Source of the DNA: a virus
Lineage: Duplodnaviria; Heunggongvirae; Uroviricota; Caudoviricetes
IMG/VR virus record: IMGVR_UViG_2563366989_000001
DNA: 37,433 bases
Reading direction: 5' to 3' (one strand)
Part shown: positions 1 through 37,433 of the stretch, piece after piece
How positions within the stretch are numbered: position 1 is the first letter of the stretch
Layout of the letters: every line of letters starts with the position of its first letter
Notes under the pieces: generated by a model
Told to the model about the DNA's origin: nothing
What the model saw: only the letters and a program-made list of their open reading frames with translations
Databases searched by the model: none
Position numbers and translations under genes: made by a program

Positions 1-657
1 TTATGAACTATAATAAGTCCTAATCTTTACAGATGAAAGCATAATCTTCCAAGCTTGATCGCTACCCAACCACTCATCGTTGGTTGGTTCATTATCACCA
101 GATACTACATAAGTATCTGGCATATCAAAGTCTATATTGCAAAGGTCTTCTCCTTTGCGCTCCTTAAAAATAAGAAGATCTATTTTTGTTGTTGGGAATT
201 TTTTATCCAAAACACTTCTCAGTTTATACACAGCATCTCGTTCTGCATTCAATCTAACGAGTAAAACACGTTCCGACTCATTGATTTTCTCTATAAATCT
301 TTTTCTTCTCGCCTTTATTTTTTTCATCATATTAAACAAGCAGACTTCAATACCTTGTTTTTCATAGTCATCAATAAGAATATCGTGAATACTTCGAAAT
401 CCAGTCGCTGTATCTGTGATATCAATACAATTTTTAAATCTGCCATTAATTTTTATATTTTCAGGCAAGAAAAGGTGGTCGCACCCCTTATTAATTATTT
501 TTGTAACTTGAGGTAGTTTTTGAGAGGCAAACCAATCAAATGGTCCACTAAATGTCCTCAACCCAAATCGCTTTAACCTTCCTGCTGGTTGACATTTTTT
601 ACCAAGGCTTGCTATAAAATCATACTCTCCACAAGGAAGAAAAAGGCCTTTATTCAT
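1..657 (-). CDS. Hypothetical cargo protein with GPFDW motif, possibly DUF1796-like (recalled family); function unknown
   Basis: ORF 1..693; ATG at 657 has AGGA 7 nt upstream, alternative ATG at 693; stop at 1-3; AT-rich composition unlike the phage core. Confidence 0.5.
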   Translation of the reverse strand: MNKGLFLPCGEYDFIASLGKKCQPAGRLKRFGLRTFSGPFDWFASQKLPQVTKIINKGCDHLFLPENIKINGRFKNCIDITDTATGFRSIHDILIDDYEKQGIEVCLFNMMKKIKARRKRFIEKINESERVLLVRLNAERDAVYKLRSVLDKKFPTTKIDLLIFKERKGEDLCNIDFDMPDTYVVSGDNEPTNDEWLGSDQAWKIMLSSVKIRTYYSS

Positions 658-774
658 ATGATTTTCCTTACATTTTATGACGACAAAAATCATAACATTG
701 CCTTATTAATCAGTCAAACAGTTAACAAAAGCAAACAAACAAGTAAGCACATTGTTGATAATTTGTTTATTTTT

Positions 775-1389
775 ATGTTTTTGTTATCTATACCATTTTT
801 TTCATTTGCTTCTGATACAAACAAAACGCCACCATATCGCATGAGGGAGTCGATGTTTGAGTTATTAAAGGAGCAAAGGGATATTGTTATGCTTGGCGAT
901 AGCATAACCGCGCGAGGAGAGTGGAATGAGCTTCTTCCTAGTTTATCTGTAGCAAATAGGGGCATTGGGGGAGATGAAGTTAAATTTATGAAAAGAAGGA
1001 TTGATTCTATATTTTTATTAAAGCCCAAATATGTATTCATTATGGGCGGAACAAATGATTTCAGAAGAAAAAGAAGTGTTGATGATGTGGTTCGTGACTA
1101 TAAGCATATAATAAAAAAACTACACAAACACAGAATTAATGTATTCATTCAGTCCACCCTTTACGTGTCAAGAGAAAGCAGGTTAAATGACAACATAAAA
1201 ATATTAAAATTAAATAATGCAATAAATAACTATTGCTCTGTATCTAATTATTGTCGTTTCGTAGATCTTAACGTGCACATGGCAAAAGATAGAAAAATAC
1301 TAGCTAAGTATAGCGATGATGGAGTCCATCTAAATGGTAATGGGTATTTAATGTGGGCGTCAATCATATACCCTTTAATTAAAAAATAA
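775..1389 (+). CDS. SGNH/GDSL-family hydrolase (esterase/acyl-modifying enzyme), probably secreted
   Basis: GDS block (MLGDSITA), GGTND block and DGVHLN block in correct order; hydrophobic N-terminus MFLLSIPFFSFA; start uncertain (ATG 775 or ATG 658 in the same frame; the listed 589 start is TTG). Confidence 0.55.
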   Translation: MFLLSIPFFSFASDTNKTPPYRMRESMFELLKEQRDIVMLGDSITARGEWNELLPSLSVANRGIGGDEVKFMKRRIDSIFLLKPKYVFIMGGTNDFRRKRSVDDVVRDYKHIIKKLHKHRINVFIQSTLYVSRESRLNDNIKILKLNNAINNYCSVSNYCRFVDLNVHMAKDRKILAKYSDDGVHLNGNGYLMWASIIYPLIKK

Positions 1390-1396
1390 GAATAGT

Positions 1397-1427
1397 AAAA
1401 AACCATCTCATTATGAGGTGGTTTTTT
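1397..1427. terminator. Bidirectional intrinsic terminator between convergent cargo gene and tailspike gene
   Basis: Hairpin ccatctca/tgaggtgg (one G-U pair) flanked by an A-run upstream and a T-run downstream. Confidence 0.65.
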
Positions 1428-1508
1428 ATATAGAATAAAGCAATAGAGGTTTATTTTATTTGTTTATCATGGCTTAATGCACTAGCACTTTAATTGAAAA
1501 AACTATAT

Positions 1509-3908
1509 TTATTTTAGTATCCATCCGGTATTTCCTGTTCCTGTTTTTTTTTGATACCAATCACCATTATAATCAATGTACATTGACCCCTGAGGTGCGG
1601 TCACAACACCCTCAGGTGAACCGGAGCCTCTATAAATTCCAAAGAGAGTTGTACCTCTTACTTTCTCGTATGCAAACAACAAACCATCTGAAGCCCTTCT
1701 GATACGCAACGGTTCGTGCTCTGAGTCCGATGCAAATGTAGTGGTGCCGTTTGAATCTGTTTCCCTGGAAAAACTTCCATCTGTTCTTGTTCCTTCAATG
1801 ATCGAATTTGGGTAGTTTGGATCATCAGATGAATGTAACCTAATATAGGAACTATTTGATGCTGATACCCCCCTCCCCCTTAAAATCAATCCCTTAAATG
1901 ATGACGTAAATAGTGCCTGGATTGAGCCATAAACAGTGTTATCACTACCGTTTTGCTGATCGTATATTCTTAGTCTTGAGCTATTATCATACATAATAGC
2001 GTCGAAGTACTCACCAAGACGTTCGCTAAATGCAACAATATTAAAAGCATTGCGCCATCTAAATGATATATTTCGCCCGCTTTCTCCGGCATCTACACCT
2101 GCATTACTTGAAGCATTGGTTATGCCAGAATTAAGGTTCTGCTCATCGTTGTTACCAGTCGCTGGTCGTATAGAGTAAATTGTCTTTTTCTCAAGAGAAT
2201 AGCTACTTCCCCATCCATAATCTGTATCAGGACTCCAGTCTCCAGAATTTGCATCCTTGGTTGTTTCCACCCAATAAGAGCCATTTGATGGAGGAACACC
2301 AATTATTCCAGAAGTCTCAATAGATGATGCAGCCCATCTTCTTCCACGCCAGTTTACAATATTAGCTCCTGCCCTCCATGTTTCTATGCAGCTTATAATT
2401 ATTTCTTCGCCACGAATAGTTAAACCTTCCGGCTCGAATCTGGCTGGATTCCCAAGAGTTGGATGGTTAAGCAACCCATCGCGCCCATATTGCGACCTTG
2501 CATCATCGATATCTAATTTTCTTAGTAAATTACCTGTTAAATCATATGTAAAGATATGATGCTTTCCAAAAGCATTAGTGCCTCCCTTAAGTATATGTAT
2601 ATATCTTCCATCAGACGCAATACCTTGTACAGAGTAAGCGCCTTCAGAAGGTGAGTCGCTCATTTCCCAAACAAACATGGGGTTTGCTAATGTTTTATCT
2701 TCAAGTTTATCAATTGATATTTTATCGTATATAAATACAGTTCGTTTAGCGGCATCACTCTTTGGTGTATTAACCATTATTAAAAGACGACCGTCAGAAG
2801 AAATGGCAATTCCTGCACGATTGTAATCTTGAAATGGGTGACCGCTACCAGTAATCCCCCATACATTATAACTTTTTACGTCAGACTGAGTTGTTCCTGC
2901 CCCTCGCCAAGTTATTTTACTAAACCCTTTGCCTGCAGACTCCCCATCTTCACCTGAATTGGTTACACTTGATGTATATAAATATACTTGACCATTCTCC
3001 ACCATGGCAGAAAGATCAAATCCGTGCCCAAGGTTTAATTCTGGAGAATACGCAACATGGTTTACTACCCTTCCATCATCATAAAGATTAAACTCAACAA
3101 TACGAACTCTTTCTTTATCCGACCAGGTTGGCCCAACAGGCCGTTGTGTGACAAATAGTTTTTCAATGCCATTAACACGGCAATATGCGATCCCCTGTAA
3201 CGCATTTCTGGCATTAGGATAAATTTCTGTGTTTGTTTCTCCCTGAAAACCAAAAAAAGGTTCCATCATTTTTCTCTGCGCAAGTTTGTCAGTTTCAAGT
3301 AGACGAGAAACGGAAATAAGAGAGCCATTATCTGCAACAATCCTCCCAATACCTCGAGCAGAAGATACATCAACTTCGAGAGTATTTACTGCAAAATCGC
3401 CATCAGGAACAAACATTCTATAGCCTGCGTTAGAGAATGCCTCAGTAGCGTCAGTTATTCCATCACTGATAGCCCCCCAACCGCGAACATCTTTGTCATC
3501 ACGCCATCGTGCAATCTGCAATTCGGGATATTTTTTAGCACCATCCGGGTCTTCTAACTGCTGCCGTAGCTGATCCGGGTCATACTTCAGCACATTAGGG
3601 AAATAGAACTGCTGAGTGCCATATGCATCATATACAGCCATAGAATGGCCTTGAACAGTTACGAATTTGGCAATCTGCCCGTTATATACCGGATATCCAG
3701 CAGCGTTAATGATGATTGGCTGCGAAACAGGAACATGAGAGCCGTCTTCGTTCTCTACATAAACCTGAATCTGGTTTTCTGGACTTACCGGGTCAGTGTC
3801 AATTTTTCCGATATAAATTTTGCCGTTGGCTACTGCTTTAAAAGAACGCGCCATAGTGAAGAGTTGCGAAGGCATACTCACTACAACATTGGCTGTAATG
3901 TCTGTCAT
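1509..3908 (-). CDS. Tailspike protein: P22 gp9-like N-terminal particle-binding domain fused to a divergent receptor-binding/enzymatic domain
   Basis: First ~110 aa ([11 protein letters not shown]...[12 protein letters not shown]...[13 protein letters not shown]) match the P22 tailspike head-binding domain as recalled; the remainder does not resemble the P22 endorhamnosidase. Confidence 0.85.
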
Positions 3909-4072
3909 TTAATTTTCTCCAGACGTAGCAATGCGGAACAAGATGCAACTTGCCCGGCATTGCATTAATGTAAGTTATGATTTGTTAACTATGAGATGAG
4001 TCTATGCAAAAAGATCAGTTGAATATTGCGTTCTATATATTTGGTTTTTGCACATTTCTGGTGTTTGCAAAG

Positions 4073-6466
4073 CTATTCTGACAACGAATCAGACTTAGCC
4101 CCCTGCGTCAGAGCGTTAATTGCCTTTTGTGCCTGCTGCATTGCTTTCTCAAAGGCTGTTGATCCGCGTGGGGTGTTTGCCATTCTGAGCATTGCATTTC
4201 TGAATGGTTCGCTCTCATAGGCGCGAGTAAGAAGTCCGTAGCTTACTGCTGCGCCAGTTGTCGCCGGGTTCATTGCCGTCCCATACCCGATAATGAACGG
4301 GATGGTTTGCTGCCCTGTGGGTGTTGTTACTGCCGCTTTTGCTGCCTGCTGAGTGGACTGAAGGTAATTTTTCAATCCTTTCAGATAAGCAGCATCCTGC
4401 CCCTTAAATGTGATGCCAGTCTGGTTTTGCAGGATGTTAAGCTGCCGAAGGAACTGGTCAGGGGATCCGCCAGATTTCTCCATCGCCTTTCCAATGATGC
4501 CATTGCGCATTTGCGCCCTGCCAACACGACCAACTGAGTTATACAGCGTCTTAATTTCCGATTTGTTCTTGCTGAATAGCATGTTGTTGACAATTTCCGG
4601 TGTCAGGTCGCCTTTCATGAGAACATTCTTCAGCCTGGTATTCTTTAGTTTCGCCGCTTCGTCAGCGTAGACGGCATTGGCCTGCTGATATTTACGGAGA
4701 GTATCGTTGCCAAGATTATGACCAATGGCACCATTGATATCGTCGGTCATCGCCTTGTAAACGCGCTGAATGGCAGCATCGGAACGGTTTGGTAACACTG
4801 GTCGCTCACCCTTCACGTCCATTCTGAACTGACTGCGCAGGTCGCTTAATTGCTTCAAATCCAGATTTACCGGACCATCAGGGCCAGCATTGCGAACAAG
4901 CTCATCATGATATGACTGAAGTTTTGAAATTGTCTCGTTATCAGCAACCTTACCAAGCTTCTTCAGATTAGATATCTCAGTATCAATCTGCTGAATTGCT
5001 CGCGCAGGCTGGATATTGACTCCCGCCATTGCATTCTGAACCTGCTCAAGACGGTTCCCTGCAGCACGACGAATTCCTGATGTTTTCGCTTTAAGGCTGT
5101 CAATAACAACAGCTGGATCATACTCACCGAATTTATCAGCAAATCTCTGCACCAACTGGCTTCTCGCTTCCTGTTGCGTTGCTCTCATTCCGCTTGTGCC
5201 AGCCAGGGGGATATTTTCTGCTGTCGTTTGCGCCATTTTTCCGACGCGGGAAGTAGGCTGTAACAGGTCTGTGGTGTGCAGAGGCACTCCTTCACGCTCT
5301 GCAAATCTGATAGCTTGCTGCGCTTCTGGCGCGATAGCACCACGAACGCCACGATAAGCAGCACCTAATCCACGTCCGGCAGCGTTAATAGCACCGCCAG
5401 CAAGTACACCAACGCCTAAATCGGTGGCGAGTGCTTCCGCATCATCTTTCGCACTATTTGCAGCAAGTGATCCAACTGCGTTTTCTGCTAGAAGGCGAGT
5501 TGCCCCCTGAGCAATTCGACCAGCAAGTGTTGGTGCCTGTGTTGCCGCTCTCTCAATGCCAGCAGGAGTGAGGTAAGGCAATGCTTCAGCAAATACCCTT
5601 CCCTCTGTCGTTTGTGGAGTCAGCGCGCCTTGCTTAAGTCCAAAGTCTTGCTCTAATCCCTGCGTTGTTACTCGTGGTGCTGGTTGATATGTACCATCGC
5701 CAATACCGAGTTTACCGCCAGCCCAAGCCGCCGCGCTTGTTACAGCATCAGTGAGTTCAGCAGGTATGTTCGCTACGTTGATTCCTGCCTGTAGTAAGCC
5801 GCGCCCGGTTTCAGCAAGTCCATTACCAAGGTCATACATTATTCCGCCTTGCTGCTGAACAGGTTTCGGTGCGACAGAACTTACGGGTTGAGGTGGCTGC
5901 TGACTGGCTGCCTGCTGCTCAATCTGAGCAAATGGATTATTTGGGTCTGACTGCACGCCTGATGCCGATACTTGTTCGGATGACTGTGCTTCCAGTTGTG
6001 CAAACGGGTTGTTAGGGTCTTGCTGAGGATGTACCTTTGCAGAGGTGGCGCGCTGTTCGACTGTTGAGTCTGTCACCGGGTCACCCGCCCATTGAGCAAA
6101 GCGATCATCAACGTAACCGCGGCCTTCAGGTCCTGGCGTATATTCGCCACGCTTTGCCTTCATAACGTTGCCGGGACCGTCGTGATAAGCCTGAAGAGCG
6201 TCACGCCAGTTACCAAACTGCTGGTACATCTTTGCCAGATAGCGCGCGCCAGCGTCAGCCTGATATTCGGGGTTTTGCATTTGCTCATCGGTATAACCCA
6301 TATCACGCCATGTCCCAGGCATGACCTGAGTCAACCCTACAGCCCCGGCGGAGCTTACTGCGGCAGGGTTGTAAGAAGACTCCTTGGCACCCAGTGCAGT
6401 CATCAACCCTTCTGGCACACCGTAACGTGCGCCAGCCTGCTCTAACAAATCACGGTAATTAGCCAT
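4073..6466 (-). CDS. Ejection (injection) protein in the gp16 position, with an N-terminal SLT-type lytic transglycosylase domain
   Basis: 797 aa; N-terminal GVPEGLMTALGAKESSYNPAAVSSAGAVGLTQVMPGTW transglycosylase motif; last of three ejection genes before the tailspike. Confidence 0.75.
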   Translation of the reverse strand: MANYRDLLEQAGARYGVPEGLMTALGAKESSYNPAAVSSAGAVGLTQVMPGTWRDMGYTDEQMQNPEYQADAGARYLAKMYQQFGNWRDALQAYHDGPGNVMKAKRGEYTPGPEGRGYVDDRFAQWAGDPVTDSTVEQRATSAKVHPQQDPNNPFAQLEAQSSEQVSASGVQSDPNNPFAQIEQQAASQQPPQPVSSVAPKPVQQQGGIMYDLGNGLAETGRGLLQAGINVANIPAELTDAVTSAAAWAGGKLGIGDGTYQPAPRVTTQGLEQDFGLKQGALTPQTTEGRVFAEALPYLTPAGIERAATQAPTLAGRIAQGATRLLAENAVGSLAANSAKDDAEALATDLGVGVLAGGAINAAGRGLGAAYRGVRGAIAPEAQQAIRFAEREGVPLHTTDLLQPTSRVGKMAQTTAENIPLAGTSGMRATQQEARSQLVQRFADKFGEYDPAVVIDSLKAKTSGIRRAAGNRLEQVQNAMAGVNIQPARAIQQIDTEISNLKKLGKVADNETISKLQSYHDELVRNAGPDGPVNLDLKQLSDLRSQFRMDVKGERPVLPNRSDAAIQRVYKAMTDDINGAIGHNLGNDTLRKYQQANAVYADEAAKLKNTRLKNVLMKGDLTPEIVNNMLFSKNKSEIKTLYNSVGRVGRAQMRNGIIGKAMEKSGGSPDQFLRQLNILQNQTGITFKGQDAAYLKGLKNYLQSTQQAAKAAVTTPTGQQTIPFIIGYGTAMNPATTGAAVSYGLLTRAYESEPFRNAMLRMANTPRGSTAFEKAMQQAQKAINALTQGAKSDSLSE

Positions 6467-7798
6467 TTACTGCCCCAAAGATGGAAGATATCCGTAGCGA
6501 TTAATGAAGTCGATTGACAGCTCGGGGTGCTGCTTCAGGTAATCTATAGAAGCCTGAGGCGCTTCCACTCGCTTGATGCCGTTTTGCTGAACGTACTTAC
6601 CAACCGCCTCATTACGCTTCTGGTTGAGCGTGTTCAGAATGACGCCAGCGTTGCGACGAAAGGACTCCTCGCTCTGCGAGTTCTGCAGCGAACCAACAGC
6701 CTGGTCGAGCTTTTTGCCCTCGGCATCAGAAAGTGCGCCCATGCCTCGCATGGCCTGAACCGCTGTCAGGTATGCTTGTGATTTAAAGGTATCAAGTCGT
6801 GCCTGAGTGTCTGCAGCCTGTGAGCCTGGAACGTTGGGGATTACTCCACGTAAGCCTGTAATGCTCTTAAGTGAAGGAGAACTAACGATATCGTTCAGAG
6901 TGAACATGCTGGTTGTGAGGGTGTTGATGCCGTCTTTGTAGCCATCATTTAGCGCTTGCTGCTTCTGCTGCAACTGCTGGTTGTTGGCTGCTATGCGGCT
7001 CTGTATTTCCTGGCGCTTCAGGTCGTTAGTTTCTGCTGATAGCATCCGGTCAAGGCGCTTATTTTCGTTGTTAATGCGGTTTGTTTCTGCGTCCAGATTA
7101 ATGCGCTGCTGACCTAAATTCGCCTGGATATCTTGTCCGCGCATTGTGATTGCCTGATTCCGAGCGGCGGTTTGCGAATCCAGATCCTGACCGCGCATGG
7201 TAACCTGGCGACCCTGCATTTTATCCTGTAGGTCAAAGTATTTTTCGGGCCCGAGACTGTTCATCCCTAGGTGATCGACAAATTCGCCGAACTGCCGCGG
7301 GTTCTGTTGGTACATCTGAGCGACGTCATGAGGATTAACGCCAACACGAGCTAACTCACCGGCGTTGTTTTGCAGCCATGATTGCATTGCTTCTGGAGAC
7401 GATGACGCAAGGCGTGCGCCAGCCGCTAAGGTGCCGATAGAATTACGCTGATCTTCATCAATGAATCCCATGCCTTTACGAACGGATTCAATCTGGTCTG
7501 GATATTGAGTAGCCAACTGACGCAAGGCACCGCGATCACCAGACGCATAAGCATTAGCGTATGCCTGCTGAAATTCTTTCTGCCGCTGAGCCTGCTTTTC
7601 CTGCTGAAAAACACTCGCTATACCTGAAAGACCTTGCAAAGCAGTCAGCCCAACATTGTTAGCGCCTGAACGCTCAAAATCATTGTTCTGCCTGATAAGC
7701 TGAAGCGTATTGCCGATGTCATTTACGCTAGGAGCGTTTGAGTTGACGCCACCGATACCAGCCAACAATCCGCCATTTGATCCTTGCCAAGTAGCCAT
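6467..7798 (-). CDS. Ejection protein (P22 gp20 position)
   Basis: 443 aa, Q/N-rich with coiled-coil character; conserved order gp7-gp20-gp16 upstream of the tailspike. Confidence 0.65.
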   Translation of the reverse strand: MATWQGSNGGLLAGIGGVNSNAPSVNDIGNTLQLIRQNNDFERSGANNVGLTALQGLSGIASVFQQEKQAQRQKEFQQAYANAYASGDRGALRQLATQYPDQIESVRKGMGFIDEDQRNSIGTLAAGARLASSSPEAMQSWLQNNAGELARVGVNPHDVAQMYQQNPRQFGEFVDHLGMNSLGPEKYFDLQDKMQGRQVTMRGQDLDSQTAARNQAITMRGQDIQANLGQQRINLDAETNRINNENKRLDRMLSAETNDLKRQEIQSRIAANNQQLQQKQQALNDGYKDGINTLTTSMFTLNDIVSSPSLKSITGLRGVIPNVPGSQAADTQARLDTFKSQAYLTAVQAMRGMGALSDAEGKKLDQAVGSLQNSQSEESFRRNAGVILNTLNQKRNEAVGKYVQQNGIKRVEAPQASIDYLKQHPELSIDFINRYGYLPSLGQ

Positions 7799-7807
7799 GA
7801 TTACCCC

Positions 7808-8503
7808 TTAAAACAACGAGCCAAGCAGGCCAAGCCCGCCACCAATTGCCGCTCCTAATCCAGTACCAAGTCCGGGAACAATAGAGCCAAGAGCAGCGCC
7901 AGTCATAGCCCCTGAAGCTCCGCCGCTAATTGCTGTCTGAAGACCTGATGGTTTATTGGCATTAGCAGCGGCAAGAGCCGCACTTTGCTGCGAAATCTGA
8001 CTCATGTTGTTGGCATATGTCTGCCCGGCGTTTGCCTGACCTTGCAGTGCGCCAAGACCAATATTTGCCAGATTCTGGTAGTTGTTCATCTGACCAGACA
8101 GCCACTGCTGACCAAGCGTTGGTGCGATTGTTGCTAACTGATTACCGGTTGCAGTGGAACCCAATCCACCTGTTGCTTCCGCTGCAGCCAGACTCTGATA
8201 GCGAGCCTGACCAGCAAGATCTTTGTACTGCTGAGAGTTGTAATACTGGTTAAGTGCCTGACCTTGCCCATGAAGAGAGGAAAGATTCTGCAATTGTGAT
8301 ACGTACTGCTGAGCGAGTGGCGTGAACGGAGCAAGGTTTTTCATGATCGTCTGCCACTGCTTATTCTGCAGGTCTGCGGCATACTTCTGAGCTTCTGCGG
8401 CATACTTTGCGCTTTTATCAGAACTGCCACCTTTCCCGCCTTTTTCAGGGCAATAAGGTTCCTCGCCGCGCAGTTTTCTGCCCAGCGTAAATGCATATAA
8501 CAT
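7808..8503 (-). CDS. Ejection protein (P22 gp7 position)
   Basis: 231 aa (P22 gp7 about 229 aa), Gly/Ala-rich C-terminus; synteny. Confidence 0.6.
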   Translation of the reverse strand: MLYAFTLGRKLRGEEPYCPEKGGKGGSSDKSAKYAAEAQKYAADLQNKQWQTIMKNLAPFTPLAQQYVSQLQNLSSLHGQGQALNQYYNSQQYKDLAGQARYQSLAAAEATGGLGSTATGNQLATIAPTLGQQWLSGQMNNYQNLANIGLGALQGQANAGQTYANNMSQISQQSAALAAANANKPSGLQTAISGGASGAMTGAALGSIVPGLGTGLGAAIGGGLGLLGSLF

Positions 8504-8505
8504 GG

Positions 8506-8961
8506 CTATCTCCCGTGATTCAGGAAGTCGATTAGTTCTTCGCGTGTGGCGCTGTAAAACGTCACGTCATCCACGCCTTTGAAGTATTTCTTGATGGTTC
8601 CTACACGCTTAAGGCCAATCATTGCGCAGTACATCTGCCCGTGGCGGAATTTGCGTGCAGCAAATGATGTGACGCACTGAACGGTGGTGTTGGTCAGAAT
8701 GTATCGCCAGAACGCCAGCCCGATTTCCTTGCTGAAGCCGCGAATCTCTGGCAGGTACATGGCGTGGCAATCGAGGGTCAGCGGCTGAATCTCCTGATAG
8801 TAAACAATGCCGCCGAACTGCCCGTGCACGTTCACCTCAAAGTAACGGCATTCAGGCTTGTAGTCGTATCCATCACCGTTGTTGCTTCCGGCAATAATGT
8901 CAGGGTGATTTCCGACTGCTTCGATCAGGTCGATGTTTCGCGTTGGTTTGAACTGAATCAT
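8506..8961 (-). CDS. Virion-associated protein in the P22 gp14 position
   Basis: 151-aa ORF between tail needle and ejection genes; assignment by synteny only. Confidence 0.45.
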   Translation of the reverse strand: MIQFKPTRNIDLIEAVGNHPDIIAGSNNGDGYDYKPECRYFEVNVHGQFGGIVYYQEIQPLTLDCHAMYLPEIRGFSKEIGLAFWRYILTNTTVQCVTSFAARKFRHGQMYCAMIGLKRVGTIKKYFKGVDDVTFYSATREELIDFLNHGR

Positions 8962-9914
8962 TACTGCTCCGCGATTATCTTGATGGTTGTGGCAGTAAAC
9001 GACGCACCATTCGACTGAATGGTTAACGTGCTGCCATTTGTGGCAAGAAAGCCGTCTTTATCCACGCTGAAGAACGTAGCTAACAGGATGTTGTCGGTTG
9101 TTGTCACCGCATTACGACTGCTAACCAACGTGTCAGGAACAGAACCGGACAAGGTTAGCTGCATTGACCTGTTAGCGGTTCCGCTGGGCCACGTCCCGAC
9201 GATCGACAGCTTGAAGAACAAGGTTTTGTTCTCGTTGAACACAACCATCTTGTTGTTAACGGTGTCGAAGAATGGTGCCAACGTTCCGGATGACGGCGTG
9301 AGCGTTTTCAGCAGGCTAACAAGGTTAGTCGGCGCTGTCGGGATGGTTACAGATACTCCTGAGTAAACAACCTCTGATTTCTTGCGCGTGGTGGCATACT
9401 CAAGCGCAGATATTCTTGTTGAGTGATCACCAACTGTGCTTTGTAGCGTCGAAATACTTCCTTCTGCCGCTGTGAGCCTGGTATCAAGTGCGTCGATATC
9501 GGTTTTATTCTGAGTTATGCGCGCATCATGGTTTGCTAACTCAGATTCATTGGCAGCAATTCGTGTCTCGTGATCAGCCAGCTCTGTTTCAGCAGCCGTA
9601 ATCCTTGTTTCATGATCTGCAAGAGTGCTTTCCGCTGCTGCAATTCTATGTTCATGATTGATGAGAGTTGCTTCAGCAGCTTCAATTCTGGATTCATGGT
9701 CTGCAAGGGTGACATCCTGCTCATCATTCTTCACCTGTGCATCATAAGCCCCCTTCCCTGCTTCGTTGGCCTTGTTAGCCACGTTACCAACATCAGTGCC
9801 CTGTGCGATAACGTACAGCAGATATGACTGCGAGAAGATATTGCGCGGAAGGACTGATGTGTCGAGCCGCGTAGCCTGGATGATTACCGGCTCATTGAGA
9901 TTCGAATCAGCCAT
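8961..9914 (-). CDS. Tail needle protein (P22 gp26/Sf6-type) with repeated coiled-coil segment and C-terminal knob
   Basis: Tandem repeats of about 14 aa ([12 protein letters not shown] variants); 317 aa, longer than P22 gp26, consistent with a knob domain. Confidence 0.7.
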
Positions 9915-11332
9915 TACTCAATCCTTATCTGGCAGCCAGACAGAGTGACAGGTGACTTCGTTATAACGCGCAATTTGAAGCCGACATTTTTCCTGATGCG
10001 CCCTACTCGCTTCCACAAAACACGTTTGTCATAAACGAACGGTTCATTCTGCTCAATCATCTGCTCACGACCGTAATTTATGCCGTCAGTGGTTGCAGAG
10101 ATGAACAGGCTGTCGGCGTACTGCGCAACGCCAGTTGACGATTCAACCTCAAGGTCGAACACTCTGGCGTTATCCGCTTTGAACAACGGAGTAAACAGCA
10201 GATGTTCCTGTTGCTTGTCGTACTGGCTGCTGATATCGAATTGCAATTTCCCGGTCACCGATTCCAGCTTATCGCCGCACGTTATCTGATTGCCTTCGTA
10301 AATGAAGTCGATAGCGCGGTACACATCGTCATACAGGCCTGTTTTCAGCACACACCATTGCGGACCATTGGCGCTTGAAGATGCGTCGTAAACAAGAACA
10401 TGACGCGGAAGATGGATAATCAGCAACTCATGCGCATCAAATCGCAGAGACTCCATCACACCATCAGCCAGTTCATCAGCAGTGTAGGAGCGGAGAATTT
10501 TCTCAATGCTCGCGCTGGCGATTGGTGATACCTGACCGGAGCCGATGATGTATACAGACGGAGCACCTGTTGCCGGATTGCTGATGAACGCATAGGAATC
10601 AGCAAACGGCGTTTTGCAGTAAGTTCCGGCAATGCCTTTCTGCACCATCAGCGATGGCTGTGCGACATACAACGCGGCACCAACTGTGGTTGCACCAGTG
10701 AGGGAAAAATATTCAATCGTCGATGAACCAAAGCAGACGATGAAGTCTCGCCATGTGCCGATGCCGATGATTCCGTCAGGCTGAGACTCGGCACGATATT
10801 GTGCACTGTAACGGTCAGGATGCGATTCGTCTTCAAGGTCAGTGATAAACCATGAATCCGTGCCGTCTTTTGACCACGCATAACGCCCACGTAAGCGTGT
10901 AATGTCGCGGACTGAACCTAACTCATACTGCGTGAATCCGCTGTCTGTAGGCCAGTTTGAGACGGTTTTAACCGTGCCATCATAGCGATACTCGATAAGT
11001 TGACCATTAACGCCTACCGCCTGTGATGTCCGGCCATGCGCCATTGATACGCGACCACTTCCGGCAACATCACCGACTGCATTTTCTCCTTTGTACAGCT
11101 TGCCACCACACACGCGATAAACAGCACTCTGCGCCATGTTGTACTCGACGCCGCGCGATACGCCGTTCACATTAGAGCGTTTGGCAATGCCCGGGAATGA
11201 GCGAAGATATCCGCTGCTGTTCAGGATTTCTTTGGGTGTAGCCAACATATTCACTGGCAGATAGTCGATATAGTCGGCGTTTCGGAAGTCTTTACCGACA
11301 CCTTTCATAAGCGGAAGTTGCTGAATCGGCAT
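9914..11332 (-). CDS. Tail hub protein (P22 gp10-like)
   Basis: 472 aa (same as P22 gp10 as recalled); position between the gp4-like and tail needle genes. Confidence 0.65.
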
Positions 11333-11341
11333 TTATTCACC

Positions 11342-11803
11342 TCACGTACTCGGATCATCTTTCTCGATGTAAAACCGATTCCACGTAAACGCGCTTTTGT
11401 TACCACTACCGCGAGGCATGTCATTTCGCCGCTCAAGTGGTGGTATTTTGGTTAAAGCAATGCAGATTGTCTGATATGCACTGTCAGCAGCGGTAAGGAG
11501 AGCGTCTGACGGCTGAATGACGTTATCCATGCACACTTGCACAGCGAGTTTCAAAGCGACGCCATCATTTGCCCATGCAGGGATACCTGAATCATCGTCA
11601 GGTAACGGCATGATGCCGTTTTCTGTATCAGCAAACTGATACCCAAGCTCGATACCTTTCGCCTGCCATGCTGCCATCATGTCTTCGAGGTCATTAATGG
11701 CATCTTCAATTGCCTGAGGGTCAGCATCTGTCAACGTGGCATTGGAATACAGCCCGGCTTTTCGTAAAGCCTTTAGAACGAGATCACCCTTCGTTTTCGC
11801 CAT
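11342..11803 (-). CDS. Tail accessory factor (P22 gp4-like)
   Basis: MAKTKGDLVLKALRKAGL N-terminus resembles P22 gp4; start placed at internal ATG 11803. Confidence 0.7.
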   Translation of the reverse strand: MAKTKGDLVLKALRKAGLYSNATLTDADPQAIEDAINDLEDMMAAWQAKGIELGYQFADTENGIMPLPDDDSGIPAWANDGVALKLAVQVCMDNVIQPSDALLTAADSAYQTICIALTKIPPLERRNDMPRGSGNKSAFTWNRFYIEKDDPST

Positions 11804-11972
11804 CTTCTTCCGCCTTAGCAACTTTTTGCTTCGTTGCGGTTTCTTCAGGAGTTTTTACCCAGCCTTTTTTCAGATGAGATTTAACTTCTTCGTCATCAAC
11901 AATGATGTAATCGACAGCAAACTGACCACAGGTGATCATGTTGCCCGGCTTATAGAGCATTGTTCGTGCCAT
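11784..11972 (-). CDS. Small hypothetical protein between coat and gp4-like gene
   Basis: ATG at 11972 with GGGAGA 6-7 nt upstream (MARTMLYKPGN...), directly after the coat-gene hairpin. Confidence 0.4.
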   Translation of the reverse strand: MARTMLYKPGNMITCGQFAVDYIIVDDEEVKSHLKKGWVKTPEETATKQKVAKAEEDGENEG

Positions 11973-11983
11973 TGTCTTCTCCC

Positions 11984-12006
11984 AATAAAAATGGGGCCGA
12001 AGCCCC
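11984..12006 (-). terminator. Hairpin with UUCG tetraloop and U-tract immediately after the coat gene (candidate partial terminator)
   Basis: Minus-strand RNA GGGGC-UUCG-GCCCC followed by AUUUUUAUU, 8 nt after the coat stop. Confidence 0.5.
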
Positions 12007-12013
12007 ACCAAAA

Positions 12014-13267
12014 TTACTGCCCGGCAATAACGATGCCCGTATATTCAGGAACCAGTACAGAGCAACCGTACAGAGTGGTGAAACGAGCAGTGGTTACGCC
12101 TTTGATGTGGTCGAAGGCGTAAGACATGATCAGCGTAGCGCCCTGCTCGGTGGTTGCTGTCATTACCTGTGGACCCTGACCAGTCGGGAACGCCAGTTTG
12201 CCGTACATCAGTTCAACAGAACCATCAGCCCAGAACAGGTTAGCCGGTGCGGCATTTTTGTTGAGAATGGTGATTGCTGCGCTACTTGCCGCATTAGCAT
12301 CAACGTTTGCATATGGACGGCTGGCGACATCCGCGTTGTCAGGCGGCAGAATTTTCGGGGAGATAGTTACTGTCGTTCCGCTAACTGCCAGAACGCGGAA
12401 TACCTGCGGCTGCCCGGTGGTATCTTTGGTGATCTGGTGTACGGAATTCACCCCTGCGATGGTAAACGCATCGCCAACCTGCAAACCTTCAGCAGATACC
12501 GTAATGGTCCCCTGTCGGTTATCCACTGGCATATCGTTAGCATCTTTCGCTTCAACCTTGTGCGCAGGTGCTGATGCCAGCGTAATGGAAGTTGCTGTAC
12601 CCTTCGGAACACGACCAGAAATATCGGTCTTGTAGCTATCGAAGGACGCAACCGTAGGGATCTGCGCTTTTTCGTATGCTGTCAGGGTTGCGCCCTGAGC
12701 ATAGGCACGGTGACCAAGCTCGCCAGCAAGGTCTTTGTAGTTGAAGGGGTTCCAGAAAGAGCGACGATTGATACCCTGCGGCACACCAATCGCCGTCATG
12801 GTGGCATCAATACCTGCCGCACAGTTCCACAAATCACGGCCCTGTGAACCAGTGGTTGAGTCAGCCATTGTGATCACGTTAGTAGCACGCTGCGTGACCA
12901 TGGAAATCAGGTCAGAGTCAATCTGTGCAGCAAGGCGCATACCTGCGGCGCGACCAGCTTCAGTTTTATGTTCCGGGTCACGCATTTCACGCGCATCCAG
13001 AGTGTACAGAATGTTTTTCGGCTCCTTGAACACAGAAGGAACAAGGCGCTGAACCAGTGCTGTTGGCGTTTTGCTGCTGAGGTCGAGGCCTTCCTCAATG
13101 TTCATGTGGTAATGCTGCGGACGATACAGAACATCACCTGCTCGCTGCATTGCTGTATCACCGGGACGGAATTTTTTAGCGTTACGGGAAACTACGCAGG
13201 CGGCCTCAAAGCCTTCAACGTAGTTTTCGAACATGATTTCAAGGTCTTTTGCTAATTGGTTAGCCAT
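12014..13267 (-). CDS. Major capsid (coat) protein, P22 gp5 family
   Basis: 417 aa; C-terminal segment ANVDANAASSAAITILNK...LFWADGSVEL aligns with P22 coat as recalled; follows the scaffold gene. Confidence 0.9.
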   Translation of the reverse strand: MANQLAKDLEIMFENYVEGFEAACVVSRNAKKFRPGDTAMQRAGDVLYRPQHYHMNIEEGLDLSSKTPTALVQRLVPSVFKEPKNILYTLDAREMRDPEHKTEAGRAAGMRLAAQIDSDLISMVTQRATNVITMADSTTGSQGRDLWNCAAGIDATMTAIGVPQGINRRSFWNPFNYKDLAGELGHRAYAQGATLTAYEKAQIPTVASFDSYKTDISGRVPKGTATSITLASAPAHKVEAKDANDMPVDNRQGTITVSAEGLQVGDAFTIAGVNSVHQITKDTTGQPQVFRVLAVSGTTVTISPKILPPDNADVASRPYANVDANAASSAAITILNKNAAPANLFWADGSVELMYGKLAFPTGQGPQVMTATTEQGATLIMSYAFDHIKGVTTARFTTLYGCSVLVPEYTGIVIAGQ

Positions 13268-13285
13268 GCTTAATGCTCCGATAGG

Positions 13286-14179
13286 TTATTTTTTTGCCTT
13301 TTTAGCGGCGAAATACGGCGTCCAGTCACCAGTTTCCAGCGCCTTGGCTTTCAGTTTGTCGAGGTTATTGATTACTGCGCCGTTGCTCCCCTTAACTGTC
13401 GGGGTTGTGGCTGCCGTGGTTTTTGCTTTTGGCATGATTCTGGCCTTCGATTCGATACGTTCCAGCAGACGACCAATTGCTACGGGGTTGGTAGCTTCTG
13501 CCAGTTGCTTGCGCAGTTCAGCGTTGCGACCAAGCGCCAGAACAACGATTTCCGGCTTCTCTGACTCAAACAGGATCGCGTTTTGTGTCTCGATGGGGAT
13601 TTCCTCGAGTACGGCCTGTTCTGCTTCCTGATAGCCAGGAACCTTGAGAGCCTTAACACGTTGCTGATATTTGGATAATCGCTCTTGATAAGCAGCCTGA
13701 AGCTCCTGCTCCTTCTGCTTGCGAGCCATCTCCTGTTGCTGGTACTTTCCGTTATCATCTGCCCACTTAGCCATGCGTTGCTGATAGATTTCTTCATCGA
13801 AACCGATGTCCTCATCATCCAGTTTTGGCATTCGCGGTGGTTGAGTGATTACCGGCTGCTGCTCGACGGGTTTCTGAGACTGACGCATCAGCTCTTTCAG
13901 CTCGCGGTCTTTCTCTTTAATCGTCTTGCGCAGGTGTTTTACCAGTCCATGCTCTGCGCCATCTTCGCTGGTTGGCGAATCCAGCTTTTCGTCACCAAAG
14001 TAGAATTCCTGCTCTGATTCGTCGTCATCAGTTTCAGTAGCTTCCTCTGCATCATTGCCGGAGGACTCACTGCCATCTTCTGTTTCGACTTCTTCAGCCA
14101 GTTCGACATCATCAGGAATCTGCTCTGACGCGTCGGTTTCGATTTCAACTTCTGGTGTGTTTTCTGCCATCTGGTCCAT
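13286..14179 (-). CDS. Scaffolding protein
   Basis: 297 aa, highly acidic N-terminus and charged helical body; position between portal and coat. Confidence 0.7.
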   Translation of the reverse strand: MDQMAENTPEVEIETDASEQIPDDVELAEEVETEDGSESSGNDAEEATETDDDESEQEFYFGDEKLDSPTSEDGAEHGLVKHLRKTIKEKDRELKELMRQSQKPVEQQPVITQPPRMPKLDDEDIGFDEEIYQQRMAKWADDNGKYQQQEMARKQKEQELQAAYQERLSKYQQRVKALKVPGYQEAEQAVLEEIPIETQNAILFESEKPEIVVLALGRNAELRKQLAEATNPVAIGRLLERIESKARIMPKAKTTAATTPTVKGSNGAVINNLDKLKAKALETGDWTPYFAAKKAKK

Positions 14180-14269
14180 TTGTTACCCCTGTTTACTCGA
14201 TGTTCAGCCCATCGGAAGGCAATAGGGTGCCAGGCCTCATAAAGACAGCCATTGCACGTTATGGGTTAA

Positions 14270-16468
14270 TTACTGCTGTGGTTGTTGCTGAGTTGATTTT
14301 TGCAGGATGCTGCTGATGTCCATGCGCTGCGCATGGCCCTGTGCCTGACTTTTCAGGACAAGCTCTGCATCAGCACGGGCATTGTCTCCTTGCTGTTGCT
14401 GGAACTGTCCGAGCAGTTTCAGAGCCTCGCGGATATCAGATTTCTGCTGACTATCGGCAGATGCGAGGATTTTCACAACATTTGCCGCAGCAACCTGAGC
14501 ATCAGTCTGTGCCTGGAATGCTTTAACCTGAATGGCTGCCTGTTCGTTCTGCGCTTTCTGCAATTCAGCCTGACCAGCAAGAAGCTGACCTTGCGCAGCA
14601 ACCATAGCCGGATCTGGCTGACTGGCCTGTTGTTGTTTCGCCTGCTCAACCATCTGCTGTTCTTCTGGTGTTCTCGGCTTGATAACACCAGACAGAAGCA
14701 ACTGATTGCGGTTGTATTCTTTAAGGTCGTCCATCCCTTCACCGTCCATATTGTCGAGAATCATCGACGATACAAGGTCGTGCTTCGGCGTTCCTGGTGG
14801 GATAAGTGCCAGCATGGAAAGTAACGACTTAACCGTTGCATCACGGCGAGTAGCGAACGACTGACCAACATCGACAGTCACTTCATAGTTACCCTGCGAA
14901 AGGTCGTTAAGCGCGATAACCTGCCCTGTCTGACGGTCAACCACTTCACCAGTCATCAGCGCCACGTCATCGCTGCCGTCCTCATTAACGATACGCATCG
15001 GCGTATCGCTGCCATAGACTTCACGAGCCATAGAAAGCCACACAACGCCAGCGCGACGCATGGATTTAGCCATGTTGTCCATGTAGATATAGGACTGCGT
15101 ATCCATCCGGTTAAAGATGCTATCAACGGTATCGGTGGCGACGTTGCTCGGCATGTTCTCAAGCTGCGACGCACCTGTAATTTGCTGAATAGCCGTTCCG
15201 GTGTACTGCAATAGCCCGGCAAGAGCTGGAGGCATTTGTGTCGGAGGCGTATAACTGCTGACCTGAGCCTGCGCAGTAATATCTCCGTTTTTGTTTTTCA
15301 GACTGACCATCGGCAGGAACGCCGGGCGCTTTTTGTTGCGCTCCGCCCAATGAGTGGCGAGAGGACCAGGAATCATGTCAACATCAACTACAGGAATGCC
15401 ATCACCGCCAGCCTGAGTAGCGTTATCTGCAATCATGGAAACCATCAGGTTCTCAAGACGCTGTGCATCCATCGCTTTTGCTGCGTGGCCTTCGATTCGC
15501 TCCTGATTATCAACAAATGAACGACGCCCATATACCGGGATGAGAGGAATATGTTCGCCCGGAATACGCTTAGGTTCTTCCAGCCATTCAGCGCCAGACA
15601 GAAGACCGCAATAAACTCTGCGTTTCTTCACCGTCCGCTCACCAATCAGTTCGAATGCACCATCAGTTAGCTCATCGACAATATCTTTGATTTGATCTTC
15701 ATCATAGATTGCCGTTTCTCCGCTAACAGGGTTGCGCCATGCAGTGAGCTTCACCTTCTCTATGCGAACTTCGTAGTAGCGCCCAACATAGATGGCATCT
15801 GGCGTTGACCAGTCATATTGAGTGCCAGTGTCATCACGAGAAAGGCTTGCCGCGATGGAATCAGGGTATTCAGCCTCGAACGCTTTAGGCGTCATGGAGA
15901 ACATTTCCATAGCCCACATAGCATCAGAACGGTCATATTGCTTGCTGTCCTGATCGAAGAAGACGCATGTCGCTGGGTCGTAAACAGGAAGAAGGCTGAT
16001 GCGTCGCTGCTCGTTACTCGGATCCATTTCATCTTCGTAATCGGCACACATGCGGAAACAACCGAATCCGCCCGTTACAGCATCATCAAATGCGTTATCA
16101 CACGCTTCGCCACCGGATGTTTCCTGATAGTCAGCGCGGAATTTGCCGTTCATCTTTTCGGCTAACGCTTCCGATGCCTTATCGTCCTTCGGCCTGAATT
16201 TAACGCTTATGCGATTCTGTCGATACTCGCCAATGATGCGATCACATTCACGGGCAATCTTATTCAGTTCAAAGCGCGGATAATGCTCAAACCTTCCTTC
16301 ATCAAATGAGTAACCAGCGTTTGTGCTGCCTTCCCACTGTGCGCCGGATACCCGGACGAAACGTTGAGCCTCAATAATCTGCTCACGCATATCCTGCGTT
16401 GCTGACCAGGCATTATCAAAGTTGCACAGCACCTTGCGATGCCAGTCAGTCATCTTTTTTTCTGCCAT
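14270..16468 (-). CDS. Portal protein (P22 gp1 family)
   Basis: 732 aa; Q-rich C-terminal barrel region; immediately downstream of large terminase. Confidence 0.9.
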   Translation of the reverse strand: MAEKKMTDWHRKVLCNFDNAWSATQDMREQIIEAQRFVRVSGAQWEGSTNAGYSFDEGRFEHYPRFELNKIARECDRIIGEYRQNRISVKFRPKDDKASEALAEKMNGKFRADYQETSGGEACDNAFDDAVTGGFGCFRMCADYEDEMDPSNEQRRISLLPVYDPATCVFFDQDSKQYDRSDAMWAMEMFSMTPKAFEAEYPDSIAASLSRDDTGTQYDWSTPDAIYVGRYYEVRIEKVKLTAWRNPVSGETAIYDEDQIKDIVDELTDGAFELIGERTVKKRRVYCGLLSGAEWLEEPKRIPGEHIPLIPVYGRRSFVDNQERIEGHAAKAMDAQRLENLMVSMIADNATQAGGDGIPVVDVDMIPGPLATHWAERNKKRPAFLPMVSLKNKNGDITAQAQVSSYTPPTQMPPALAGLLQYTGTAIQQITGASQLENMPSNVATDTVDSIFNRMDTQSYIYMDNMAKSMRRAGVVWLSMAREVYGSDTPMRIVNEDGSDDVALMTGEVVDRQTGQVIALNDLSQGNYEVTVDVGQSFATRRDATVKSLLSMLALIPPGTPKHDLVSSMILDNMDGEGMDDLKEYNRNQLLLSGVIKPRTPEEQQMVEQAKQQQASQPDPAMVAAQGQLLAGQAELQKAQNEQAAIQVKAFQAQTDAQVAAANVVKILASADSQQKSDIREALKLLGQFQQQQGDNARADAELVLKSQAQGHAQRMDISSILQKSTQQQPQQ

Positions 16469-16469
16469 A

Positions 16470-17885
16470 TCAACCTACACCACAAGGAATTGAGTAACTG
16501 GAATAGTCGGGTTGCGCAGCCGACTCCGGGCAATGCATACACATCATCAGCGCATCAGCCAGGTTAGGAGATGGAATACCGAGCTTCTGCTTCATTTCGA
16601 CCTTAGTCATTAGCTCCAGCTTCCCGTTGTTATTGAATTTGCGCTGAATCTGCGTCAGTTCTGCAAACAGCTTCTCCAGCATCTTCTCGCCTATCGCTTC
16701 TTTGTCGAAGCTCAGCATGTCGTCGGGGTCTGCATACTCACCGTGGACAACCGCCCGATATGTCAGATACAGCCTGTCAGCCAGCGCGTAATAGAATTGC
16801 GCTCGCTTATTGCGGAATACATCACCAATAGTGCGAACGTTGTCGCCCTGTACGACTTCATCAGCCCATGCTCCGGCCTGATACGGCGCATCTTCATCGA
16901 ATGGCGATTCACTGCCCTTGAACATCGTGGCGGTGATTTTCTTGCCGGAGAACGCTTCCGTTGTCTGTCTGCGTAGGCCCGCACCGACGCCATCACCATC
17001 CCACAGGTAATGGTCAGCGCCGTCTTCAATCGCCAGCGAAGTAGCCCAGTCAGCACCCTCGTTGATGTCCATCAGCAGACCTTCGGCAATGCGCTTAACT
17101 ACCGAACCGTGACGCGATGCGTAACCTTTAGCATCTGGCCCTGTATCTGACGGGTCATGCGCAGAGACAACAGCGCCTTTCGCTTTCCATCCGAGTTTCT
17201 TGTGCGCATCGGTTGCGGCTTCAAGCCATTCACGTTTGATGATTGCCATATCACTTGCGCTTACTGGCTCACCAAGCCAGATGTGACGATACAGTGTCGG
17301 ATTTCTGCGTTTACACTCTTCCATCTCCAGACGGAGAACTTCAGGAAAATGCGGGTTGTCGGTGTAGTTCACCGTCAGCAGGCAAATATCATCGGGAGGA
17401 TTTACAACGAATCGCTGATAGGTATCGTCGAGTATGTTCTTCGGGTTAAAGCTCACCCATATTTCGGAAAACGGCTTGCGGATGGTTGGTATCAGGATAT
17501 CCCATGATTCCTTCGTTACCGCTTCCGCTTCTTCCACCCAGCAGATATCAATGCCTTCGAGCGATTTAATCTTCGTCGGGTTGTTTTTGATGCCGTAGAA
17601 CATGAACTCAGCATTCGTTCCGAGATGACGAATCATGGAACGCTGAATTTCAAACTCAGCCGAATACCCTTCACGCTCGATGGTATCTTCAAGCAACCGG
17701 ATTACCGAATCGCTGATACTGTTTTGCAGTTCACGAGCGCAGAGAATACGCACTGGCTGCCGACGCGCCGCTTCAACAAGCAGCCTCGCAATTGCCCATG
17801 ATTTACCGCTACCTCGACCGCCTTTGGCGACTTTGTAGCGATGCGCCTCAATGAACGGTTCAAAGATAGGATTAATCGAGGTCAT
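16470..17885 (-). CDS. Terminase large subunit
   Basis: 471 aa; N-terminal Walker A-like YKVAKGGRGSGKSWAIAR; overlaps the small subunit gene by 4 nt. Confidence 0.9.
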   Translation of the reverse strand: MTSINPIFEPFIEAHRYKVAKGGRGSGKSWAIARLLVEAARRQPVRILCARELQNSISDSVIRLLEDTIEREGYSAEFEIQRSMIRHLGTNAEFMFYGIKNNPTKIKSLEGIDICWVEEAEAVTKESWDILIPTIRKPFSEIWVSFNPKNILDDTYQRFVVNPPDDICLLTVNYTDNPHFPEVLRLEMEECKRRNPTLYRHIWLGEPVSASDMAIIKREWLEAATDAHKKLGWKAKGAVVSAHDPSDTGPDAKGYASRHGSVVKRIAEGLLMDINEGADWATSLAIEDGADHYLWDGDGVGAGLRRQTTEAFSGKKITATMFKGSESPFDEDAPYQAGAWADEVVQGDNVRTIGDVFRNKRAQFYYALADRLYLTYRAVVHGEYADPDDMLSFDKEAIGEKMLEKLFAELTQIQRKFNNNGKLELMTKVEMKQKLGIPSPNLADALMMCMHCPESAAQPDYSSYSIPCGVG

Positions 17886-18307
17886 TTTCCGAACAGAGTG
17901 CTCATCGGTGATGTTTCAATCTGAATTGCGCCGCCGTCTTTGCCGACAAGCTCATTAGTTACCTTGTCTCCATACTTACGGGGATTCATTCTGGCCAGCG
18001 CCCATTTGCGGGTATCAACGCGAAGTCTTGCCTTTGCCACCTCGGCGGCATCAGGGATTACGTCGTCAGCAATTTCGAATATCTCTTCGAAAATAGAGTC
18101 GGCCCGAGTCTCTGTTGCCTTCGCGTACTGGTCACGAAACTCCTGATGTTCAGCCAGCCAGCGAAAAACTGATGTTTTGCTCGGCATTCCTGGGCGTTCG
18201 CAAACTTTGCGCAGACTCTCACCGGAGGAAAGCAATGCGCAAATGTCATTAGCCACCTCCGGCATATAATCAGAGGGGCGACCACCTTTCTTTTTCTCAG
18301 TCGCCAT
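17882..18307 (-). CDS. Terminase small subunit (Sf6 gp1-like); pac site expected within the gene
   Basis: 141 aa; GRPSDYMPEVA...VFRWL...RLRVDTRKWALARMNPRKYGDKV matches Sf6 small terminase as recalled. Confidence 0.85.
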   Translation of the reverse strand: MATEKKKGGRPSDYMPEVANDICALLSSGESLRKVCERPGMPSKTSVFRWLAEHQEFRDQYAKATETRADSIFEEIFEIADDVIPDAAEVAKARLRVDTRKWALARMNPRKYGDKVTNELVGKDGGAIQIETSPMSTLFGK

Positions 18308-18386
18308 ATTGATTATTTCCCTTCTGCTTGCTTATCCCATTCATCGCGGAATTTGGATGGGTTGTCGAAACCTTGAGTTGCCATGT

Positions 18387-18629
18387 TTACGTTCCGGTAG
18401 TGAACAGGTCTAACGCTTCCTTCGATTTACGCACCGCTTCGATAGTGCGGGTCGTGATATCCGAATTAGCGCCGCCTGATTGGAAGTGAATTTTGAATAG
18501 CTCAAGCTTCAGTTCGTCAGTGCCAATGAACTGAAATGCTTCTTCTGCGGCTGCGTTCTGGTTCATGACCAGTTTGTAAATCTCTAACTGGAATTTCTGT
18601 TCTTCAGTCATGGGAATAATCTCTGCCAT
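18387..18629 (-). CDS. Hypothetical protein between lysis cassette and terminase
   Basis: 80-aa ORF, ATG at 18629 with GGAG 6 nt upstream. Confidence 0.5.
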   Translation of the reverse strand: MAEIIPMTEEQKFQLEIYKLVMNQNAAAEEAFQFIGTDELKLELFKIHFQSGGANSDITTRTIEAVRKSKEALDLFTTGT

Positions 18630-18732
18630 TGTTGGCTCCGTTTATCCGTTAAAAGGGATATCAGTTAAGTTATCCCGTGTAGGGTATAAGCCATTATCAA
18701 AGCCACTCTGTAGGGAATGGCTTTTGTAATGG

Positions 18733-18759
18733 CAATAAAAAGCCCCGCGAATGCGAGGC
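18733..18759 (-). terminator. Intrinsic terminator downstream of Rz
   Basis: Minus-strand RNA GCCUCGC-AUUC-GCGGGGC (one U-G pair) followed by UUUUU. Confidence 0.55.
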
Positions 18760-18933
18760 TAAATCCTGGTATTTGTAATGACTGGCTCTTATCTCAACGC
18801 AGCCCCTTACCGCGCGCAAGATGCTCAATATCAAGCATCAGCAATGAGATGTTTAATCTGGATTCACTCCAGAAGTGATCACCATCCTGTCTACAGAGCC
18901 AGATGTGAAGGATGATGAGTAAAATTATCGCTA

Positions 18934-19401
18934 TCATCGAAGGCATTGCGTCCTGATGTATTCCTGAAGCGTTCTCAGTGCTGTTTGGTCGCGGATAATT
19001 CCGCCCCGGATACCGAGAACGTTTCGTCCAGCAACTGGAGAGAGTTCGACGGTGGCATCATTGCCCATGCCGGAGGCGCTGGAGGTTTCGGCTGAGGATG
19101 GCACAGGGCATTTTCCTTTGACGAACACCCGACCACCATTATCAAGCTTGCGCCGAAGAGCATCATTTTCAGCTTTCGCATCAGCTAACTCCTTCGTGTA
19201 TTTAGCATCGAGTGCATCAGCAGAACGCTGGCGCTGCTGCATGTCAGTAATGGTGGCGGTCGCCTGCTTCAGCTCACTGACTTTTTTATCTCGCTGTTCT
19301 TTGTAGGCGATGGCGTTATCACGGTAATGATTGACCGCCCACGACAGGCAGACGATGATGCAGATAACCAGAGCGGAGATAATCGCGGTTACTCTGCTCA
19401 T
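18934..19401 (-). CDS. Rz: Spanin inner-membrane subunit Rz (lambda type)
   Basis: [31 protein letters not shown]... near-identical to lambda Rz as recalled. Confidence 0.9.
18975..19181 (-). CDS. Rz1: Spanin outer-membrane lipoprotein Rz1, embedded in Rz in another frame
   Basis: MRKLKMML...VVGCSSK lipobox and proline-rich [11 protein letters not shown], resembling lambda Rz1. Confidence 0.7.
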
Positions 19402-19874
19402 ACCTCAATCTCTCTGACCGTTCCACCTGCTTCTTTGAATTTTGCAATCAGGCTGTCTGCCTTATGCTCGAACTGACCATAACCAGCACCCGGCAGTGAA
19501 GCCCAGATATTGCTGCAACGGTCGATAGCCTGACGGATATCACCGCGATCAATCATCGGCAAAGCGCCACGCTCCTTAATCTGCTGCAGCGCAACAGCGT
19601 CCTGGCTTTTGGGAGAGAAGTCTTTCAGGCCAAGCTGCTTACGGTAGGCATCCCACCAACGGGAAAGAAGCTGGTAACGTCCGGCTGCTGTTGATTTGAG
19701 TTTGGGGTTTAGCGTGACAAGTTTGCGAGGGTGATCGGAGTAATCAGTGAATAGCTCTCCCCCTACAATGACGTCATAACCATGATTTCTGGTTTTCTGC
19801 CGTCCGTTATCAGTTCCCTCTGACCACGCCAGCATATCGAGGAACGCCTTACGTTGATTATTGATTTCCACCAT
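19398..19874 (-). CDS. R: Endolysin R (lambda-type lytic transglycosylase)
   Basis: 158 aa, [39 protein letters not shown]... matches lambda R almost residue for residue as recalled. Confidence 0.95.
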
Positions 19875-20181
19875 CTTCTACTCCGGCTTTTTTAGCAGCG
19901 AAGCGTTTGATAAGCGAACCAATCGAGTCAGTACCGATGTAGCCGATGAACACGCTCGTTATATAAGCGAGATTGCTACTTAGTCCGGCGAAGTCGAGAA
20001 GGTCACGAATGAACCAGGCGATAATGGCGCACATCGTTGCGTCGATTACTGTTTTTGTAAACGCACCGCCATTATATCTGCCGCGAAGGTACGCCATTGC
20101 AAACGCAAGGATTGCCCCGATGCCTTGTTCCTTTGCCGCGAGAATGGCGGCTAACAGGTCATGTTTTTCTGGCATCTTCAT
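19858..20181 (-). CDS. S: Holin S (lambda type) with dual-start motif
   Basis: [41 protein letters not shown]... matches lambda S; Met1-Lys-Met3 dual start conserved. Confidence 0.95.
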
Positions 20182-20306
20182 GTCTTACCCCCAATAAGGG
20201 GATTTGCTCTATTTAATTAGGAATAAGATCGATTACTGATAGAACAAATCCAGGCTACTGTGTTTAGTAATCAGATTTGTTCGTGACCGATATGCACGGG
20301 CAAAAC

Positions 20307-20336
20307 GGCATGAGGTTGCGCTAACAACCTCATGCC
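20307..20336 (-). other. Strong hairpin (11-bp stem, 8-nt loop) between the tRNA genes and S; candidate terminator or RNA-processing structure
   Basis: ggcatgaggtt-gcgctaac-aacctcatgcc perfect inverted repeat; on the minus strand followed by GUUUUG. Confidence 0.4.
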
Positions 20337-20423
20337 ACCCGCTTTCACGAAGGTCATGTGTAGAAGGCCGCAGCATAACTATCACTGATGAATTCAGGAT
20401 AGCCAGTGGCTACGGCTCAGTTA

Positions 20424-20499
20424 TGGTGCTGGTTAACGGACTTGAACCGCTACCCATTCGCTTACAAGGCGACTGCTCTACCATTGGAGCTAAACCAGC
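20424..20499 (-). tRNA. tRNA-Thr (anticodon UGU)
   Basis: Hand-folded cloverleaf: perfect 7-bp acceptor stem, D-arm GCTC/GAGC with GG in the loop, anticodon loop CTTGTAA, T-loop TTCAAGT, encoded CCA end. Confidence 0.7.
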
Positions 20500-20504
20500 A
20501 TGTT

Positions 20505-20579
20505 TGGCGGGACAGCGTGGACTCGAACCACGATAAGAAGATTAACAGCCTTCCGTAATGACCTTTATACGACTGACCC
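20505..20579 (-). tRNA. tRNA-Asn-like (anticodon GUU), imperfect; possibly a degenerate or phage-adapted tRNA
   Basis: Anticodon arm GAAGG-CTGTTAA-TCTTC and T-arm CGTGG-TTCGAGT-CCACG resemble E. coli tRNA-Asn; acceptor stem has a U-U mismatch, D-stem only 3 bp; encoded CCA. Confidence 0.5.
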
Positions 20580-20583
20580 AAAT

Positions 20584-20626
20584 AAAAAAAGCCACCGTTG
20601 CAACTTAAGAGTCACTAACGGCAGCT
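20584..20626 (-). terminator. Candidate tR'-like terminator immediately downstream of the Q-like gene
   Basis: Minus-strand RNA GCUGCCGUU...AACGGUGGC (two G-U pairs, large loop) followed by UUUUUUUAUU. Confidence 0.45.
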
Positions 20627-20642
20627 TACCTTCTAATTATGG

Positions 20643-21161
20643 CTAAATGGATAATTGCATGTCAAGGCTTTTAACAGCAACATGCTTAACTTTCTCAACA
20701 CGTTTACGCATTTTGAAAGCATTTTGCATTGGCTGGTACAAAACAAATAACGACGCTTTCAGGATGTCGTCAATTTCGTTTCTACAGGTTGCCAGTGAAG
20801 GTTTTCTCCATCCCTCGCCACCACGTCCACACATCTTGCGTGGCTTTGCAGTCGCGTGATAGTAGGATGCAATTGCTCGCTTAGATGAACCATGAGCGTA
20901 GTAGCTAAGGAGGATGCCAAAGGCTTTCTTGTCAATGCACATGACGGAATCGACGACCTGAGAAATCAACATTCCATCATCATCATTGCACATTGGCCTT
21001 GTCATAACTCTTCCCGGCTCTACGCTCTCCATGAACTTCGCTATTACGCTGCTCATGCGCTTTTCCAGACGACCTGAATAAACCCATGCGCCCCACAGTT
21101 CAAGCCAGCCATTCAGCCACTCGTGCTGCTCTTTGGTGAGGTTTAGTTCTCTTATGCCCAT
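20643..21161 (-). CDS. Q: Late-gene antiterminator Q-like protein (not lambda-Q type)
   Basis: 172 aa immediately upstream of the lysis cassette and after ninH; Cys/His-containing; strong SD (GAGGGG). Confidence 0.6.
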   Translation of the reverse strand: MGIRELNLTKEQHEWLNGWLELWGAWVYSGRLEKRMSSVIAKFMESVEPGRVMTRPMCNDDDGMLISQVVDSVMCIDKKAFGILLSYYAHGSSKRAIASYYHATAKPRKMCGRGGEGWRKPSLATCRNEIDDILKASLFVLYQPMQNAFKMRKRVEKVKHVAVKSLDMQLSI

Positions 21162-21346
21162 CGTCTTCCCCTCTTGCCCTGTTTGACCATCAGGACGCCG
21201 TTAACTATTACGTGACGCTCGCCTTTACTGTCTCGGTTGTACTTGAGCACTGTTCCTCTTGCGCAGGAAAGCATCCTTGCCACTTCGGTCTGATTGCCTC
21301 GTGTCTGGATAAGAAGCTCTGGTATCGTTTGAATTGTGGCGTTCAT
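21152..21346 (-). CDS. ninH: NinH-like protein
   Basis: TIPELLIQTRGNQTEVARMLSCARGTVLKY...VNGVLMV resembles lambda NinH. Confidence 0.8.
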   Translation of the reverse strand: MNATIQTIPELLIQTRGNQTEVARMLSCARGTVLKYNRDSKGERHVIVNGVLMVKQGKRGRRWA

Positions 21347-21705
21347 ACGTTCTCCAGCTCGGTGATTTTTATTCCAAGCCTTCCGCCTGGTACTTTCACG
21401 CCACGAATTACGCGAATGTCATCGAATTGCTCGTCGTCTTCCGCAAATCCGGCGTGGATAAGGGAGTCGAGTAAACCTTTCAGGATGTTGTCGAGGTCGC
21501 GGCGGCGGGAGTCTGGAACGTCTGCGATGACTTTGATGCGGAGTCGTGATTTGGTGAAAATGTCTAACTTAAGTTGGCGGATGATTTGCTGAACGTCTTT
21601 TCGGTATTTCTGGCCTTTATCGCTGATGTAGTATTGGCTTCCCCGTCTTCGCCAGTAGGTGTTCACCGACGGCGGGTATGGAAGCACAAACTGATATTCG
21701 TTCAT
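21343..21705 (-). CDS. rusA: Holliday junction resolvase RusA
   Basis: LPYPPSVNTYWRRRG...DVPDSRRRDLDNILKGLLDSL...GGRLGIKITE matches RusA family motifs. Confidence 0.85.
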   Translation of the reverse strand: MNEYQFVLPYPPSVNTYWRRRGSQYYISDKGQKYRKDVQQIIRQLKLDIFTKSRLRIKVIADVPDSRRRDLDNILKGLLDSLIHAGFAEDDEQFDDIRVIRGVKVPGGRLGIKITELENV

Positions 21706-21992
21706 GGCTTAATCTTCCCCTCCTTCAGCAGTATCGCCTGCGTCCTGATCACGCCTTCCAGGTGGTAAAGTCTGGCGTCTTTGTTGTCGAGATTATGGGT
21801 GCGTCGGTCGATTTCATCGTGACACGCGCTACAAGCCCATGCACCGATCAGGTCGTCAGGTTTCATTCCCGTTCCGCAAATTCCAGCCATCCGGTAATGT
21901 GCCAGAACTGTAGTTTCAGGATTGCCATTGCATACGCCGTAAATACGTACCTGGCATTCTCTGCCGCGTGCTTCTTTGCGTAGGTTAGCCAT
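21702..21992 (-). CDS. Cys-rich nin-region protein, function unknown
   Basis: 96-aa ORF with several Cys/His; ATGA start-stop overlap with rusA. Confidence 0.5.
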   Translation of the reverse strand: MANLRKEARGRECQVRIYGVCNGNPETTVLAHYRMAGICGTGMKPDDLIGAWACSACHDEIDRRTHNLDNKDARLYHLEGVIRTQAILLKEGKIKP

Positions 21993-22261
21993 TATGGTTC
22001 ACTCCAGTAATTCTCAATTGCAGCAGCCATTCTCTGCATCCACTCAGCCAGCTTTAACGCGGCTTCTCTTTCAGAACCACATTTAGGGAAATCCTTCATT
22101 TCCATGCTGGCCTTATATGTTCTGAATGCCAGGTCTCCGGTAATAATCAACTCCTGATCAAGCACCGAGCGTTTATTCCGGTGTTGAACGTAATAGACAG
22201 ATTCAGTCCGCATTTCTTCTCTGTCTTTTTTGAAGGAAATAAGCTCAGAGAAATCACTCAT
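21992..22261 (-). CDS. Hypothetical nin-region protein
   Basis: 89-aa ORF in operon context. Confidence 0.5.
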   Translation of the reverse strand: MSDFSELISFKKDREEMRTESVYYVQHRNKRSVLDQELIITGDLAFRTYKASMEMKDFPKCGSEREAALKLAEWMQRMAAAIENYWSEP

Positions 22262-22430
22262 CGTCTTCTTCCTCGTACATTGAGCTATTCGGATCGCTCA
22301 TCAGTTCTGCGCAGCAATCGGAGCACACGTGAACTTCCAGCACATGCAGCTTTTGACCGCAATTAGCGCACGTTAAAGCTCGCTCGACGCTTTTTTTCTG
22401 GTATTGAAGGGATTGGGATGGGCTAAGCAT
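22254..22430 (-). CDS. ninF: NinF-like protein
   Basis: SVERALTCANCGQKLHVLEVHVCSDCCAELMSDPNSSMYEEEDDE resembles lambda NinF; start at ATG 22430 gives 58 aa. Confidence 0.8.
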   Translation of the reverse strand: MLSPSQSLQYQKKSVERALTCANCGQKLHVLEVHVCSDCCAELMSDPNSSMYEEEDDE

Positions 22431-22830
22431 GGCTTTCACCATTAAAAAGTCGCTTGTAAGCATCAATGTATCGTTTTGCTTCACCGAGCTTTCGTCTTAA
22501 TTCCATGTTTTCTGATTCAAGCTTTTCCATGTCTTGCTGGTATCGATCGCGGTGTTCTTTCCATGCTTTTCGATACGCCTTCATGTATGTCGTTTTGGCC
22601 TTTCTCTTTGCCTGACGAACAGCGTGATGGTTTTCTACAAACCACTCAGGGTCGTTAAATGCTGCTCTGGCGCATGTAGACAAATAATTTGCTGCCTCCC
22701 TGTTTAGCCAACAAATACTGATACATGGCAACTTGATAAGCACCATTTTTCGTTGAGACTCTTTCTCGCCAAACATGTGCCATTTTTTGATGCTAAGGCC
22801 AAATCCTGGTTGAATTAAAAGCATTGTCAT
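22423..22830 (-). CDS. Hypothetical nin-region protein
   Basis: ORF with ATG at 22830 overlapping the ninE stop (ATGA coupling). Confidence 0.5.
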
Positions 22831-23003
22831 TTCCTCGCACGATGTCTTAGCCACCGGATATCCCACAGGTGAGCCGTGTAGTTGAAGGTTTTTACGTCAG
22901 ATTCTTTTGGGATTGGCTTGCGTTTATTTCTGGAGCGTTTCGTTGGAAGGTATTTGCAGTTTTCACAGATTATGTCGGTGATACTTCGTCGCTGTCGTCT
23001 CAT
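22827..23003 (-). CDS. ninE: NinE-like protein
   Basis: [27 protein letters not shown]...HLWDIRWL resembles lambda NinE; ATGA overlap with ninB stop. Confidence 0.8.
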
Positions 23004-23410
23004 TCGTACCTCCTGTCGGTAAATCTGACGCCCTGACCAATAGCCCATGCTGTCGTGTACTCAATCAGACTTGCCATACGCTTCACACTCATCTGCGCGC
23101 TACTTTCGCGAATGTTGACGTATTCGCCTTCAAGGCCGGGCAAAACATCAGCTTCCTGCTTTGTTGCCACTGCATGACCGCTAATCAACAAAACCTTCCA
23201 TTGTTCTGGTTTTAACCACTTATCGCACCATTGAACCTGACGTGCGATATCCGCCAGCATCGCGTGAAATTTTGCGTTCTGGTCAAGGTTGCGCTTGTAG
23301 TCAGTAATGCGGATGGTGACTGGCTTGTCTTTATCGAGTGGTGTTGCGAGGATGGCGTTGATTGCGGCTTGCTGTTGTTGCTTAGTTCGGAGGAATATTG
23401 TTTGCTTCAT
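23000..23410 (-). CDS. ninB: NinB-like recombination protein
   Basis: 136 aa; [22 protein letters not shown] motif resembles lambda NinB. Confidence 0.8.
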
Positions 23411-23738
23411 CGAAATTCTTCTCTTTAATTCCAGCGGCTCTGATAGCTTTCATTACTGCAATTACCGTTTTGTCACGCCCATCCTCATAACCCATCGCAT
23501 AAGCACCTTCTTCACCATCTTTCCAAAAGTCGTCATTCGATTCTGGCCAGTCGATATCCAGTTCAATAGCTGCTCGCGATGCCTGCCATAAAGTCCACCA
23601 CTCATTTAAGGAGTGACGAATATCCATGCTTGAAAATGCGAAGTACCTATCACCATTTCTTGCCTCGGTTATCATCTCGAATGGTAATCTCAATTTTTTG
23701 GCAACGTATTCCTCAAACTGCTTTCTTGATTCGTCCAT
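23382..23738 (-). CDS. Hypothetical protein (ren/NinA position)
   Basis: 118-aa acidic ORF between helicase and ninB. Confidence 0.5.
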   Translation of the reverse strand: MDESRKQFEEYVAKKLRLPFEMITEARNGDRYFAFSSMDIRHSLNEWWTLWQASRAAIELDIDWPESNDDFWKDGEEGAYAMGYEDGRDKTVIAVMKAIRAAGIKEKNFDEANNIPPN

Positions 23739-23755
23739 CGGTACTTACCCTCAGT

Positions 23756-23962
23756 TCAACTCACAAAACGCCACGCCACTTTTGCTACGACAACAGGCAT
23801 AACACCGATAATCACCCACAGGAAAATGCTACCGAAAAGCACACCAACCAGGTCTTTACCTTCGCCTACCAGCCGGACAAAACTGCTGGCAACCACAATG
23901 AACGTCGCCACCATCCACATAGCACCGAGAATCCTCAATGCAGAAAAAATCAACTCAACCAC
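23756..23962 (-). CDS. Small hydrophobic (two-TM) protein
   Basis: 68-aa ORF, GTG start with GGAG about 7 nt upstream; hydrophobic throughout. Confidence 0.4.
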   Translation of the reverse strand: MVELIFSALRILGAMWMVATFIVVASSFVRLVGEGKDLVGVLFGSIFLWVIIGVMPVVVAKVAWRFVS

Positions 23963-23976
23963 GATTTACTCTCCCC

Positions 23977-24009
23977 AAAATAAAAAGGCCTGCGATTACC
24001 AGCAGGCCT
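23977..24009 (-). terminator. Intrinsic terminator after the helicase gene (tR2 analogue preceding nin region)
   Basis: Perfect 8-bp stem aggcctgc/gcaggcct, 8-nt loop; minus-strand U-tract UUUUUAUUUU. Confidence 0.65.
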
Positions 24010-24034
24010 GTTACAAGCTCAGTGATGTAGATGG

Positions 24035-25411
24035 TCATACGTCAGCCCCTTGTGCATATCGTCTGCCACGCGAAGCAGGTGCATTTGATGCTGTGCAAAT
24101 CTGTCTGGCTTCATCCTGGTCACATGCAACAAAGTGTCCGTTGCAGAACCGCTGGTAAACCGTACCAAGCGAGCCAAAACGGTTTTTCGTCACAATGATT
24201 TCAGCAAATGGCGCGGCGCTACTGTTCTCGTCATATACCGCTTCCCGATAGAGCATGATGATTGAGTCTGCGTCCTGCTCAATGCTTCCTGAATCACGCA
24301 AATCTGCGTTTGTCGGGCGTTTGTTTGGTCGCTTCTCAACATCGCGCGAAAGCTGACTTAGGGAGATAACAGGCGTTTTCAAGTCTTTCGCCATCGCCTT
24401 CAGGCTTCCTGAGATGTGAGCAATTGCGAGGTCGTTGCGGTCTGCTTTCGGCTTCTCAATCAGGCCAAGATAATCCGCCATGATGAGTGAGAGGTTTGGA
24501 TTTTCCTGTTTGTGCCGTTCTGCGATTGAGCGTATTTCTTCGACCGATAACCGCGAGGCATCGACTACCCATACATCCAAATCTGCAAGCTGACTCATGC
24601 CGTTAGCAACACGTGCCCAGCCCTCGTCATCCATTGATGCAGGATTTCGCAGTACGCTAACCGACATCCTCCCGGCGTTGGCAATGCTTCGCTCTGCAAT
24701 CTGCAATGCGCTCATTTCCATTGAGAAAATCAATACTCCGCGCCGGACGTCAGAACCAGGAATAACGCGGCTTGCAACGCCTTCGGCAATCTTCAGCGCC
24801 AGTTCGGTTTTCCCCATACCAGGACGAGCAGCGATTATCACCAGGTCTTCCGCGTTCATCCCTCCGGTGATGGCATCAAGTTCTTCGATTCCGGTCTTCA
24901 GGGTATCTGACTCTTCTCCGTTCCTCAGACGCCTGTCAAGCGTGTCAGTGTAGTCAGTAATGATTTCCCCTAACCGTACAGGTTTAACCTCGTCACGGGG
25001 CTTTCTGATGGCTGAAAGACGCTTTACAAGTTCATCCATCGCCTGACTCGATGCGTCGATGGTTCCGCTCTGAATTGGTTCACGCATTTCATCCATGATT
25101 TCCAGCACCAGACGGCGGTGATAGTTATCCGCGACCATTCCGGCATATCCCTTCAGGTTTGCGGCACTCGGGCAGTTTTTGCTGGTCATCAGGATTGACG
25201 TGAAATGCTCCTCTCCGCACGCCTCGGCAACCATCAGCGCATCGATTAGGTTTCTGTTTCTCGCCTGCTTGCGGATAACCTCGAAGGCTTTCCGGTAGAG
25301 CGGAATTGAAAACGCTTCCGGCTCCAGCGTTGCCAGAACGTCGCTGGCGGTTGGTGTTAATCCACCAATCAGCAGGCCACCGATAACGCTCGCTTCGATA
25401 TCCTGTCTCAT
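24035..25411 (-). CDS. Replicative DNA helicase (DnaB family)
   Basis: 458 aa; Walker [13 protein letters not shown]; overlaps the initiator gene by 4 nt. Confidence 0.9.
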
Positions 25412-26229
25412 GTAATCCCCCTGTCTGCAAACTTCCCTTCCCGAACTCCCGTTAACGAGTCTTCCCTCAGCAGGTAATCAAAATCAGCCGTCCAGCCCGT
25501 GTCGTTGTCTCCGAAGTAAAACGGCTTGGCCTGATGCACAAACGCCCTGACATACGCTCTGAAACCGTCCACGTTTGGCGTTTTCAGTTGCGGGATGATT
25601 TTCTTCAGGCGGCGTTTGCGTTTCTCGTTGACCGCAACAGCGTGTGGCAGTCTGTCACCGACTTCGGTGTTGTAGGCGTTCAGGAAGGATTCGTAGTCGA
25701 TTCGTTCTGCCTTGCGACGTTCAGGTTTAACCTGCCCATCGCCACCCCCGTTAGGGGGTAAGGGGGTATTTGTATTTATTGTCTTTTGTATATTGTCTTT
25801 TGTGTTTAGCTGACTTGGCTTATACCCATTAGCCGACTTGGCTAATGTTTTATTAGCTGTTTTAGCTAATGTTAAGCTGTCCTGGCTAATCCACTGAGAA
25901 ACCACCTTGTTCACTCCGATTTTCACGCCATCAGCAATGAGGAATTTACGCTCGATAAGCTGGCGCTTGGCAGCGCAAACATGAGTGTGATGAATACCTG
26001 TCATGGCTGCTATCTGCGTGTTTGTGAGTCGATCCATCGGCTTATTGAATCCGTATGTCTTGCGCATGATAGCGAGCATCACCTTCAACTGCCGGACGGT
26101 TAAATCAGCCATCAGCAGACTGTCGGTAATCTCGTTAGCAACGCGCATGAAACCATCTTCGGTATCTGCCACGCGATGCTCCACGACCTCAAGTTGAGGC
26201 CTGTAATCAGCTAACTTAACGACGCCCAT
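25408..26229 (-). CDS. Replication initiator (lambda O-like N-terminal domain)
   Basis: [37 protein letters not shown] resembles lambda O N-terminus; iterons lie inside the gene. Confidence 0.85.
25768..25889. repeat. Origin of replication: four phased iterons plus an AT-rich tract, inside the initiator gene
   Basis: ttagctgacttggct / ttagccgacttggct / ttagctgttttagct / taagctgtcctggct at roughly 21-23 bp spacing (25806-25889); AT-rich 25768-25805 with duplicated attgtcttttgt. Confidence 0.7.
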
Positions 26230-26377
26230 GTTTCACTCCTGCTTTGGCTAGTCTGTAAACACCAACAAGGCGCTCTGCGAACGCCCTGTTATTTGCTGCG
26301 GCTACCACTAATCCCTCAGGTGAATCAGGGTGTCGAATCTCTTCTTTTTCCTGGTATTTCTTACGACGTTTTGTCAT
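26216..26377 (-). CDS. Possible small basic protein (53 aa) between cII and the initiator gene
   Basis: ATG 26377 with AGGAG 5-6 nt upstream; MTKRRKKYQEKEE...; end overlaps the initiator start; below the ORF-track length cut-off. Confidence 0.3.
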   Translation of the reverse strand: MTKRRKKYQEKEEIRHPDSPEGLVVAAANNRAFAERLVGVYRLAKAGVKHGRR

Positions 26378-26409
26378 AATTACTCCTGTGGATTGATCCA
26401 GTAATTCCC

Positions 26410-26706
26410 TCAGAATTGCATATCAATTTGCTTAAAATCCTCGGTGGCGGCCGGGGATTTTTTCTTTGTGATTTCATCAAGCGCATACTTAAAAGCCCTG
26501 CTAATCGGACTGATGTCTGATGCCATTCCGAAAGCACACAACACCGAAGCAATAAATCTCCAGTCCGTTCTGCTTATCTTCGATTCATGACAGCCAATCA
26601 TCTTTGCCAGACCGCGCTGGGTAAGCGTTGACAGGTTGATGAGTAAATCAGTTTCAGCGCGATCAACGTCACGCTGTGATAGTTTGCTGTAACTTGTTCT
26701 TTCCAT
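26410..26706 (-). CDS. cII: cII-like lysogeny activator
   Basis: GCHESKISRTDWRFI...KKKSPAATEDFKQIDMQF parallels lambda CII (HTH and C-terminal KKRPAATE...Q.EF). Confidence 0.75.
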   Translation of the reverse strand: MERTSYSKLSQRDVDRAETDLLINLSTLTQRGLAKMIGCHESKISRTDWRFIASVLCAFGMASDISPISRAFKYALDEITKKKSPAATEDFKQIDMQF

Positions 26707-26822
26707 TTCTTAAGATTTCCAATAGTGAATAGTTAGTTGAAAGGTATGCGTGGAAACGCATATGGCCTTAGTTGGTCAGATATATTGGGACTCGCTTTTC
26801 AGCGACGTAGGACGAATGTCCG

Positions 26823-26837
26823 TTGTTACAAAGAGCG
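26823..26837 (-). promoter_or_regulatory. Candidate nutR boxA
   Basis: Minus-strand CGCTCTTTGTAACAA 11 nt after the cro stop, followed by a short hairpin (ggac-attc-gtcc). Confidence 0.45.
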
Positions 26838-26847
26838 GATCCGCTTA

Positions 26848-27063
26848 TTAAGCAGCTTTGTGTTCCGGCGGGAACACGTCATCAAGACTGACTTTTGCGC
26901 CTAACTTGTTTAGGCACTCAACAAGAGCACGGCATGTTTTAAGGTCTGGGAAGCGACGACCAGATTCCCAATGTCCGATAGCTCCCTGTGTGCATCCAAC
27001 TGCCTTAGCAAGTGTTGTTTGAGAGATATTCAGTGACTCTCGATATTTTCGTAGGTTGCTCAT
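26848..27063 (-). CDS. cro: Cro-like repressor
   Basis: 71 aa from ATG 27063 (GGAGG 4 nt upstream); HTH ISQTTLAKAVGCTQGAIGHWESGRR; the longer listed ORF is an upstream extension. Confidence 0.8.
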   Translation of the reverse strand: MSNLRKYRESLNISQTTLAKAVGCTQGAIGHWESGRRFPDLKTCRALVECLNKLGAKVSLDDVFPPEHKAA

Positions 27064-27089
27064 ATGCCCTCCATAGTAATCACAATGCA

Positions 27090-27118
27090 ATAATACGATA
27101 TGTACTTTTAGAATGCAA
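27090..27118 (-). promoter_or_regulatory. pR promoter for cro
   Basis: Minus-strand TTGCAT-17 bp-TATTAT about 27 bp upstream of the cro ATG. Confidence 0.6.
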
Positions 27119-27166
27119 ACAAAAAAATACATCTTGTGCATGGATGATTTTAGTACAGAGCGTAAT
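27092..27166. promoter_or_regulatory. Candidate OR operator region (two related 15-mers)
   Basis: aatacgatatgtact (27092-27106, overlapping pR -10) and agtacagagcgtaat (27152-27166) share the AGTACA...CGTA.T pattern with a site at pL. Confidence 0.4.
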
Positions 27167-27175
27167 AATAAGGGT

Positions 27176-27835
27176 ATGAAAATGAAATGGTATGAACTGG
27201 CTAGATCCAGAATGAAAGAGCTCGGCATAACTCAAGAGAAGTTAGCTGAAGAGCTTGGTATGACGCAGGGTGGAATTGGTCACTGGTTGCGCGGATCTCG
27301 TCATCCATCTCTTGACGAGATTGGTGTGGTGTTTAAATACCTTGGTATTGATAACGTCTCATTCAACCACGACGGTACATTTTCACCTGTTGGCGAATAC
27401 TCATCTGCCCCCGTTAAAAAACAATATGAGTACCCTGTTTTTTCTCATGTTCAGGCCGGGATGTTCTCGCCTGAGCTTAGAACCTTTACCAAAGGTGATG
27501 CGGAGAGATGGGTCAGCACAACCAAAAAAGCCAGTGATTGTGCGTTTTGGCTTGAAGTTGAAGGTAATTCCATGACCGCGCCAACAGGATCCAAGCCAAG
27601 CTTTCCTGACGGGATGTTAATTCTCGTTGACCCTGAGCAGGCTGTTGAGCCAGGTGATTTCTGCATAGCCAGACTTGGTGGTGACGAGTTTACCTTCAAG
27701 AAACTGATCAGGGATAGCGGTCAGGTGTTCCTACAACCACTAAACCCGCAATATCCAATGATTCCATGCAATGATAGCTGTTCCGTAGTAGGGAAAGTTA
27801 TCGCCAGCCAGTGGCCTGAAGAGACATTTAGTTAA
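27176..27835 (+). CDS. cI: Immunity repressor cI: distinct N-terminal HTH domain fused to a lambda-cI-type C-terminal dimerisation/autocleavage domain
   Basis: C-terminal ~125 aa ([34 protein letters not shown]...[11 protein letters not shown]) almost identical to lambda cI as recalled; N-terminal HTH differs; start at ATG 27176 or 27182 (ATG 27113 lies in the pR -35). Confidence 0.85.
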
Positions 27836-27857
27836 CAGCCTCACCACTCTAAAACAC

Positions 27858-27887
27858 ACAACAATAACCCGACCTTAGCGTCGGGTT
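27858..27887 (+). terminator. Intrinsic terminator after cI
   Basis: acccgac-cttagc-gtcgggt hairpin followed by ttttcttttt. Confidence 0.7.
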
Positions 27888-27961
27888 TTCTTTTTCCAAA
27901 ATATAAATCAATAAAATACAAAGTGTTATAAAAAACTAAACCATATTTAGAACATTTTGTA

Positions 27962-27990
27962 TTGACTCAGTAAAGTACACATCGTACTAT
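27962..27990 (+). promoter_or_regulatory. pL promoter with overlapping operator-like palindrome
   Basis: TTGACT-17 bp-TACTAT; agtacacatcgtact (27974-27988) overlaps the -10 and resembles the OR 15-mers. Confidence 0.55.
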
Positions 27991-28036
27991 TTAGCCATCA
28001 GCAGGAAGCTGGAAGCCAAACGGAACAGACTGGCAG

Positions 28037-28064
28037 GCTCTTTAAACAACGTCGAACACTCGAC
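28037..28064 (+). promoter_or_regulatory. Candidate nutL (boxA plus adjacent hairpin)
   Basis: GCTCTTTAAACAA (boxA-like) followed by gtcga-acac-tcgac hairpin, in the N leader. Confidence 0.45.
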
Positions 28065-28107
28065 TACGTGGCTGAAAAGCCAGATCACCCAACCACATAA
28101 GCTGTGG

Positions 28108-28155
28108 GATGCAATGCCGAAGCAACTCTCTCAGGAGTAGCTTCGGGATTGCATC
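28108..28155 (+). other. Large leader hairpin upstream of the N-like gene (candidate RNase III/translation-control structure)
   Basis: 16-nt arms gatgcaatgccgaagc / gcttcgggattgcatc (one mismatch), 16-nt loop; ends 15 nt before the N SD. Confidence 0.5.
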
Positions 28156-28180
28156 GCCAGAGTTTATTCGGGAGGAATCC

Positions 28181-28453
28181 ATGTCCAGAAAAACAGAATT
28201 TAAAGGAACCGCAGCTTCTCGCCGTAGAGATCGTCGCGCAAATCTGCAAAGTCAGGAGGCGATCAGCTCCGACAAGCTACACAGGCCAACCCCTTCACGA
28301 GTGGTCTTGCAATGCAAGCGCAAACCAGCAATGAGAGCAGAAGTGATAACTCTGACAACGTTGACCAGAAAATATGAAGGTTCAACTTGTCTTCCGAACG
28401 TAGCTATTTACGCGGCAGGCTACCGGAAATCAAAACAACTGACGGCGAGGTAA
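28181..28453 (+). CDS. N-like transcription antiterminator (P22 gene 24 type)
   Basis: Arg-rich motif ASRRRDRRANLQ near the N-terminus; C-terminus AIYAAGYRKSKQLTAR resembles P22 gp24; ATG 28181 with GGAGG upstream. Confidence 0.75.
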   Translation: MSRKTEFKGTAASRRRDRRANLQSQEAISSDKLHRPTPSRVVLQCKRKPAMRAEVITLTTLTRKYEGSTCLPNVAIYAAGYRKSKQLTAR

Positions 28454-28455
28454 TT

Positions 28456-28818
28456 ATGGGTCAGGAAGAAAAATATGAGCTTAAAAAGCTCATTGAAGAA
28501 GACGCCATAGAAGAAATTGCAGCATTAACAACAGCTATAAAGAATATTAGGTATGCGCTAAATACGCTTATCTCCTCATGCGACAAAAATAGCAGGGAAT
28601 TTTTGATACTTGGCGCAGCTCTAGGAATAGTTGATGCGGCAACGCTTCACCTAATTACTCATGACGATATTCTTATTGAGCCGTATGAAACATTACTGCT
28701 TGTCAGGCAAAAAATGGCTGATGCCGCAGCAAATGGAGACCTTCAACTTTACATCGACTTAAGGAAAGTATTAAGGCGAATGGTCAGAACTGAAGGAGAT
28801 ATCCCCCTGACAAAGTAA
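28456..28818 (+). CDS. Hypothetical early-left protein (ral/gene-17 position)
   Basis: 120 aa from ATG 28456 with GAGG upstream, directly after the N-like gene. Confidence 0.5.
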   Translation: MGQEEKYELKKLIEEDAIEEIAALTTAIKNIRYALNTLISSCDKNSREFLILGAALGIVDAATLHLITHDDILIEPYETLLLVRQKMADAAANGDLQLYIDLRKVLRRMVRTEGDIPLTK

Positions 28819-28848
28819 GGGGGTGAAGAGGCTATTTCAGGAATAAAA

Positions 28849-29343
28849 TTAATAATTTGTCAGCGGCGGTACATATACAGGCTTAGGGTCTGGCGCTCTA
28901 TACATCCGGTATTCATTCTTACAGCGAGGACATGAATGCACAAAGAACCCATTAGATTTTATAGTAACCGTGCTTGGTTGAAGTATCGATATTTTATGTT
29001 CGCCGAAGCAATGTGCACAAAGGTTATGCTGCTGAATAGAAGGATCGGAATGACTCTTAGGTCTATACACGGCAGAACCACCTTCAGTTGTATGAAGTTC
29101 ATAATTCTCAGCTTGCACAACAAACATCTTGATTTTTCTATTTTCATCTCGAAGCTTCATTGCGATCTCCTTCTCGGCCTGATAAAGGCCAGAGAGCTCC
29201 GCATTAAGCATCTGTAAATCAGTTATTCTTTGGTGTAGATCTCCAATAGCTTTAGCGATAACCGCATCGTCTCTGGTTTCTTTTATTGTCTTCAGCAGAT
29301 CATAAGCCTGTTTCGCGGCAGTTATACCAGATAACACATCCAT
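28849..29343 (-). CDS. Antisense-oriented hypothetical protein: N-terminal coiled coil plus C-terminal Cys4 zinc-ribbon
   Basis: 164-aa ORF, ATG at 29343; CAHC...CPRC motif; opposite strand to the whole pL operon; direct repeats upstream. Confidence 0.6.
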   Translation of the reverse strand: MDVLSGITAAKQAYDLLKTIKETRDDAVIAKAIGDLHQRITDLQMLNAELSGLYQAEKEIAMKLRDENRKIKMFVVQAENYELHTTEGGSAVYRPKSHSDPSIQQHNLCAHCFGEHKISILQPSTVTIKSNGFFVHSCPRCKNEYRMYRAPDPKPVYVPPLTNY

Positions 29344-29482
29344 ATAAATTACTCTCTTACTGTAGGGGTGAGAGGATTTTACTATTTTTCTCGCTGTAGG
29401 GGTACACGAGAACCACCGAGCCTGATGTGGTTAAAAGACAGGCACAATCTTTACTACCGCAATCCACTATTTAAGGTGATAT

Positions 29483-29569
29483 ATGGAAGAAGAATTTGAA
29501 GAGTTCGAAGAGCATCCTCAGGATGTGATGGAACAATACCAGGACTATCCGTATGACTACGACTATTGA
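29483..29569 (+). CDS. Possible very acidic 28-aa peptide
   Basis: ATG 29483 with AGGTG 5 nt upstream; MEEEFEEFEEHPQDVMEQYQDYPYDYDY; too short for the ORF track. Confidence 0.3.
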   Translation: MEEEFEEFEEHPQDVMEQYQDYPYDYDY

Positions 29570-29753
29570 TACAAATCAATGGTGTGGACAATTCAAACGA
29601 TGCAATGGATGCAAGCTGCAATCGGAATGCATGGTTAAGCCTGAAGAAATGTTTCCTGTAATGGAAGATGGGAAATATGTCGATAAATGGGCAATACGAA
29701 CGACGGCAATGATTGCCAGAGAACTTGGTAAACAGAACAACAAAGCTGCCTGA
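29553..29753 (+). CDS. Small Cys-rich protein (kil position), function unknown
   Basis: 66-aa ORF with CGQFKRCNGCKLQSEC; lies upstream of the cIII-like gene. Confidence 0.45.
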   Translation: MTTTIDTNQWCGQFKRCNGCKLQSECMVKPEEMFPVMEDGKYVDKWAIRTTAMIARELGKQNNKAA

Positions 29754-29935
29754 TAGTGGCCTTTATTTTTGGCATAAATAACAGAATAAACACTGCACTG
29801 TGTATTCATTCCAACGAGTGAATACACGGAGCAATGTCGCTCGTAACTAAACAGGAGCCGACTTGTTCTGATTATTGGAAATCTTCTTTGCCATCCAATG
29901 TGAGGGCGATTTTTTATCTATGAGGATATGAATAG

Positions 29936-30304
29936 ATGTCAAACATCAAAAAATACATCATTGATTACGACTGGAAAGCATCAATAGAAATTGAAATCGA
30001 CCATGACGTAATGACAGAGGAAAAACTTCACCAGATTAATAATTTCTGGTCAGACTCTGAATACCGACTCAATAAACACGGCTCTGTATTAAATGCTGTA
30101 TTAATCATGCTGGCGCAACATGCTCTGCTTGTAGCAATTTCAAGCGACTTAAATGCATATGGTGTTGTGTGTGAGTTCGACTGGAATGATGGAAATGGTC
30201 AGGAAGGATGGCCTCCAATGGATGGTAGCGAAGGAATAAGAATTACCGATATCGATACATCAGGAATATTTGATTCAGATGATATGACTATCAAGGCCGC
30301 CTGA
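29936..30304 (+). CDS. Hypothetical acidic protein
   Basis: 122-aa ORF, ATG 29936 with GAGG upstream. Confidence 0.55.
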   Translation: MSNIKKYIIDYDWKASIEIEIDHDVMTEEKLHQINNFWSDSEYRLNKHGSVLNAVLIMLAQHALLVAISSDLNAYGVVCEFDWNDGNGQEGWPPMDGSEGIRITDIDTSGIFDSDDMTIKAA

Positions 30305-30379
30305 GTGCGGCTTTACCGCATACCAATAACGCTTCACTCGAGGCGTTTTCGTTATGCAATCAAATATAAGGAGTTACCC

Positions 30380-30514
30380 ATGATGCACTTTCAGCTCGCG
30401 GGTAGCGGCGTCATGTCCGCTTTCTACCCGCACGAATCTGAATTATCACGCCGAGTTAAACAATTAATCAGAGCAGCAAAGAAACAACTGGAGGCGTTAT
30501 GCGCAATGAAATAG
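30380..30514 (+). CDS. cIII: cIII-like protein (FtsH inhibitor family)
   Basis: MMHFQLAGSGVMSAFYPHESELSRRVKQL parallels lambda CIII (MQYAIAGWPVAGCPSESLLERI); AAGGAG 6 nt upstream. Confidence 0.6.
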   Translation: MMHFQLAGSGVMSAFYPHESELSRRVKQLIRAAKKQLEALCAMK

Positions 30515-30651
30515 CCATCAATCACCAGATGCTTCGTGCTGCACAGAACAAAGCAGTAATAGCCCGATTTATTGGTGATTCAAAAATGTGGCTTGAAGCA
30601 AATAAAGCGATGAAATCAGCTATCAACCTTCCGTGGTATCGCAGGAAATGA
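30499..30651 (+). CDS. Possible small protein (50 aa)
   Basis: ATG 30499 with GGAGG 4 nt upstream; below ORF-track cut-off. Confidence 0.3.
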   Translation: MRNEIAINHQMLRAAQNKAVIARFIGDSKMWLEANKAMKSAINLPWYRRK

Positions 30652-30726
30652 GTTTTACAGATAACTGGTCAGACGAAGAATTCATTCGTCAGATGAAAGA
30701 ATTAATCGGTAACGAAGGAGATATTC

Positions 30727-30897
30727 ATGTCACTTGCAACCACAGTGAAGGAGAGCAAGTTACAGAGACGCATGTACACGCAGAAAGCTCTCTGGTATCG
30801 CCATAATGGTGACCGCGAAGGAATGCGGGTATGCCTTAATTTGTCCCGAGTCGAAGTATTAAATCAGCGTTATTTCCTTGGGCCGTGTCCATTCTGA
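30727..30897 (+). CDS. Possible small protein (56 aa)
   Basis: ATG 30727 with AAGGAG 6 nt upstream; an alternative overlapping frame starts at 30648; below ORF-track cut-off. Confidence 0.35.
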   Translation: MSLATTVKESKLQRRMYTQKALWYRHNGDREGMRVCLNLSRVEVLNQRYFLGPCPF

Positions 30898-30907
30898 GAA
30901 CAATCAT

Positions 30908-31513
30908 ATGAGCAAAGAATTTTACGCAAGACTGGCAGCTATTCAGGAGAATCTGAACGCGCCAAAGAATCAGTACAACTCATTCGGCAAATATAAATAC
31001 AGAAGCTGCGAAGATATTCTTGAAGGCGTTAAGCCGTTACTGAATGGTCTGTTTTTATCAATCAGCGATGAAGTTGTGTTGATTGGTGATCGGTATTACG
31101 TGAAAGCCACGGCAACTATTACCGATGGCGAAAACAGTCATACGTCAACCGCTCTTGCACGAGAGGAAGAAAGCAAGAAAGGAATGGATTCTGCACAAGT
31201 TACGGGAGCTACAAGCTCTTATGCACGCAAGTATTGCCTCAATGGTTTGTTCGGCATTGATGATGCGAAAGATGCAGATACAGACGAGCATAAACATCAG
31301 CAGAACGCAGTAGCAAAGCAATCAAAACCATCACCTACACCTGAACAGGTTCTAAAAGCATTCACTGACGCAGCAATGCAGAAAAACACCGTAGAAGAGC
31401 TTAAACAGGCGTTCGCCAAAGCGTGGAAGATGCTCGAAGGCACACCTGAGCAGCACAAAGCGCAGGACGTTTACAACATCAGACGAGACGAATTAGAAGG
31501 AGCTGCTGCTTAA
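30908..31513 (+). CDS. erf: Erf single-strand annealing recombinase (P22 Erf-like)
   Basis: MSKEFYARLAAIQENLNAPKNQYNSFGKYKYRSCEDILEGVKPLL resembles P22 Erf as recalled; start at ATG 30908. Confidence 0.75.
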   Translation: MSKEFYARLAAIQENLNAPKNQYNSFGKYKYRSCEDILEGVKPLLNGLFLSISDEVVLIGDRYYVKATATITDGENSHTSTALAREEESKKGMDSAQVTGATSSYARKYCLNGLFGIDDAKDADTDEHKHQQNAVAKQSKPSPTPEQVLKAFTDAAMQKNTVEELKQAFAKAWKMLEGTPEQHKAQDVYNIRRDELEGAAA

Positions 31514-31896
31514 TGGCACATTCGATTACTGTAAGACTAAACAAGCCCGCAAGAGAGTTTCAGGCCGGGGAAAATATCGGATTCAACATCCGTGCTGGCG
31601 TTCAGTATTACGATCGCCAGACAAAAAAGAAAGAATGGACAAACTACAGCGCCGTTGTATTTGCCAAGCCGGGAGCGCAAGCGGATTACTACCGTAGCGT
31701 TCTGGTTGAAGGTGGCATTGTAGAAATTACCGGAGAAAACATCAGGGTTGATGTTTATCAGGGGCAAAATGGTCAATCAATCACTCTTGAATTACTGAAT
31801 TCAAAGATTGGATTTGCAACTTCAGGAAACAGCCAACAGCAACAAAGCAGTAACCAGCAGAACACTCCTGTATACGACGATTCCATCCCATTCTGA
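31513..31896 (+). CDS. SSB-like protein with Q-rich linker and C-terminal acidic tip
   Basis: C-terminal DDSIPF matches the SSB tail motif (E. coli SSB ends DDDIPF); directly downstream of erf. Confidence 0.5.
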   Translation: MAHSITVRLNKPAREFQAGENIGFNIRAGVQYYDRQTKKKEWTNYSAVVFAKPGAQADYYRSVLVEGGIVEITGENIRVDVYQGQNGQSITLELLNSKIGFATSGNSQQQQSSNQQNTPVYDDSIPF

Positions 31897-31919
31897 TTTA
31901 GAAAAATAAGGATTCCATT

Positions 31920-32213
31920 ATGCCAGCGCCTCTGTATGGTGCGGATGACGCGCGCCGCTGTTCCGGCAATTCCGTATCGGAGGTGCTGGATAAATTCAGA
32001 AAAAACTACGACCTGATAATGTCGCTACCGCAGGAAACGAAAGAGGAAAAGGAATTTCGCCACTGTATATGGCTTGCAGAGAAAGAAGAACGCGAGCGAA
32101 TTTACCAGACATCAATCCGACCATTCCGCAAAGCCACATATACCCACTTCCCTGAAATTGACCAGCGCCTGCGTAATTACCGCTCACGCTATGGCGCTAT
32201 CAGTAATGACTGA
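31920..32213 (+). CDS. Hypothetical protein
   Basis: 97-aa ORF, ATG 31920 with AGGA upstream. Confidence 0.5.
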
Positions 32214-32223
32214 GGAATTTACC

Positions 32224-32391
32224 ATGAGAGGACTTGCATACAATCCCGGCATTCTTCCGGCAGAAATGATTATTCGCCAACGCGTAAAGCCAATGCCATC
32301 GAGAGAGGAATTGCTTAAGCGAAAGAGTTTCGGTTCTGTTAATGACAACAAATATCTGAATGCGATGTGGCGCAAAGGAGGCAGCCAGTGA
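32224..32391 (+). CDS. Possible small protein (55 aa)
   Basis: ATG 32224 with GAGG 8 nt upstream; stop overlaps the next gene start (GTGA). Confidence 0.35.
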
Positions 32392-32741
32392 GCAAGATTG
32401 ACTATCAGGCACTGCGTGAAAAGGCAGAGAAAGCAACGTGTGGTGTGTGGTCGCTCGAATATGGAGAGGGACGATTTGATGGTGATGATGCACTAATTCA
32501 TCGCGAGGTTGCTGGATATATTCCTATTTGCAGAATTGAAGGAGCGCATCCAGAAAGCCGTTTCTATGAAGATTTCCAAATGGAACAGCAGGCCAATGCT
32601 GAATTCATCGCCGCAGCCAATCCAGCTACCGTGCTGGCGCTGCTGGATGAAAACGAAAGACTGTGTCGCGAGCTGATAGCTCGTAATGGTGAGATTGAAG
32701 GGCTTCGGAAGTGGGCAGAAGAACGGGAGATGCAACCATGA
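32388..32741 (+). CDS. Possibly Ead/Ea22-like protein (paralog 1)
   Basis: GTG 32388 with AAAGGAGG 6 nt upstream; contains [23 protein letters not shown]; family name from memory. Confidence 0.55.
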
Positions 32742-33388
32742 TGACTTTTACCAGCGAACAATTAGCTACCTTACGTAAGATAGCGCAACAGGCAACACAG
32801 GGCGAATGGCGTGCATTCATCTCGCCGGACACTGGTACATATGCGGTGCATACGCCGGGGGATGAACGTTGCGGAGACATTATCAAATGGCCTGGCTTTG
32901 ACGACCAGAAAAATGCAGAGAACAACGCAGAATTTATCGCAGCTTTCAACCCTAAATTAGTGCTGGCGCTTCTGGATGAACGGGAAAGAAACCAGCAATA
33001 CATCAAACGCCGCGACCAGGAGAACGAGGAAATTGCGCTAACGGTAGGGAGGCTGCGCGTTGAGCTGGAAGCCGCAGAGAAGCGCATAGCAGAACTGGAA
33101 GCACGGGAAATAAAACCAGCCAAAGGCGAAGTTCTTGTCGTTGTATCTGGTTTTACTGGTTGCGGAAAAAGCGCCATTGCCGGGGAAATAGAAATCGCGA
33201 TGAAGGCTATTGGTGTACCGGTTCAGTGGACTAATGGCGATGCGGAAAAGCGCATGACAGGAGCTGACTGGCTGACAGCGATTGAGATGTACAAACCAAC
33301 TGTGCGCATCGTGGAAGTTAATGTGCCACGCGCCCCTGGCATTCGCATCAAAGGAGACGCAGGAGAACAAAACGATGAAAAACCGTAA
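32738..33388 (+). CDS. Possibly Ead/Ea22-like protein (paralog 2)
   Basis: ATG 32738 overlapping the previous stop (ATGA); contains NAEFIAAFNPKLVLALLDERERN plus a coiled-coil segment. Confidence 0.55.
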   Translation: MMTFTSEQLATLRKIAQQATQGEWRAFISPDTGTYAVHTPGDERCGDIIKWPGFDDQKNAENNAEFIAAFNPKLVLALLDERERNQQYIKRRDQENEEIALTVGRLRVELEAAEKRIAELEAREIKPAKGEVLVVVSGFTGCGKSAIAGEIEIAMKAIGVPVQWTNGDAEKRMTGADWLTAIEMYKPTVRIVEVNVPRAPGIRIKGDAGEQNDEKP

Positions 33389-33551
33389 AGCAAAATTACT
33401 TCTTTTATCGCGTTCGACGGGGTACGAGAAGCTACCAATCAGCAATCACAAACGGGCGGTGATCGGCATGTTTGGTAGGGTGGTATTCGCATTTAACTAT
33501 AAACCCACCGCGTCGCGGAACAGACGAGAGAAGGGGGGCGCAGTGCGATGA
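33375..33551 (+). CDS. Possible small basic protein (MKNRKAK... copy 1)
   Basis: ATG 33375 with AGGAG upstream; 58 aa. Confidence 0.35.
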   Translation: MKNRKAKLLLLSRSTGYEKLPISNHKRAVIGMFGRVVFAFNYKPTASRNRREKGGAVR

Positions 33552-33739
33552 AAAACCGTAAAGCTAAGATGCTTATCTCCCGTGTATACAGACTTTGCTA
33601 TCCCAGCCAGTGGTTGAGAGTTAGCAATCGTCGTGTGGTGTTGTTTTCATTTTCTGGAATTGCCAGAGAGGGAGTCCGAGATAAGGGCAGCGCGGCGCAA
33701 AACCGCTGGGAAAACCACTTGCGCACTAAAGGAGCCTAA
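33548..33739 (+). CDS. Possible small basic protein (MKNRKAK... copy 2)
   Basis: ATG 33548 with AAGGGGGG upstream; same first 7 residues as the preceding ORF. Confidence 0.35.
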   Translation: MKNRKAKMLISRVYRLCYPSQWLRVSNRRVVLFSFSGIAREGVRDKGSAAQNRWENHLRTKGA

Positions 33740-33740
33740 T

Positions 33741-33950
33741 ATGGCTATTGCCGCAAGTTACACCATGCATCTCTATTGTGATTGCCTCCAGTGTACAGAT
33801 GGCAAATATAAGTCGCCAGACTTCGGTGAGTATATAGGTACGTCATGGGCTGGCTGTGCAAAAGAGGCGCGCAAGGATGGCTGGCGAATAAGCAAAGACA
33901 AAACGCGTGCTTTTGCGCCCGGGCATAAAGTTTTGAGGATTAACAAATGA
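33741..33950 (+). CDS. Small Cys-rich hypothetical protein
   Basis: ATG 33741 with AAGGAG 6 nt upstream; 69 aa; YCDCLQC...C motif. Confidence 0.45.
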   Translation: MAIAASYTMHLYCDCLQCTDGKYKSPDFGEYIGTSWAGCAKEARKDGWRISKDKTRAFAPGHKVLRINK

Positions 33951-34558
33951 CCACTATTACCAGAGAACAGGCACAGAAAATTATTGAAGCAGCCGATGAG
34001 GTTATTAGTGCGCTGGCCGGAACTAATGAGGATGTTAACCCTGATAGCGATAACATGCTACGTCTGTGGGATGACCTGAATGACCGTCACGCGCCCCCTG
34101 AAGTTGTGCGTGAGCTGGCACGGATTGCGCTGGCATCGCTGGAAGCCGAACCTGTAAACCAAACTTACAAGTTGCCAGTTAATACACCTTGCCAAGATGC
34201 GCCAGCCCATATCTGGCTGCAAACAGCTGGAGTATGGCCAGAAGATGGCGAGTTAAGCGAATTAACGTGGTGCAGCCACAATCAGCACCATGATGACACA
34301 CTATATGTTCGAGCTGACCTTGTGAATGGCAACTATCCGGTAACTCCGGATGGTTGGATAAGCTGTAGTGAGCGAATGCCGGATGATGGTCAGCACGTAA
34401 TTATTTTATGTGATGGCGCATTCGTTCTTTATGCGCAATATCGAAACGGTGAGTTTTTTGATGTTGTCCGCAATGGTGAGGAGTTCTTCGAAACGCAGAG
34501 CCGCAATGTAACCCACTGGATGCCGCTACCAGAACCGCCTCGATTAAAGGAGCTATAA
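33947..34558 (+). CDS. Hypothetical protein, possibly DUF551-type C-terminal domain (recalled family)
   Basis: 203-aa ORF; C-terminal WISCSERMPDDGQHVIIL...THWMPLPEPP; ATGA overlap with upstream gene. Confidence 0.55.
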   Translation: MTTITREQAQKIIEAADEVISALAGTNEDVNPDSDNMLRLWDDLNDRHAPPEVVRELARIALASLEAEPVNQTYKLPVNTPCQDAPAHIWLQTAGVWPEDGELSELTWCSHNQHHDDTLYVRADLVNGNYPVTPDGWISCSERMPDDGQHVIILCDGAFVLYAQYRNGEFFDVVRNGEEFFETQSRNVTHWMPLPEPPRLKEL

Positions 34559-34672
34559 TAGTGAACTATTATATCTATTTGTATTAAAAGAGTTTTTATA
34601 AAATAAATCTTCCAAAGCATGTAAAAACACTGTTAATCTTAACGTGTGTGAAACGTGAAGAGAGGTGTTGAA

Positions 34673-34954
34673 ATGAGCATTCATGATTTGTGTGAAGATC
34701 AAGAGCAATGGGCTATGCAGACCCTTATGGGATCAGGAGTTCTTGCAAGGTGCAGAATCCATAACGATGTAATTTTAGACAGCGGAAATGATGCTTCTTC
34801 TGCTTATAAATTAGGAACTTACCTATATCAAAAAGATAATAGCTGCAACTTATTCAATACTCTTACTGAAGCCCGCGACGCAATAAAGGATGCATATGAA
34901 TCGTATTGTGGGATTGATGATTGCCCACAATGCTCAAAATACATTGACGATTAA
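34673..34954 (+). CDS. Hypothetical protein in a moron-like unit (AT-rich promoter region upstream, terminator downstream)
   Basis: ATG 34673 with GAGG 7 nt upstream; preceded by about 110 bp AT-rich DNA containing TTGTAT-18 bp-ATAAAT. Confidence 0.5.
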   Translation: MSIHDLCEDQEQWAMQTLMGSGVLARCRIHNDVILDSGNDASSAYKLGTYLYQKDNSCNLFNTLTEARDAIKDAYESYCGIDDCPQCSKYIDD

Positions 34955-34974
34955 TAATATGAACAAGTAACTAT

Positions 34975-35000
34975 CCTCGCATTCGCGGGGATTTCTTTTA
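34975..35000 (+). terminator. Intrinsic terminator after the 34673-34954 gene
   Basis: cctcgc-attc-gcgggg hairpin followed by atttctttta. Confidence 0.6.
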
Positions 35001-35029
35001 TCTGAACTCGCTACGGCGGGTTTTGTTTT

Positions 35030-35341
35030 ATGGAGATGATTATGGTCTGTTCAACATTCAACCCTCTAACGTTACAGAAATACCAGCCAGACCCTGAAGA
35101 TTTATGCTCACTGTGTGGCGGAAATCATGGTAAAGCCGCCATGATCGAATGTAAGGACAAAATCCACATTTGCCTTAATTGCGTTGATGTCCTCGTTGAT
35201 ATCAAAAATGAGAGAGAAGATAAAAAGCGTAGCGAGGCTGTTCGCGCCTTAGATTCATGGATGCGAGATGGGTATAGTGCCGCGCAAATTTATGACTTAG
35301 CAATATCAAAAGGTGAAATACCAGGAGTGCGCATCGAATAA
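35030..35341 (+). CDS. Small zinc-ribbon-like protein (CxxC...CxxC)
   Basis: CSLCGGNHG...CLNC; probable start at ATG 35042 (GGAGA 5 nt upstream) within the listed ORF. Confidence 0.5.
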   Translation: MEMIMVCSTFNPLTLQKYQPDPEDLCSLCGGNHGKAAMIECKDKIHICLNCVDVLVDIKNEREDKKRSEAVRALDSWMRDGYSAAQIYDLAISKGEIPGVRIE

Positions 35342-35382
35342 GGCGTAACCAATATTCGAATTGAAGAACTGAAAGAACACCA

Positions 35383-35406
35383 AGCCGCCTGATGGCGGTT
35401 TTTATT
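35383..35406 (+). terminator. Intrinsic terminator after the zinc-ribbon gene
   Basis: gccgcc-tgat-ggcggt hairpin followed by ttttta. Confidence 0.65.
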
Positions 35407-35417
35407 GGAGACAAGAA

Positions 35418-35762
35418 ATGTCAGATTTGGCTATGAAGGTTTTGAAATGGCAATCAACTGGCGATGTCGGTATCAGTAGCGCAACTCTTGCCTCAATCGC
35501 ATGTGGCCTGAAAAAGAATATCTATGGTCATCACTTCGGCGCTCCCCATGACGCAGCAGACTTTCGGCGATGCGTTGCACTTGTTGAGCAGATTCCAGAA
35601 ATCAGGGATTCATTCGACAAGGTTGCAAAGCGCGTTCCGGCATTCAAAGGAATCCTCAACGAATGGGATTCACTCGTTGCTCTGTTGAAGTCTGAAATGA
35701 AGACGTACGGGAACAAAGCACCAGAGACTTACAGAAGAATTAGCGAACTACGCAAGGACTAA
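35418..35762 (+). CDS. Hypothetical protein
   Basis: 114-aa ORF, ATG 35418 with GGAG 7 nt upstream. Confidence 0.5.
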   Translation: MSDLAMKVLKWQSTGDVGISSATLASIACGLKKNIYGHHFGAPHDAADFRRCVALVEQIPEIRDSFDKVAKRVPAFKGILNEWDSLVALLKSEMKTYGNKAPETYRRISELRKD

Positions 35763-35837
35763 CCATGGAATCACACAGCCTCAACCCCAATGAGGCATGT
35801 TAACCCCCCCCCTTTCATTCCAGCACCGGAGAAAACA

Positions 35838-36083
35838 ATGAGCGAAGTTAACTTAATTGTGCCCAACGACTGGGTGACAGAGCAAAAACTGATCGAAATT
35901 ACAGGTTTACGCCCAGGAACCATAGAGAGAGCACGTAAACAATCCTGGCTTGTTGGTCGTGAATATCTCCATGTTGCACCGGACGGTATTCCAAAAGAAA
36001 ACAGCGAATGCATGTATAACCGCAAGGCTATCGACCAGTGGGTTGAGAGTATGTCAAAAAAACAGCCTGGTGCGCGTCGATGA
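35838..36083 (+). CDS. xis: Excisionase-like protein
   Basis: Immediately upstream of int; EQKLIEITGLRPGTIERARKQSWLVGREY helix-rich segment; ATG 35838 with GGAG 6 nt upstream. Confidence 0.65.
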   Translation: MSEVNLIVPNDWVTEQKLIEITGLRPGTIERARKQSWLVGREYLHVAPDGIPKENSECMYNRKAIDQWVESMSKKQPGARR

Positions 36084-36128
36084 AGAACCGTTTATGCTTA
36101 ATGCGCTCTTGGGCGTCAGGAGGGAACA

Positions 36129-37433
36129 ATGGCTAAGACAGCATACCCAACAGGCGTTGAGAACCATGGCGGATCACTCCGCATATGGTTCATGTATAAA
36201 GGCACACGAGTGCGGGAAAGTCTCGGTGTGCCGGATACACCAAAAAACAGGAAAATAGCTGGCGAGCTACGAGCATCTGTTTGTTTTTCCATTAAGACGG
36301 GTAATTTCGACTATGCCGCTCAGTTTCCGGACTCTCCCAACCTGAGAAAATTTGGTGCGGAAAGTAAGGAAATTACCGTCGCAGACCTGGCTGAGAAATG
36401 GCTGGATCTGAAAAAGCTGGAAATCAGTACCAATGCGATGGGGCGTTACAGCTCCATTGTAAGAAATATGGTTCCCCGAATCGGAGGCAACAGACTTGCA
36501 TCTGCTGTGACTCAGGAAGAGCTACTGTTCATACGAAAGGATTTGCTGACCGGATATCACGTTCTGAAACGCGGGCAAAAAACACCCATTAAGGGACGTT
36601 CCGTGCCAACTGTTAATAACTACATGAACACCATGGCGGGGATGTTTCAGTTCGCAGCCGACAGCGGATACATCAAAGAAAATCCGTTCGCAGCCATTTC
36701 GCAACTGAAGAGATCACGAACGGAACCTGATCCGTTAACCCGTGATGAATTTGTCAGGTTGATTAACGCATTTAAGCATCAGCAATTAAAAAATATGTGG
36801 TCACTGGCTGTTTATACGGGAGTTCGCCACGGAGAGTTGGTTTCTCTGGCATGGGAAGATATAGACCTGAAGGCTGGGACAATGACGATCAGAAGAAACC
36901 ACACATTAACGAAAGAGTTCACTCTTCCAAAAACCGAAGCGGGAACAAACCGTGTTATCAACCTTATTCAACCTGCAATAGACGTGCTTAAGAATCAGGC
37001 TGAAATGACACGGCTTGGTAAGCAGTATCAGGTTGAAGTGAAACTTCGTGAGTATGGTCGAACTGAAATGCATCCGTGCACTTTTGTTTTCAATCCGCAA
37101 ATCGTTACGCGTAATGGCCTTGCCGGGCACCATTATGCAGTTGGGTCGATTAATCAGTCATGGGAAACTGCAATGCGACGCGCCGGGATTCGCTACCGCA
37201 AAGCATATCAGTCCAGGCACACTTATGCATGTTGGTCTTTGACCGCTGGAGCTAACCCTAACTTCATCGCGAAGCAAATGGGACACTCTGATGCTCAGAT
37301 GGTTTATCGCGTTTACGGATCGTGGATGGCAGAAAACAATCAGGATCAGGTATCCATTTTAAACCAGAAATTGAGTGAGTTTGCCCCATCCATGCCCCAC
37401 GCTGTGGAATCGGATGTAATTAAACAAGTATAG
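36129..37433 (+). CDS. int: Tyrosine-family integrase
   Basis: 434 aa; catalytic signature TGVRHGEL, SRHTYACW and GHSD...VYRVY (R, H-x-x-R, Y); stop codon is the last triplet of the window. Confidence 0.9.
   Translation: MAKTAYPTGVENHGGSLRIWFMYKGTRVRESLGVPDTPKNRKIAGELRASVCFSIKTGNFDYAAQFPDSPNLRKFGAESKEITVADLAEKWLDLKKLEISTNAMGRYSSIVRNMVPRIGGNRLASAVTQEELLFIRKDLLTGYHVLKRGQKTPIKGRSVPTVNNYMNTMAGMFQFAADSGYIKENPFAAISQLKRSRTEPDPLTRDEFVRLINAFKHQQLKNMWSLAVYTGVRHGELVSLAWEDIDLKAGTMTIRRNHTLTKEFTLPKTEAGTNRVINLIQPAIDVLKNQAEMTRLGKQYQVEVKLREYGRTEMHPCTFVFNPQIVTRNGLAGHHYAVGSINQSWETAMRRAGIRYRKAYQSRHTYACWSLTAGANPNFIAKQMGHSDAQMVYRVYGSWMAENNQDQVSILNQKLSEFAPSMPHAVESDVIKQV

What the first reader, a model, noticed from the sequence alone, without database searches (positions are those of the whole stretch)
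1..1389. AT-rich two-gene cargo island beside the tailspike: secreted SGNH hydrolase plus divergent unknown gene
Both genes are markedly more AT-rich than the phage core and sit where P22-like phages carry serotype-converting genes (established for P22 gtrABC and Sf6 oac). The plus-strand gene has the three SGNH/GDSL blocks and a hydrophobic N-terminus, suggesting a periplasmic or surface esterase/acyl-modifying enzyme. The partner gene has no obvious catalytic motif I can name. Together they could be an undescribed lysogenic-conversion module that modifies the surface polysaccharide the phage's own tailspike recognises.
Basis: partly seen in the sequence, partly recalled or inferred. Interest (0 to 1): 0.75.

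Follow-up and report, generated by a model that had tools for sequence, protein, structure and literature searches.

The report
Phage-borne capsule-modifying gene pair beside tailspike
A P22-like E. coli prophage carries, next to its tailspike, two AT-rich genes (an exported SGNH esterase and an uncharacterised DUF1796 enzyme) that in Pseudomonas sit inside a capsule locus matching the E. coli host's own, so they most likely alter the capsule the phage recognises.

Summary
Window 1-657 (-) encodes a DUF1796 protein and 775-1389 (+) an SGNH/GDSL hydrolase. Together they have GC 0.33, against 0.48 for the phage core.

The pair is phage DNA. It stays beside the tailspike in prophages that use three different integration modules. 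In CUS-3 the same slot holds neuO.

- **Capsule origin.** The same divergent pair, next to an exported propeller protein, sits inside kps-type capsule loci of Pseudomonas. The polymerase genes of those loci are orthologous (53-72% identity) to the K24-type kps locus of the E. coli hosts. The E. coli locus lacks the pair.
- **Host association.** 26 of the 30 listed cargo-bearing genomes carry that rare capsule locus.
- **DUF1796.** It is soluble and has invariant Cys, Asp and His residues. Its predicted fold is alpha/beta, not papain-like, and no solved structure is close to it.

Best reading: an optional lysogenic-conversion module that changes ester (probably O-acetyl) decoration of a teichoic-acid-like capsule. 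The chemistry is inferred, not shown. I rate it a new variant of a known kind.

The parts
1..657 (-). DUF1796 gene (218 aa). A soluble cytoplasmic protein with family-invariant Cys22, Asp41 and His91.
   Evidence: ORF and start. Pfam PF08795, E=7e-16. Invariant residues in 114 family members. No hydrophobic segment, KD19 maximum 0.63. AF2 pLDDT 89.8, alpha/beta fold.
689..717 (-). Sigma-70-like promoter for the DUF1796 gene (TTGACT-17-TATGAT with extended TG).
   Evidence: 10 of 12 consensus match. This is a consensus match only.
658..774 (.). Divergent intergenic control region, GC 0.26.
775..1389 (+). SGNH/GDSL hydrolase gene (204 aa from ATG 775). Alternative starts are TTG 766, and RefSeq's ATG 853, which would remove the export signal.
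   Evidence: Pfam PF13472, E=2e-21. Solved sialate O-acetylesterases 6njc/7pzg, E=4e-23. Blocks I, II, III and V invariant.
775..810 (+). Predicted signal peptide MFLLSIPFFSFA, with cleavage before SDT. It is atypical because it has no basic n-region.
   Evidence: It aligns with canonical signal peptides of homologs, and PPYxMRxSLFE downstream of it is conserved. No dedicated signal-peptide predictor was available.
1395..1429 (.). Bidirectional intrinsic terminator hairpin between the convergent GDSL and tailspike genes.
   Evidence: 16-bp stem, dG -18.9 kcal/mol, flanked by A and T runs.
1509..3551 (-). Tailspike receptor-binding part (residues 120-799): a phi11-Gp45-like five-bladed propeller platform plus distal domains.
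3570..3908 (-). Tailspike P22-type head-binding domain (residues 1-113).
   Evidence: PF09008, E=1e-66. PDB Sf6 and P22 tailspikes.
35838..37433 (+). Excisionase (35838-36083) and tyrosine integrase (36129-37433). They mark the opposite prophage end.
   Evidence: Pfam Arm-DNA-bind_2 plus Phage_integrase. The same module lies next to fliE in OZ040490.

Best explanation
The two genes form an optional, self-contained lysogenic-conversion cargo (a moron) of a P22-like temperate phage. It derives from a module that belongs natively to kps (group-2, ABC-transporter-type) capsule loci making a teichoic-acid-like Kdo/glycerol-phosphate polymer.

**Proposed mechanism in the lysogen**
- The cytoplasmic DUF1796 enzyme uses its invariant Cys, with His and Asp, as an acyl-enzyme nucleophile. 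It acts on the capsule polymer or its precursors at the cytoplasmic face, where group-2 capsules are assembled.
- The Sec-exported SGNH hydrolase acts on ester substituents, most probably O-acetyl, from the periplasmic side.
- The net result is a changed ester decoration of the K24-type capsule. That changes K-antigen structure and how the phage's own phi11-like receptor-binding tailspike engages it. The expected effects are superinfection exclusion and less trapping of progeny.

**Shown here**
- gene identities and intact catalytic motifs
- location inside the prophage, in the neuO/gtr slot
- cargo optional for the virion
- native residence of the pair in orthologous capsule loci
- linkage to one receptor-binding-domain family across phage types
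- association with hosts carrying that capsule locus

**Inferred**
- export of the window's own SGNH copy
- the substrate
- acetyl chemistry
- the direction of each reaction
- the phenotype
For: **1. Position and boundaries**
- In strain 7/2 the order is argW-intS-DUF1796-GDSL-tailspike.
- The 16-bp argW core is repeated after torI at the other end.
- The window carries xis-int at 35838-37433.
- In L008 the cargo end abuts dacD.
- CUS-3 has attL-int-neuO-endosialidase in the same slot.

**2. Moron features**
- GC 0.33 against 0.484, z = -4.35.
- It has its own promoter-like site.
- It has a strong terminator.
- Phage Gally carries the same tailspike (98.8%) without the cargo. Gally still produces virions that lysogenize LF82 (PMC9928086).

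**3. Capsule-locus origin**
- The pair plus an exported PF21311 propeller gene lies inside kps loci in P. taetrolens and P. guariconensis and on two metagenome contigs. In P. paraversuta the pair itself was detected.
- The host E. coli kps region 2 has the same genes without the pair.
- Identities to the Pseudomonas proteins are TagD 72%, TagF-like 60%, GT29-like 53%.
- Gene lengths match the K24 reference cluster.
- K24 contains alpha-Kdop (PMC12887879).

**4. Host association**
- The capsule region 2 occurs in 61-120 of 5426 complete genomes.
- 26 of the 30 listed cargo-bearing genomes are among them. The hypergeometric p is 1e-40 to 1e-49, uncorrected for clonality.
- Hosts of the variant prophage, PK5 and EC19, also carry the locus.

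**5. Linkage to one receptor-binding domain**
- The L007 tailspike is 55% identical to the window's tailspike.
- The L017/L019 siphovirus fibre is 59% identical over residues 104-799 and is followed by the pair.
- The L012 S74-type fibre is 29% identical over about 540 aa and lies beside DUF1796.
- A related tailspike, L022, carries a NeuO-like acetyltransferase (39% identity) in the slot.
- Lytic-looking relatives (L020, L021) carry nothing there.

**6. Receptor logic**
- It matches Bacillus phage GA1 gp12, E=7e-47.
- It is homologous to the capsule-locus propeller proteins.

**7. Enzyme features**
- The SGNH blocks are intact, and the best solved relative is a sialate O-acetylesterase.
- DUF1796 is fused elsewhere to RgpF, a polysaccharide pyruvyl transferase and GT2.
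Against: - No biochemical or phenotypic data exist. No paper in the library mentions DUF1796.
- The module has no membrane acyl-translocase. A cytoplasm-to-periplasm acetyl relay of the PatA/PatB or OatA type is therefore excluded, and the reason for pairing a cytoplasmic with an exported enzyme is unexplained.
- Group-2 capsules are thought to be exported through a closed conduit, so periplasmic access to the polymer is uncertain.
- The window's own SGNH signal peptide lacks a basic n-region. RefSeq starts the gene at M853, behind a good Shine-Dalgarno-like GAGGGAG, which would give a cytoplasmic protein.
- One checked ST405 lysogen, WCHEC4533, carries a different TagF/CDP-ribitol-type kps region 2, though with an 80%-identical propeller gene. 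Three further listed cargo genomes did not appear among the 60 listed capsule hits.
- The host association is inflated by clonal relatedness, because many of the genomes are ST405-like.
- The Pseudomonas loci also carry a hexapeptide acetyltransferase. The pair therefore need not be the acetylating activity.
Confidence: 0.6

Rival explanations
1. Eraser-only module. Both enzymes are hydrolases: a Cys-His-Asp deacylase in the cytoplasm and an SGNH esterase in the periplasm. Together they strip ester substituents from the capsule or its precursors, and conversion works by removing a group the tailspike needs.
For: The SGNH protein is a canonical hydrolase type with all four blocks, and its best solved relative is an esterase. 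The Pseudomonas loci that hold the pair also hold a hexapeptide acetyltransferase that could supply the substrate.
Against: The E. coli K24-type region 2 contains no acetyltransferase, so an eraser would have no obvious substrate there. A related prophage puts an acetyltransferase, which adds acetyl groups, in the same slot. DUF1796 occurs alone next to a fibre in L012.
Confidence: 0.15
2. Unrelated fitness morons. The SGNH protein is a secreted sialate or other glycan O-acetylesterase that helps the lysogen forage host glycans, like the NanS-p esterases of Stx prophages. DUF1796 does something independent.
For: The best solved relatives are gut Bacteroidetes sialate O-acetylesterases, E=4e-23. 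It is established knowledge, recalled here and not tested, that prophage-borne NanS-p esterases exist.
Against: The divergent pairing with DUF1796 is conserved from E. coli phages to Pseudomonas capsule loci. The pair always lies next to a propeller or receptor-binding gene of one family. There is no nan-gene context. The SGNH protein co-diverges with the tailspike receptor domain: 53% and about 47% identity, against 94-96% for DUF1796.
Confidence: 0.1
3. Infection-accessory enzymes. The pair is expressed in the lytic cycle and conditions the capsule, by deacetylation for example, so that the non-enzymatic phi11-like tailspike can bind or progeny can escape.
For: The genes lie next to the tailspike. 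The capsule-locus trio pairs the SGNH protein with an exported propeller. Esterase tailspikes exist in other phages; this is recalled and not tested here.
Against: Gally has the same tailspike, lacks the pair and is infectious. The lytic-looking relatives L020 and L021 lack the pair. The genes are convergent or divergent to the late operon and are insulated by a terminator.
Confidence: 0.08
4. DUF1796 is a papain-like cysteine peptidase, as its Pfam name says. It processes a protein and is unrelated to polysaccharide.
For: The Pfam family title. Cys and His are invariant.
Confidence: 0.05

Closest known systems
CUS-3 neuO (phage-borne K1 capsule O-acetyltransferase of a P22-like E. coli prophage)
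   Same: The genus is the same (Lederbergvirus). The slot between integrase/att and the tailspike is the same. The cargo modifies, or here is inferred to modify, the group-2 capsule that the tailspike targets. A NeuO homolog (39% identity) occupies this slot behind a tailspike related to the window's.
   Different: NeuO is a single cytoplasmic hexapeptide-repeat acetyltransferase with a heptanucleotide contingency repeat. Here there are two unrelated enzymes, DUF1796 and an exported SGNH hydrolase, and no contingency repeat. The capsule is K24-type and teichoic-acid-like, not polysialic acid.
P22 gtrABC and Sf6 oac O-antigen conversion cassettes
   Same: They are AT-rich optional cargo at the tailspike end of P22-like prophages that alters the receptor polysaccharide. 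This is established knowledge; the position was checked here only for CUS-3.
   Different: Those are membrane proteins (GtrA/B/C and the Oac acyltransferase-3 family) acting on O-antigen. No homology to them was seen (Pfam), and the window's DUF1796 has no membrane segment.
Sialate O-acetylesterases and PAF-AH-like SGNH hydrolases (PDB 6njc, 7pzg)
   Same: The SGNH subfamily is the same by sequence (E=4e-23), with all catalytic blocks present.
   Different: The substrate context differs. This gene is paired with DUF1796 and a capsule or tailspike gene, and there is no sialic-acid utilisation context.
Two-component periplasmic O-acetylation systems (PatA/PatB, AlgI/J/F/X, OatA)
   Different: Those systems are defined by a membrane MBOAT or AT3 acyl translocase, which is absent here. 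The window's SGNH protein is of the canonical hydrolase type.
S. aureus phage phi11 Gp45 receptor-binding protein (for the neighbouring tailspike)
   Different: Here the domain is grafted onto a P22 head-binding domain in a Gram-negative podovirus. Homologs are also encoded as exported proteins in kps loci.

Membership tests
SGNH/GDSL hydrolase (Pfam PF13472/PF00657) | Profile score above the curated cutoff | tested here: met
   77.7 bits against a cutoff of 32.9; 44.3 against 23.6
SGNH/GDSL hydrolase (Pfam PF13472/PF00657) | Block I Ser (GDS), block II Gly, block III Asn (GxND) and block V Asp-x-x-His | tested here: met
   GDSIT, NRGIGGD, GGTND and DDGVH are all invariant in 17 homologs
SGNH/GDSL hydrolase (Pfam PF13472/PF00657) | SGNH alpha/beta/alpha fold | tested here: met
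   Full-length sequence homology to the solved structures 6njc and 7pzg, E=4e-23. No separate structure prediction was run.
SGNH/GDSL hydrolase (Pfam PF13472/PF00657) | Esterase or acyl-transfer activity | not testable with these tools
   Needs an enzyme assay
Exported (Sec) protein | N-terminal signal peptide with an h-region and a small-x-small cleavage site | tested here: inconclusive
   An h-region and SFA|SD are present. Homologs have canonical signal peptides, and sequence upstream of RefSeq's M853 is conserved. This copy has no basic n-region, its start codon is uncertain, and no dedicated predictor was available.
DUF1796 (Pfam PF08795) | Profile score above the curated cutoff | tested here: met
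   58.9 bits against a cutoff of 23. The profile search finds 2021 representative relatives.
DUF1796 (Pfam PF08795) | Papain-like cysteine peptidase fold, as in the family's title | tested here: not met
   [not shown]
DUF1796 (Pfam PF08795) | Conserved Cys and His candidate catalytic residues | tested here: met
   Cys22 100%, His91 99% and Asp41 99% of 114 sequences
Lysogenic-conversion cargo of P22-like phages (gtr / oac / neuO type) | Lies inside the prophage between the tailspike and att/int | tested here: met
Lysogenic-conversion cargo of P22-like phages (gtr / oac / neuO type) | Optional for the virion: the same tailspike occurs with and without the cargo | tested here: met
   Gally, 98.8% identical tailspike, no cargo, infectious
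Lysogenic-conversion cargo of P22-like phages (gtr / oac / neuO type) | Atypical composition with its own expression signals | tested here: met
   GC z = -4.35. Promoter-like site. Terminator. Expression itself was not tested.
Lysogenic-conversion cargo of P22-like phages (gtr / oac / neuO type) | Product chemically modifies the receptor polysaccharide and changes phage sensitivity or serotype | not testable with these tools
   Only contextual support: native residence in orthologous capsule loci, and host association
Lysogenic-conversion cargo of P22-like phages (gtr / oac / neuO type) | Homology to Gtr, Oac or NeuO proteins | tested here: not met
   No such Pfam or NCBIfam hits. The enzyme families are different.
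MBOAT/AT3 + SGNH periplasmic O-acetylation systems | Integral-membrane acyl translocase partner | tested here: not met
   DUF1796 has no hydrophobic segment, and there is no other gene in the island.
Anti-phage defence systems (PADLOC) | Match to a known defence protein model | tested here: not met
   No hits

The most novel reading that the evidence does not exclude
DUF1796 is a previously unrecognised class of cytoplasmic Cys-His-Asp polysaccharide O-acyl (acetyl) transferase. Together with an exported SGNH 'editor' it forms a two-compartment capsule-decoration module native to Kdo/glycerol-phosphate kps loci. Temperate phages have captured this module along with a teichoic-acid-type receptor-binding domain. 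The result would be an unrecorded, phage-determined form variation of the K24-type capsule in multidrug-resistant E. coli lineages such as ST405.
Probability: 0.25. Interest if true: 0.8.

Novelty: new variant of a known kind. Interest (0 to 1): 0.66.

Why it matters
- It would give the first functional context for DUF1796, a family with about 2000 representative clusters and no literature.
- It would add a new enzyme pair to the short list of phage-borne capsule or O-antigen converters (gtr, oac, neuO).
- It shows a route by which phages take both a receptor-binding domain and the matching receptor-modifying genes from capsule loci, or exchange them with those loci.
- K-antigen variants that differ only by acetylation, with determinants outside the kps locus, are an acknowledged gap in E. 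coli capsule typing (PMC13171606). This cargo is a concrete candidate for that kind of off-locus determinant in K24-type strains.
- That bears on capsule-targeted vaccines, on serotyping and on phage therapy of ST405-like clones.

Tried and rejected
- **att site between 1389 and 1509, or host DNA.** Rejected. The spacer is a terminator. No argW core lies in the window. The cargo is bracketed by phage genes or att in three layouts.
- **K2a/K2ab or K18/K22 acetylation determinant.** I considered both. The host region 2 matches K24, not K2. The WCHEC4533 locus does not match the K18_K22 gene lengths.
- **DUF1796 as a Cys variant of the SGNH family.**
  - hhalign against the GDSL alignment gives probability 0.2%, so there is no sequence support.
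  - Foldseek against the PDB finds nothing with E<0.1.
- **neuO-like phase-variable repeats.** None found.
- **Defence system.** No PADLOC hits.
- **Literature.** Searches for DUF1796, PF08795 and HI1244 returned nothing. The K24 structure paper and the EK3D paper are not held.
  - The afdb50 fold library was unavailable.
  - The genome-contig scan returned only one locus, because the peptide patterns were strict.
- **The phage record.** ON470594 comes from a bioinformatic study of prophages in clinical isolates and is probably an extracted prophage. It was not used as proof of packaging.
Full report
**1. Observation**

The left 1.4 kb of the window holds two divergent genes.
- The minus-strand gene ends at position 1. 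It most likely starts at the ATG at 657, which has an AAGGA ribosome-binding site and agrees with RefSeq, giving 218 aa.
- The plus-strand gene ends at 1389.

Pfam assigns the first gene to DUF1796 (E=7e-16). It assigns the second to the GDSL/SGNH hydrolases (E=2e-21). The adjacent 799-aa minus-strand gene (1509-3908) has the P22 tailspike head-binding domain (E=1e-66).

Cargo GC is 0.33, against 0.484 ± 0.036 for the rest of the window (z = -4.35). The twelve lowest-GC 650-bp windows of the whole 37 kb all start within 151-1051, inside the cargo.

**2. The SGNH gene**

All four catalytic blocks are present and invariant in 17 homologs: GDSIT, NRGIGGD, GGTND and DDGVH. The nearest solved structures are the sialate O-acetylesterases 6njc and 7pzg (E=4e-23).

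RefSeq starts the gene at M853, giving 178 aa with no signal peptide. I think the real start is upstream, for three reasons.
- The homologs are 205-250 aa long and have canonical signal peptides.
- A conserved PPYxMRxSLFExL motif lies upstream of M853.
- M853 replaces a Leu that is conserved in the other homologs.

The window's copy reads (TTG 766 / ATG 775) MFLLSIPFFSFA|SDT. This is hydrophobic and has a small-x-small cleavage site, but it lacks a basic n-region. I therefore consider export likely (about 0.7), not certain.

**3. The DUF1796 gene**

- The protein has no hydrophobic segment.
- A profile search finds 2021 representative relatives.
- In 114 single-domain members Gly19 and Cys22 are 100% conserved, Asp41 and His91 99%, and Arg34 and Arg117 above 90%.
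- An AlphaFold2 model (pLDDT 89.8) is a three-layer alpha/beta fold.
- Foldseek against the PDB gives nothing with E<0.1.
- Profile comparison with the GDSL family is negative.

The 'papain-like peptidase' label in the family title is therefore not supported.

Elsewhere DUF1796 is fused to RgpF, to a polysaccharide pyruvyl transferase and to GT2 domains. No paper in the library mentions the family.

**4. Phage or host DNA?**

The region 1-1508 is 99.8-99.9% identical in 32 of 5426 complete E. coli genomes. It is also identical in one GenBank phage record, which comes from a bioinformatic study of prophages in clinical isolates and is probably an extracted prophage.

The cargo stays with the tailspike under three different integration modules.
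- **Strain 7/2.** The order is argW-intS-DUF1796-GDSL-tailspike...torI. The 16-bp 3' core of argW is repeated just after torI.
- **The window.** It has an excisionase and a 434-aa integrase at its far end. The same module serves a cargo-less P22-like prophage next to fliE in OZ040490.
- **L008.** The cargo end abuts dacD-sbmC.

The 119-bp spacer to the tailspike is a bidirectional terminator (dG -18.9 kcal/mol), not an att site. The CUS-3 record shows attL core, int, neuO and the endosialidase tailspike in exactly this slot.

**5. Where else the pair occurs**

The divergent pair is a conserved unit.
- It lies inside kps-type capsule loci in P. taetrolens and P. guariconensis and on two metagenome contigs. 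In each locus it sits next to a gene for an exported 330-350-aa propeller protein; three of the four are PF21311 hits and the fourth was matched by BLASTP.
- The pair is also present in P. paraversuta (L018), where only the two genes were checked.
- Those loci also carry KpsC/S/D/E/F, a TagD-like cytidylyltransferase, a TagF-like glycerophosphotransferase, a GT29-like protein, a TPR protein, KdsA and KdsB-phosphatase paralogs, and a hexapeptide acetyltransferase.

The E. coli host's own kps region 2 has the same set: TagD-like, GT29-like, TagF-like, TPR, and an exported propeller annotated 'phage baseplate protein'. It lacks the pair.

Identities to the Pseudomonas proteins are 72% (TagD), 60% (TagF-like) and 53% (GT29-like). 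These are as high as or higher than for the conserved KpsC (44%), KpsS (36%) and KpsF (55%).

Gene order and lengths match the K24 reference cluster of the kTYPr catalogue. K24 contains alpha-Kdop (PMC12887879). Its published structure (Lenter, Jann and Jann 1990) is not held. From memory it is a Kdo/glycerol-phosphate polymer.

**6. Host association**

That region 2 occurs in only 61 (at ≥80% coverage) to 120 (any match) of 5426 genomes. Of the 30 listed cargo-bearing genomes, 26 are among them. The hypergeometric p is 1e-40 to 1e-49. This is strongly inflated by clonal relatedness, because many of the genomes are ST405-like.

Several distinct backgrounds are nevertheless represented. They include the LF82-like 96% variant and the pig strains PK5 and EC19, which carry the second prophage variant.

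One exception I checked, WCHEC4533, has a different TagF/CDP-ribitol-type region 2. It keeps a propeller gene 80% identical to the K24-type one.

**7. Linkage to the receptor-binding domain**

Homologous receptor domains sit beside the cargo in four phage backbones.

| Phage context | Receptor protein | Identity to window tailspike | Cargo beside it |
|---|---|---|---|
| Window (P22-like) | 799-aa tailspike | n/a | DUF1796 + GDSL |
| L007 (second E. coli P22-like variant) | 806-aa tailspike | 55% | DUF1796 (94-96%) + GDSL (53%) |
| L017/L019 (temperate siphovirus) | 912-aa (L017) / 837-aa (L019) fibre | 59% over residues 104-799 | GDSL + DUF1796 |
| L012 (siphovirus-like) | 877-aa S74-type fibre | 29% over about 540 aa | DUF1796 only |

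Three further comparisons bear on this.
- A related E. coli tailspike, L022, is followed by a NeuO-like hexapeptide acetyltransferase (39% identity to CUS-3 NeuO).
- The lytic-looking relatives L020 and L021 carry nothing there.
- Phage Gally, a prophage of LF82 (a strain with the K24-type locus), has the same tailspike at 98.8% without the cargo. It makes virions that lysogenize LF82 ΔGally.

The cargo is therefore optional for the virion. It travels with one receptor-domain family, and only in temperate phages.

**8. Interpretation**

The best-supported reading is a lysogenic-conversion moron captured from, or exchanged with, a capsule locus.
- DUF1796 acts in the cytoplasm, where group-2 capsules are built.
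- The SGNH hydrolase acts after export.
- Together they change ester, probably O-acetyl, decoration of a teichoic-acid-like capsule that the phage's phi11-like tailspike recognises.

The acetyl inference rests on the SGNH subfamily, on the NeuO-like gene in the same slot of a related phage, and on CUS-3. It is not shown.

Three points remain unexplained.
- Why a cytoplasmic enzyme is paired with an exported one when no membrane acyl-translocase is present.
- How a periplasmic enzyme reaches a polymer exported through KpsMTED.
- Why DUF1796 stays 94-96% conserved between the two E. coli variants while the GDSL protein (53%) and the receptor domain (about 47%) diverge together. The DNA similarity breakpoint is near window position 990.

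The rivals are scored separately: eraser-only, unrelated nutritional esterase, lytic accessory, and true peptidase.

**9. Comparison and novelty**

Functionally this is the gtr/oac/neuO kind of phage cargo. It differs in three ways.
- It uses two enzyme families not previously tied to conversion.
- It has a demonstrable capsule-locus origin.
- It is coupled to a Gram-positive-type teichoic-acid receptor-binding domain.

I rate it a new variant of a known kind, interest 0.66.

Noticed in passing
L014:25622-26590 (E. coli 7/2 kps region 2); L027:43463-44422 (WCHEC4533); L003:7847-8842; L005:8121-9125; L006:8076-9122; L010:3142-4152: Group-2 capsule loci of E. coli (K24-type and a CDP-ribitol/TagF type) and of Pseudomonas encode an exported protein of about 320-350 aa. 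It is homologous to phage receptor-binding propeller domains (most are PF21311 hits; RefSeq calls the E. coli ones 'phage baseplate protein'). Its role in capsule biology is unknown.
   Followed up: partly
[not shown]
   Followed up: partly
window 1544-1552: The only homopolymer of 8 or more bases in the whole window is a T9 tract (A9 on the coding strand). It lies inside the 3' end of the tailspike gene, in codons QKKT. It could cause frameshift or phase variation of the tailspike C-terminus.
   Followed up: no
window 35838-37433: The far end of the window carries an 81-aa excisionase and a 434-aa tyrosine integrase. At 99% identity this module also serves a different P22-like prophage next to fliE in OZ040490. 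Near-identical cargo/tailspike ends in other strains use the IntS/TorI (argW) module instead, so the integration modules are swapped between otherwise similar phages.
   Followed up: yes
L023:8164-18470 (strain 7/2): Directly behind the prophage's attR lies a second integrative island. It has its own 428-aa integrase and a rolling-circle replication-associated protein, and it ends in a 23-bp repeat of the argW 3' end. The two elements are integrated in tandem at argW.
   Followed up: partly
L028 (phage Gally, OV696608) 4144-8618: Gally, the LF82 prophage, has the same tailspike (98.8%). In place of the cargo it has only a 95-aa ORF before a different integrase and excisionase. This is a natural cargo-less comparator in a K24-type host.
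   Followed up: yes
L022:4367-5077: An E. coli P22-like prophage next to thrS carries a 236-aa NeuO-like hexapeptide acetyltransferase (39% identity to CUS-3 NeuO). It lies immediately behind a tailspike whose receptor domain is related to the window's.
   Followed up: partly
L029:3030-3727 (ECE204; also JMK_KBN3987): An IS1 element is inserted in the spacer between the GDSL terminator and the tailspike gene in two genomes. Both cargo genes remain intact.
   Followed up: yes
window 20424-20579: tRNA-Thr(TGT) and tRNA-Asn(GTT) genes lie in tandem inside the prophage, between the lysis genes and the late-regulator region.
   Followed up: no
L019:7514-8679: The public gene calls miss the GDSL gene and truncate the DUF1796 gene on this siphovirus contig. 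tblastn finds both (7740-8312 minus strand, 8514-9131 plus strand). Surveys based on gene calls would therefore undercount the pair.
   Followed up: yes

Follow-up and report, generated by a model that had tools for sequence, protein, structure and literature searches.

Tailspikes of P22-like phages (P22, Sf6, HK620) are classically O-antigen endoglycosidases, and the modular exchange of tailspike bodies between phages is well known. The tailspikes P22 gp9, Sf6 gp14 and that of HK620 have the same N-terminal head-binding domain as the protein described here, and their genes occupy the same genomic position after the ejection-protein genes. In contrast, their β-helix endoglycosidase domain is lacking in our tailspike, for which the predicted receptor is a capsule and not the O-antigen. 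CUS-3, a K1-specific P22-like prophage, also carries a propeller-based, capsule-specific tailspike body, and the first 449 nt of both tailspike genes are in common at 87% identity. However, the CUS-3 endosialidase consists of a six-bladed GH58 sialidase propeller with an S74 chaperone, whereas the body of our tailspike is five-bladed and lacks S74. Beside the CUS-3 tailspike lies neuO, a receptor-modifying gene. Such a neighbor recurs as a hexapeptide acetyltransferase gene next to P0018-type tailspikes and, as a candidate, in the GDSL esterase gene of the present locus.

The solved propeller receptor-binding proteins (RBPs) are those of the Staphylococcus phages phi11 (Gp45; PDB 5EFV) and 80alpha (6V8I) and the P68 tail fibre (6IAB), which belong to PF21311 ('P68 RBP/TagC-like beta-propeller'). 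Our tailspike scores below the threshold of this family and is ~10-15% identical to the three proteins. Their N-terminus forms a coiled-coil stem that serves a siphovirus or picovirus baseplate and their hosts are Gram-positive, whereas the tailspike has a P22 head-binding domain and an E. coli host. The best overall match to the body is the gene 12 neck appendage of Bacillus phage GA-1 (Q9FZW3; Foldseek E=1.5e-44 over 585 columns), which is 26% identical to amino acids 209-659 of the tailspike (E=4e-53). This appendage, too, serves a podovirus in adhesion to its host, but it has a different N-terminal attachment region and is made as a precursor. The tailspike resembles the phi11/P68/GA-1 RBPs in function and the CUS-3 endosialidase spike in architecture. 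It belongs to the P22 adaptor family, and structure and motifs also place it in the TagC/P68-RBP propeller family; it falls into neither the β-helix endoglycosidase nor the GH58 endosialidase family.

The tailspike gene and its genomic setting

The window, that is, the whole stretch of viral DNA analyzed here, is 37,433 nucleotides long. Two of its features define the setting:

1509..3908, minus strand: tailspike open reading frame, 799 amino acids plus stop (ORF list and translation)
4073..6466, minus strand: ejection protein with an N-terminal SLT lytic transglycosylase domain (Pfam SLT, E=2.6e-25), upstream of the tailspike

Positions 1509..3908 form one intact reading frame of 799 codons. 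The first-pass annotation of this interval did not state a strand; the frame lies on the minus strand. Directly upstream are the gp7-, gp20- and gp16-like ejection genes, those of the P22 gp7 and gp20 type (injectosome-translocase) lying beyond the SLT gene, which places the tailspike at the end of a P22-like late operon. The same tailspike gene occurs in Lederbergvirus records. At the nucleotide level it shares 99.9% identity with the gene annotated as tailspike in Escherichia phage vB_EcoP-683R2 and 97.5% with its counterpart in Gally, the P22-like prophage that resides at torS of the adherent-invasive E. coli strain LF82 and can be induced. We conclude that the gene product is the tailspike of a P22-like (Lederbergvirus) E. 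coli prophage.

Existing records say little beyond this. PHROG 16355 matches the tailspike over its full length and is a family of unknown function, the RefSeq label reads 'phage head-binding domain-containing protein', and the NCBI protein cluster that contains the sequence has 262 members and no function attached. None of the Gally, vB_EcoP-683R2, RefSeq and PHROG entries gives a functional or receptor annotation for the tailspike, and the Gally/LF82 literature does not name the Gally receptor. Strong induction of the Gally tail spike gene in macrophages has been described (Gally paper). No NCBIfam family matches the tailspike, the neighboring esterase and DUF1796 protein, or the capsule-locus propeller described below.

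A P22-type adaptor fused to an unrelated body

[quoted passage not shown]

3570..3908, minus strand: P22-type head-binding (tail-hub docking) domain, amino acids 1-113 (Pfam PF09008)
3510..3569, minus strand: helical linker between adaptor and body, amino acids 114-133 (AlphaFold2 secondary structure)

Amino acids 1-113 match the Pfam profile Head_binding (PF09008) over all of its 113 positions (1-113/113, E=1.2e-66). A sequence search of PDB chains retrieved Sf6 gp14 (E=3e-64) and P22 gp9 constructs (E~1e-50) over amino acids 1-118 only, and amino acids 119-799 gave no match to any P22, Sf6 or HK620 chain. Likewise, the fold search matched the tailspikes of these three phages solely via the N-terminal domain, for which structure-based alignments gave ~61-74% identity to P22 constructs and 85-90% to Sf6. 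The first-pass annotation had proposed a modular swap, in which the first ~110 residues are the P22 gp9 head-binding domain and the remaining ~690 do not resemble the P22 endorhamnosidase. Both halves of this proposal are borne out, since neither the PDB sequence search nor the fold search aligned amino acids 120-799 end to end with a P22, Sf6 or HK620 catalytic domain.

The first 340-450 nt alone are common to HK620, Sf6, CUS-3 and ~900 other E. coli prophages. In the linker, AlphaFold2 predicted helices at amino acids 111-118, 123-126 and 128-137, with low pLDDT (54-56). A prophage of strain EC19 carries amino acids 134-799 at 96% identity behind an unrelated adaptor of 192 amino acids. We place the module junction at about amino acid 134, because this is where the identity to the EC19 variant begins.

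Fold of the exchanged body

The body was modeled as an AlphaFold2 monomer on an alignment with 25 relatives (28-57% identity to the tailspike over the full-length alignment), many of which begin with a different adaptor and end in an S74 chaperone. The mean pLDDT was 81.8, with values >90 across most of amino acids 140-600; amino acids 1-23, the loop 606-612 and amino acids 746-799 were unreliable. The following parts were distinguished:

3294..3509, minus strand: small alpha/beta neck domain, amino acids 134-205, first part of the swapped module (AlphaFold2, pLDDT 77-94)
2319..3293, minus strand: predicted five-bladed β-propeller (TagC/P68-RBP-like 'platform'), ~amino acids 206-530 (AlphaFold2 and fold comparison)
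1674..2318, minus strand: predicted β-rich post-propeller domains ('tower'/stalk equivalent), ~amino acids 531-745 (AlphaFold2, Foldseek, Pfam domains of relatives)
1512..1673, minus strand: short, conserved C-terminal segment, amino acids 746-799 (monomer pLDDT <50)

The neck region is partly matched by tailspike chain 9vvr_A in the PDB sequence search (amino acids 113-175), and PHROG 8280 tailspikes match our protein up to amino acid 206. The propeller of the model can be superposed on the phi11 Gp45/P68 platform and is followed by distal β domains. Strands between amino acids 547 and 736 mostly have a pLDDT of 82-95, with dips in the loop at ~601-620 (block means 46-64) and at 721-740 (62-77). 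The relatives carry PF12219 (End_tail_spike) in the region equivalent to amino acids 531-745. At the C-terminus, the ending is similar to that of the PGN829.1 RBP (…SGSGNTGWVAK). The S74 chaperone (PF13884), found in 14 of 26 relatives, was not detected in the tailspike.

On this model, the body is predicted to be a TagC/P68-RBP-like five-bladed propeller with C-terminal β domains. PF21311 matched amino acids 293-462 with 16.5 bits (E=0.007), below the gathering cut-off of 23.7, and gave weak matches in 5 of 26 relatives. Membership in this family therefore rests on structure and motifs. The body is homologous to the wall-teichoic-acid-binding RBPs of Gram-positive phages (Staphylococcus, Bacillus). 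A search for the nearest relatives together with structure prediction and fold comparison, as had been recommended, thus led to a TagC/P68-RBP-like propeller. The 'receptor-binding/depolymerase' body of the first-pass annotation is indeed an exchanged module, but not another β-helix: neither the sequence search nor the predicted fold revealed a right-handed parallel β-helix like that of gp9 (~125-540) past amino acid 118.

An endosialidase-like body had been a candidate because of End_tail_spike and S74 in relatives and the 5' sequence shared with CUS-3. This was rejected: the CUS-3 match ends at nt 449, the Foldseek likeness to endosialidases is marginal (1v0e, 3gvk, 4hiz: E~1e-6, TM 0.15-0.2), and the Pfam domains End_beta_propel and End_beta_barrel were not found in the tailspike.

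A conserved putative ligand pocket

Each blade of the predicted propeller starts with an x-G-hydrophobic motif (Q238-G, H295-G, A365-G, Q428-G, E494-G). In an alignment, Q238, H295, Q428, E492 and E494 are kept in the PGN829.1 RBP, the P0018-type tailspike, GA-1 gp12 and two host-encoded propellers; the counterparts in phi11 Gp45, in the same motifs, are Q165, H209, Q330, E385 and E387. Q165 and Q330 lie within the proposed ligand cavity of Gp45, which was modeled as a sugar-binding cavity (phi11 paper). A phmmer search against 1.84 billion representatives returned 174 propeller relatives only, almost all of 600-1400 amino acids and with a variable offset of the propeller. Among 148 relatives (median identity 34%), H295, E492 and E494 are 98-99% conserved and Q428 93%. 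The Q/H/Q/E/E pattern is the functional signature of the propeller family. Placed in three dimensions from the blade topology and the phi11 paper, Q238, H295, Q428, E492 and E494 would form the putative ligand pocket of the propeller.

Association with a K24-type capsule locus

The first-pass annotation considered the specificity unreadable from sequence alone. This holds for the tailspike sequence itself, yet the specificity can be inferred from the host genomes. We searched 5426 complete E. coli genomes with nt 1509-3400 as query for the tailspike body and found it in 44, among them LF82, NRG 857C and the probiotic A0 34/86. The serotype-specific region 2 of the LF82 group 2 capsule (kps) locus encodes five proteins: a TagD-like cytidylyltransferase, a GT29-like transferase, a TagF-like CDP-glycerol glycerophosphotransferase, a TPR protein and a propeller. 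The latter (LF82_RS15455), 327 amino acids long and annotated as 'phage baseplate protein', matches PF21311 (E=4e-15) and, by BLASTP, amino acids 414-498 of the tailspike (E=2e-8). K-locus propellers have signal-peptide-like N-termini.

LF82-type region 2 is present at full length in 61 of the 5426 genomes. Of these, 60 were listed, and they include 40 of the 44 tailspike hosts (odds ratio ~2500, Fisher p=6e-81, uncorrected for clonality). The four other hosts are accounted for by secondary events, either a switch or a deletion of the locus. Three clonal WCHEC strains have the prophage at the usual place and now a ribitol-phosphate-type region 2 as in E. coli B/BL21, the last 540 nt of which are 98.9% identical to the K24-type locus, revealing a recombination joint inside the propeller gene. 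In WW2, an IS1-bounded deletion has removed the whole gsp-kps region.

Region 2 of A0 34/86, which has the serotype O83:K24:H31, is 99.7% identical to that of LF82. We call the LF82-type region 2 K24-type, because this serotype and the gene content fit K24; the assignment is based on this one serotyped strain plus gene content. K24 is reportedly a polymer of Kdo and glycerol phosphate. The capsule contains α-pyranosidic Kdo, and its structure paper (Lenter, Jann and Jann 1990) is referenced in a 2026 E. coli capsule-typing paper, which lists the K24 reference strain and mentions neither phage proteins nor the propeller gene. A 2024 paper on transition transferases does not mention a propeller or baseplate-like gene either.

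Based on the host-genome association, the teichoic-acid-like K24 group 2 capsule (alpha-Kdo and glycerol phosphate) is the probable receptor. Overall, the best explanation, which we consider probable, is a P22-type adaptor joined to a TagC/P68-type propeller module with the K24 group 2 capsule as receptor; the binding part of this reading, specific for the capsule, is likely in its own right. By homology, amino acids 1-113 would dock the trimer on the tail hub in the manner of P22 and Sf6. From about amino acid 134, a portable module of neck, propeller and β-rich distal domains would stand in for the β-helix. Contact with the K24 capsule would then be made by the three propellers via the Q/H/Q/E/E pocket, in the way suggested for phi11 Gp45 and wall teichoic acid.

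Binding versus cleavage of the capsule

A short-tailed phage must get past the capsule, and the characterized tailspikes of E. coli capsule podophages (K1, K5, K30) are enzymes. Nevertheless, depolymerase activity is not a given for our protein, because the body is a propeller akin to teichoic-acid-binding RBPs. Whether the propeller goes beyond binding and cuts the polymer, at the phosphodiester or Kdo linkage, is close to an even call, with a slight lean against it. In favor of cutting are the need to cross the capsule, the near-invariant His and two Glu, and the secreted homolog encoded by the capsule loci. Most five-bladed propellers are enzymes, and the His/Glu/Glu pattern of the pocket is suggestive of catalysis. 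The secreted K-locus propeller recalls, by analogy, periplasmic enzymes that other exopolysaccharide operons encode for degrading the polymer.

Alternatively, the protein could be an adhesin only, whose propeller attaches reversibly to the K24-type capsule or to a teichoic-acid-like moiety, in line with the proposal for phi11 Gp45, while penetration depends on other factors such as a thin or phase-variable capsule. This appears possible but somewhat doubtful. The enzymatic nature of the K1, K5 and K30 spikes speaks against it, as do the secreted homolog of the K loci, by the above analogy, and the strict conservation of the pocket across 148 relatives of presumably differing specificities, which is more typical of catalysis. 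But the closest solved homologs, the phi11, 80alpha and P68 RBPs, are described as binding proteins only (the words 'enzymatic' and 'hydrolase' have 0 occurrences in the phi11 paper), the conserved pocket was modeled there as a sugar-binding cavity, and neither Pfam nor NCBIfam returned a sequence match to a known hydrolase or catalytic family in the tailspike.

Distribution of the body across phage backbones and O types

If prophage and capsule locus were merely co-inherited in a few clones, the receptor could be something else, for example an outer-membrane protein or the LPS core. Many hosts indeed have a near-identical prophage at one argW site, apparently representing one lineage, and the Fisher test ignores phylogeny. 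However, the pairing of tailspike and K locus spans two K-locus alleles (99.7-100% and 96.2%), two tailspike alleles and at least four phage backbones or integration contexts, one of them with a different adaptor:

P22-like prophages at argW with the GDSL esterase/DUF1796 module
P22-like prophages at argW without the GDSL esterase/DUF1796 module
Gally, at torS
CEA601S prophage, at another integration site
EC19, a non-P22 prophage inside the kps locus, with the unrelated adaptor of 192 amino acids and 96% identity from amino acid 134

The presence of the body on several backbones and at several sites argues against simple clonal hitch-hiking. Moreover, two other family members pair with K loci of their own. 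The PGN829.1-type body (46% amino acid identity to the tailspike) occurs in 2 of the 5426 genomes, PK5 and EC19, both with the K24-type locus (2/2; p=1e-4). The P0018-type tailspike, 45% identical to ours and composed of head-binding domain, propeller and S74 chaperone, with the hexapeptide acetyltransferase gene adjoining, was found in 5 genomes, which are exactly the 5 with another CDP-glycerol-based region 2 (5/5). We therefore regard mere co-inheritance as improbable and retain the K24 capsule as the probable receptor.

The O type was controlled for within one serogroup. Of the genomes, 35 have the O83 O-antigen cluster; the tailspike is present in all 7 of these that also have the K24-type locus (7/7), and the remaining 28 have neither the tailspike nor this locus (0/28). 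The protein therefore tracks the capsule locus and not the O type, and O83 specificity was rejected on the basis of this control. An O-antigen-specific tailspike recognizing O83 and/or O102-type LPS, like those of most P22-like phages, is thus highly improbable despite the O83 strains LF82, NRG 857C and A0 34/86 among the hosts, since just 7 of the 44 hosts have the O83 cluster, 28 of the 35 O83 genomes lack the protein, and the fold differs from the O-antigen-type β-helix. Related RBPs in O11, O83, O86 and O102 strains might also be taken to favor an LPS receptor, but Pas et al., who described them, suggested that the receptor is probably common across serogroups, which is consistent with tracking of the capsule locus.

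Implications for receptor recognition

An enterobacterial P22-like tailspike whose body has the teichoic-acid RBP fold of Gram-positive phages, and whose paired capsule is in chemical terms a teichoic acid, is unusual. The choice of module appears to be set by receptor chemistry rather than by host phylum. A literature search of incomplete coverage found no paper on this fold in an enterobacterial tailspike or on a link to K24. The predicted K24 receptor applies to Gally, which is an active prophage in LF82, a model strain associated with Crohn's disease, and likewise to a prophage that many isolates from human clinical, animal and wastewater sources carry. As a reagent, the tailspike might be suitable for K24 typing or decapsulation. 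Our analysis also draws attention to an unstudied gene for a secreted TagC-like protein within the polyol-phosphate capsule loci of E. coli, the locus of laboratory strain B/BL21 among them.

More speculatively, the TagC-like five-bladed propeller could represent an unrecognized class of polyol-phosphate polymer hydrolase (a 'teichoicase'), which we consider unlikely. If true, one catalytic module would operate in three settings: in Gram-positive phages acting on wall teichoic acid, in E. coli phages acting on teichoic-acid-like group 2 capsules (K24 and relatives), and in bacteria trimming or recycling their own polymer (B. subtilis TagC and the secreted K-locus propeller, including that of B/BL21). 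TagC would then gain a function, and the phi11/P68-type 'binding' RBPs would have to be reclassified as enzymes.

The intergenic hairpin and the accessory module

Downstream of the tailspike, the window contains three further features:

1397..1427, no strand assigned: hairpin with flanking A-run and T-run, likely bidirectional terminator (sequence, RNA fold)
853..1389, plus strand: GDSL/SGNH esterase gene, convergent with the tailspike (Pfam Lipase_GDSL_2, E=4.6e-21)
1..693, minus strand: DUF1796 putative papain-like peptidase gene of the same accessory module (Pfam PF08795, E=8e-16)

The hairpin lies between the convergent tailspike and esterase genes and, from its sequence, is likely a bidirectional terminator. 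RNA folding of positions 1385-1515 gave z=-2.6. A scan for consensus promoters and terminators returned fewer sites than in shuffled sequences and did not list the hairpin, which was detected by folding alone. The esterase gene is absent from the Gally genome. In RefSeq, a 537-nt GDSL esterase gene is annotated at the matching position of host prophages, and we regard it as a candidate receptor-modifying (lysogenic conversion) gene. The DUF1796 gene adjoins the esterase gene in 683R2-type prophages.

A relative of the tailspike propeller is encoded in capsule loci

Besides tailspikes, we found the propeller in a protein encoded by the host capsule loci themselves:

L005:25899-26882 (LF82 kps region 2), minus strand: capsule-locus propeller gene
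L006:33463-34422 (WCHEC4533): capsule-locus propeller gene; E. coli B/BL21 shares this type of locus

This protein of 319-327 aa, annotated as 'phage baseplate protein', occurs in polyol-phosphate group 2 capsule loci and combines a PF21311 TagC/P68-RBP-like propeller with an N-terminus resembling a signal peptide. The pocket region of the tailspike is homologous to it (QxIxxD…, EPEGL). Relatives are also held by Acinetobacter, Rahnella, and Leclercia, and no role in capsule biology appears to have been described so far.

Two groups of lysogens no longer hold the K24-type locus. In three related strains (the WCHEC4533 group), region 2 has been replaced by a ribitol-phosphate type, with the joint inside the propeller gene; in one strain, WW2 (L014), gsp-kps is gone through an IS1-bounded deletion. 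Either event would change the predicted phage receptor.

Other carriers of propeller bodies

Propeller bodies also occur at these sites:

NZ_CP182182.1 865550-879440 (L015, EC19): non-P22 prophage within kps, with region 2 on one side and kpsS on the other
L009:4367-5077 and L011:44171-48997: related P0018-type propeller tailspike with its adjacent hexapeptide-repeat acetyltransferase gene, and the K locus that accompanies it

The EC19 element encodes a holin, a GH19 endolysin, Bro-N, and a YafO-like toxin. In its tailspike-like protein, a different adaptor of 192 aa precedes the receptor-binding body of the window protein, with 96% of amino acids identical from aa 134 onward. A second propeller tailspike in EC19, of the PGN829.1 type, lies at another genome site.

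The genomes with the P0018-type tailspike are exactly the five whose K locus is of a separate CDP-glycerol type, encoding TagD-like, glycerophosphotransferase, KpsS/C-like, and GT8 proteins. The acetyltransferase gene adjoins this tailspike, an arrangement that recalls CUS-3, where neuO lies beside the endosialidase.

Genes beside the window tailspike

The neighborhood of the tailspike gene contains the following features:

1-693, minus strand: DUF1796 putative cysteine peptidase gene, beside the esterase gene
853-1389, plus strand: GDSL/SGNH esterase gene, convergent with the tailspike gene
1397-1427: hairpin with flanking A6 and T6 runs, between these convergent genes
4073-6466, minus strand: 797-aa protein, the largest of the ejection proteins, which begins with an SLT lytic transglycosylase domain

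The esterase and DUF1796 genes occupy the site at which P22-like phages hold receptor-modifying (lysogenic conversion) genes. Both are present in 683R2-type prophages but not in Gally, where a hypothetical gene of 288 nt takes their place. The hairpin, not picked up by a consensus scan of the window, is probably a bidirectional terminator. The SLT domain in the ejection protein is matched by Pfam at E=2.6e-25; some host prophages encode a 665-aa version in which this domain is not annotated.

O-antigen and tailspike expression in LF82

One further host locus concerns the O-antigen:

L013:31197-32431 (LF82): O83 O-antigen polymerase gene wzy, frameshifted according to the RefSeq annotation

If the frameshift is real, LF82 would produce little polymerized O-antigen. 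Inside macrophages, the tail spike and neighboring Mnt genes of the LF82 prophage Gally are reported to be 6-40-fold induced while virion production is blocked (PMC9928086). A capsule-binding or capsule-cleaving spike expressed by the lysogen could remodel the lysogen's own capsule.

Follow-up and report, generated by a model that had tools for sequence, protein, structure and literature searches.

Tandem tRNA-Asn and tRNA-Thr genes between the late terminator and S of a P22-like E. coli phage: probable Q-dependent tRNAs for codon supply and nuclease evasion

We found that two tRNA genes lying between the late antiterminator gene Q and the lysis gene S of a P22-like (CUS-3/Sf6/Kapi1-type) E. 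coli podophage are best explained as Q-dependent late-operon tRNAs that serve both codon supply and nuclease evasion, a model that we consider likely. The analysis covers a 37,433-nt stretch of DNA, hereafter the window. The tRNA-Asn/tRNA-Thr cassette is already known, having long been annotated in phage 21, Sf6 and SfI, and our finding mainly confirms that annotation; its wider interest comes from published work in which an identical tRNA-Thr acts against the P2 Old nuclease.

The 551-nt stretch from Q to S matches 184 phage records. It is 97.3% identical to Sf6 across the 551 nt, and all of its elements are annotated there, namely the late promoter P_R' (“nearly identical to phage 21 late promoter”), qut, the terminator t_R' and the tRNA-Asn and tRNA-Thr genes (“similar to phage 21”). 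Asn and Thr tRNAs are also annotated in BTP1, SfI, SPN9CC and others. Previous studies have described tandem tRNA genes downstream of Q in SfI and also in Sf6, ST64T, PS3 and p21 (PMC3636060), and Asn/Thr tRNA genes present in P22-like prophages in the paper on epsilon34 (PMC2629481). Furthermore, 831 of 5426 complete E. coli genomes (~15%) contain the cassette, the top listed matches being annotated as tRNA-Thr and tRNA-Asn (PGAP).

Across the 37.4-kb window, ARAGORN called two tRNAs and no others, each on the minus strand: tRNA-Asn(GUU) at 20579..20505, with G73 and an encoded CCA end, and tRNA-Thr(UGU) at 20499..20424, also with an encoded CCA end, so that the order of transcription is Asn and then Thr. 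Both genes are likewise called by Rfam, with cmscan scores against RF00005 of 61.5 bits for tRNA-Thr and 52.4 bits for tRNA-Asn (gathering score 29). The first-pass annotation of this DNA had placed two tRNA genes between Q and S on the basis of a hand-counted cloverleaf, and both loci are thus accepted by a tRNA predictor. The genes are separated by the 5-nt spacer AACAU (20500..20504, minus strand), whose U is position -1 of tRNA-Thr; among the matches listed, the spacer reads AACAT in 41 loci and AATAT in 41 loci.

Each of the two tRNAs forms a cloverleaf when folded alone, and the anticodon loop of tRNA-Asn has 7 nt. AsnRS recognizes G34, U35, U36 and G73 as identity elements and ThrRS recognizes G1-C72, C2-G71, G35 and U36, all of which are present in the window sequences. 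Not all stem positions are standard pairs in the cmscan alignment, however: tRNA-Asn has an acceptor-stem U4·U69 and a U13·U22 that shortens its D stem to 3 bp, and tRNA-Thr has a G27·A43 mismatch, which leaves a 4-bp anticodon stem. The alignment agrees with the U-U acceptor mismatch and 3-bp D stem previously counted by hand in tRNA-Asn.

Next we examined the proposal, made in the same annotation, that tRNA-Asn may be a pseudogene. A decaying pseudogene or non-functional tRNA-like relic would be compatible with its two non-Watson-Crick pairs, U4·U69 and U13·U22, and with a single-sequence fold that is only marginally better than that of shuffled sequences (z = -1.0), but not with a Rfam score of 52.4 bits against a gathering score of 29. 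We scanned IMG/VR for the tRNA-Asn D-arm and obtained at least 120 loci, of which the 116 with full context represent 23 sequence variants; covariation was tested on 22 distinct full-length Asn variants with 500 shuffles and slid-partner controls. We found that six stem pairs of tRNA-Asn and eight of tRNA-Thr are changed on both sides, and for neither tRNA did any of the 500 shuffles reach the covariation score. Pairing in tRNA-Asn falls from 90% to 34-52% when the partners are slid, and the slid controls give 0.00-0.08 vs 0.16-0.18 for the true Asn and Thr covariation. The tRNA-Asn acceptor stem exists in three versions (CAG/CUG, CGA/UCG and AGG/CCU), as does the anticodon stem (GAAGG/CCUUC, GCAGG/CCUGC and GCUGG/CCAGC). 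The mismatches, in contrast, are constant: 4:69 is unpaired in 20 of the 22 Asn variants and 13:22 in all 22, and G27·A43 of tRNA-Thr is unpaired in 20 of 22. Because they stay constant while other pairs covary, U4·U69 and U13·U22 are traits fixed in a molecule under constraint.

The tRNA-Asn lineage conserves the anticodon loop, G73 and CCA, 77 of the 116 Asn loci are identical among the matches listed, and the rare variants mostly keep pairing. The pairs changed on both sides and the population data, with the mismatches fixed, rule out the pseudogene, a reading to which we give almost no weight. Single mismatches leave tRNA function possible, and those of the Asn and Thr genes are fixed features of their lineages and not decay. 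Collectively, these comparisons make purifying selection on both tRNAs evident at the sequence level and strongly support the interpretation of both products as functional elongator tRNAs.

The window copy of tRNA-Asn itself carries a C39>U change (plus-strand A at 20541), making a G31·U39 pair. This variant is found in 1 of the 116 IMG/VR loci among the matches listed, and no 100% match to the 221-nt query was found in the 5426 E. coli genomes. Two IMG/VR loci carry a chimeric tRNA that begins with the 5′ two-thirds of tRNA-Asn and switches, inside the T loop, to the 3′ end of the adjacent tRNA-Gly (...GGTTCGATTCCCGCTACCCGCTCCA); recombination between the T loops has apparently deleted what lay between them.

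The genes are preceded by a complete late control region on the minus strand. Q (21161..20643) is a phage-21-type late antiterminator with a 172-aa ORF that shares 82% identity with phage 21 Q (E = 6e-99) and has homologues annotated as Q in Sf6 and BTP1. The late promoter P_R' (TTGACA-18-CATAAT, 20665..20636) overlaps the 3′ end of Q, matches at 11 of 12 positions in a promoter scan, has a -35 element that is invariant across the alignment and bears the annotation “P R' / pQ promoter” at the same position of the Sf6 and phage 21 records. It is followed by a late leader RNA of ~50 nt comprising the qut region and t_R' (20629..20580), as indicated by the fold and by the annotation of phage 21 and Sf6, the Sf6 record placing qut and t_R' at the leader position. 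The hairpin core of t_R' occupies 20625..20591 with a U7AU3 tract behind it (20590..20580), and its free energy of -20.8 kcal/mol (z = -4.5) was matched by no shuffle. A simple terminator scanner did not list t_R', presumably because the stem carries a bulged A, but the thermodynamic fold recovers it.

After the hairpin comes UUUUUUUAUUU, the last base of which is 20580, and the next base is G1 of tRNA-Asn (20579). The 50-nt “aRNA” of the phage 21 record maps exactly to window 20629..20580, indicating that the terminated leader ends one base before G1. The stretch of 206 nt from the predicted start to the CCA of tRNA-Thr folds as three independent units, a hairpin and two cloverleaves. The distance from the U tract to tRNA-Asn, earlier given as about 5 nt, is 4 nt when measured from the U7 run and 0 nt from the whole U-rich tract.

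We found no promoter between t_R' and tRNA-Asn, either by scan or by eye, and P_R' is the only sigma-70-like site upstream. The best -10-like string before tRNA-Asn, TATTTG, is without the essential final T, and its start would fall inside the tRNA. With a gap of 0-4 nt and P_R' as the sole promoter-like site found, the earlier suggestion that the tRNAs have no room for a promoter of their own holds. Furthermore, the same junction recurs behind different terminators: among the matches listed, G1 of tRNA-Asn adjoins the U tract of a 21-type t_R' in ~82 loci, that of a lambda-type t_R' in ~15 loci (e.g. HK446), and two other terminator hairpins in one locus each. In a three-way alignment with the window, lambda and HK446 are the same through t_R' up to TTTTTTAT and diverge thereafter, lambda having ~163 nt of unrelated sequence where HK446 and the window have the ~160-nt cassette; homology to lambda resumes at AACTGAGCC, directly after the CCA of tRNA-Thr. 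We also considered the ~163-nt lambda segment as a decayed tRNA relic and rejected this, as the segment has no Rfam match at E<=10. Since the Asn/U-tract junction is the same behind different terminators, the cassette is, judged by its junctions, a portable module with its left edge inside the terminator U tract.

Transcription of the cassette must, on this layout, come from polymerases passing t_R', whether Q-modified or by leak. The 0-4 nt gap, the presence of P_R' as the only site and the recurring junction together leave read-through followed by processing as the only route compatible with the architecture, and Q-dependent read-through with RNase P processing is thus strongly implied. A Q-independent expression from an unrecognised promoter has a precedent in the Stx2a phage Sp5, for which a primary start was mapped between t_R' and the tRNAs (PMC7547250), and in Klebsiella phages tRNA-Asn lies ~85 nt past the annotated terminator with no U tract ahead, leaving room for a promoter. 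In the window, however, the gap of 0-4 nt, the unfit TATTTG and a scan that finds P_R' only argue against it, as does the unchanged U-tract junction after three or four different terminators, and we regard such a promoter as improbable here.

In the Q-dependent model, P_R' would start a transcript ~50 nt upstream of tRNA-Asn, making the tRNAs the first genes of the late operon. Without Q, RNA polymerase would halt at t_R', whose U tract ends one base before tRNA-Asn; Q-bound polymerase would read through, and both tRNAs would then form the 5′-most part of the late RNA. RNase P would cleave both tRNAs at G1, with trimming of their encoded CCA ends. Both tRNAs have U at position -1, the base that E. 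coli RNase P prefers there. We found no RNA or direct expression data for the Asn-Thr cassette in the literature, and the paper on phage L states that it is not known which of excision from the late mRNA or an own tRNA promoter applies (PMC8022706).

Downstream of tRNA-Thr, a spacer of 242 nt common to lambda (20423..20182, minus strand) forms the 5′ UTR of S. We found that this spacer is highly structured (-98 kcal/mol, z = -8.2), far better than shuffles, and ~96% conserved among the window, Sf6, BTP1 and HK446, with lambda aligning closely throughout. S itself (20181..19858, minus strand) is a holin/antiholin with a 107-aa ORF, annotated as holin in Sf6 and HK446; it is the first protein gene of the late operon, and R and Rz come after it.

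The position of the tRNAs exactly between the leader and this structured 5′ UTR (z = -8.2) raises the idea that the cloverleaves are mainly RNA punctuation, with RNase P detaching the leader and terminator and setting the 5′ end of the lysis mRNA, and decoding being incidental; a non-tRNA segment of ~163 nt filling the same slot in lambda is in keeping with this. But lambda manages without a tRNA-like element there (no Rfam match, E<=10), the anticodons, identity elements and CCA ends are conserved, and the Thr tRNA decodes ACA in vivo (PMC12445682), all of which makes a punctuation role as the main function very improbable.

Within the S 5′ UTR lies a 12-bp hairpin, GGCATGAGGTTG-TTAGCG-CAACCTCATGCC, followed by GTTTTG (20335..20300, minus strand). 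Its loop is reverse-complemented relative to that of lambda, Sf6 and HK446 (CGCTAA; BTP1 has CGATAA), and from the sequences looks like a hairpin “flip” through template switching. The arms are perfectly complementary in the window alone, each relative having one mismatch. The hairpin might be a weak second terminator ahead of S; as a conserved, covarying second terminator it was rejected, given one stem mismatch per relative and no clear compensatory pattern.

We then compared codon usage between the phage and a host sample of 36 E. coli genes. ACA makes up 30% of phage Thr codons vs 14% in the host sample and reaches 17.7 vs 6.8 per 1000 codons, a 2.6-fold enrichment (p = 8e-12), and Asn codons reach 48.6 vs 34.7 per 1000, a 1.4-fold enrichment (p = 2e-7). 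The ACA enrichment agrees with the ACA bias reported for SfI (PMC3636060). In E. coli, ThrU is a single-copy gene, while the median copy number of host tRNA-Asn genes is 4. Under the preferred model, the tRNAs would sustain ACA and AAC/AAU decoding during the translation of ACA-rich late genes.

Pure codon supplementation (ACA, AAC/AAU) in late expression with no role in defence would account for both enrichments over the 36-gene sample and for the single copy of ThrU, and the same argument has been made for SfI (PMC3636060) and phage L (PMC8022706). It sits less well with the median of 4 host tRNA-Asn copies and with the SfI authors' observation of no codon bias that accounts for Asn. Furthermore, it leaves unexplained two features of tRNA-Thr, the G27·A43 mismatch (20 of 22 variants) and the lack of CNG motifs, which are precisely the two features shown to give resistance to Old, and it does not address why a Thr tRNA identical to that of the window rescues Old toxicity when host Thr tRNAs do so little or not at all. 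We consider supplementation as the sole function unlikely.

These features relate to recent work on P2 Old, the agent of P2-lambda interference, which kills by cutting the host tRNA-ThrU (Govande et al. 2025, PMC12445682). The two Old cuts in ThrU fall at paired CNG motifs of the anticodon stem; Old acts on host Asn(GUU) as well, at a slower rate, and is triggered by RecBCD inhibition by lambda Gam (PMC12445682). Old toxicity is relieved by phage tRNA-Thr(UGU) genes, while the protection from host Thr tRNAs is slight or absent (PMC12445682). Phage 21 tRNA-Thr21 “also protected against P2-OLD”, although the rescue was only partial and the tRNA was expressed on a plasmid under an E. coli promoter; the authors ascribe its resistance to changed base pairs and an anticodon stem of reduced length (PMC12445682).

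We found that the window tRNA-Thr is base-for-base identical to tRNA-Thr21, as given by the GenBank phage 21 record AJ237660. At nt 28-30/40-42, host ThrU has CUG/CAG and the window tRNA-Thr has UCG/CGA with no CNG, and the 5-bp anticodon stem of host ThrU compares with an unpaired G27xA43 in the window; the window tRNA-Thr thus combines the three marks of an anti-Old tRNA, namely the UGU anticodon, changed CNG motifs and a shorter anticodon stem. The anticodon-stem triplets of tRNA-Asn differ in the same manner, being CGG/CCG in the host and AAG/CUU, without CNG, in the window. However, Klebsiella phages have a lineage of this Asn in which both CNG motifs are retained (CAG/CUG), indicating that Old resistance is not universal in this Asn lineage.

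A second nuclease with overlapping targets is AriB of PARIS, for which the efficiency is highest on Lys(UUU), followed by Thr(UGU) and then Asn(GUU); AriB cuts between nt 40 and 41, distal contacts matter too, and escape from PARIS requires a resistant tRNA-Lys(UUU) (PMC12409363). At the AriB site, host ThrU reads UAAUC|A and the window tRNA-Thr reads UAAGC|G, with positions 39 and 41 both changed. The window tRNA-Asn reads UAAUC|U, with a host-like U39 and a changed position 41, and the Sf6/21 type reads UAACC|U; the C39>U change in the window recreates a host-like U36AAUC motif beside the cut site. ARAGORN, which called two tRNAs only, found no tRNA-Lys in the window, and a phage without tRNA-Lys cannot by itself defeat PARIS as T5 does.

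The preferred model joins these lines of evidence: the Thr tRNA would be a nuclease-resistant substitute for the single-copy ThrU, the lethal target of Old and a main target of AriB, and the Asn tRNA would probably replace, in the same way, host tRNA-Asn, which both nucleases cut as a secondary target. On this view, codon supplementation and nuclease evasion may be two sides of one supply function. Under this model, the cassette may give prophages that carry it partial immunity to P2 Old, a classic system of exclusion between phages.

A narrower hypothesis takes the Asn-Thr pair as a dedicated counter-measure against Toprim anticodon-stem nucleases (Old, AriB and relatives), in which the Asn tRNA is also a resistant stand-in and the dose depends on Q. 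In this case the CNG-less Asn stem, and perhaps also the U4·U69 and U13·U22 mismatches, would aid resistance, and the fusion to the t_R' U tract would make the dose strictly Q-dependent, with terminator leak only in lysogens. If true, it would account for the recurrence of these two anticodons across lambdoid phages, P1, N4 and T5-like phages, and also for the purpose of the Asn tRNA, a question left open by the SfI authors. We put it forward tentatively, as possible and less probable than the combined role in supply and evasion.

We also observed that the early-left operon of the window encodes, on the plus strand, the Erf recombinase (30878..31513) and a P22-type anti-RecBCD protein, Abc2 (31920..32213; PF11043, E = 6.3e-63, full length). 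P2 Old, like other defences, responds to interference with RecBCD, and Abc2 may act as a trigger of Old.

Among known systems, phage 21, Sf6, SfI, BTP1 and many P22-like prophages have the same genes in the same order and place, from t_R' to S. The window is 97-99% identical to the phage 21, Sf6, SfI and BTP1 cassettes over 551 nt, with tRNA-Thr at 100% and tRNA-Asn differing by one base, and 99.4% identical to phage 21 over the tRNAs. Beyond C39>U in tRNA-Asn, it differs from the phage 21/Sf6-type cassettes by the flipped loop in the downstream hairpin, and in promoter and Q subtype it resembles Sf6 and not phage 21. While the window tRNA-Thr is identical in sequence to tRNA-Thr21, the published test was plasmid-based (PMC12445682) and the window copy stands in the context of a late operon. 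The T5 set has two of its three anticodons in common with the window, but the sequences are unrelated and T5 has a tRNA-Lys, which the window does not; around the 40|41 cut, the window tRNA-Thr is substituted at 39 and 41 and the window tRNA-Asn has the host-like U39.

The Stx phages 933W and Sp5 likewise carry tRNAs between a Q-controlled terminator and the first late protein genes, with different anticodons, the genes being ileZ, argN and argO. In Sp5 a separate promoter was mapped between t_R' and the tRNAs (PMC7547250), for which the window has no room. The second tRNA of ST64T and phage L is a divergent one and is not Thr. That of ST64T (locus L005, 1587-1655) scores 42 bits in Rfam with no ARAGORN call, and an alternative fold of its anticodon region, CCTTCCTAAGAAGG, gives a 5-bp stem capped by a 4-nt loop; in the phage L paper the divergent second tRNA is interpreted as Leu(UAA) (PMC8022706). 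The Klebsiella lambdoid phages Mulock (locus L006, 1501-1820) and 2b LV-2017 (locus L008) have longer arrays, e.g. Asn-Phe-Thr-Arg, of the same Asn and Thr lineages, with no U tract directly upstream and with both CNG motifs kept in the Asn anticodon stem.

P1, N4 and CMS-2020a have the same Asn-Thr anticodon pair, adjacent or nearly so, in another genomic context. Their tRNA-Asn belongs to a different lineage, with a GAUGGUG acceptor stem and no 4:69 mismatch, and the tRNA-Thr of P1 keeps both CNG motifs and a 5-bp stem. We also found recombinant tRNA-Thr genes that are phage-like over the first 25 nt at the 5′ end and resemble host ThrU from there on, one IMG/VR locus matching ThrU exactly in that part. 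One of these, in JLK-2012 (locus L004, 1587-1662), has a 3-bp anticodon stem and was missed by ARAGORN but scores 49 bits in Rfam; the same phage carries, downstream of tciB, a match to the Rfam sRNA STnc100 (locus L004, 2567-2739; 107 bits) that is absent from the window. In P1 the Asn-Thr pair is followed by tciA/tciB, and JLK-2012 has a lambdoid Asn-Thr-Gly array followed by the same two genes, linking the cassette to the P1 arrangement.

Follow-up and report, generated by a model that had tools for sequence, protein, structure and literature searches.

Initiation at the replication origin of phage lambda has been reviewed (PMC5043065, PMC7466680), and the repeats of phage P22 have been described in the phage L paper. 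Iteron-type plasmid origins (Rep/pi/RepA), like the locus considered here, have an initiator-binding repeat array beside an AT-rich unwinding element (PMC5043065). HK97 has furthermore been listed as a replication-specificity type (PMC2629481), and a module of the HK97 type occurs, according to the literature, in Salmonella phage ST104. In the literature that could be searched, neither an explicit description of HK97-type iterons nor an experiment on their binding by O, on unwinding or on origin activity was found, and the stretches retrieved from the HK97 and Nil2 records lack an annotated rep_origin. It should also be mentioned that the HK97 genome paper reportedly discusses ori-like repeats.

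Here we consider an array of repeats in a stretch of viral DNA of 37,433 nucleotides, which is referred to as the window throughout. The element is very probably the replication origin of an HK97-type lambdoid module, located in the linker-coding middle of gene O, and it is as such an ordinary and already known kind of element, representing the HK97 type within the lambdoid ori family.

Gene context and anatomy of the array

The window represents the genome of an E. coli phage or prophage resembling P22, CUS-3 and HK620, as seen from a megablast search with positions 12500-37433, which matched CUS-3, Kapi1, vB_EcoP-720R6 and HK620 at 95-97% identity and 31-57% query coverage. The ori array sits in the early-right operon on the minus strand, in the following setting:

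27113-27835, plus strand: cI-type repressor
early-right operon region: Cro-type HTH ORF
26410-26706, minus strand: cII (Pfam Phage_CII)
26216-26377, early-right operon: 53-codon ORF
25408-26229, minus strand: O-type initiator gene, 273 aa (Pfam Phage_rep_O, PF04492, E=5.8e-33, residues 19-113)
25891-26229, minus strand: N-terminal origin-binding domain of O, aa 1-113 (Phage_rep_O; predicted winged helix)
25408-25737, minus strand: C-terminal domain of O, about aa 165-273, presumed to recruit the partner
24035-25411, minus strand: DnaB-like replicative helicase gene of the P22 gene 12/HK97 P type, 458 aa (DnaB_C, E=9.5e-78; DnaB N-terminal domain, E=4.5e-13)

The O gene directly precedes the phage-encoded DnaB-family helicase gene, which overlaps the O stop codon by 4 nt, and no lambda P-type loader is found in that place. 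The helicase product is annotated as a helicase or DnaB analogue in HK97, Nil2 and P22, and both hallmarks of the P22/HK97-type module of an initiator with its own helicase, namely the helicase partner and a P22 gp18-type C-terminus of O, are found here. An Rfam scan of 23500-28500 (E <= 0.1) gave zero matches and hence no annotated oop-like RNA, and the number of sites found in a promoter and terminator scan of 25300-27300 did not exceed that in shuffled sequence. One terminator call in the latter scan coincides with iteron 3 plus a T-run.

The array itself is made up of four 19-bp dyad-symmetric repeats, each of them a 6+5+6 palindrome of the form TTAGCY-N5-RGCTAA, and it begins at codon 114, the DNA-binding domain of O ending with W113. 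Together with the adjoining elements its parts are, in gene order and with offsets counted from the ATG:

25872-25890, minus strand: iteron 1, ATTAGCCAGGACAGCTTAA (plus strand TTAAGCTGTCCTGGCTAAT); offset 339, codon position 1
25852-25870, minus strand: iteron 2, ATTAGCTAAAACAGCTAAT (plus strand ATTAGCTGTTTTAGCTAAT); offset 359, codon position 3
25828-25846, minus strand: iteron 3, ATTAGCCAAGTCGGCTAAT (plus strand ATTAGCCGACTTGGCTAAT); offset 383, codon position 3
25805-25823, minus strand: iteron 4, adjoining the AT tract, ATAAGCCAAGTCAGCTAAA (plus strand TTTAGCTGACTTGGCTTAT); offset 406, codon position 2
25767-25804, minus strand: AT-rich tract, presumed DNA-unwinding element, 38 bp with 8 G/C (21% GC)
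25744-25759, strand not applicable: GC-rich inverted repeat ACCCCC-GTTA-GGGGGT, at about the place of the 434/lambda-type dyad

The start-to-start spacing is 20/24/23 bp in the direction of the gene (23, 24 and 20 on the plus strand), corresponding to about two helical turns. Iterons 2 and 3 are perfect 7+5+7 palindromes with no mismatches to TTAGC-N7-GCTAA and form hairpins as single-stranded DNA, and each of the outer iterons has one degenerate outer arm, which is the promoter-distal arm in iteron 1 and the promoter-proximal arm in iteron 4. This degeneracy is likewise seen in relatives, in which both the outer-arm degenerate half-site of iteron 1 and a TAAGCC/TTCGCC left arm of iteron 4 recur.

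A degenerate 16-mer pattern has exactly four matches in the 37.4-kb window, all of them at the ori array, where 0.09 are expected from 100 shuffles, none of which reached four matches; a chance origin of the array is rejected on these grounds. Since the 16-mer pattern was built from the four copies themselves, this count is circular, and a more independent check is provided by TTAGC-N7-GCTAA, which with at most one mismatch likewise matches the window only at the four iterons. Neither search revealed a second cluster of iteron sites elsewhere in the 37.4-kb window. Binding sites for the immunity repressors were also considered and rejected, the iteron motif being absent from the operator region 26707-27112.

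The initial annotation, made from the letters alone, had claimed four related repeats at roughly two-turn spacing, followed in the direction of transcription by an AT-rich tract, as a copy of the lambda ori architecture inside an O-like gene. The repeats and their spacing are borne out by the four sites at 20/24/23, and the tract is indeed present at 25767-25804 with 21% GC; the architecture is supported by the PF04492 initiator and by a gap-free register with 434 and P22. The proposed extent of 25768-25889 is correct to within one base at each end as far as the repeats and the tract are concerned, but omits the GC-rich hairpin at 25744-25759.

Conservation and inheritance of the iterons

To place the array among its relatives, 80 related loci were fetched from IMG/VR by alignment of the N-terminal domain and reduced to 61 distinct ori regions, the N-terminal domains of which are 53-100% identical to that of the window. 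A diverged set of 20 representatives, none of them reaching 93% identity over the array and all with N-terminal domains 53-77% identical to that of the window, gave the following conservation:

Iteron arms: mean 1.81 bits; codon positions 1/2/3, 1.79/1.85/1.79
Central 5-bp spacers: mean 1.16 bits; 1.12/1.30/1.03
Inter-iteron linkers: mean 1.17 bits; 1.08/1.33/1.10
AT tract: 1.68/1.61/1.69 bits at codon positions 1/2/3
O N-terminal domain, 97 ungapped codons: 1.50/1.70/0.70 bits at codon positions 1/2/3
Flanking coding DNA: mean about 1.0 bits

The relaxation at wobble positions that is evident in the N-terminal domain is absent in the iteron arms and in the AT tract, and both are therefore constrained as DNA. 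As far as the aligned sequences go, selection is thereby shown to act on the DNA of the iterons and not on the peptide that they encode.

Conservation of the repeats among phages with the same N-terminal domain was the point on which the initial annotation had let its reading stand or fall, and the repeats are conserved: TTAGCY-N5-RGCTAA at 20/24/23 is found in 52 of the 61 distinct ori regions, two of which (L045 and L046) bear two further copies upstream, and the remaining 9 form a side group with the close variant arm TTAGCK-N5-TGCTAA in 24-bp steps, although these counts do not represent independent events, since the relatives compared are phylogenetically related. Members of the side group (L078-L088) combine the variant arm and the 24-bp spacing with KHHTH in the candidate recognition segment of O, and a minority of the close relatives (among loci L010-L043) have a single-base change in a spacer or an arm. 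Further afield, the N-terminal domain, the repeats, the C-terminal domain and the partner are found in different combinations, with identities given relative to O of the window:

Yersinia 06.16-1: N-terminus 64%; repeats TTAGCC...GGCTAA (same arm); this C-terminus absent; partner a helicase
Cronobacter phiES15: N-terminus 59%; same repeats in six copies; this C-terminus absent; partner a lambda P-type loader
P22: N-terminus 43%; repeats TTTACC-N5-GGTAAA; C-terminus 61%; partner a helicase
Salmonella ST415_1NRH: N-terminus 43% (P22 type); P22-type repeats; C-terminus 98%; partner a helicase
Gally: N-terminus unrelated; 12-nt-periodic CCGCACATGA repeats; C-terminus 99%; partner a helicase
434/lambda type: N-terminus 43%; repeats TCCCTC-N5-GAGGGA; this C-terminus absent; partner lambda P

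The C-terminal domain of O is thus 98-99% identical in ST415 and Gally, whose N-terminal domains and repeats are of other classes, it is 61% identical in P22 gp18, and it is absent from phiES15, Yersinia 06.16-1 and 434. Stx2a_EH0505 resembles Gally in having another N-terminus and CCGCACATGA repeats, and a tblastn match to O of the window covers only residues 144-272, at 95% identity. Where the N-terminus is of the P22, lambda or HK620 type the repeats are different, including cases in which it is fused to the same C-terminus. Within the sequences compared, the iteron type is hereby shown to be inherited with the N-terminal domain of O and not with the C-terminal domain or with the helicase or loader partner, and the modular rule that iterons go with the N-terminal domain and the partner with the C-terminal domain is illustrated cleanly. 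The further proposal of the initial annotation, that the iteron sequence would define the replication specificity of the phage, is consistent with this co-inheritance.

The notion that the repeats are a by-product of a low-complexity peptide linker between two domains, with no function as DNA, stems from the observation that iterons 2 and 3 share a reading frame and encode LAKTAN and LAKSAN, and the AlphaFold2 (AF2) pLDDT of less than 50 for residues 109-175 likewise suggests a flexible linker at this place. The four iterons use three reading frames, however, and iterons 1 and 4, read in the remaining two, encode ISQDSL and KPSQL, which are unrelated peptides. In addition, the third codon positions of the arms are as conserved as the first and second (1.79 bits, against 0.70 bits in the N-terminal domain). 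Both the dyad symmetry and the spacing of 20/24/23 also persist where the flanking protein has diverged. A peptide-repeat origin is thus largely ruled out by the analysis of frame and wobble, and we regard a linker by-product as exceedingly improbable. 

An origin function may also be questioned on the grounds that the sites could bind O mainly for control, that is in autoregulation, titration, handcuffing or superinfection interference, with the true start of replication lying elsewhere. Plasmid-borne lambda iterons do indeed inhibit the replication of rep-lambda phage, for which titration or handcuffing has been proposed (PMC3349717), and plasmid iterons have dual roles of this kind (PMC5043065). 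Such a reading is nonetheless highly improbable, as iterons, AT tract and dyad preserve the register of the complete lambda ori anatomy, the AT tract next to the iterons is strongly conserved at the DNA level and no second cluster of sites is found anywhere in the window, and a role in control would in any case add to an origin function and not replace it. A reading of the array as a non-functional remnant within a defective prophage carries a probability close to negligible. It is true that many prophages are defective and that the same 166-bp segment is found in 441 of 5,426 complete E. coli genomes, mostly in the chromosome. But neither O (273 aa) nor the helicase (458 aa) is truncated or carries a nonsense or frameshift mutation, both share 99% identity with their counterparts in plaque-forming phages such as HK97, mEp213 and HK544, and the four iterons fit the family consensus as well as the copies of those phages themselves. 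Furthermore, the remainder of the window contains full-length ORFs whose sizes correspond to those of the genes for head, tail, lysis and immunity in P22-like phages.

The AT tract, the downstream dyad and the O protein

Seen as an origin, the locus would be expected to work as lambda and P22 do, and it is by analogy with these that we infer binding of O, its dimer stoichiometry, melting of the AT tract, recruitment of the helicase and firing of this particular copy. Dimers of O would bind the four dyad iterons through the N-terminal winged-helix domain and form an "O-some" over about 86 bp, the strain of which, together with transcription of the rightward operon and negative supercoiling, would open the adjacent 38-bp AT tract. 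The C-terminal domain of O would then recruit the phage's own DnaB-like helicase, encoded immediately downstream, in place of the lambda P-DnaB complex, whereupon host primase and polymerase would begin theta replication.

The AT tract lies promoter-distal to the iterons, the gene being on the minus strand, and codes for a 13-residue peptide. The 40-nt window starting at 25767 has a GC content of 0.20, which is the lowest in both replication genes and within the lowest 0.8% of the whole window. The tract carries two 14-bp direct repeats, ACAAAAGACAATA twice in the direction of the gene, and its motif is common to P22 and lambda/434. The C-terminal module begins past the tract, and the exchange with Gally and EH0505 maps close to residue 144 (nt ~25800), within the conserved tract, which may therefore also act as a homologous joint for exchange of modules.

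The inverted repeat at 25744-25759 lies about 42-45 nt past the start of the AT tract. Of 47 distinct oris, 35 have their best perfect hairpin, counting stems of 5 bp or longer, 41-46 nt past that start. The stems vary among oris (CCCCC/GGGGG, TCTGC/GCAGA, GTCATC/GATGAC, CCCAC/GTGGG, ACCTCCC/GGGAGGT), and the commonest of them is explained in part by coding for Pro-Pro/Gly-Gly. Taken one by one, the downstream hairpins are weak in comparison with shuffled sequence (p 0.005-0.25), such that no single hairpin is significant and only their positional consistency is persuasive. The hairpin at 25744-25759 is hence tentatively regarded as a further element of the ori. When folded as single-stranded DNA, the 156-nt ori is predicted to form hairpins at the iterons as well as the GC hairpin, with the AT tract left unpaired (-23.8 kcal/mol, z = -5.6).

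With respect to the O protein, only four columns in an alignment of 21 N-terminal sequences separate carriers of TTAGC iterons from the P22 (MAPTK) and lambda (LPVKR) types, and these define the candidate specificity residues:

25981-25995, minus strand: I79, H80, H81 and H83

An AF2 model from an alignment of 28 homologues (70-86% identical) is of low confidence (pLDDT 51.5), for which reason only its secondary-structure pattern was used, and a model from the single sequence was unusable (pLDDT 38). The pattern of helices at 45-58, 70-77 and 81-93 and a beta hairpin at 97-106 is that of a winged helix, and in this low-confidence model I79, H80, H81 and H83 are found at the turn and start of the third helix (81-93). 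The part spanned by residues 109-175, which includes the ori-coding region, is the one with a pLDDT of less than 50. All matches from a Foldseek search of the PDB with the model were MarR-type winged-helix dimers, none of them significant (E >= 0.02), and PDB sequence searches with the protein and with the 21-sequence N-terminal profile gave no meaningful match, leaving Phage_rep_O without a solved structure detectable by sequence. The winged-helix fold and the assignment of a recognition helix are consequently only suggestive, since the model is of low confidence and the fold matches are not significant. It should also be mentioned that two positions distinguish the arms of P22 from those of the HK97 type, and that the change is mirrored in both half-sites as a symmetric dimer contact predicts.

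A more far-reaching reading may be put together from these observations, in which the ori would reach past the iterons in two respects that the searched literature does not describe. Replicons whose iterons and C-termini are unrelated share an AT tract that contains the repeated ACAAAAGA motif and is conserved at all codon positions. The tract is perhaps a sequence-specific element, such as a site for single-strand binding of O or for helicase entry, and it could serve as well as a homologous joint at which modules of N-terminus and iterons are transferred to different modules of C-terminus and partner. The dyad about 42-45 nt further along, constant in position and symmetry but variable in sequence, would suggest a structural role, for instance that of a hairpin or cruciform. 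As a separate point, I79, H80, H81 and H83 might constitute a simple recognition code for the TTAGC half-site. We consider this reading possible, but rather unlikely.

Little of the above is new, and it is confirmed that a lambdoid origin is recognisable from raw sequence alone. What is gained are precise coordinates and a consensus (TTAGCY-N5-RGCTAA four times at 20/24/23) for a class of ori that is unannotated in the HK97 and Nil2 stretches retrieved and occurs in some 8% of complete E. coli genomes (the 166-bp segment in 441 of 5,426), Stx-converting phages included. The consensus could improve the annotation of prophages and the prediction of replication-specificity types, and could likewise aid the design of origin-decoy or incompatibility experiments. 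Palindromic ori iterons have furthermore recently been proposed as hairpin triggers for the OLD and Lamassu defence systems, so the HK97-type iterons may be relevant to such studies.

Comparison with known origins

The features of a lambdoid ori that can be judged from sequence are all found at this locus: it lies inside a Phage_rep_O gene between the N- and C-terminal parts, it has four 19-bp dyad iterons at about two-turn spacing and, promoter-distal to them, a 38-bp AT tract, and its iterons co-vary with the N-terminus. The array aligns without gaps and copy for copy with the annotated rep_origin and four gpO sites of 434, with P22 gene 18 and with Yersinia vB_YenM_06.16-1, and in all four aligned oris, each of them with 20/24/23 spacing, a nearly identical AACACAAAAGA...CAAAAGA tract comes next, which can be written AACACAAAAGAcA.T.ATACAAAAGA.

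In iteron-type plasmid origins the repeats are as a rule situated outside rep, and a Rep with two winged helices binds them as a monomer; no sequence relationship between these origins and the ori array was seen. The lambda/434 origin (ori-lambda), made up of ITN1-4, an AT-rich region and a right-hand palindrome, has four 19-bp dyad iterons at 20/24/23 in the same place in the homologous gene O, an AT tract that opens with the AACACAAAAGA motif, and an inverted repeat ~40 nt further on, which in the 434/lambda type is TCAGAGAATTC-TGGC-GAATCCTCTGA and lies at about the same place as the 25744-25759 repeat of the window. It differs in its TCCCTC/GAGGGA arms, in an unrelated C-terminal domain of O and in its partner, which is the loader P that hijacks host DnaB.

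P22 shares with the window the gene order orf48-18-12, four dyad repeats at 20/24/23 right after the N-terminal domain, a nearly identical AT tract and CCCCC/GGGGG hairpin, and a DnaB-like helicase (gene 12) as the partner. The N-terminus of gene 18 is however only 43% identical, the arms are TTTACC/GGTAAA as opposed to TTAGCC/GGCTAA and the recognition segment is MAPTK and not IHHTH, and a different replication specificity is predicted from these differences.

The closest counterpart is the O (gp54)/P (gp55) module of HK97, which is 99% identical in nucleotide sequence over O and its flanks, positions 25300-26400 being 99.0% identical to HK97 genes 53-O-P. The same segment is 98.7-99% identical in mEp213, HK544, HK446, Nil2 and many Stx-converting phages, and the HK97-type module is also present in the Stx phages 1717, 2851 and YYZ-2008. 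The iterons, the AT tract and the hairpin of HK97 are essentially those of the window and the partner is the same DnaB-like helicase, with nothing material that differs in the module. The backbones do differ, since the module of the window resides in a P22/CUS-3-like podophage and that of HK97 in a siphophage, but this is ordinary lambdoid mosaicism.

Half-sites within the iteron array

The outermost half-sites of the first and last iterons (window 25805-25823 and 25872-25890) are degenerate, and the same positions are degenerate in the relatives. In nearly all of the 20 representatives, which are diverged relatives less than 93% identical over the array, these outer half-sites read AGCGAA/GGCAAA/AGCTTA and TAAGCC/TTCGCC, whereas the six inner half-sites stay close to consensus in the 20 representatives. 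This pattern of degenerate outer and near-consensus inner half-sites may be the sign of an affinity gradient along the array.

Iteron types and numbers in related O genes

The initiators of the IMG/VR loci L078-L088 form a side group, in which the candidate recognition segment of the O N-terminus reads KHHTHCSTAK, and their iteron arms follow the variant TTAGCK-N5-TGCTAA in 24-bp in-frame steps, about 30-130 nt past the N-terminal domain. Four copies are found in L078 and L088 (24/24/24), and two clear copies in the remaining loci.

The O genes of phages Gally and Stx2a_EH0505 have the C-terminal domain in common with the window (99% and 95%, respectively) and a different N-terminus. Instead of palindromic iterons they contain CCGCACATGA repeats with a 12-nt period, grouped in two clusters and located as follows:

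L006:1058-1212, CCGCACATGA repeat region of phage Gally
L005:1070-1212, CCGCACATGA repeat region of Stx2a_EH0505

These repeats apparently constitute a separate iteron class. Six TTAGC-type iterons rather than four are furthermore found in the oris of the IMG/VR loci L045 and L046 and of Cronobacter phage phiES15 (L008:1234-1355), which parallels the lambda-type oris with six iterons of the Stx phages 933W and P27.

The left end and the tRNA genes

Window 1-4050 contains numerous stretches of 25% GC or less, in contrast to the remainder of the window (47% GC overall), and this difference suggests that a tailspike or host-modification region was acquired here by horizontal transfer. Two tRNA genes are phage-encoded:

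20424-20499, minus strand, tRNA-Thr(UGU)
20505-20579, minus strand, tRNA-Asn(GUU)

Phage-carried Thr(UGU) tRNAs have been described to rescue HK97-like phages from the P2 OLD tRNase (2026 preprint).

The cII-O neighbourhood

Two features lie near cII and O:

26434-26461, plus strand, 12-bp GC-rich hairpin followed by a T-run, antisense to the cII 3' end
26216-26377, minus strand, 53-codon ORF between cII and O, overlapping the O start

The hairpin is found where an oop-like antisense RNA would be expected to terminate and is by its position a candidate for such a terminator; a search of window 23500-28500 gave no Rfam match of any kind (E <= 0.1), and hence no annotated oop-like RNA. The 53-codon ORF has its counterpart in gp53 of HK97, and its position matches that of orf48 in P22.

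Follow-up and report, generated by a model that had tools for sequence, protein, structure and literature searches.

The immunity region of the window, by which we mean the whole 37,433-nucleotide stretch of DNA analysed here, is very probably an already sequenced and widespread Stx-phage type carried by a P22-like E. coli prophage. The preliminary description had proposed a novel immunity specificity, a proposal that does not hold, as the same cI N-terminal domain (96–100% amino acid identity), Cro, operators, and junction with lambda cI occur in 63 phage records. The same cassette, with annotated cI, cro, and operators, is found in 101 phage records, and the region is present in at least 768 of 5426 complete E. 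coli genomes (~14%, or about one in seven). These figures come from collections of annotated phages and of E. coli genomes. Carriers include AP005153, Stx2 II, Nil2, 2851, the PA series, ev207, PhiR63_2, and phi458, as well as the P22-like phages 683R2, 720R6, Dewey, and Louie (98.6–98.9% nucleotide identity). The 1161-bp immunity region is 100% identical in E. coli UTAK-1 and OkiPb01711, and this identity to chromosomal loci makes the window probably a prophage.

Three sequence features of the Nil2/Stx1-phage immunity type are found in the window: a cI DNA-binding domain that is 96% identical over 73 amino acids, the Cro protein, and six operators. The three N-terminal substitutions relative to the Stx1 phage lie outside the recognition segment. 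Going by the text of PMC8951638, rather than by a comparison of sequences, the window cI seems to fall into Clade I of the Stx-phage cI repressors; that paper places Clade I cI nearest to lambda cI, at 61% identity, and has VT2-Sakai as an Eru3 reference. In the searchable literature, this type of repressor comes up only in comparisons and annotation; no binding, footprinting, cleavage, or immunity experiments on it were found there, and the 'hair-trigger' paper (PMC5977221) yielded nothing relevant.

The repressor gene consists of two parts with different relationships to lambda cI.

27182–27835, plus strand: cI repressor gene, 217 amino acids, with Pfam HTH_3 and Peptidase_S24 domains; PHROG 4, transcriptional repressor.
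27182–27424, plus strand: non-lambda segment of cI, consisting of the HTH_3 domain (about residues 1–62) and a linker to residue 81.
27425–27832, plus strand: lambda-type C-terminal module, residues 82–217, aligned to lambda cI residues 101–236.
27455–27460, plus strand: predicted cleavage site A92-G93, in VQA/GMF, identical to lambda A111-G112.
27569–27571, plus strand: predicted catalytic S130, aligned with lambda S149.
27698–27700, plus strand: predicted catalytic K173, aligned with lambda K192.

The most likely start of cI is the ATG at 27182, which has a Shine-Dalgarno sequence (AAGGG) 7 nt upstream; the ATG at 27176 is a possible leaderless alternative. The Pfam matches cover residues 9–56 (HTH_3, E = 8.3e-11) and 85–207 (Peptidase_S24, PF00717, E = 8.7e-29), and the annotated cI genes of phages 683R2 and 720R6 are 98.9% identical to the window gene at the nucleotide level.

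The C-terminal half had been described as nearly identical to lambda cI, and alignment bears this out. From YEYPVF to the end of the protein, 133 of 136 residues are identical (BLASTP of the whole protein against lambda cI, E = 3e-111), the three differences being S139C, E217D, and G236S in lambda mature numbering. The corresponding DNA (27425–27829) is 93.8% identical to lambda over 405 nt, and no nucleotide similarity to lambda was detected by BLASTN upstream of 27425. The junction is sharp and maps to the linker, at about lambda residue 101 and a short way before the Ala-Gly cleavage site. At 98%, the module stands much nearer to lambda than to the repressor classes that come next (~80%, ~64%, and <50%), contrary to the refuting outcome named in the preliminary description; most other cI C-terminal domains are <65% identical. 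Generic conservation of S24 domains was rejected as an explanation, given these lower identities (at most 83%) and the abrupt boundary in the DNA. Lambda residues A111, G112, S149, and K192 and the cooperativity residues are all unchanged in the alignment, such that the protein has the Ser/Lys dyad and Ala-Gly linker site characteristic of autocleaving repressors of the LexA/lambda-cI type. A sequence search of solved structures matched the module to PDB 3bdn, 8gmu, 2ho0, and 1f39; phage 434 was not matched in this search.

The N-terminal domain differs from that of lambda cI (20 of 81 residues identical, ~21–25%), in agreement with the preliminary description. To call it unrelated, as was done there, is an overstatement, since the lambda domain also matches HTH_3 (E = 1e-10), which makes the two domains distantly homologous; their recognition helices differ. 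Identity to the repressors of eps34, SPN9CC, and ST64T is higher, at ~50–55%. In the imm-lambda phages mEp234, HK542, and SfI, the cI DNA-binding domain is 98–100% identical to that of lambda, as compared to 21–25% for the window.

26848–27063, minus strand: cro, 71 amino acids, Pfam HTH_3 (E = 1.4e-12).

The cro gene lies just outside positions 27064–27835, to which the preliminary description was confined. Cro had been said to carry a recognition segment like that of the repressor, and we find 35% identity between Cro and the cI N-terminal domain (E = 3e-13), with a TQGxIGHW recognition segment common to both (TQGAIGHWESGRR in Cro). Judged by this similarity, Cro is an all-alpha, HTH_3-type paralogue of the cI N-terminal domain. 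It is identical in relatives at 70–71 of 71 residues, and at 70 of 71 to the Cro of the Stx1 phage and Nil2. Lambda Cro belongs to PF09048, whereas the window Cro matches HTH_3 only and is not of the lambda fold.

Six candidate operators flank the repressor gene, three at OR and three at OL. These are pseudo-palindromic 15-mers with the consensus ARTACR-N3-YGTAYT.

27092–27106: candidate OR1, AATACGATATGTACT, no mismatches to ARTACRNNNYGTAYT; between the -35 and -10 of PR.
27126–27140: candidate OR2, AATACATCTTGTGCA, two mismatches; centred near position -43 relative to the putative start of PRM.
27152–27166: candidate OR3, AGTACAGAGCGTAAT, one mismatch; overlaps the putative PRM -10.
27915–27929: candidate OL3, AATACAAAGTGTTAT, two mismatches; in repeat families D1 and I2.
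27949–27963: candidate OL2, AGAACATTTTGTATT, one mismatch; adjoins the PL -35.
27974–27988: candidate OL1, AGTACACATCGTACT, no mismatches; between the -35 and -10 of PL.

A search of the 37.4 kb with ARTACRNNNYGTAYT, allowing at most one mismatch, yielded five matches against 0.66 expected, a number reached in none of 100 shuffles. Four of the five fall within the two control regions, where sites with two mismatches complete the triads at both OR and OL. An unsupervised repeat search recovered the same operator family (families D1, I1, I2, and I5), and AP005153, a 2003 record, already has putative operators marked at all three OR sites. The sites are also conserved. OR1 is conserved in six relatives, OR3 is identical in all relatives compared, and OL3 is conserved as well; the half-sites of OR2 are invariant with a central triplet of TCT or CAT, those of OL2 are conserved around a variable centre, and OL1 varies only in its central triplet (CAT, AAT, or TAT). 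Invariant columns make up 68 of 72 positions in the half-sites versus 79 of 127 in the flanks (Fisher p = 2e-7, a value that overstates independence since the relatives represent only about three lineages), and the central triplets are more variable (13/18). Nothing in 27064–28180 matched lambda-type operators (17-mers of the TATCACCGCCAGTGGTA type) at 12 or more of the 17 positions, and operators of the window type were not found in lambda OR and OL. The operators are thus 15-mers distinct from those of lambda, as had been suggested from the letters alone. Lambda-type immunity was rejected for this region, whose N-terminal domain, operators, and Cro family all differ from those of lambda.

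The surrounding regulatory elements and genes are as follows.

27090–27119, minus strand: predicted PR, -35 TTGCAT (or TTTGCA) and -10 TATTAT, from a consensus scan; reads into cro.
27140–27168, plus strand: putative PRM, weak -35 ATGGAT (27140–27145) and -10 TAATAA (27163–27168), with lambda PRM geometry.
27866–27895, plus strand: predicted intrinsic terminator after cI, from a terminator scan.
27962–27990, plus strand: predicted PL, TTGACT, 17-nt spacer, TACTAT, from a consensus scan.
28037–28064, plus strand: nutL-like site, boxA GCTCTTTAA (28037–28045) and boxB hairpin (28051–28064).
28181–28453, plus strand: N antiterminator gene, 90 amino acids, Pfam N_peptide (E = 8e-32).
26410–26706, minus strand: cII, 98 amino acids, Pfam Phage_CII (E = 6e-32).
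26684–26697, plus strand: PRE-like cII box, TTGCTGTAACTTGT, inside the 5' end of cII.

Predicted PR overlaps OR1 and predicted PL overlaps OL1, and the architectures of the two promoters mirror each other in a 20-nt inverted repeat (I1, 90% complementary). PRM, with a putative start near 27175–27176, was not called by the consensus promoter scan, as expected of an activator-dependent promoter; AP005153 annotates a putative maintenance promoter at the same place. Window positions 27858–27893 match positions 35799–35834 of the lambda record at 89%, and by this alignment the terminator after cI is the homologue of the lambda terminator that follows rexB. Neither rexAB nor other cargo is present. 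The nutL assignment is made by likeness to lambda, and its hairpin was also found by the terminator/promoter scan. The cII box is at the position expected from the annotation of lambda, eps34, and mEpX1, and it is this position alone that supports it, as the pattern is not enriched across the genome (four matches versus 5.6 expected). PADLOC and Pfam scans of the neighbouring small ORFs returned nothing bearing on the immunity region.

What has been described so far is observation: how the sequences are related, which motifs are enriched and conserved, and what earlier records annotate. From this we infer promoter activity, DNA binding, cleavage, cooperativity, and an immunity phenotype. Dimers of cI would use the HTH_3 domain to bind the ARTACR-N3-YGTAYT operators. 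At OR1 and OL1, located between the -35 and -10 elements of PR and PL, bound repressor would block lytic transcription, and OR2 is placed at about -43 of PRM to activate transcription of cI. The overlap of OR3 with PRM would permit negative autoregulation. The lambda-type C-terminal module probably mediates dimerization as well as pairwise and long-range cooperativity. The centres of OR1 and OR2, however, are 34 bp apart here (32–33 bp in relatives) as compared to 24 bp in lambda, and lambda-like cooperativity between these two sites is therefore not guaranteed. RecA*-stimulated self-cleavage would occur at A92-G93 by way of the S130/K173 dyad, and the prophage is predicted on this account to be SOS inducible. 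Consistent with an SOS-cleavable repressor, a strain carrying phi458, whose cI N-terminal domain is identical and whose region is 97.7% identical in nucleotide sequence, is recorded in PMC9701743 as releasing this phage spontaneously and is listed there as nalidixic acid inducible. Cro, with the same recognition-helix motif, would bind the same operators and shut off PRM in lytic growth. The operators and Cro go with the non-lambda DNA-binding domain. As there are no lambda-type operators, heteroimmunity to lambda is a reasonable prediction; the phage is likewise predicted to be homoimmune to the Nil2/Stx1-phage group.

How the mosaic arose is a separate question. Domain shuffling had been proposed, and the repressor is indeed a mosaic relative to lambda cI; the data do not, though, make the window cI rather than lambda cI the recombinant, and the hybrid may just as well be lambda cI. 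The identity with lambda probably reflects homologous recombination where the linker and cleavage site are conserved, an exchange that is common to the whole immunity group and not particular to this phage. Domain shuffling among lambdoid repressors is treated as established in PMC3202840 (citing Fattah et al. 2000) and PMC2629481. It is tentatively possible that lambda cI is itself the recombinant, or that the C-terminal module has been swapped repeatedly among immunity groups, with function being the same either way. The nearest non-identical relatives of the module are those of eps34 (79–81%) and S137 (82–83%), and the eps34 module is joined to an N-terminal domain of the window type (50% identity). 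The nearest relative of the lambda N-terminal domain, that of P8983 (56%), is attached to a C-terminal domain just 65% identical to that of lambda. Both pairings fit vertical descent as well, because N-terminal domains evolve faster; S137 presents a third N-terminal class on the same C-terminal lineage, which weakens the argument from parsimony; and the comparison extends to seven proteins only. At the nucleotide level, the C-terminal modules of the window and the Stx1 phage differ at 35 of 411 positions, and each differs from lambda at fewer (28 and 29 of 411, respectively), while the cII-cro-OR-N-terminal part differs by only ~4% within the group. This greater divergence within the group than from lambda points to more than one exchange, and makes the module look like a shared and repeatedly exchanged one. 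Site patterns in the C-terminal DNA indicate three roughly equidistant lineages, and the N- and C-terminal groupings are incongruent.

Three other accounts are far less probable. A cryptic prophage that has decayed and left a dead switch here is very unlikely, and nothing specific speaks for it: the genes cI, cro, cII, N, and O are all intact, as are the operators, promoters, and terminator, the window has a full P22-like gene set, and the same region is found, at 97.7–98.9% identity, in phages that form plaques (PMC9701743 among the sources). It is highly improbable that a new immunity specificity was made in this phage by recent domain shuffling. In its favour, the mosaic boundary with lambda cI is genuine and abrupt, but the same junction, N-terminal domain, Cro, and operators occur in AP005153, Nil2, ev207, PhiR63_2, phi458, and 683R2, hundreds of genomes carry the same region, and the operators were on record by 2003; furthermore, 28 of the 411 nt of C-terminal DNA differ from those of lambda, which means that the exchange was not recent. 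Purifying selection on a common ancestor without recombination can practically be dismissed, for although S24 domains are conserved functional modules, nucleotide identity leaps from undetectable to ~94% at a single point (27425), synonymous sites are conserved and only three window–lambda differences alter the amino acid, other C-terminal domains of the same function are only 35–80% identical, and the identity matrices are incongruent.

The region adds little that is new, being a common lambdoid immunity type in which the known modular exchange of repressor domains is found again from raw sequence. It does provide a clean worked example, with the junction falling where the linker and cleavage site are conserved. 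At 98% identity, the C-terminal module, which would serve dimerization and cooperativity, closely matches that of repressors of lambda immunity, and at least two DNA-binding specificities have it in common. We regard it as unlikely, though conceivable, that heteroimmune repressors in polylysogens form mixed dimers or tetramers through this module. If they do, such dimers would be poor binders of both operator sets, and the maintenance and induction thresholds of otherwise independent prophages would be coupled and destabilized. A related reading has lambda cI itself as the recombinant. The experimental questions raised are modest, and concern operator affinities, the effect of the 32–34 bp OR1-OR2 spacing on cooperativity, and heterodimer cross-talk with lambda-type repressors.

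Among known systems, the Stx1/Nil2 group (AP005153, AP005154 [Stx2 II], AJ413274 [Nil2], 2851, 1717, YYZ-2008, the PA-series Stx2a phages, ev207, and PhiR63_2) has an N-terminal domain 96% identical to that of the window and a Cro identical at 70 of 71 residues. The junction with lambda, six operators at equivalent positions, the cII-cro-OR-cI order, and the OR2-OR3 (26 bp) and OL2-OL1 (25 bp) spacings are shared. Overall nucleotide identity is 92.7%, with three substitutions in the N-terminal domain, and OR1 and OR2 are 32 bp apart rather than 34 bp. The group has cargo ORFs of 1–2 kb between cI and OL that are absent from the window, and the host phage here is P22-like, not an Stx phage. Across cro-OR-cI(-OL), nucleotide identity to the window is 97.7–98.9% in 683R2, 720R6, Dewey, Louie, and phi458 and 100% in the UTAK-1 and OkiPb01711 prophages; the cI N-terminal domain is 100% identical, with few point differences elsewhere and an OR1-OR2 spacing of 33 bp in the phages. 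The terminator and OL of 683R2 are arranged exactly as in the window, while phi458, unlike the window, has a 1047-bp ORF between cI and OL.

Lambda resembles the window in its triple operators at OR and OL, its divergent PRM and PR, an OR2 near -42/-43 of PRM, and its cII, nut, and N layout. It differs in having an N-terminal domain that is longer by 20 amino acids and includes an N-terminal arm, in its 17-mer operators of the TATCACCGC type in place of ARTACR-N3-YGTAYT 15-mers, and in a distance between OL and OR of ~2.4 kb, as compared to ~0.9 kb in the window, which lacks rexAB. The repressors of epsilon34 (gp46), SPN9CC, g341c, and ST64T/phage L (c2) are full-length homologues, with C-terminal domains ~79% identical to that of the window. 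The putative epsilon34 operator consensus, as given in PMC2629481, is WTACRAWWTGTAT, and has a TACR...YGTA core in common with the window. The N-terminal domain of epsilon34 is ~50–55% identical and its Cro is of the HTH_3 type, but its predicted specificity differs, the N-terminal domain being only ~50% identical and Cro identical at just 29 ungapped positions. In epsilon34, two operators are annotated per control region, and cargo genes (gp44 and gp45) are located downstream of the repressor. Phage 434 pairs a Cro with a repressor N-terminal domain that is its all-alpha HTH paralogue; their recognition helices are near-identical, and both bind the same short pseudo-palindromic operators. The 434 repressor has no N-terminal arm. 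The window resembles 434 in its paralogous repressor/Cro HTH pair, a likeness in mode of action rather than one drawn from sequence comparison.

The window is an E. coli phage or prophage of the P22-like (Lederbergvirus) type. Its early region is lambdoid, and the sequence runs opposite to the lambda map. The immunity region and its neighboring genes are arranged as follows.

25408–26229, − strand: O
26410–26706, − strand: cII (Pfam Phage_CII)
26848–27063, − strand: cro (71 amino acids, HTH_3)
118 bp between cro and cI: control region OR, with predicted operators at 27092, 27126, and 27152 (≤2 mismatches)
27119 to 27090, − strand: predicted PR, a consensus promoter overlapping OR1
27163–27168: −10 element (TAATAA) of a weak, putative PRM
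27182–27835, + strand: cI (HTH_3 and Peptidase_S24)
27866–27887 plus T run: intrinsic terminator after cI
between the terminator and N: second control region, OL, with predicted operators at 27915, 27949, and 27974 (≤2 mismatches)
27962–27990, + strand: predicted PL, consensus TTGACT-17-TACTAT, overlapping OL1
28181–28453, + strand: N (Pfam N_peptide)

The interval 27064–27835 spans OR and cI, with Cro and OL just beyond either edge. An oop-like terminator (26434–26461, + strand) lies antisense to the 3′ end of cII, within a stretch (26370–26471) that is 79% identical to lambda. A 53-amino acid ORF between cII and O (26216–26377, − strand) matches "ORF53" or a hypothetical gene annotated in Nil2 and 683R2. 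The early-left operon encodes a Ral antirestriction homologue (29553–29753, + strand; PF11058, E = 2e-48) and a DUF2528 protein (29936–30304, + strand). On the opposite strand within the PL operon is a 164-amino acid ORF (28849–29343, − strand), which is assigned to PHROG 1244 (unknown function) but finds no match in Pfam. Its N-terminal half is coiled-coil-like and its C-terminus has a CxxC...CxxC motif; it may be an accessory gene ("moron") with its own expression.

The cI repressor has an HTH_3 domain (residues 9–56, E = 8e-11) and a Peptidase_S24 domain (residues 85–207, E = 9e-29) in Pfam, and is 64.6% identical overall to lambda cI (NC_001416; BLASTP E = 3e-111). As the preliminary description held, its C-terminal half is nearly identical to lambda's: 133 of 136 residues are the same from YEYPVF to the C-terminus, the differences being S139C, E217D, and G236S (lambda mature numbering). 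No change was seen at the Ala-Gly cleavage site, in the Ser149/Lys192 dyad, or at any of the cooperativity and dimerization residues checked, in agreement with the proposed retention of cleavage and cooperativity. Nucleotides 27425–27829 are 93.8% identical to lambda (BLASTN), and BLASTN detected no similarity to lambda directly upstream of 27425; this abrupt end therefore places a true mosaic junction. The N-terminal part is shorter than that of lambda cI, lacks lambda's N-terminal arm, and is identical at 20 of 81 positions. It had been called unrelated to lambda's, but both are HTH_3 members and are therefore distant homologues that differ in the recognition helix.

Two in-frame ATGs (27176 and 27182) at the upstream end of cI are kept in all relatives, and GenBank records carry three different annotations of the start. 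A PRM transcript from near 27175–27176 would be leaderless, and the Shine-Dalgarno sequence of ATG 27182 could be used by PRE transcripts. The lambda cI mRNA is leaderless.

Cro matches this repressor, as had been described: it is an HTH_3 protein with 35% identity to the cI N-terminal domain (E = 3e-13) and a similar recognition segment (TQGAIGHWESGRR, versus a 13-amino acid segment in cI), whereas lambda Cro belongs to another Pfam family (PF09048). The claim of 15-mer operators distinct from lambda's also held in a motif search. At ≤1 mismatch, ARTACRNNNYGTAYT has five matches in the window (0.66 expected; 0 of 100 shuffles reach five), four of them inside the two control regions, and a repeat search recovered the same family independently (families D1, I1, I2, and I5). 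No lambda-type operators were found in the window's control regions, and no window-type operators in lambda OR or OL. Among six relatives, which constitute only about three lineages, 68 of 72 half-site columns are invariant versus 79 of 127 flanking intergenic columns (Fisher p = 2e-7), with more variable central triplets (13 of 18 invariant), a pattern that would be expected of real operators. Relative to the putative PRM, OR2 would lie at about −43 and OR3 at about −17, an arrangement that resembles lambda's; in the Stx1-converting phage AP005153, a maintenance promoter is annotated at the position of this PRM.

The region would function as a standard lambda-type bistable switch. Dimers of cI would repress PR and PL through OR1/OR2 and OL1/OL2, with cI at OR2 apparently positioned for PRM activation and OR3 for PRM autoregulation; Cro would act through these sites as well. 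Prophage induction would follow RecA*-stimulated cleavage of cI at A92-G93. Indirect support comes from phi458, whose repressor has the same N-terminal domain: the strain that carries it sheds phi458 spontaneously and is listed as inducible by nalidixic acid (PMC9701743).

This immunity type is already known, and the proposal of a novel specificity fails. Identity across the 1-kb region is 98.6–98.9% with the P22-like phages 683R2, 720R6, Dewey, and Louie and 97.7% with phi458. It is 92.7% with AP005153, Stx2 II, Nil2, YYZ-2008, 1717, and the PA series, in all of which cI and cro are annotated. The cI N-terminal domain is 96–100% identical in 63 phage records, and the relatives compared share 70–71 of the 71 Cro residues. 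In AP005153, the junction with lambda is the same and three putative 17-bp operators coinciding with OR1–OR3 are already annotated. At least 768 of 5426 complete E. coli genomes contain the region over ≥80% of its length, and UTAK-1 and OkiPb01711 have it at 100% identity. From the published description, the window cI appears to belong to Clade I of Stx-phage repressors, described as the closest relative of lambda cI (61% overall identity, close to the window's 64.6%); VT2-Sakai is a reference for one replication type linked to this clade (PMC8951638). An analogous case is epsilon34, whose repressor is ~80% identical to lambda in its C-terminal domain and ~50% identical to L, VT2-Sa, and Nil2 in its N-terminal domain, with putative operator WTACRAWWTGTAT (PMC2629481). 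Domain-level mosaicism of lambdoid repressors is treated as known in a review citing Fattah et al. 2000 (PMC3202840).

The hybrid architecture and junction attributed to domain shuffling stand, but lambda may equally be "the hybrid". The observation is confirmed and its interpretation partly supported. Seven repressors were compared by domain. By N-terminal domain, the window, Stx1 phage, and eps34 form one class, lambda and P8983 another, and S137 and mEpX1 a third. By C-terminal domain, the window, Stx1 phage, and lambda group together (97–99% identical), as do eps34 and S137, which share 87% identity with one another and about 80% with the lambda type, and mEpX1 and P8983 (about 62–65%). 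As these groupings differ, domain reassortment is pervasive in the family. The nearest outgroup C-terminal domains are attached to window-type or third-type N-terminal domains, and the N-terminal domain closest to lambda's is joined to a distant C-terminal domain, hence lambda's equal candidacy. Across the 411-nt C-terminal module (27425–27835), the three DNA lineages are roughly equidistant, with 28 differences between window and lambda, 29 between Stx1 phage and lambda, and 35 between window and Stx1 phage. This divergence within the immunity type, next to only about 4% between window and Stx1 phage in cII-cro-OR-N-terminal DNA, suggests that the module was exchanged between immunity groups more than once, probably by crossover at the conserved stretch encoding YEYP(V/L)FS.VQAG. 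The one mildly novel possibility left is that heteroimmune repressors with a common lambda-type oligomerization module may cross-talk.

The slot from the cI stop codon to OL3 (27836–27914) holds only the terminator, which is homologous to that after lambda rexB. Other phages have cargo here: rexAB in lambda, a 1047-bp ORF in phi458, ORF22 in Nil2, and gp44/gp45 in eps34, while ev207 and PhiR63_2 have two ORFs. P8983 encodes a DNA methylase and a restriction endonuclease after cI. The slot has the appearance of a classic hotspot for variable accessory ("moron") genes with expression from the prophage.

Operator spacing differs both among relatives and from lambda. Center to center, OR1 and OR2 are 34 bp apart in the window; 683R2 and phi458 have 33 bp, and Stx1 phage, Nil2, and ev207 have 32 bp. 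OL3-OL2 shows similar variation (34 or 33 bp), but OR2-OR3 is constant at 26 bp and OL2-OL1 at 25 bp. Lambda spacings are 24 and 23 bp despite the identical cooperativity domain, with 24 bp between OR1 and OR2. Any pairwise cooperativity that the lambda-type C-terminal domain may support between OR1 and OR2 in the window would have to span ~3 helical turns.

Follow-up and report, generated by a model that had tools for sequence, protein, structure and literature searches.

Which of the hairpins at the two nut sites of a lambdoid prophage is the one read by its N protein, and what is the large hairpin that separates nutL from the N gene? These questions are raised by a 37,433-nt stretch of DNA from a virus of the class Caudoviricetes (IMG/VR record IMGVR_UViG_2563366989_000001), the whole of which is referred to here as the window. 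A preliminary description of the window had pointed to boxA-like elements and hairpins around cro and upstream of N. Here, we set these elements beside their counterparts in other phages and weigh the possible readings of each.

The immunity region and its two nut sites

The region is very probably the promoter-proximal part of the pL transcript of a lambdoid prophage, carrying nutL, with a nutR twin after cro. Pfam models recognise N, cI, Cro and CII in a lambda-like order (Table 1), and the immunity region is inverted relative to the lambda map, with cro and cII on the minus strand and cI and N on the plus strand. The pL-type promoter has the sequence that is annotated as 'putative major leftward promoter' in the VT2-Sakai record; transcription probably starts at A27997 (ATCAGCAGGA...), and the 5' end of the leader, AUCAGCAGGA(A/C)GC, is common to the window, lambda, P22 and H-19B. 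The N protein carries the arginine-rich motif GTAASRRRDRRANLQSQEA and has a C-terminus like that of P22 and H-19B (...YAAGYRKSKQLTAR). It is 97.8% identical to N of YYZ-2008, of the Stx1-converting phage and of phage 2851, and N of VT2-Sakai belongs to the same class.

Within the motif, codon 17 of N (28229-28231) encodes Asp (RRRDRRANLQ), most close relatives having Ala at this position (RRRARRANLQ) and lambda, P22 and H-19B a Glu. The 120-aa ORF that follows N (28456-28818) gives no match in Pfam. Downstream of both, a 164-aa ORF on the minus strand (28849-29343) lies within the rightward pL operon and is possibly an inserted, independently expressed gene.

Table 1. Features of the immunity region, the nut sites and the N leader in the window.
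Feature	Position	Strand	Description
cII	26410-26706	-	Pfam Phage_CII
nutR boxB (UCGCU-GAAA-AGCGA)	26792-26805	-	loop and closing U-A as in nutL
nutR spacer hairpin (GGAC-AUUC-GUCC)	26810-26821	-	identical in H-19B and HK97 nutR
nutR boxA (CGCUCUUUGUAACAA)	26823-26837	-	10 nt past cro stop codon; pattern match
cro	26848-27063	-	Pfam HTH_3
cI	27176-27835	+	Pfam Peptidase_S24 and HTH
cI terminator	27866-27887	+	terminator scan; sole plus-strand call
pL-type promoter	27962-27990	+	TTGACT, 17-nt spacer, TACTAT; consensus scan
nutL boxA (GCUCUUUAAACAA)	28037-28049	+	1 of 2 pattern matches in the window
nutL spacer hairpin, H-19B 'reducer' type (GUCGA-ACAC-UCGAC)	28051-28064	+	pair probability 0.87-1.0
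nutL boxB (UGGCU-GAAA-AGCCA)	28069-28082	+	5-bp stem closed by U-A, GNRA tetraloop
Predicted outer helix extension	28089-28175	+	partition function, pair probabilities 0.80-0.87
Large N-leader hairpin	28097-28167	+	30 bp in 71 nt, -44.8 kcal/mol
N antiterminator gene	28181-28453	+	90 aa; Pfam PF25694 N_peptide, E = 7.9e-32

That boxA-like sequences stand at both of the positions expected of nut sites, as had been described earlier, is borne out by pattern counts and placement. The pattern GCTCTTTN{2,4}ACAA has exactly two matches in the 37.4 kb, for about 0.15 expected by chance: one at 28037-28049 (+), ahead of N in the pL leader, the other at 26823-26836 (-), just after the cro stop codon, on the pR transcript between cro and cII. 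Both copies fit the consensus (C/U)GCUCUU(U)A..., and the nutL copy is kept in all 27 leader variants of the window's class. A 20-nt composite motif, CTACGTNGCTGAAAAGCNAG, likewise occurs only at nutL and nutR in the window, with 0 occurrences expected by chance. Each boxA is followed by two hairpins separated by a TACG that both sites have in common, the layout being GCUCUUUAAACAA-C-(GUCGA ACAC UCGAC)-UACG-(UGGCU GAAA AGCCA) at nutL and CGCUCUUUGUAACAA-C-(GGAC AUUC GUCC)-UACG-(UCGCU GAAA AGCGA) at nutR. The preliminary description was right that a short hairpin follows boxA, but it counted one per site where there are two.

Downstream of the nutR boxB, the cro-cII spacer contains a further conserved hairpin (AUAUGCG-UUUCCA-CGCAUA, at 26740-26791 on the minus strand), which is common to H-19B, HK97 and 75/02 Stx. 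At the matching position of VT1-Sakai, just downstream of nutR, a tR1-type Rho-dependent terminator is annotated.

Assigning boxB at the nut sites

The architecture of the window's nut sites, boxA-ACAA(C/U), hairpin, UACG and boxB, is also that of the nut sites of H-19B, 933W and HK97. The nutR site of H-19B has two hairpins, and N is bound at the loop of its boxB (PMC3526286, footprints of the Sen laboratory). Its sequence (AF034975), ...ACAAU-(GGAC AUUC GUCC)-UACG-(UCGCU GACAA AGCGA), equals nutR of the window in the spacer hairpin, the UACG and the boxB stem and differs from it in boxA and in one base of the loop, H-19B having a GACAA pentaloop and the window a GAAA tetraloop. The N proteins of the two phages also differ, both in length (127 aa in H-19B against 90 aa in the window, with 42% identity) and in the arginine-rich motif (GNSRSRRRERLKAKALANG in H-19B), while sharing an HRPT(L/P)SR segment and the C-terminal end that binds RNA polymerase.

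In a set of 45 distinct nut sequences, drawn from phages in GenBank and contigs in IMG/VR, the hairpin adjoining boxA has stems of four unrelated kinds (GUCGA/UCGAC, GAUUC/GAAUC, GGAC/GUCC and GGUGA/UCACC) and free loops of 3-6 nt, with more than 15 sequences. In the same set, the 5-bp stem of the second hairpin occurs in seven variants, all of them paired and with compensatory changes at three positions, and its loop is only ever GAAA, GCAA or GACAA. Among the relatives of the window, the stem of the nutL spacer hairpin is invariant and its loop variable (CUC, ACUC, AUC or GCAC); within the window, the nutR and nutL stems of the second hairpin are related by a compensatory change from G-C to C-G.

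The link between the second hairpin and the N protein was followed in IMG/VR, which was scanned for the nutR context with an unconstrained loop of 4-5 nt, and the linked N gene and nutL were then recovered. In all of the approximately 40 loci with a GAAA or GCAA tetraloop in nutR, N carries one of at least eight sequence variants of the motif G[ST][AS][AS]xRRRxxRAxLQ, and nutL has a tetraloop as well. In each of the 32 loci with GACAA in nutR, the same loop recurs in nutL and N has the H-19B motif GNSRSRRRERLKAKALANG. Loop type and N motif are thus never mixed in about 72 loci, which are not phylogenetically independent, though the link nonetheless recurs in several separate lineages. Further, the Salmonella phages g341c and sal5 have near-identical leaders that differ just in the N motif and the boxB loop, a pair that amounts to a natural swap of these two elements. 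Since its loop type tracks the N motif, the second hairpin is, on this comparative evidence, the boxB.

In sal5, the nutL boxB, about 130 nt upstream of N, looks degenerate (GCUC-CGUCAAC-GAGC, with a 4-bp stem and a 7-nt loop) and may be decaying or altered; the nutR site of the same phage keeps GACAA, closed there by a U.G pair. In HK140, the leader from the nutL boxA to N is much longer and organised differently, with an additional small ORF in the annotation; the boxB of this phage (CCCGCCGAAAUGCGGG type) is also that of mEpX2.

Two other readings of the nut sites have to be weighed against this assignment. One of them, that the boxA matches and the hairpins arose by chance in an AT-rich intergenic stretch, has practically no probability left. 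The 7-mer GCTCTTT alone would be expected a few times in 75 kb of two-strand sequence, but matches to the extended patterns are confined to the two positions at which nut sites belong (0.15 and 0.00 expected by chance), and more than 100 loci conserve the features with covariation. Counts and covariation together refute a chance origin. The other, which is probably what the preliminary description meant, takes the hairpin adjoining boxA for a boxB with a new type of loop that is read by N. This hairpin does take the slot after boxA in which lambda and P22 have their boxB, and it folds with high probability. However, its loop is ACAC at nutL and AUUC at nutR within one phage, it takes each of the four forms given above in phages whose N arginine-rich motifs are identical or near-identical, and its nutR version is the same in phages with differing N motifs (H-19B and the window), the motif being tracked by the second hairpin instead. 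Because the loop differs between nutL and nutR and varies among near-identical relatives, the first hairpin is not a common N-binding site, and with the comparative data contradicting it on both loop variation and motif tracking we regard it as extremely unlikely to be boxB.

The hairpin adjoining boxA is an H-19B-type spacer hairpin, and not boxB. Neely and Friedman are said to have given it the name 'reducer' in 2000, and their compensatory mutations reportedly indicated that its structure, and not its sequence, matters. In the window the spacer hairpin probably acts in the same way, in that it would have no sequence-specific role and would fold away about 14 nt, bringing boxA and boxB close together.

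With the second hairpin as boxB, the earlier remark that the loop differs from that of lambda and P22 needs correcting. The GAAA loop is one base shorter, being the GACAA of P22 and H-19B minus the C and equally the GAAAA of lambda minus one A, and so shares their GNRA type rather than being unrelated to them. The boxB elements of lambda and P22 resemble that of the window in their 5-bp stem and GNRA-type loop fold, and lambda has the same closing C-U...A-G; their loops (GAAAA or GAAGA in lambda, GACAA in P22) are pentaloops that push out one base, the looped-out base of P22 being the C (PMC12550061), whereas the window has a plain tetraloop. The nut sites of lambda and P22 are also without a spacer hairpin, unlike those of the window. 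In the arginine-rich motif, N of the window (SRRRDRRANLQSQE) and N of lambda (TRRRERRAEKQAQW) are identical at 8 of 15 residues, and the window has Glu at the position of lambda Trp18.

We consider it somewhat probable that the window represents a natural N/boxB specificity class defined by a boxB loop that is a plain GNRA tetraloop, GAAA or GCAA, from which no base is extruded, and by a lambda-like N motif without the Trp, the residue that in lambda stacks on the loop. The perfect pairing of loop and motif suggests that this class does not cross-react with the GACAA/H-19B class. The papers searched contained no biochemical study of a class with a GNRA-tetraloop boxB and a Trp-less N. If the class is real, its complex would assemble without needing the looped-out base that lambda uses, and it could be put to use as a further peptide-RNA pair for tethering; that boxB loop and N motif go together so cleanly in nature is a minor point of wider interest.

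In the window, the arginine-rich N-terminus of N would bind boxB at its GAAA tetraloop while the RNA is emerging, and N together with NusA, possibly with NusB/S10 on the near-consensus boxA, would allow RNA polymerase to read through terminators; we infer such binding and antitermination at the window's nut sites. In the equilibrium fold (partition function), boxA is paired with other sequence, which may or may not matter during transcription. The nutL boxA of H-19B is degenerate, whereas both copies in the window are near consensus. In H-19B, boxA was reportedly found dispensable by Neely and Friedman in 2000, and because of this the role of a good boxA here is uncertain. The requirement for NusB/S10 and boxA may differ from that of H-19B.

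The large hairpin of the N leader

Just upstream of the N Shine-Dalgarno sequence, a hairpin with 16-bp arms had been noted earlier. The hairpin is real, but it is about twice as long, a 30-bp helix that reaches the Shine-Dalgarno sequence; the 16-nt arms (28108-28123 and 28140-28155, with one G.G mismatch) form its middle. Its apical loop is CUCA, and the helix is interrupted by three 1x1 internal loops and one bulged G; an inverted-repeat search with a seed of 9 missed it, the arms being broken by mismatches. The proposed RNA folding confirmed its strength: the leader folds at -78 kcal/mol (z = -7.4 against dinucleotide shuffles), and the segment 28091-28180, at -47.8 kcal/mol against a mean of -19.4 (sd 5.75), is the most stable of 7470 sliding 90-nt segments covering both strands in an MFE scan. 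In the predicted outer extension, C28089, C28090, C28093 and C28094 pair with G28175, G28174, G28171 and G28170 of the Shine-Dalgarno sequence GGGAGG. A double-stranded structure of two helical turns or more is thus present between nutL and the Shine-Dalgarno sequence of N.

Elsewhere in the window, the next most stable folds, at -39 to -42 kcal/mol per 90 nt, are found at 18671-18760 (-), 36151-36250 (+), 31911-32000 (+) and 20271-20370 (-), and an inverted repeat with 22-nt arms lies at 29790-29837.

The leader follows one plan in lambda, P22, SEN22, VT1-Sakai (whose N is annotated as similar to phi21 N), H-19B, HK97, sal5, g341c, mEpX2, Lambda_2E9 and several IMG/VR phages: the AUCAGCAGGA(A/C)GC 5' end is followed by boxA, boxB and a structured cassette, which ends 18-24 nt before the AUG and is closed by ..(N)CUUUGG.. 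paired with ..CCAAAG(N)... The interiors of the cassette fall into 14 sequence-unrelated clusters of 33-131 nt, every one of which folds; where z was computed, it ranges from -2.2 to -6.4. The closing helix of the window (AUAAGCU-G-UGG with CCA-G-AGUUUAU) aligns base for base with those of H-19B and lambda; in lambda ..CUUUGG.. pairs with ..CCAAAG.., in the window AAGCUGUGG with CCAGAGUUU, and the distance from helix to AUG is similar in both (18-24 nt). Over 19 leader types, this 11-bp helix is 92.8% paired, a percentage that is biased by the picking of its 5' strands via MFE pairing, and four of its pairs are changed on both sides (for example from A-U to G-C). Pairing drops to 28-59% when the register is slid, and the covariation score is 0.392 against 0.209 in shuffles, none of 500 reaching the observed value. 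By these comparisons the closing helix is homologous to the leader helices of lambda, P22, the phi21-like VT1-Sakai and H-19B, with covariation.

At closer range, all three hairpins are kept in phages with the same N, and the preliminary description, which would have fallen had such conservation been lacking, is not refuted on this point. Among the 27 leader variants of the window's class, changes in the large hairpin are limited to transitions that preserve pairing (A-U to G-U) and a few singleton disruptions. These variants have diverged little and contain no double compensatory change, so that their agreement could simply stem from a recent shared ancestor. The apical third of the hairpin pairs better in the window than in most relatives.

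Since its closing helix is homologous and covarying, the large hairpin is the positional, and in part the sequence, homologue of the RNase III-processed structure in the N leader of lambda. The lambda RNase III site occupies the same slot, from nutL to the N Shine-Dalgarno sequence (Steege 1987; Kameyama 1991; Wilson 1997, 2002), and the resemblance to it that had been suggested earlier is supported by position and by the homology of the closing helix. Above this helix the two differ, the lambda structure being branched and about 110 nt long and that of the window a single, nearly perfect hairpin. In lambda, RNase III processes the N leader, and through this leader N bound at NutL acts as a repressor of its own translation (Steege 1987; Wilson 1997, 2002, as cited in PMC5371410 and PMC5725501). 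In the window, the 30-bp hairpin takes up nearly the whole interval from nutL to the ribosome-binding site of N and is predicted to pair in part with that site. By analogy with lambda, it would keep the N complex bound at nutL close enough to repress N translation and would partly mask the Shine-Dalgarno sequence, and a cut by RNase III would detach nutL, open the ribosome-binding site and raise N synthesis. From the same analogy we infer RNase III cleavage and translational control of N in the window's leader. Literature searches found no paper on RNase III cutting of the N leader in this phage class.

Instead of being cut, the large hairpin might be mere structural filler or an mRNA stabiliser that RNase III leaves intact in this phage. 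Its effect may then be to compact the leader, allowing the complex at nutL to reach the ribosome-binding site. Between classes, the sequence of the upper cassette is not conserved and its span ranges from 33 to 131 nt, which suggests that bulk structure alone is at work. Cleavage by E. coli RNase III needs roughly two helical turns, however, and the nearly continuous 30-bp helix exceeds this. PMC5725501 states that the leader structure of lambda may make the RNA loop compact, in line with a filler, but the homologous structure in lambda is cleaved, according to references cited in PMC5725501 and PMC5371410; on balance an uncut filler is unlikely, though it deserves to be kept in mind. Far less probable still is that the hairpin is a terminator or attenuator before N, or the precursor of a small regulatory RNA. 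Its great stability and a weak Rfam match to a microRNA precursor model speak for these roles, but the stem is without a following U-run, the terminator scan gives no call there, and a terminator upstream of N would block the very gene that is needed to overcome terminators. We rejected a terminator on the absence of U-run and scan call, and a small-RNA precursor on its Rfam score, 19.5 bits against a gathering score of 90 (E = 3.2), which reflects hairpin shape alone. In a permissive Rfam scan of 26000-29500, covering both nut sites and the N leader, no family reached threshold, the best matches having 18-23 bits and E of at least 1.5 against thresholds of 40-114 bits.

Distribution and significance

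The nut sites and the N leader of the window are already known as elements of the H-19B/VT2-Sakai type, from a well-sampled phage group. The region from promoter to N is 92-95% identical to VT2-Sakai, the Stx1-converting phage, YYZ-2008, Nil2, 2G7b and others, and used as a query it matches 161 phage records, 58 of them over at least 80% of its length. In the VT2-Sakai record, 'putative N-utilization leftward' and 'rightward' sites are annotated over the same sequence, and the g341c record has the same nutR boxB annotated.

The closest comparison is with VT2-Sakai (Sp5), which has the same order of elements and a leader with 96% column-by-column identity in the alignment from pL to N. Its group (GenBank AP000422, AP005153, YYZ-2008 and Nil2) has nutL and nutR sites of the same type as the window, and the large hairpin stands without annotation in these records. 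VT2-Sakai differs from the window in the spacer loop (CUC against ACAC) and in the N motif (A against D); in its group the top of the large hairpin pairs less well than in the window, which also has a shorter cI neighbourhood.

Of 5426 complete E. coli genomes, 763 (about 1 in 7) contain the leader segment 28030-28185 at 90-100% identity. A profile search of genome contigs with the N alignment gave 11 loci, several of them on contigs that appear contaminated or misbinned. Short contigs in GTDB representative assemblies of Segatella copri (metagenome-assembled genomes; L089 and L092) and Xanthomonas pisi (L090), both non-enterobacterial species, carry an E. coli-phage N, one of which is 98% identical to N of the window; this is probably contamination or misbinning.

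The results matter mainly for correct annotation, in that the hairpin adjoining boxA is not to be labelled as boxB in a very common type of prophage that includes Shiga-toxin phages. Further, the strong candidate RNase III site in the N leader could link N synthesis, prophage induction and toxin expression to the physiology of the host.

Follow-up and report, generated by a model that had tools for sequence, protein, structure and literature searches.

The window analyzed here, a DNA stretch of 37,433 nucleotides, is a complete P22-like/lambdoid prophage. The gene that it carries at 28849-29343 on the minus strand probably belongs to the Rip1 family of anti-phage defense genes and represents the hkaP allele of phage HK620, an assignment that we made by comparing its sequence and predicted fold with those of characterized relatives. 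The gene is carried by 66 E. coli genomes, and the RefSeq label of its product in the records listed, 'hypothetical protein', can now be replaced by that of a putative Rip1-family (HK620 HkaP-type) defense gene with a sieB-type promoter.

A conserved antisense gene in the early-left operon

The minus strand of the window carries the late genes and the pR operon, and the plus strand carries cI, a pL-like promoter, N and the early-left genes. The gene and its surroundings are as follows.

27113-27835, plus strand: cI
27866-27887: cI terminator
27962..27990, plus strand: pL-like promoter TTGACT-17-TACTAT, its position in agreement with the HK620 pL/OL annotation
28181..28453, plus strand: antiterminator N (H19B/21-type), 90 aa according to the HK620 annotation (Pfam N_peptide, E 5.7e-32), in an operon convergent to rip1
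28456..28818, plus strand: hkaQ, 120 aa, all-helical (phrog_7374), in the pL operon
28819..28831, minus strand: 3' flanking repeat CCTCTTCACCCCC, after the rip1 stop
28849..29343, minus strand: rip1-family gene (HK620 hkaP allele), 164 aa

The initial annotation had singled out 28849-29343 as the only sizeable gene on the strand opposite to the pL operon. According to the list of open reading frames it is indeed the sole convincing minus-strand gene within that operon (27.9-37.4 kb), the further minus-strand ORFs of at least 90 aa (32200-32493, 32626-33177 and 33038-33445) all overlapping plus-strand ORFs. One of these, the 183-aa ORF at 32626-33177, lies opposite an Ead/Ea22-like gene (32711-33388, plus strand; phrog_250, E 6.5e-63) and matches phrog_13760 with its residues 27-85 (E 5.5e-23). 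We take it for a probable shadow ORF, annotated as a gene in the records of other phages.

The product of 28849-29343 has 34 homologs with 48-99% identity in Escherichia, Salmonella, Serratia, Yersinia, Pantoea, Hafnia, Edwardsiella and Sodalis. A profile built on these 34 sequences retrieved 2140 representatives of 50%-identity clusters at E≤1e-3, nearly all of which are 140-190 aa long and are matched over their full length. Because homologs occur across the Enterobacterales and the profile matches are full-length, 28849-29343 is a real conserved gene and a chance ORF is excluded.

In the AF2 model of the 164-aa protein (pLDDT 79.6), helices spanning residues 3-21 and 26-80 are followed by a small beta/zinc-ribbon domain, in agreement with the combination of a coiled coil and a Cys4 ribbon that had been proposed from the sequence.

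Residues 3-80: N-terminal helical hairpin or long helix (AF2 model)
C109, C112, C138 and C141: C-terminal Cys4 zinc ribbon (CxxC...CPxC)

The four cysteines are invariant in both close and distant alignments, the latter with members down to ~25% identity, and L121 and Q122 are likewise invariant across distant Rip1-family members. No transmembrane segment was predicted in any family member (the maximum Kyte-Doolittle mean over 19 residues was below 1.4) and none of them carries a signal peptide. Their most hydrophobic stretch is usually formed by the N-terminal ~20 residues, which are rich in Gly, Ala and Ser.

Relationship to HkaP and Rip1

A tblastn search of GenBank phages showed the product to be 98.8% identical to HkaP of HK620, a phage sequenced in 2001, and matches of at least 95% were also found in HK629, HK630 and an Stx1a phage. 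The RefSeq note on HK620 hkaP reads 'putative superinfection exclusion protein'. The protein is a member of phrog_1244 (E 1.2e-50 over residues 1-158), the function field of which is given as 'unknown', and searches of Pfam, NCBIfam and PADLOC returned sub-threshold noise only (Zn_ribbon_SprT, E 0.014; Cas10, E 0.002).

A profile and structure search, which the initial annotation had proposed as a check, led to Rip1. The family profile matched PDB chain 9oox_L, 'ring interacting pore 1 (Rip1)', with an E-value of 1e-17 (7e-10 with the single sequence), and the 9oox chains were the sole significant Foldseek matches (E 2.7e-6, probability 1.00, TM 0.56/0.69). BLASTP against HK446 gp37 (Rip1) gave 27% identity over 145 aa (E 2e-13). 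The PDB entry, released on 2026-02-04, is entitled 'Cryo-EM structure of the Escherichia phage HK446 Rip1 in complex with the Enterobacteria phage T6 small terminase'. The structure comprises 12 chains of Rip1 and 11 of the small terminase (T6 TerS according to the title), and T4 gp16 matches the terminase chain with an E-value of 4e-106. The earlier statement that the protein is undescribed and matches nothing recognizable has to be withdrawn, as the gene is already catalogued as HK620 hkaP and belongs to a family with a solved structure.

The similarity to the characterized Rip1 and to phrog_1244 extends over the full length of the protein, which has the Rip1 fold, i.e. long N-terminal helices and a C-terminal Cys4 ribbon within ~150-170 aa. 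The gene is prophage-encoded and antisense to the surrounding operon, with a promoter of its own that was placed by homology; Rip1-family genes were antisense in every context examined. HK446 Rip1 is also 164 aa long, with a helical N-terminal half and a Cys4 ribbon, and it shares the ...SILQ... and CxxC/CxxC motifs. Its gene is found in the same slot and orientation, antisense and next to N, behind a virtually identical promoter/leader of ~105 nt. It differs from the window's gene in that the amino-acid identity is only 27%, HK446 does not have hkaQ, and HK446 rip1 overlaps the 3' end of N. As the identity is this low, the binding partner of the HK620-type allele could differ from that of HK446 Rip1.

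More distant relatives are encoded by Mu-like Pseudomonas phages of the genus Casadabanvirus. JBD30 gp30, D3112 orf25 and their DMS3 homolog belong to the same family over their full length, with 27-32% identity (E 3e-16 at 27%), and they are also antisense to the surrounding operon. However, they lie between TerS and TerL in the late operon and are not preceded by a sieB-type leader. In this slot, the Rip1 homolog therefore adjoins a gene of the protein class that Rip1 reportedly senses. The antisense TerS-TerL slot of JBD30 gp30 (L002, 3498-3992) and LPB1 ORF25 (L003) is the one occupied by the unrelated tab in JBD26.

A 2025 meeting report (PMC12908700), which attributes RIP1 to the Maxwell laboratory, describes it as prophage-encoded and as blocking the replication of an incoming phage, and words the formation of a pore by RIP1 as something that the structure 'suggests'. 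One sentence of a 2026 preprint (bioRxiv 10.64898/2026.04.30.721860) cites Rip1 among the sensors of the small terminase subunit. The Rip1 mechanism considered below is based on the PDB title, the meeting report and this one citing sentence. JBD30 gp30 is mentioned in PMC11445458, with reference to Tsao 2018, as a moron with an anti-phage effect, and the entry in Appendix Table S1 of that article, again citing Tsao 2018, carries the label 'blocks phage genome injection'. Such a phenotype, which sets JBD30 gp30 apart from HK446 Rip1, does not fit the sensing of a late protein. With these reports, the role in lysogen exclusion or defense that had been suggested for the gene gains support from its homology to Rip1 (9oox; PMC12908700) and to JBD30 gp30 (PMC11445458). 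A literature search, the coverage of which did not extend to the primary Rip1 report, found no experiments on the HK620-type allele.

Promoter and leader

The region upstream of the gene could be aligned with the annotated P22 sieB promoter, which placed the following elements.

29376..29406, minus strand: promoter homologous to the P22/lambda sieB promoter
29406-29401, minus strand: TGTACC at the -35 position
29381-29376, minus strand: -10 element TAAAAT
29394..29403, minus strand: direct repeat ACCCCTACAG, copy 1, overlapping the -35 position
29369-29360, minus strand: direct repeat ACCCCTACAG, copy 2, beginning at the predicted +1
29375-29365, minus strand: repeat CCTCTCACCCC, at the +1
29344..29369, minus strand: predicted 26-nt 5' UTR, with +1 = A29369 by homology to the mapped P22 start
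29358-29352, minus strand: Shine-Dalgarno-like AAGAGAG

The P22 RefSeq record annotates both the sieB promoter (TGTACC...TAAACT) and a mapped 'sieB RNA start site'. The mapped start (L135:2728) is the A of the second ACCCCTACAG and is found 7 nt past the -10 element, and the geometry is the same in the window. The window leader aligns base for base with that of P22 and does not differ from the lambda sequence preceding sieB through ...ACCCCTACAGCGAGAA. A homology block shared by the window and HK620 begins 104 bp upstream of the ATG. This leader is conserved upstream of every enterobacterial homolog examined, even where the protein is only 27% identical or the flanks are unrelated. In the pair HK620 and HK446, near-identical leaders (29344-29448 of the window, minus strand) precede Rip1 alleles of such low identity.

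In 28 diverse leaders, the T, the A and the final T of the -10 element are invariant and the spacer is variable, as would be expected if the sigma-70 -10 element is functional. The -35 element agrees with the consensus in 2/6 bases. Because it is so poor, a generic promoter scan missed the rip1 promoter, which was located by its homology to P22. Since the sieB promoter/leader precedes rip1, transcription should start at ~29369, independently of pL, and continue in the lysogen. The idea that the gene can be expressed while pL is repressed, put forward in the initial annotation on the basis of strand, is thus supported by homology to the mapped P22 promoter.

The second copy of ACCCCTACAG was outside the search pattern with which the leaders were collected, yet it is conserved in the alignment of the 28 leaders. 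A GhoS-like antisense gene (L136-L138) is preceded by a variant leader with TTTCCACAGTCAAA in place of each ACCCCTACAG copy, which points to the pair as a functional unit, possibly the site of a regulator.

The sieB slot and its occupants

Lambda sieB (34482-35036) is antisense and abuts N, i.e. it occupies the same slot as rip1. HK446 rip1 adjoins the N 3' end and precedes ral, cIII and kil, and the HK446 record notes the similarity of gp37 to HK620p16. In prophages of Salmonella, Serratia and Pantoea, the homolog is again an antisense gene, with cI/N on one side and cIII/kil on the other, and in related E. coli genomes the alternative occupant of the slot is annotated as 'super-infection exclusion protein B'. 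Downstream in the pL direction, the plus strand of the window encodes a lambda orf28-like acidic peptide (MEEEFEEFEE...) and ral (phrog_1055, E 1.9e-49) at 29484-29753. As this segment does not differ from lambda, the rip1 cassette is flanked by an N/hkaQ module of HK620 type and a ral module of lambda type.

The gene shares its slot, its orientation and its promoter/leader cassette with sieB of lambda and P22, and both would be lysogen-expressed exclusion genes. The proteins, however, are unrelated. SieB is ~192 aa long and has hydrophobic segments, and all-vs-all BLASTP puts SieB (62 sequences) and Rip1 (28 sequences) in separate clusters. The likeness to SieB is one of position and regulation only. 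P22 sieB also has an internal esc start, a conserved equivalent of which is not evident in Rip1; we considered an Esc-like internal start at M73 and dropped it, M73 being kept among close homologs only and not in HK446 or JBD30.

When viral contigs were scanned for TACCCCTACAGNGAGAA, at least 120 loci (L013-L132) were obtained. Among the matches listed, the gene following the leader is SieB in ~60 cases and Rip1 in 28, is absent or a remnant in ~27, and is of another kind in a few. Rare other ORFs behind the leader, again among the matches listed, are 80 aa and 286 aa long. In the window, CCTCTTCACCCCC and CCTCTCACCCC are imperfect direct repeats that bracket the rip1 ORF. At 'empty' sites in L040, L043, L051 and L055, the leader is joined directly to the 3' end of hkaQ and a single copy of the repeat is found. 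Such an arrangement is consistent with the gain and loss of cargo by recombination between the repeats.

Complementary segments around the promoter

RNAalifold gave a weak consensus on the 28 leaders (-3.2 and -6.2 kcal/mol on the two strands), after which helices were specified by hand and counted in the leader alignment. The structures considered in the window are the following.

29414..29443, minus strand: interleaved complementary segments upstream of the promoter, GCCTG (29443-29439)/CAGGC (29424-29420) and CCAC (29430-29427)/GTGG (29417-29414)
29353..29375, plus strand: terminator-like hairpin with a T-run on the pL-transcript strand, complementary to the rip1 5' UTR/+1 region
28803-28823: 6-bp G/C hairpin (CCCCCT...AGGGGG, 9-nt loop) that spans the hkaQ stop, between the convergent hkaQ and rip1

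The GCCTG/CAGGC and CCAC/GTGG helices were paired in 92% and 96% of the cells of the alignment, with compensatory changes at 2/5 and 3/4 of their pairs, respectively (CCTC/GAGG, CTAC/GTAG and GCCGGG/CCCGGC are examples of such variants). Their covariation score was reached by none of 500 shuffles, and controls in which the helices were slid were 35-45% paired. The interleaved segments have either a pseudoknot-like topology or that of alternative hairpins. The mapped sense transcript does not include them, so any action would be at the level of DNA or of the RNA made by read-through from pL. A search of Rfam found nothing in 28700-29700 at E≤10.

We also considered an mRNA hairpin (helix 4) that spans the 5' UTR and would occlude the Shine-Dalgarno sequence. 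It was dropped, with 60% of its cells paired and its 5' arm upstream of the mapped +1. In this window, the hairpin at 29353-29375 contains a G-T pair on the plus strand, which is a C-A mismatch on the minus strand. The hairpin at 28803-28823, which lacks a T-run and went undetected in the terminator scan, may serve as a 3'-end structure in both directions.

Alternative explanations

The gene had initially been suspected of acting together with the convergent 120-aa gene, hkaQ. The latter could, for example, encode an early anti-Rip1 that protects the prophage's own lytic cycle, similar to the Tab/anti-Tab pair of JBD26, in which an antisense defense gene is accompanied by an inhibitor gene on the operon strand (PMC10884400). 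In line with this, hkaQ is present in all 7 of the 7 phage records that carry a >95% identical rip1 allele, and among phage records it is found beside the HK620-type allele only. However, it is absent beside rip1 homologs of 79, 70, 65 and 27% identity, HK446 Rip1 included. More E. coli genomes contain hkaQ than this rip1 allele (96 versus 66), some prophages have hkaQ with rip1 exactly missing, and a 64%-identical hkaQ homolog that directly follows N faces a different antisense gene. Furthermore, the AF2 model of hkaQ (pLDDT 71) is a four-helix protein with no significant fold match in the PDB and no informative family match. The pattern of occurrence points to a linkage of hkaQ with N and not with rip1, so the proposed partnership loses its footing. 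A two-gene system, for example one in which hkaQ counteracts Rip1, is quite improbable. Some database entries stretch hkaQ upstream to 148 aa under the name 'antitermination N domain protein' (P0184; window 28387-28455 / 28109-28453), which looks like an annotation artifact of the N/hkaQ junction.

Two further explanations do away with the sensing of a late protein or with defense altogether. Classical superinfection exclusion, with DNA entry blocked at the envelope as it is by SieA or Sim, would agree with the RefSeq note on hkaP, with the Appendix Table S1 label of JBD30 gp30 and with the location of rip1 in the sieB slot. Yet the RefSeq note is a prediction from position, a signal peptide or transmembrane segment is found in no family member, and in the solved structure the homolog binds the small terminase, which is a late protein of the cytoplasm. 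SieB itself is an abortive-infection protein and is not known to block entry. Taken together, these observations make an envelope block improbable. The remaining explanation is that the gene encodes a regulatory or housekeeping phage protein with no role in defense, for instance a zinc-ribbon protein that binds nucleic acids and influences pL transcription or recombination. Nucleic-acid binding is common among zinc ribbons, and the weak match to Pfam Zn_ribbon_SprT, although below the cut-off, would be in keeping with this. On the other hand, the gene is dispensable and patchy in its distribution, the slot being otherwise occupied by sieB or empty, the homolog was solved with the TerS of a foreign phage, and the Pseudomonas phage homolog shares a hot spot with the defense gene tab. 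We therefore regard this explanation as very improbable indeed. Zip and Tab (gp31) of JBD26 were also considered as the identity of the gene and rejected; they are different proteins, and Tab shares the slot only.

Proposed mechanism

A Rip1-type defense gene remains the preferred assignment, and its mode of action can be outlined by analogy with the homolog. A small soluble protein would be made constitutively in the lysogen, as PDB entry 9oox and the secondary reports on Rip1 lead us to expect. The ring-shaped small terminase of an unrelated infecting phage, a late product, would then be the platform on which Rip1 protomers assemble, in the way seen in 9oox. The assembly may form a pore, as suggested for HK446 Rip1 only, which would kill or disable the cell before progeny are released, so that the outcome would be an abortive infection and not a block to DNA entry. 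That no family member has a predicted transmembrane segment counts against this mode of action. Binding of a TerS ring as a ~12-mer is known for HK446 Rip1 with T6 TerS only, and it is by analogy that we carry it over to the HK620-type allele. The protection of lysogens against heterologous phages, reported for RIP1 (PMC12908700) and for JBD30 gp30 (PMC11445458), may likewise extend to this allele.

The window encodes a small terminase of its own.

17882..18307, minus strand: small terminase (Sf6 gp1-like), 141 aa (phrog_1482, E 7e-67; PDB Sf6 gene 1 protein, E 1e-80)

Being Sf6 gp1-like in the PDB search, it is not the counterpart of the terminase in 9oox. It does belong to the protein class that Rip1 reportedly senses and therefore bears on the question of self-immunity.

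Because rip1 is convergent to the pL operon, N-antiterminated pL transcription, either upon induction or from a superinfecting relative with the same leader, would generate an antisense RNA over the 5' end of rip1. This RNA would be expected to damp the synthesis of Rip1, by analogy with P22 sieB, where Ranade and Poteete (1993) reportedly found that the antisense RNA sas allows the phage to evade its own SieB.

Two other systems resemble Rip1 in part. Tab of JBD26 is also an antisense prophage defense gene with its own promoter, is found in the slot of the JBD30 Rip1 homolog, and acts late, on virion assembly (PMC10884400). In contrast to Rip1, it is an unrelated 83-aa protein directed against the tape-measure protein, and an inhibitor gene is dedicated to it. 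Conserved packaging proteins serve as the signal of infection also for Avs1-3 (large terminase) and TerI (small terminase), as stated in the preprint cited above (bioRxiv 10.64898/2026.04.30.721860). The Avs proteins, however, are large STAND NTPases with enzymatic effectors, whereas Rip1 consists of 164 aa without an enzymatic domain.

Implications

With the gene already catalogued in HK620, what the analysis adds is its annotation and the modular sieB-type leader. We tentatively propose, while recognizing that the odds are against so broad a scheme, that this leader is a portable cassette for interchangeable defense cargo, including SieB, Rip1, the 80-aa gene and, behind the variant leader, the GhoS-like gene. 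The complementary pL RNA would then be a shared 'password' that exempts relatives from killing by Rip1 or SieB, and the 27%-identical alleles would reflect diversifying selection on the terminase rings that are recognized. Since the leader is antisense within the pL operon, a phage with the same leader would make RNA complementary to it from pL. If the scheme is true, the resident cargo could be silenced by this RNA, which would act in cis once the prophage is induced and in trans when such a phage superinfects.

The shared promoter/leader also provides a handle for finding more lysogen-expressed defense genes in the N-to-cIII slot of lambdoid prophages. Furthermore, the Rip1 family is large, with its 2140 clusters, and is missing from Pfam, NCBIfam and PADLOC 2023, so the annotations of many prophages could be upgraded.
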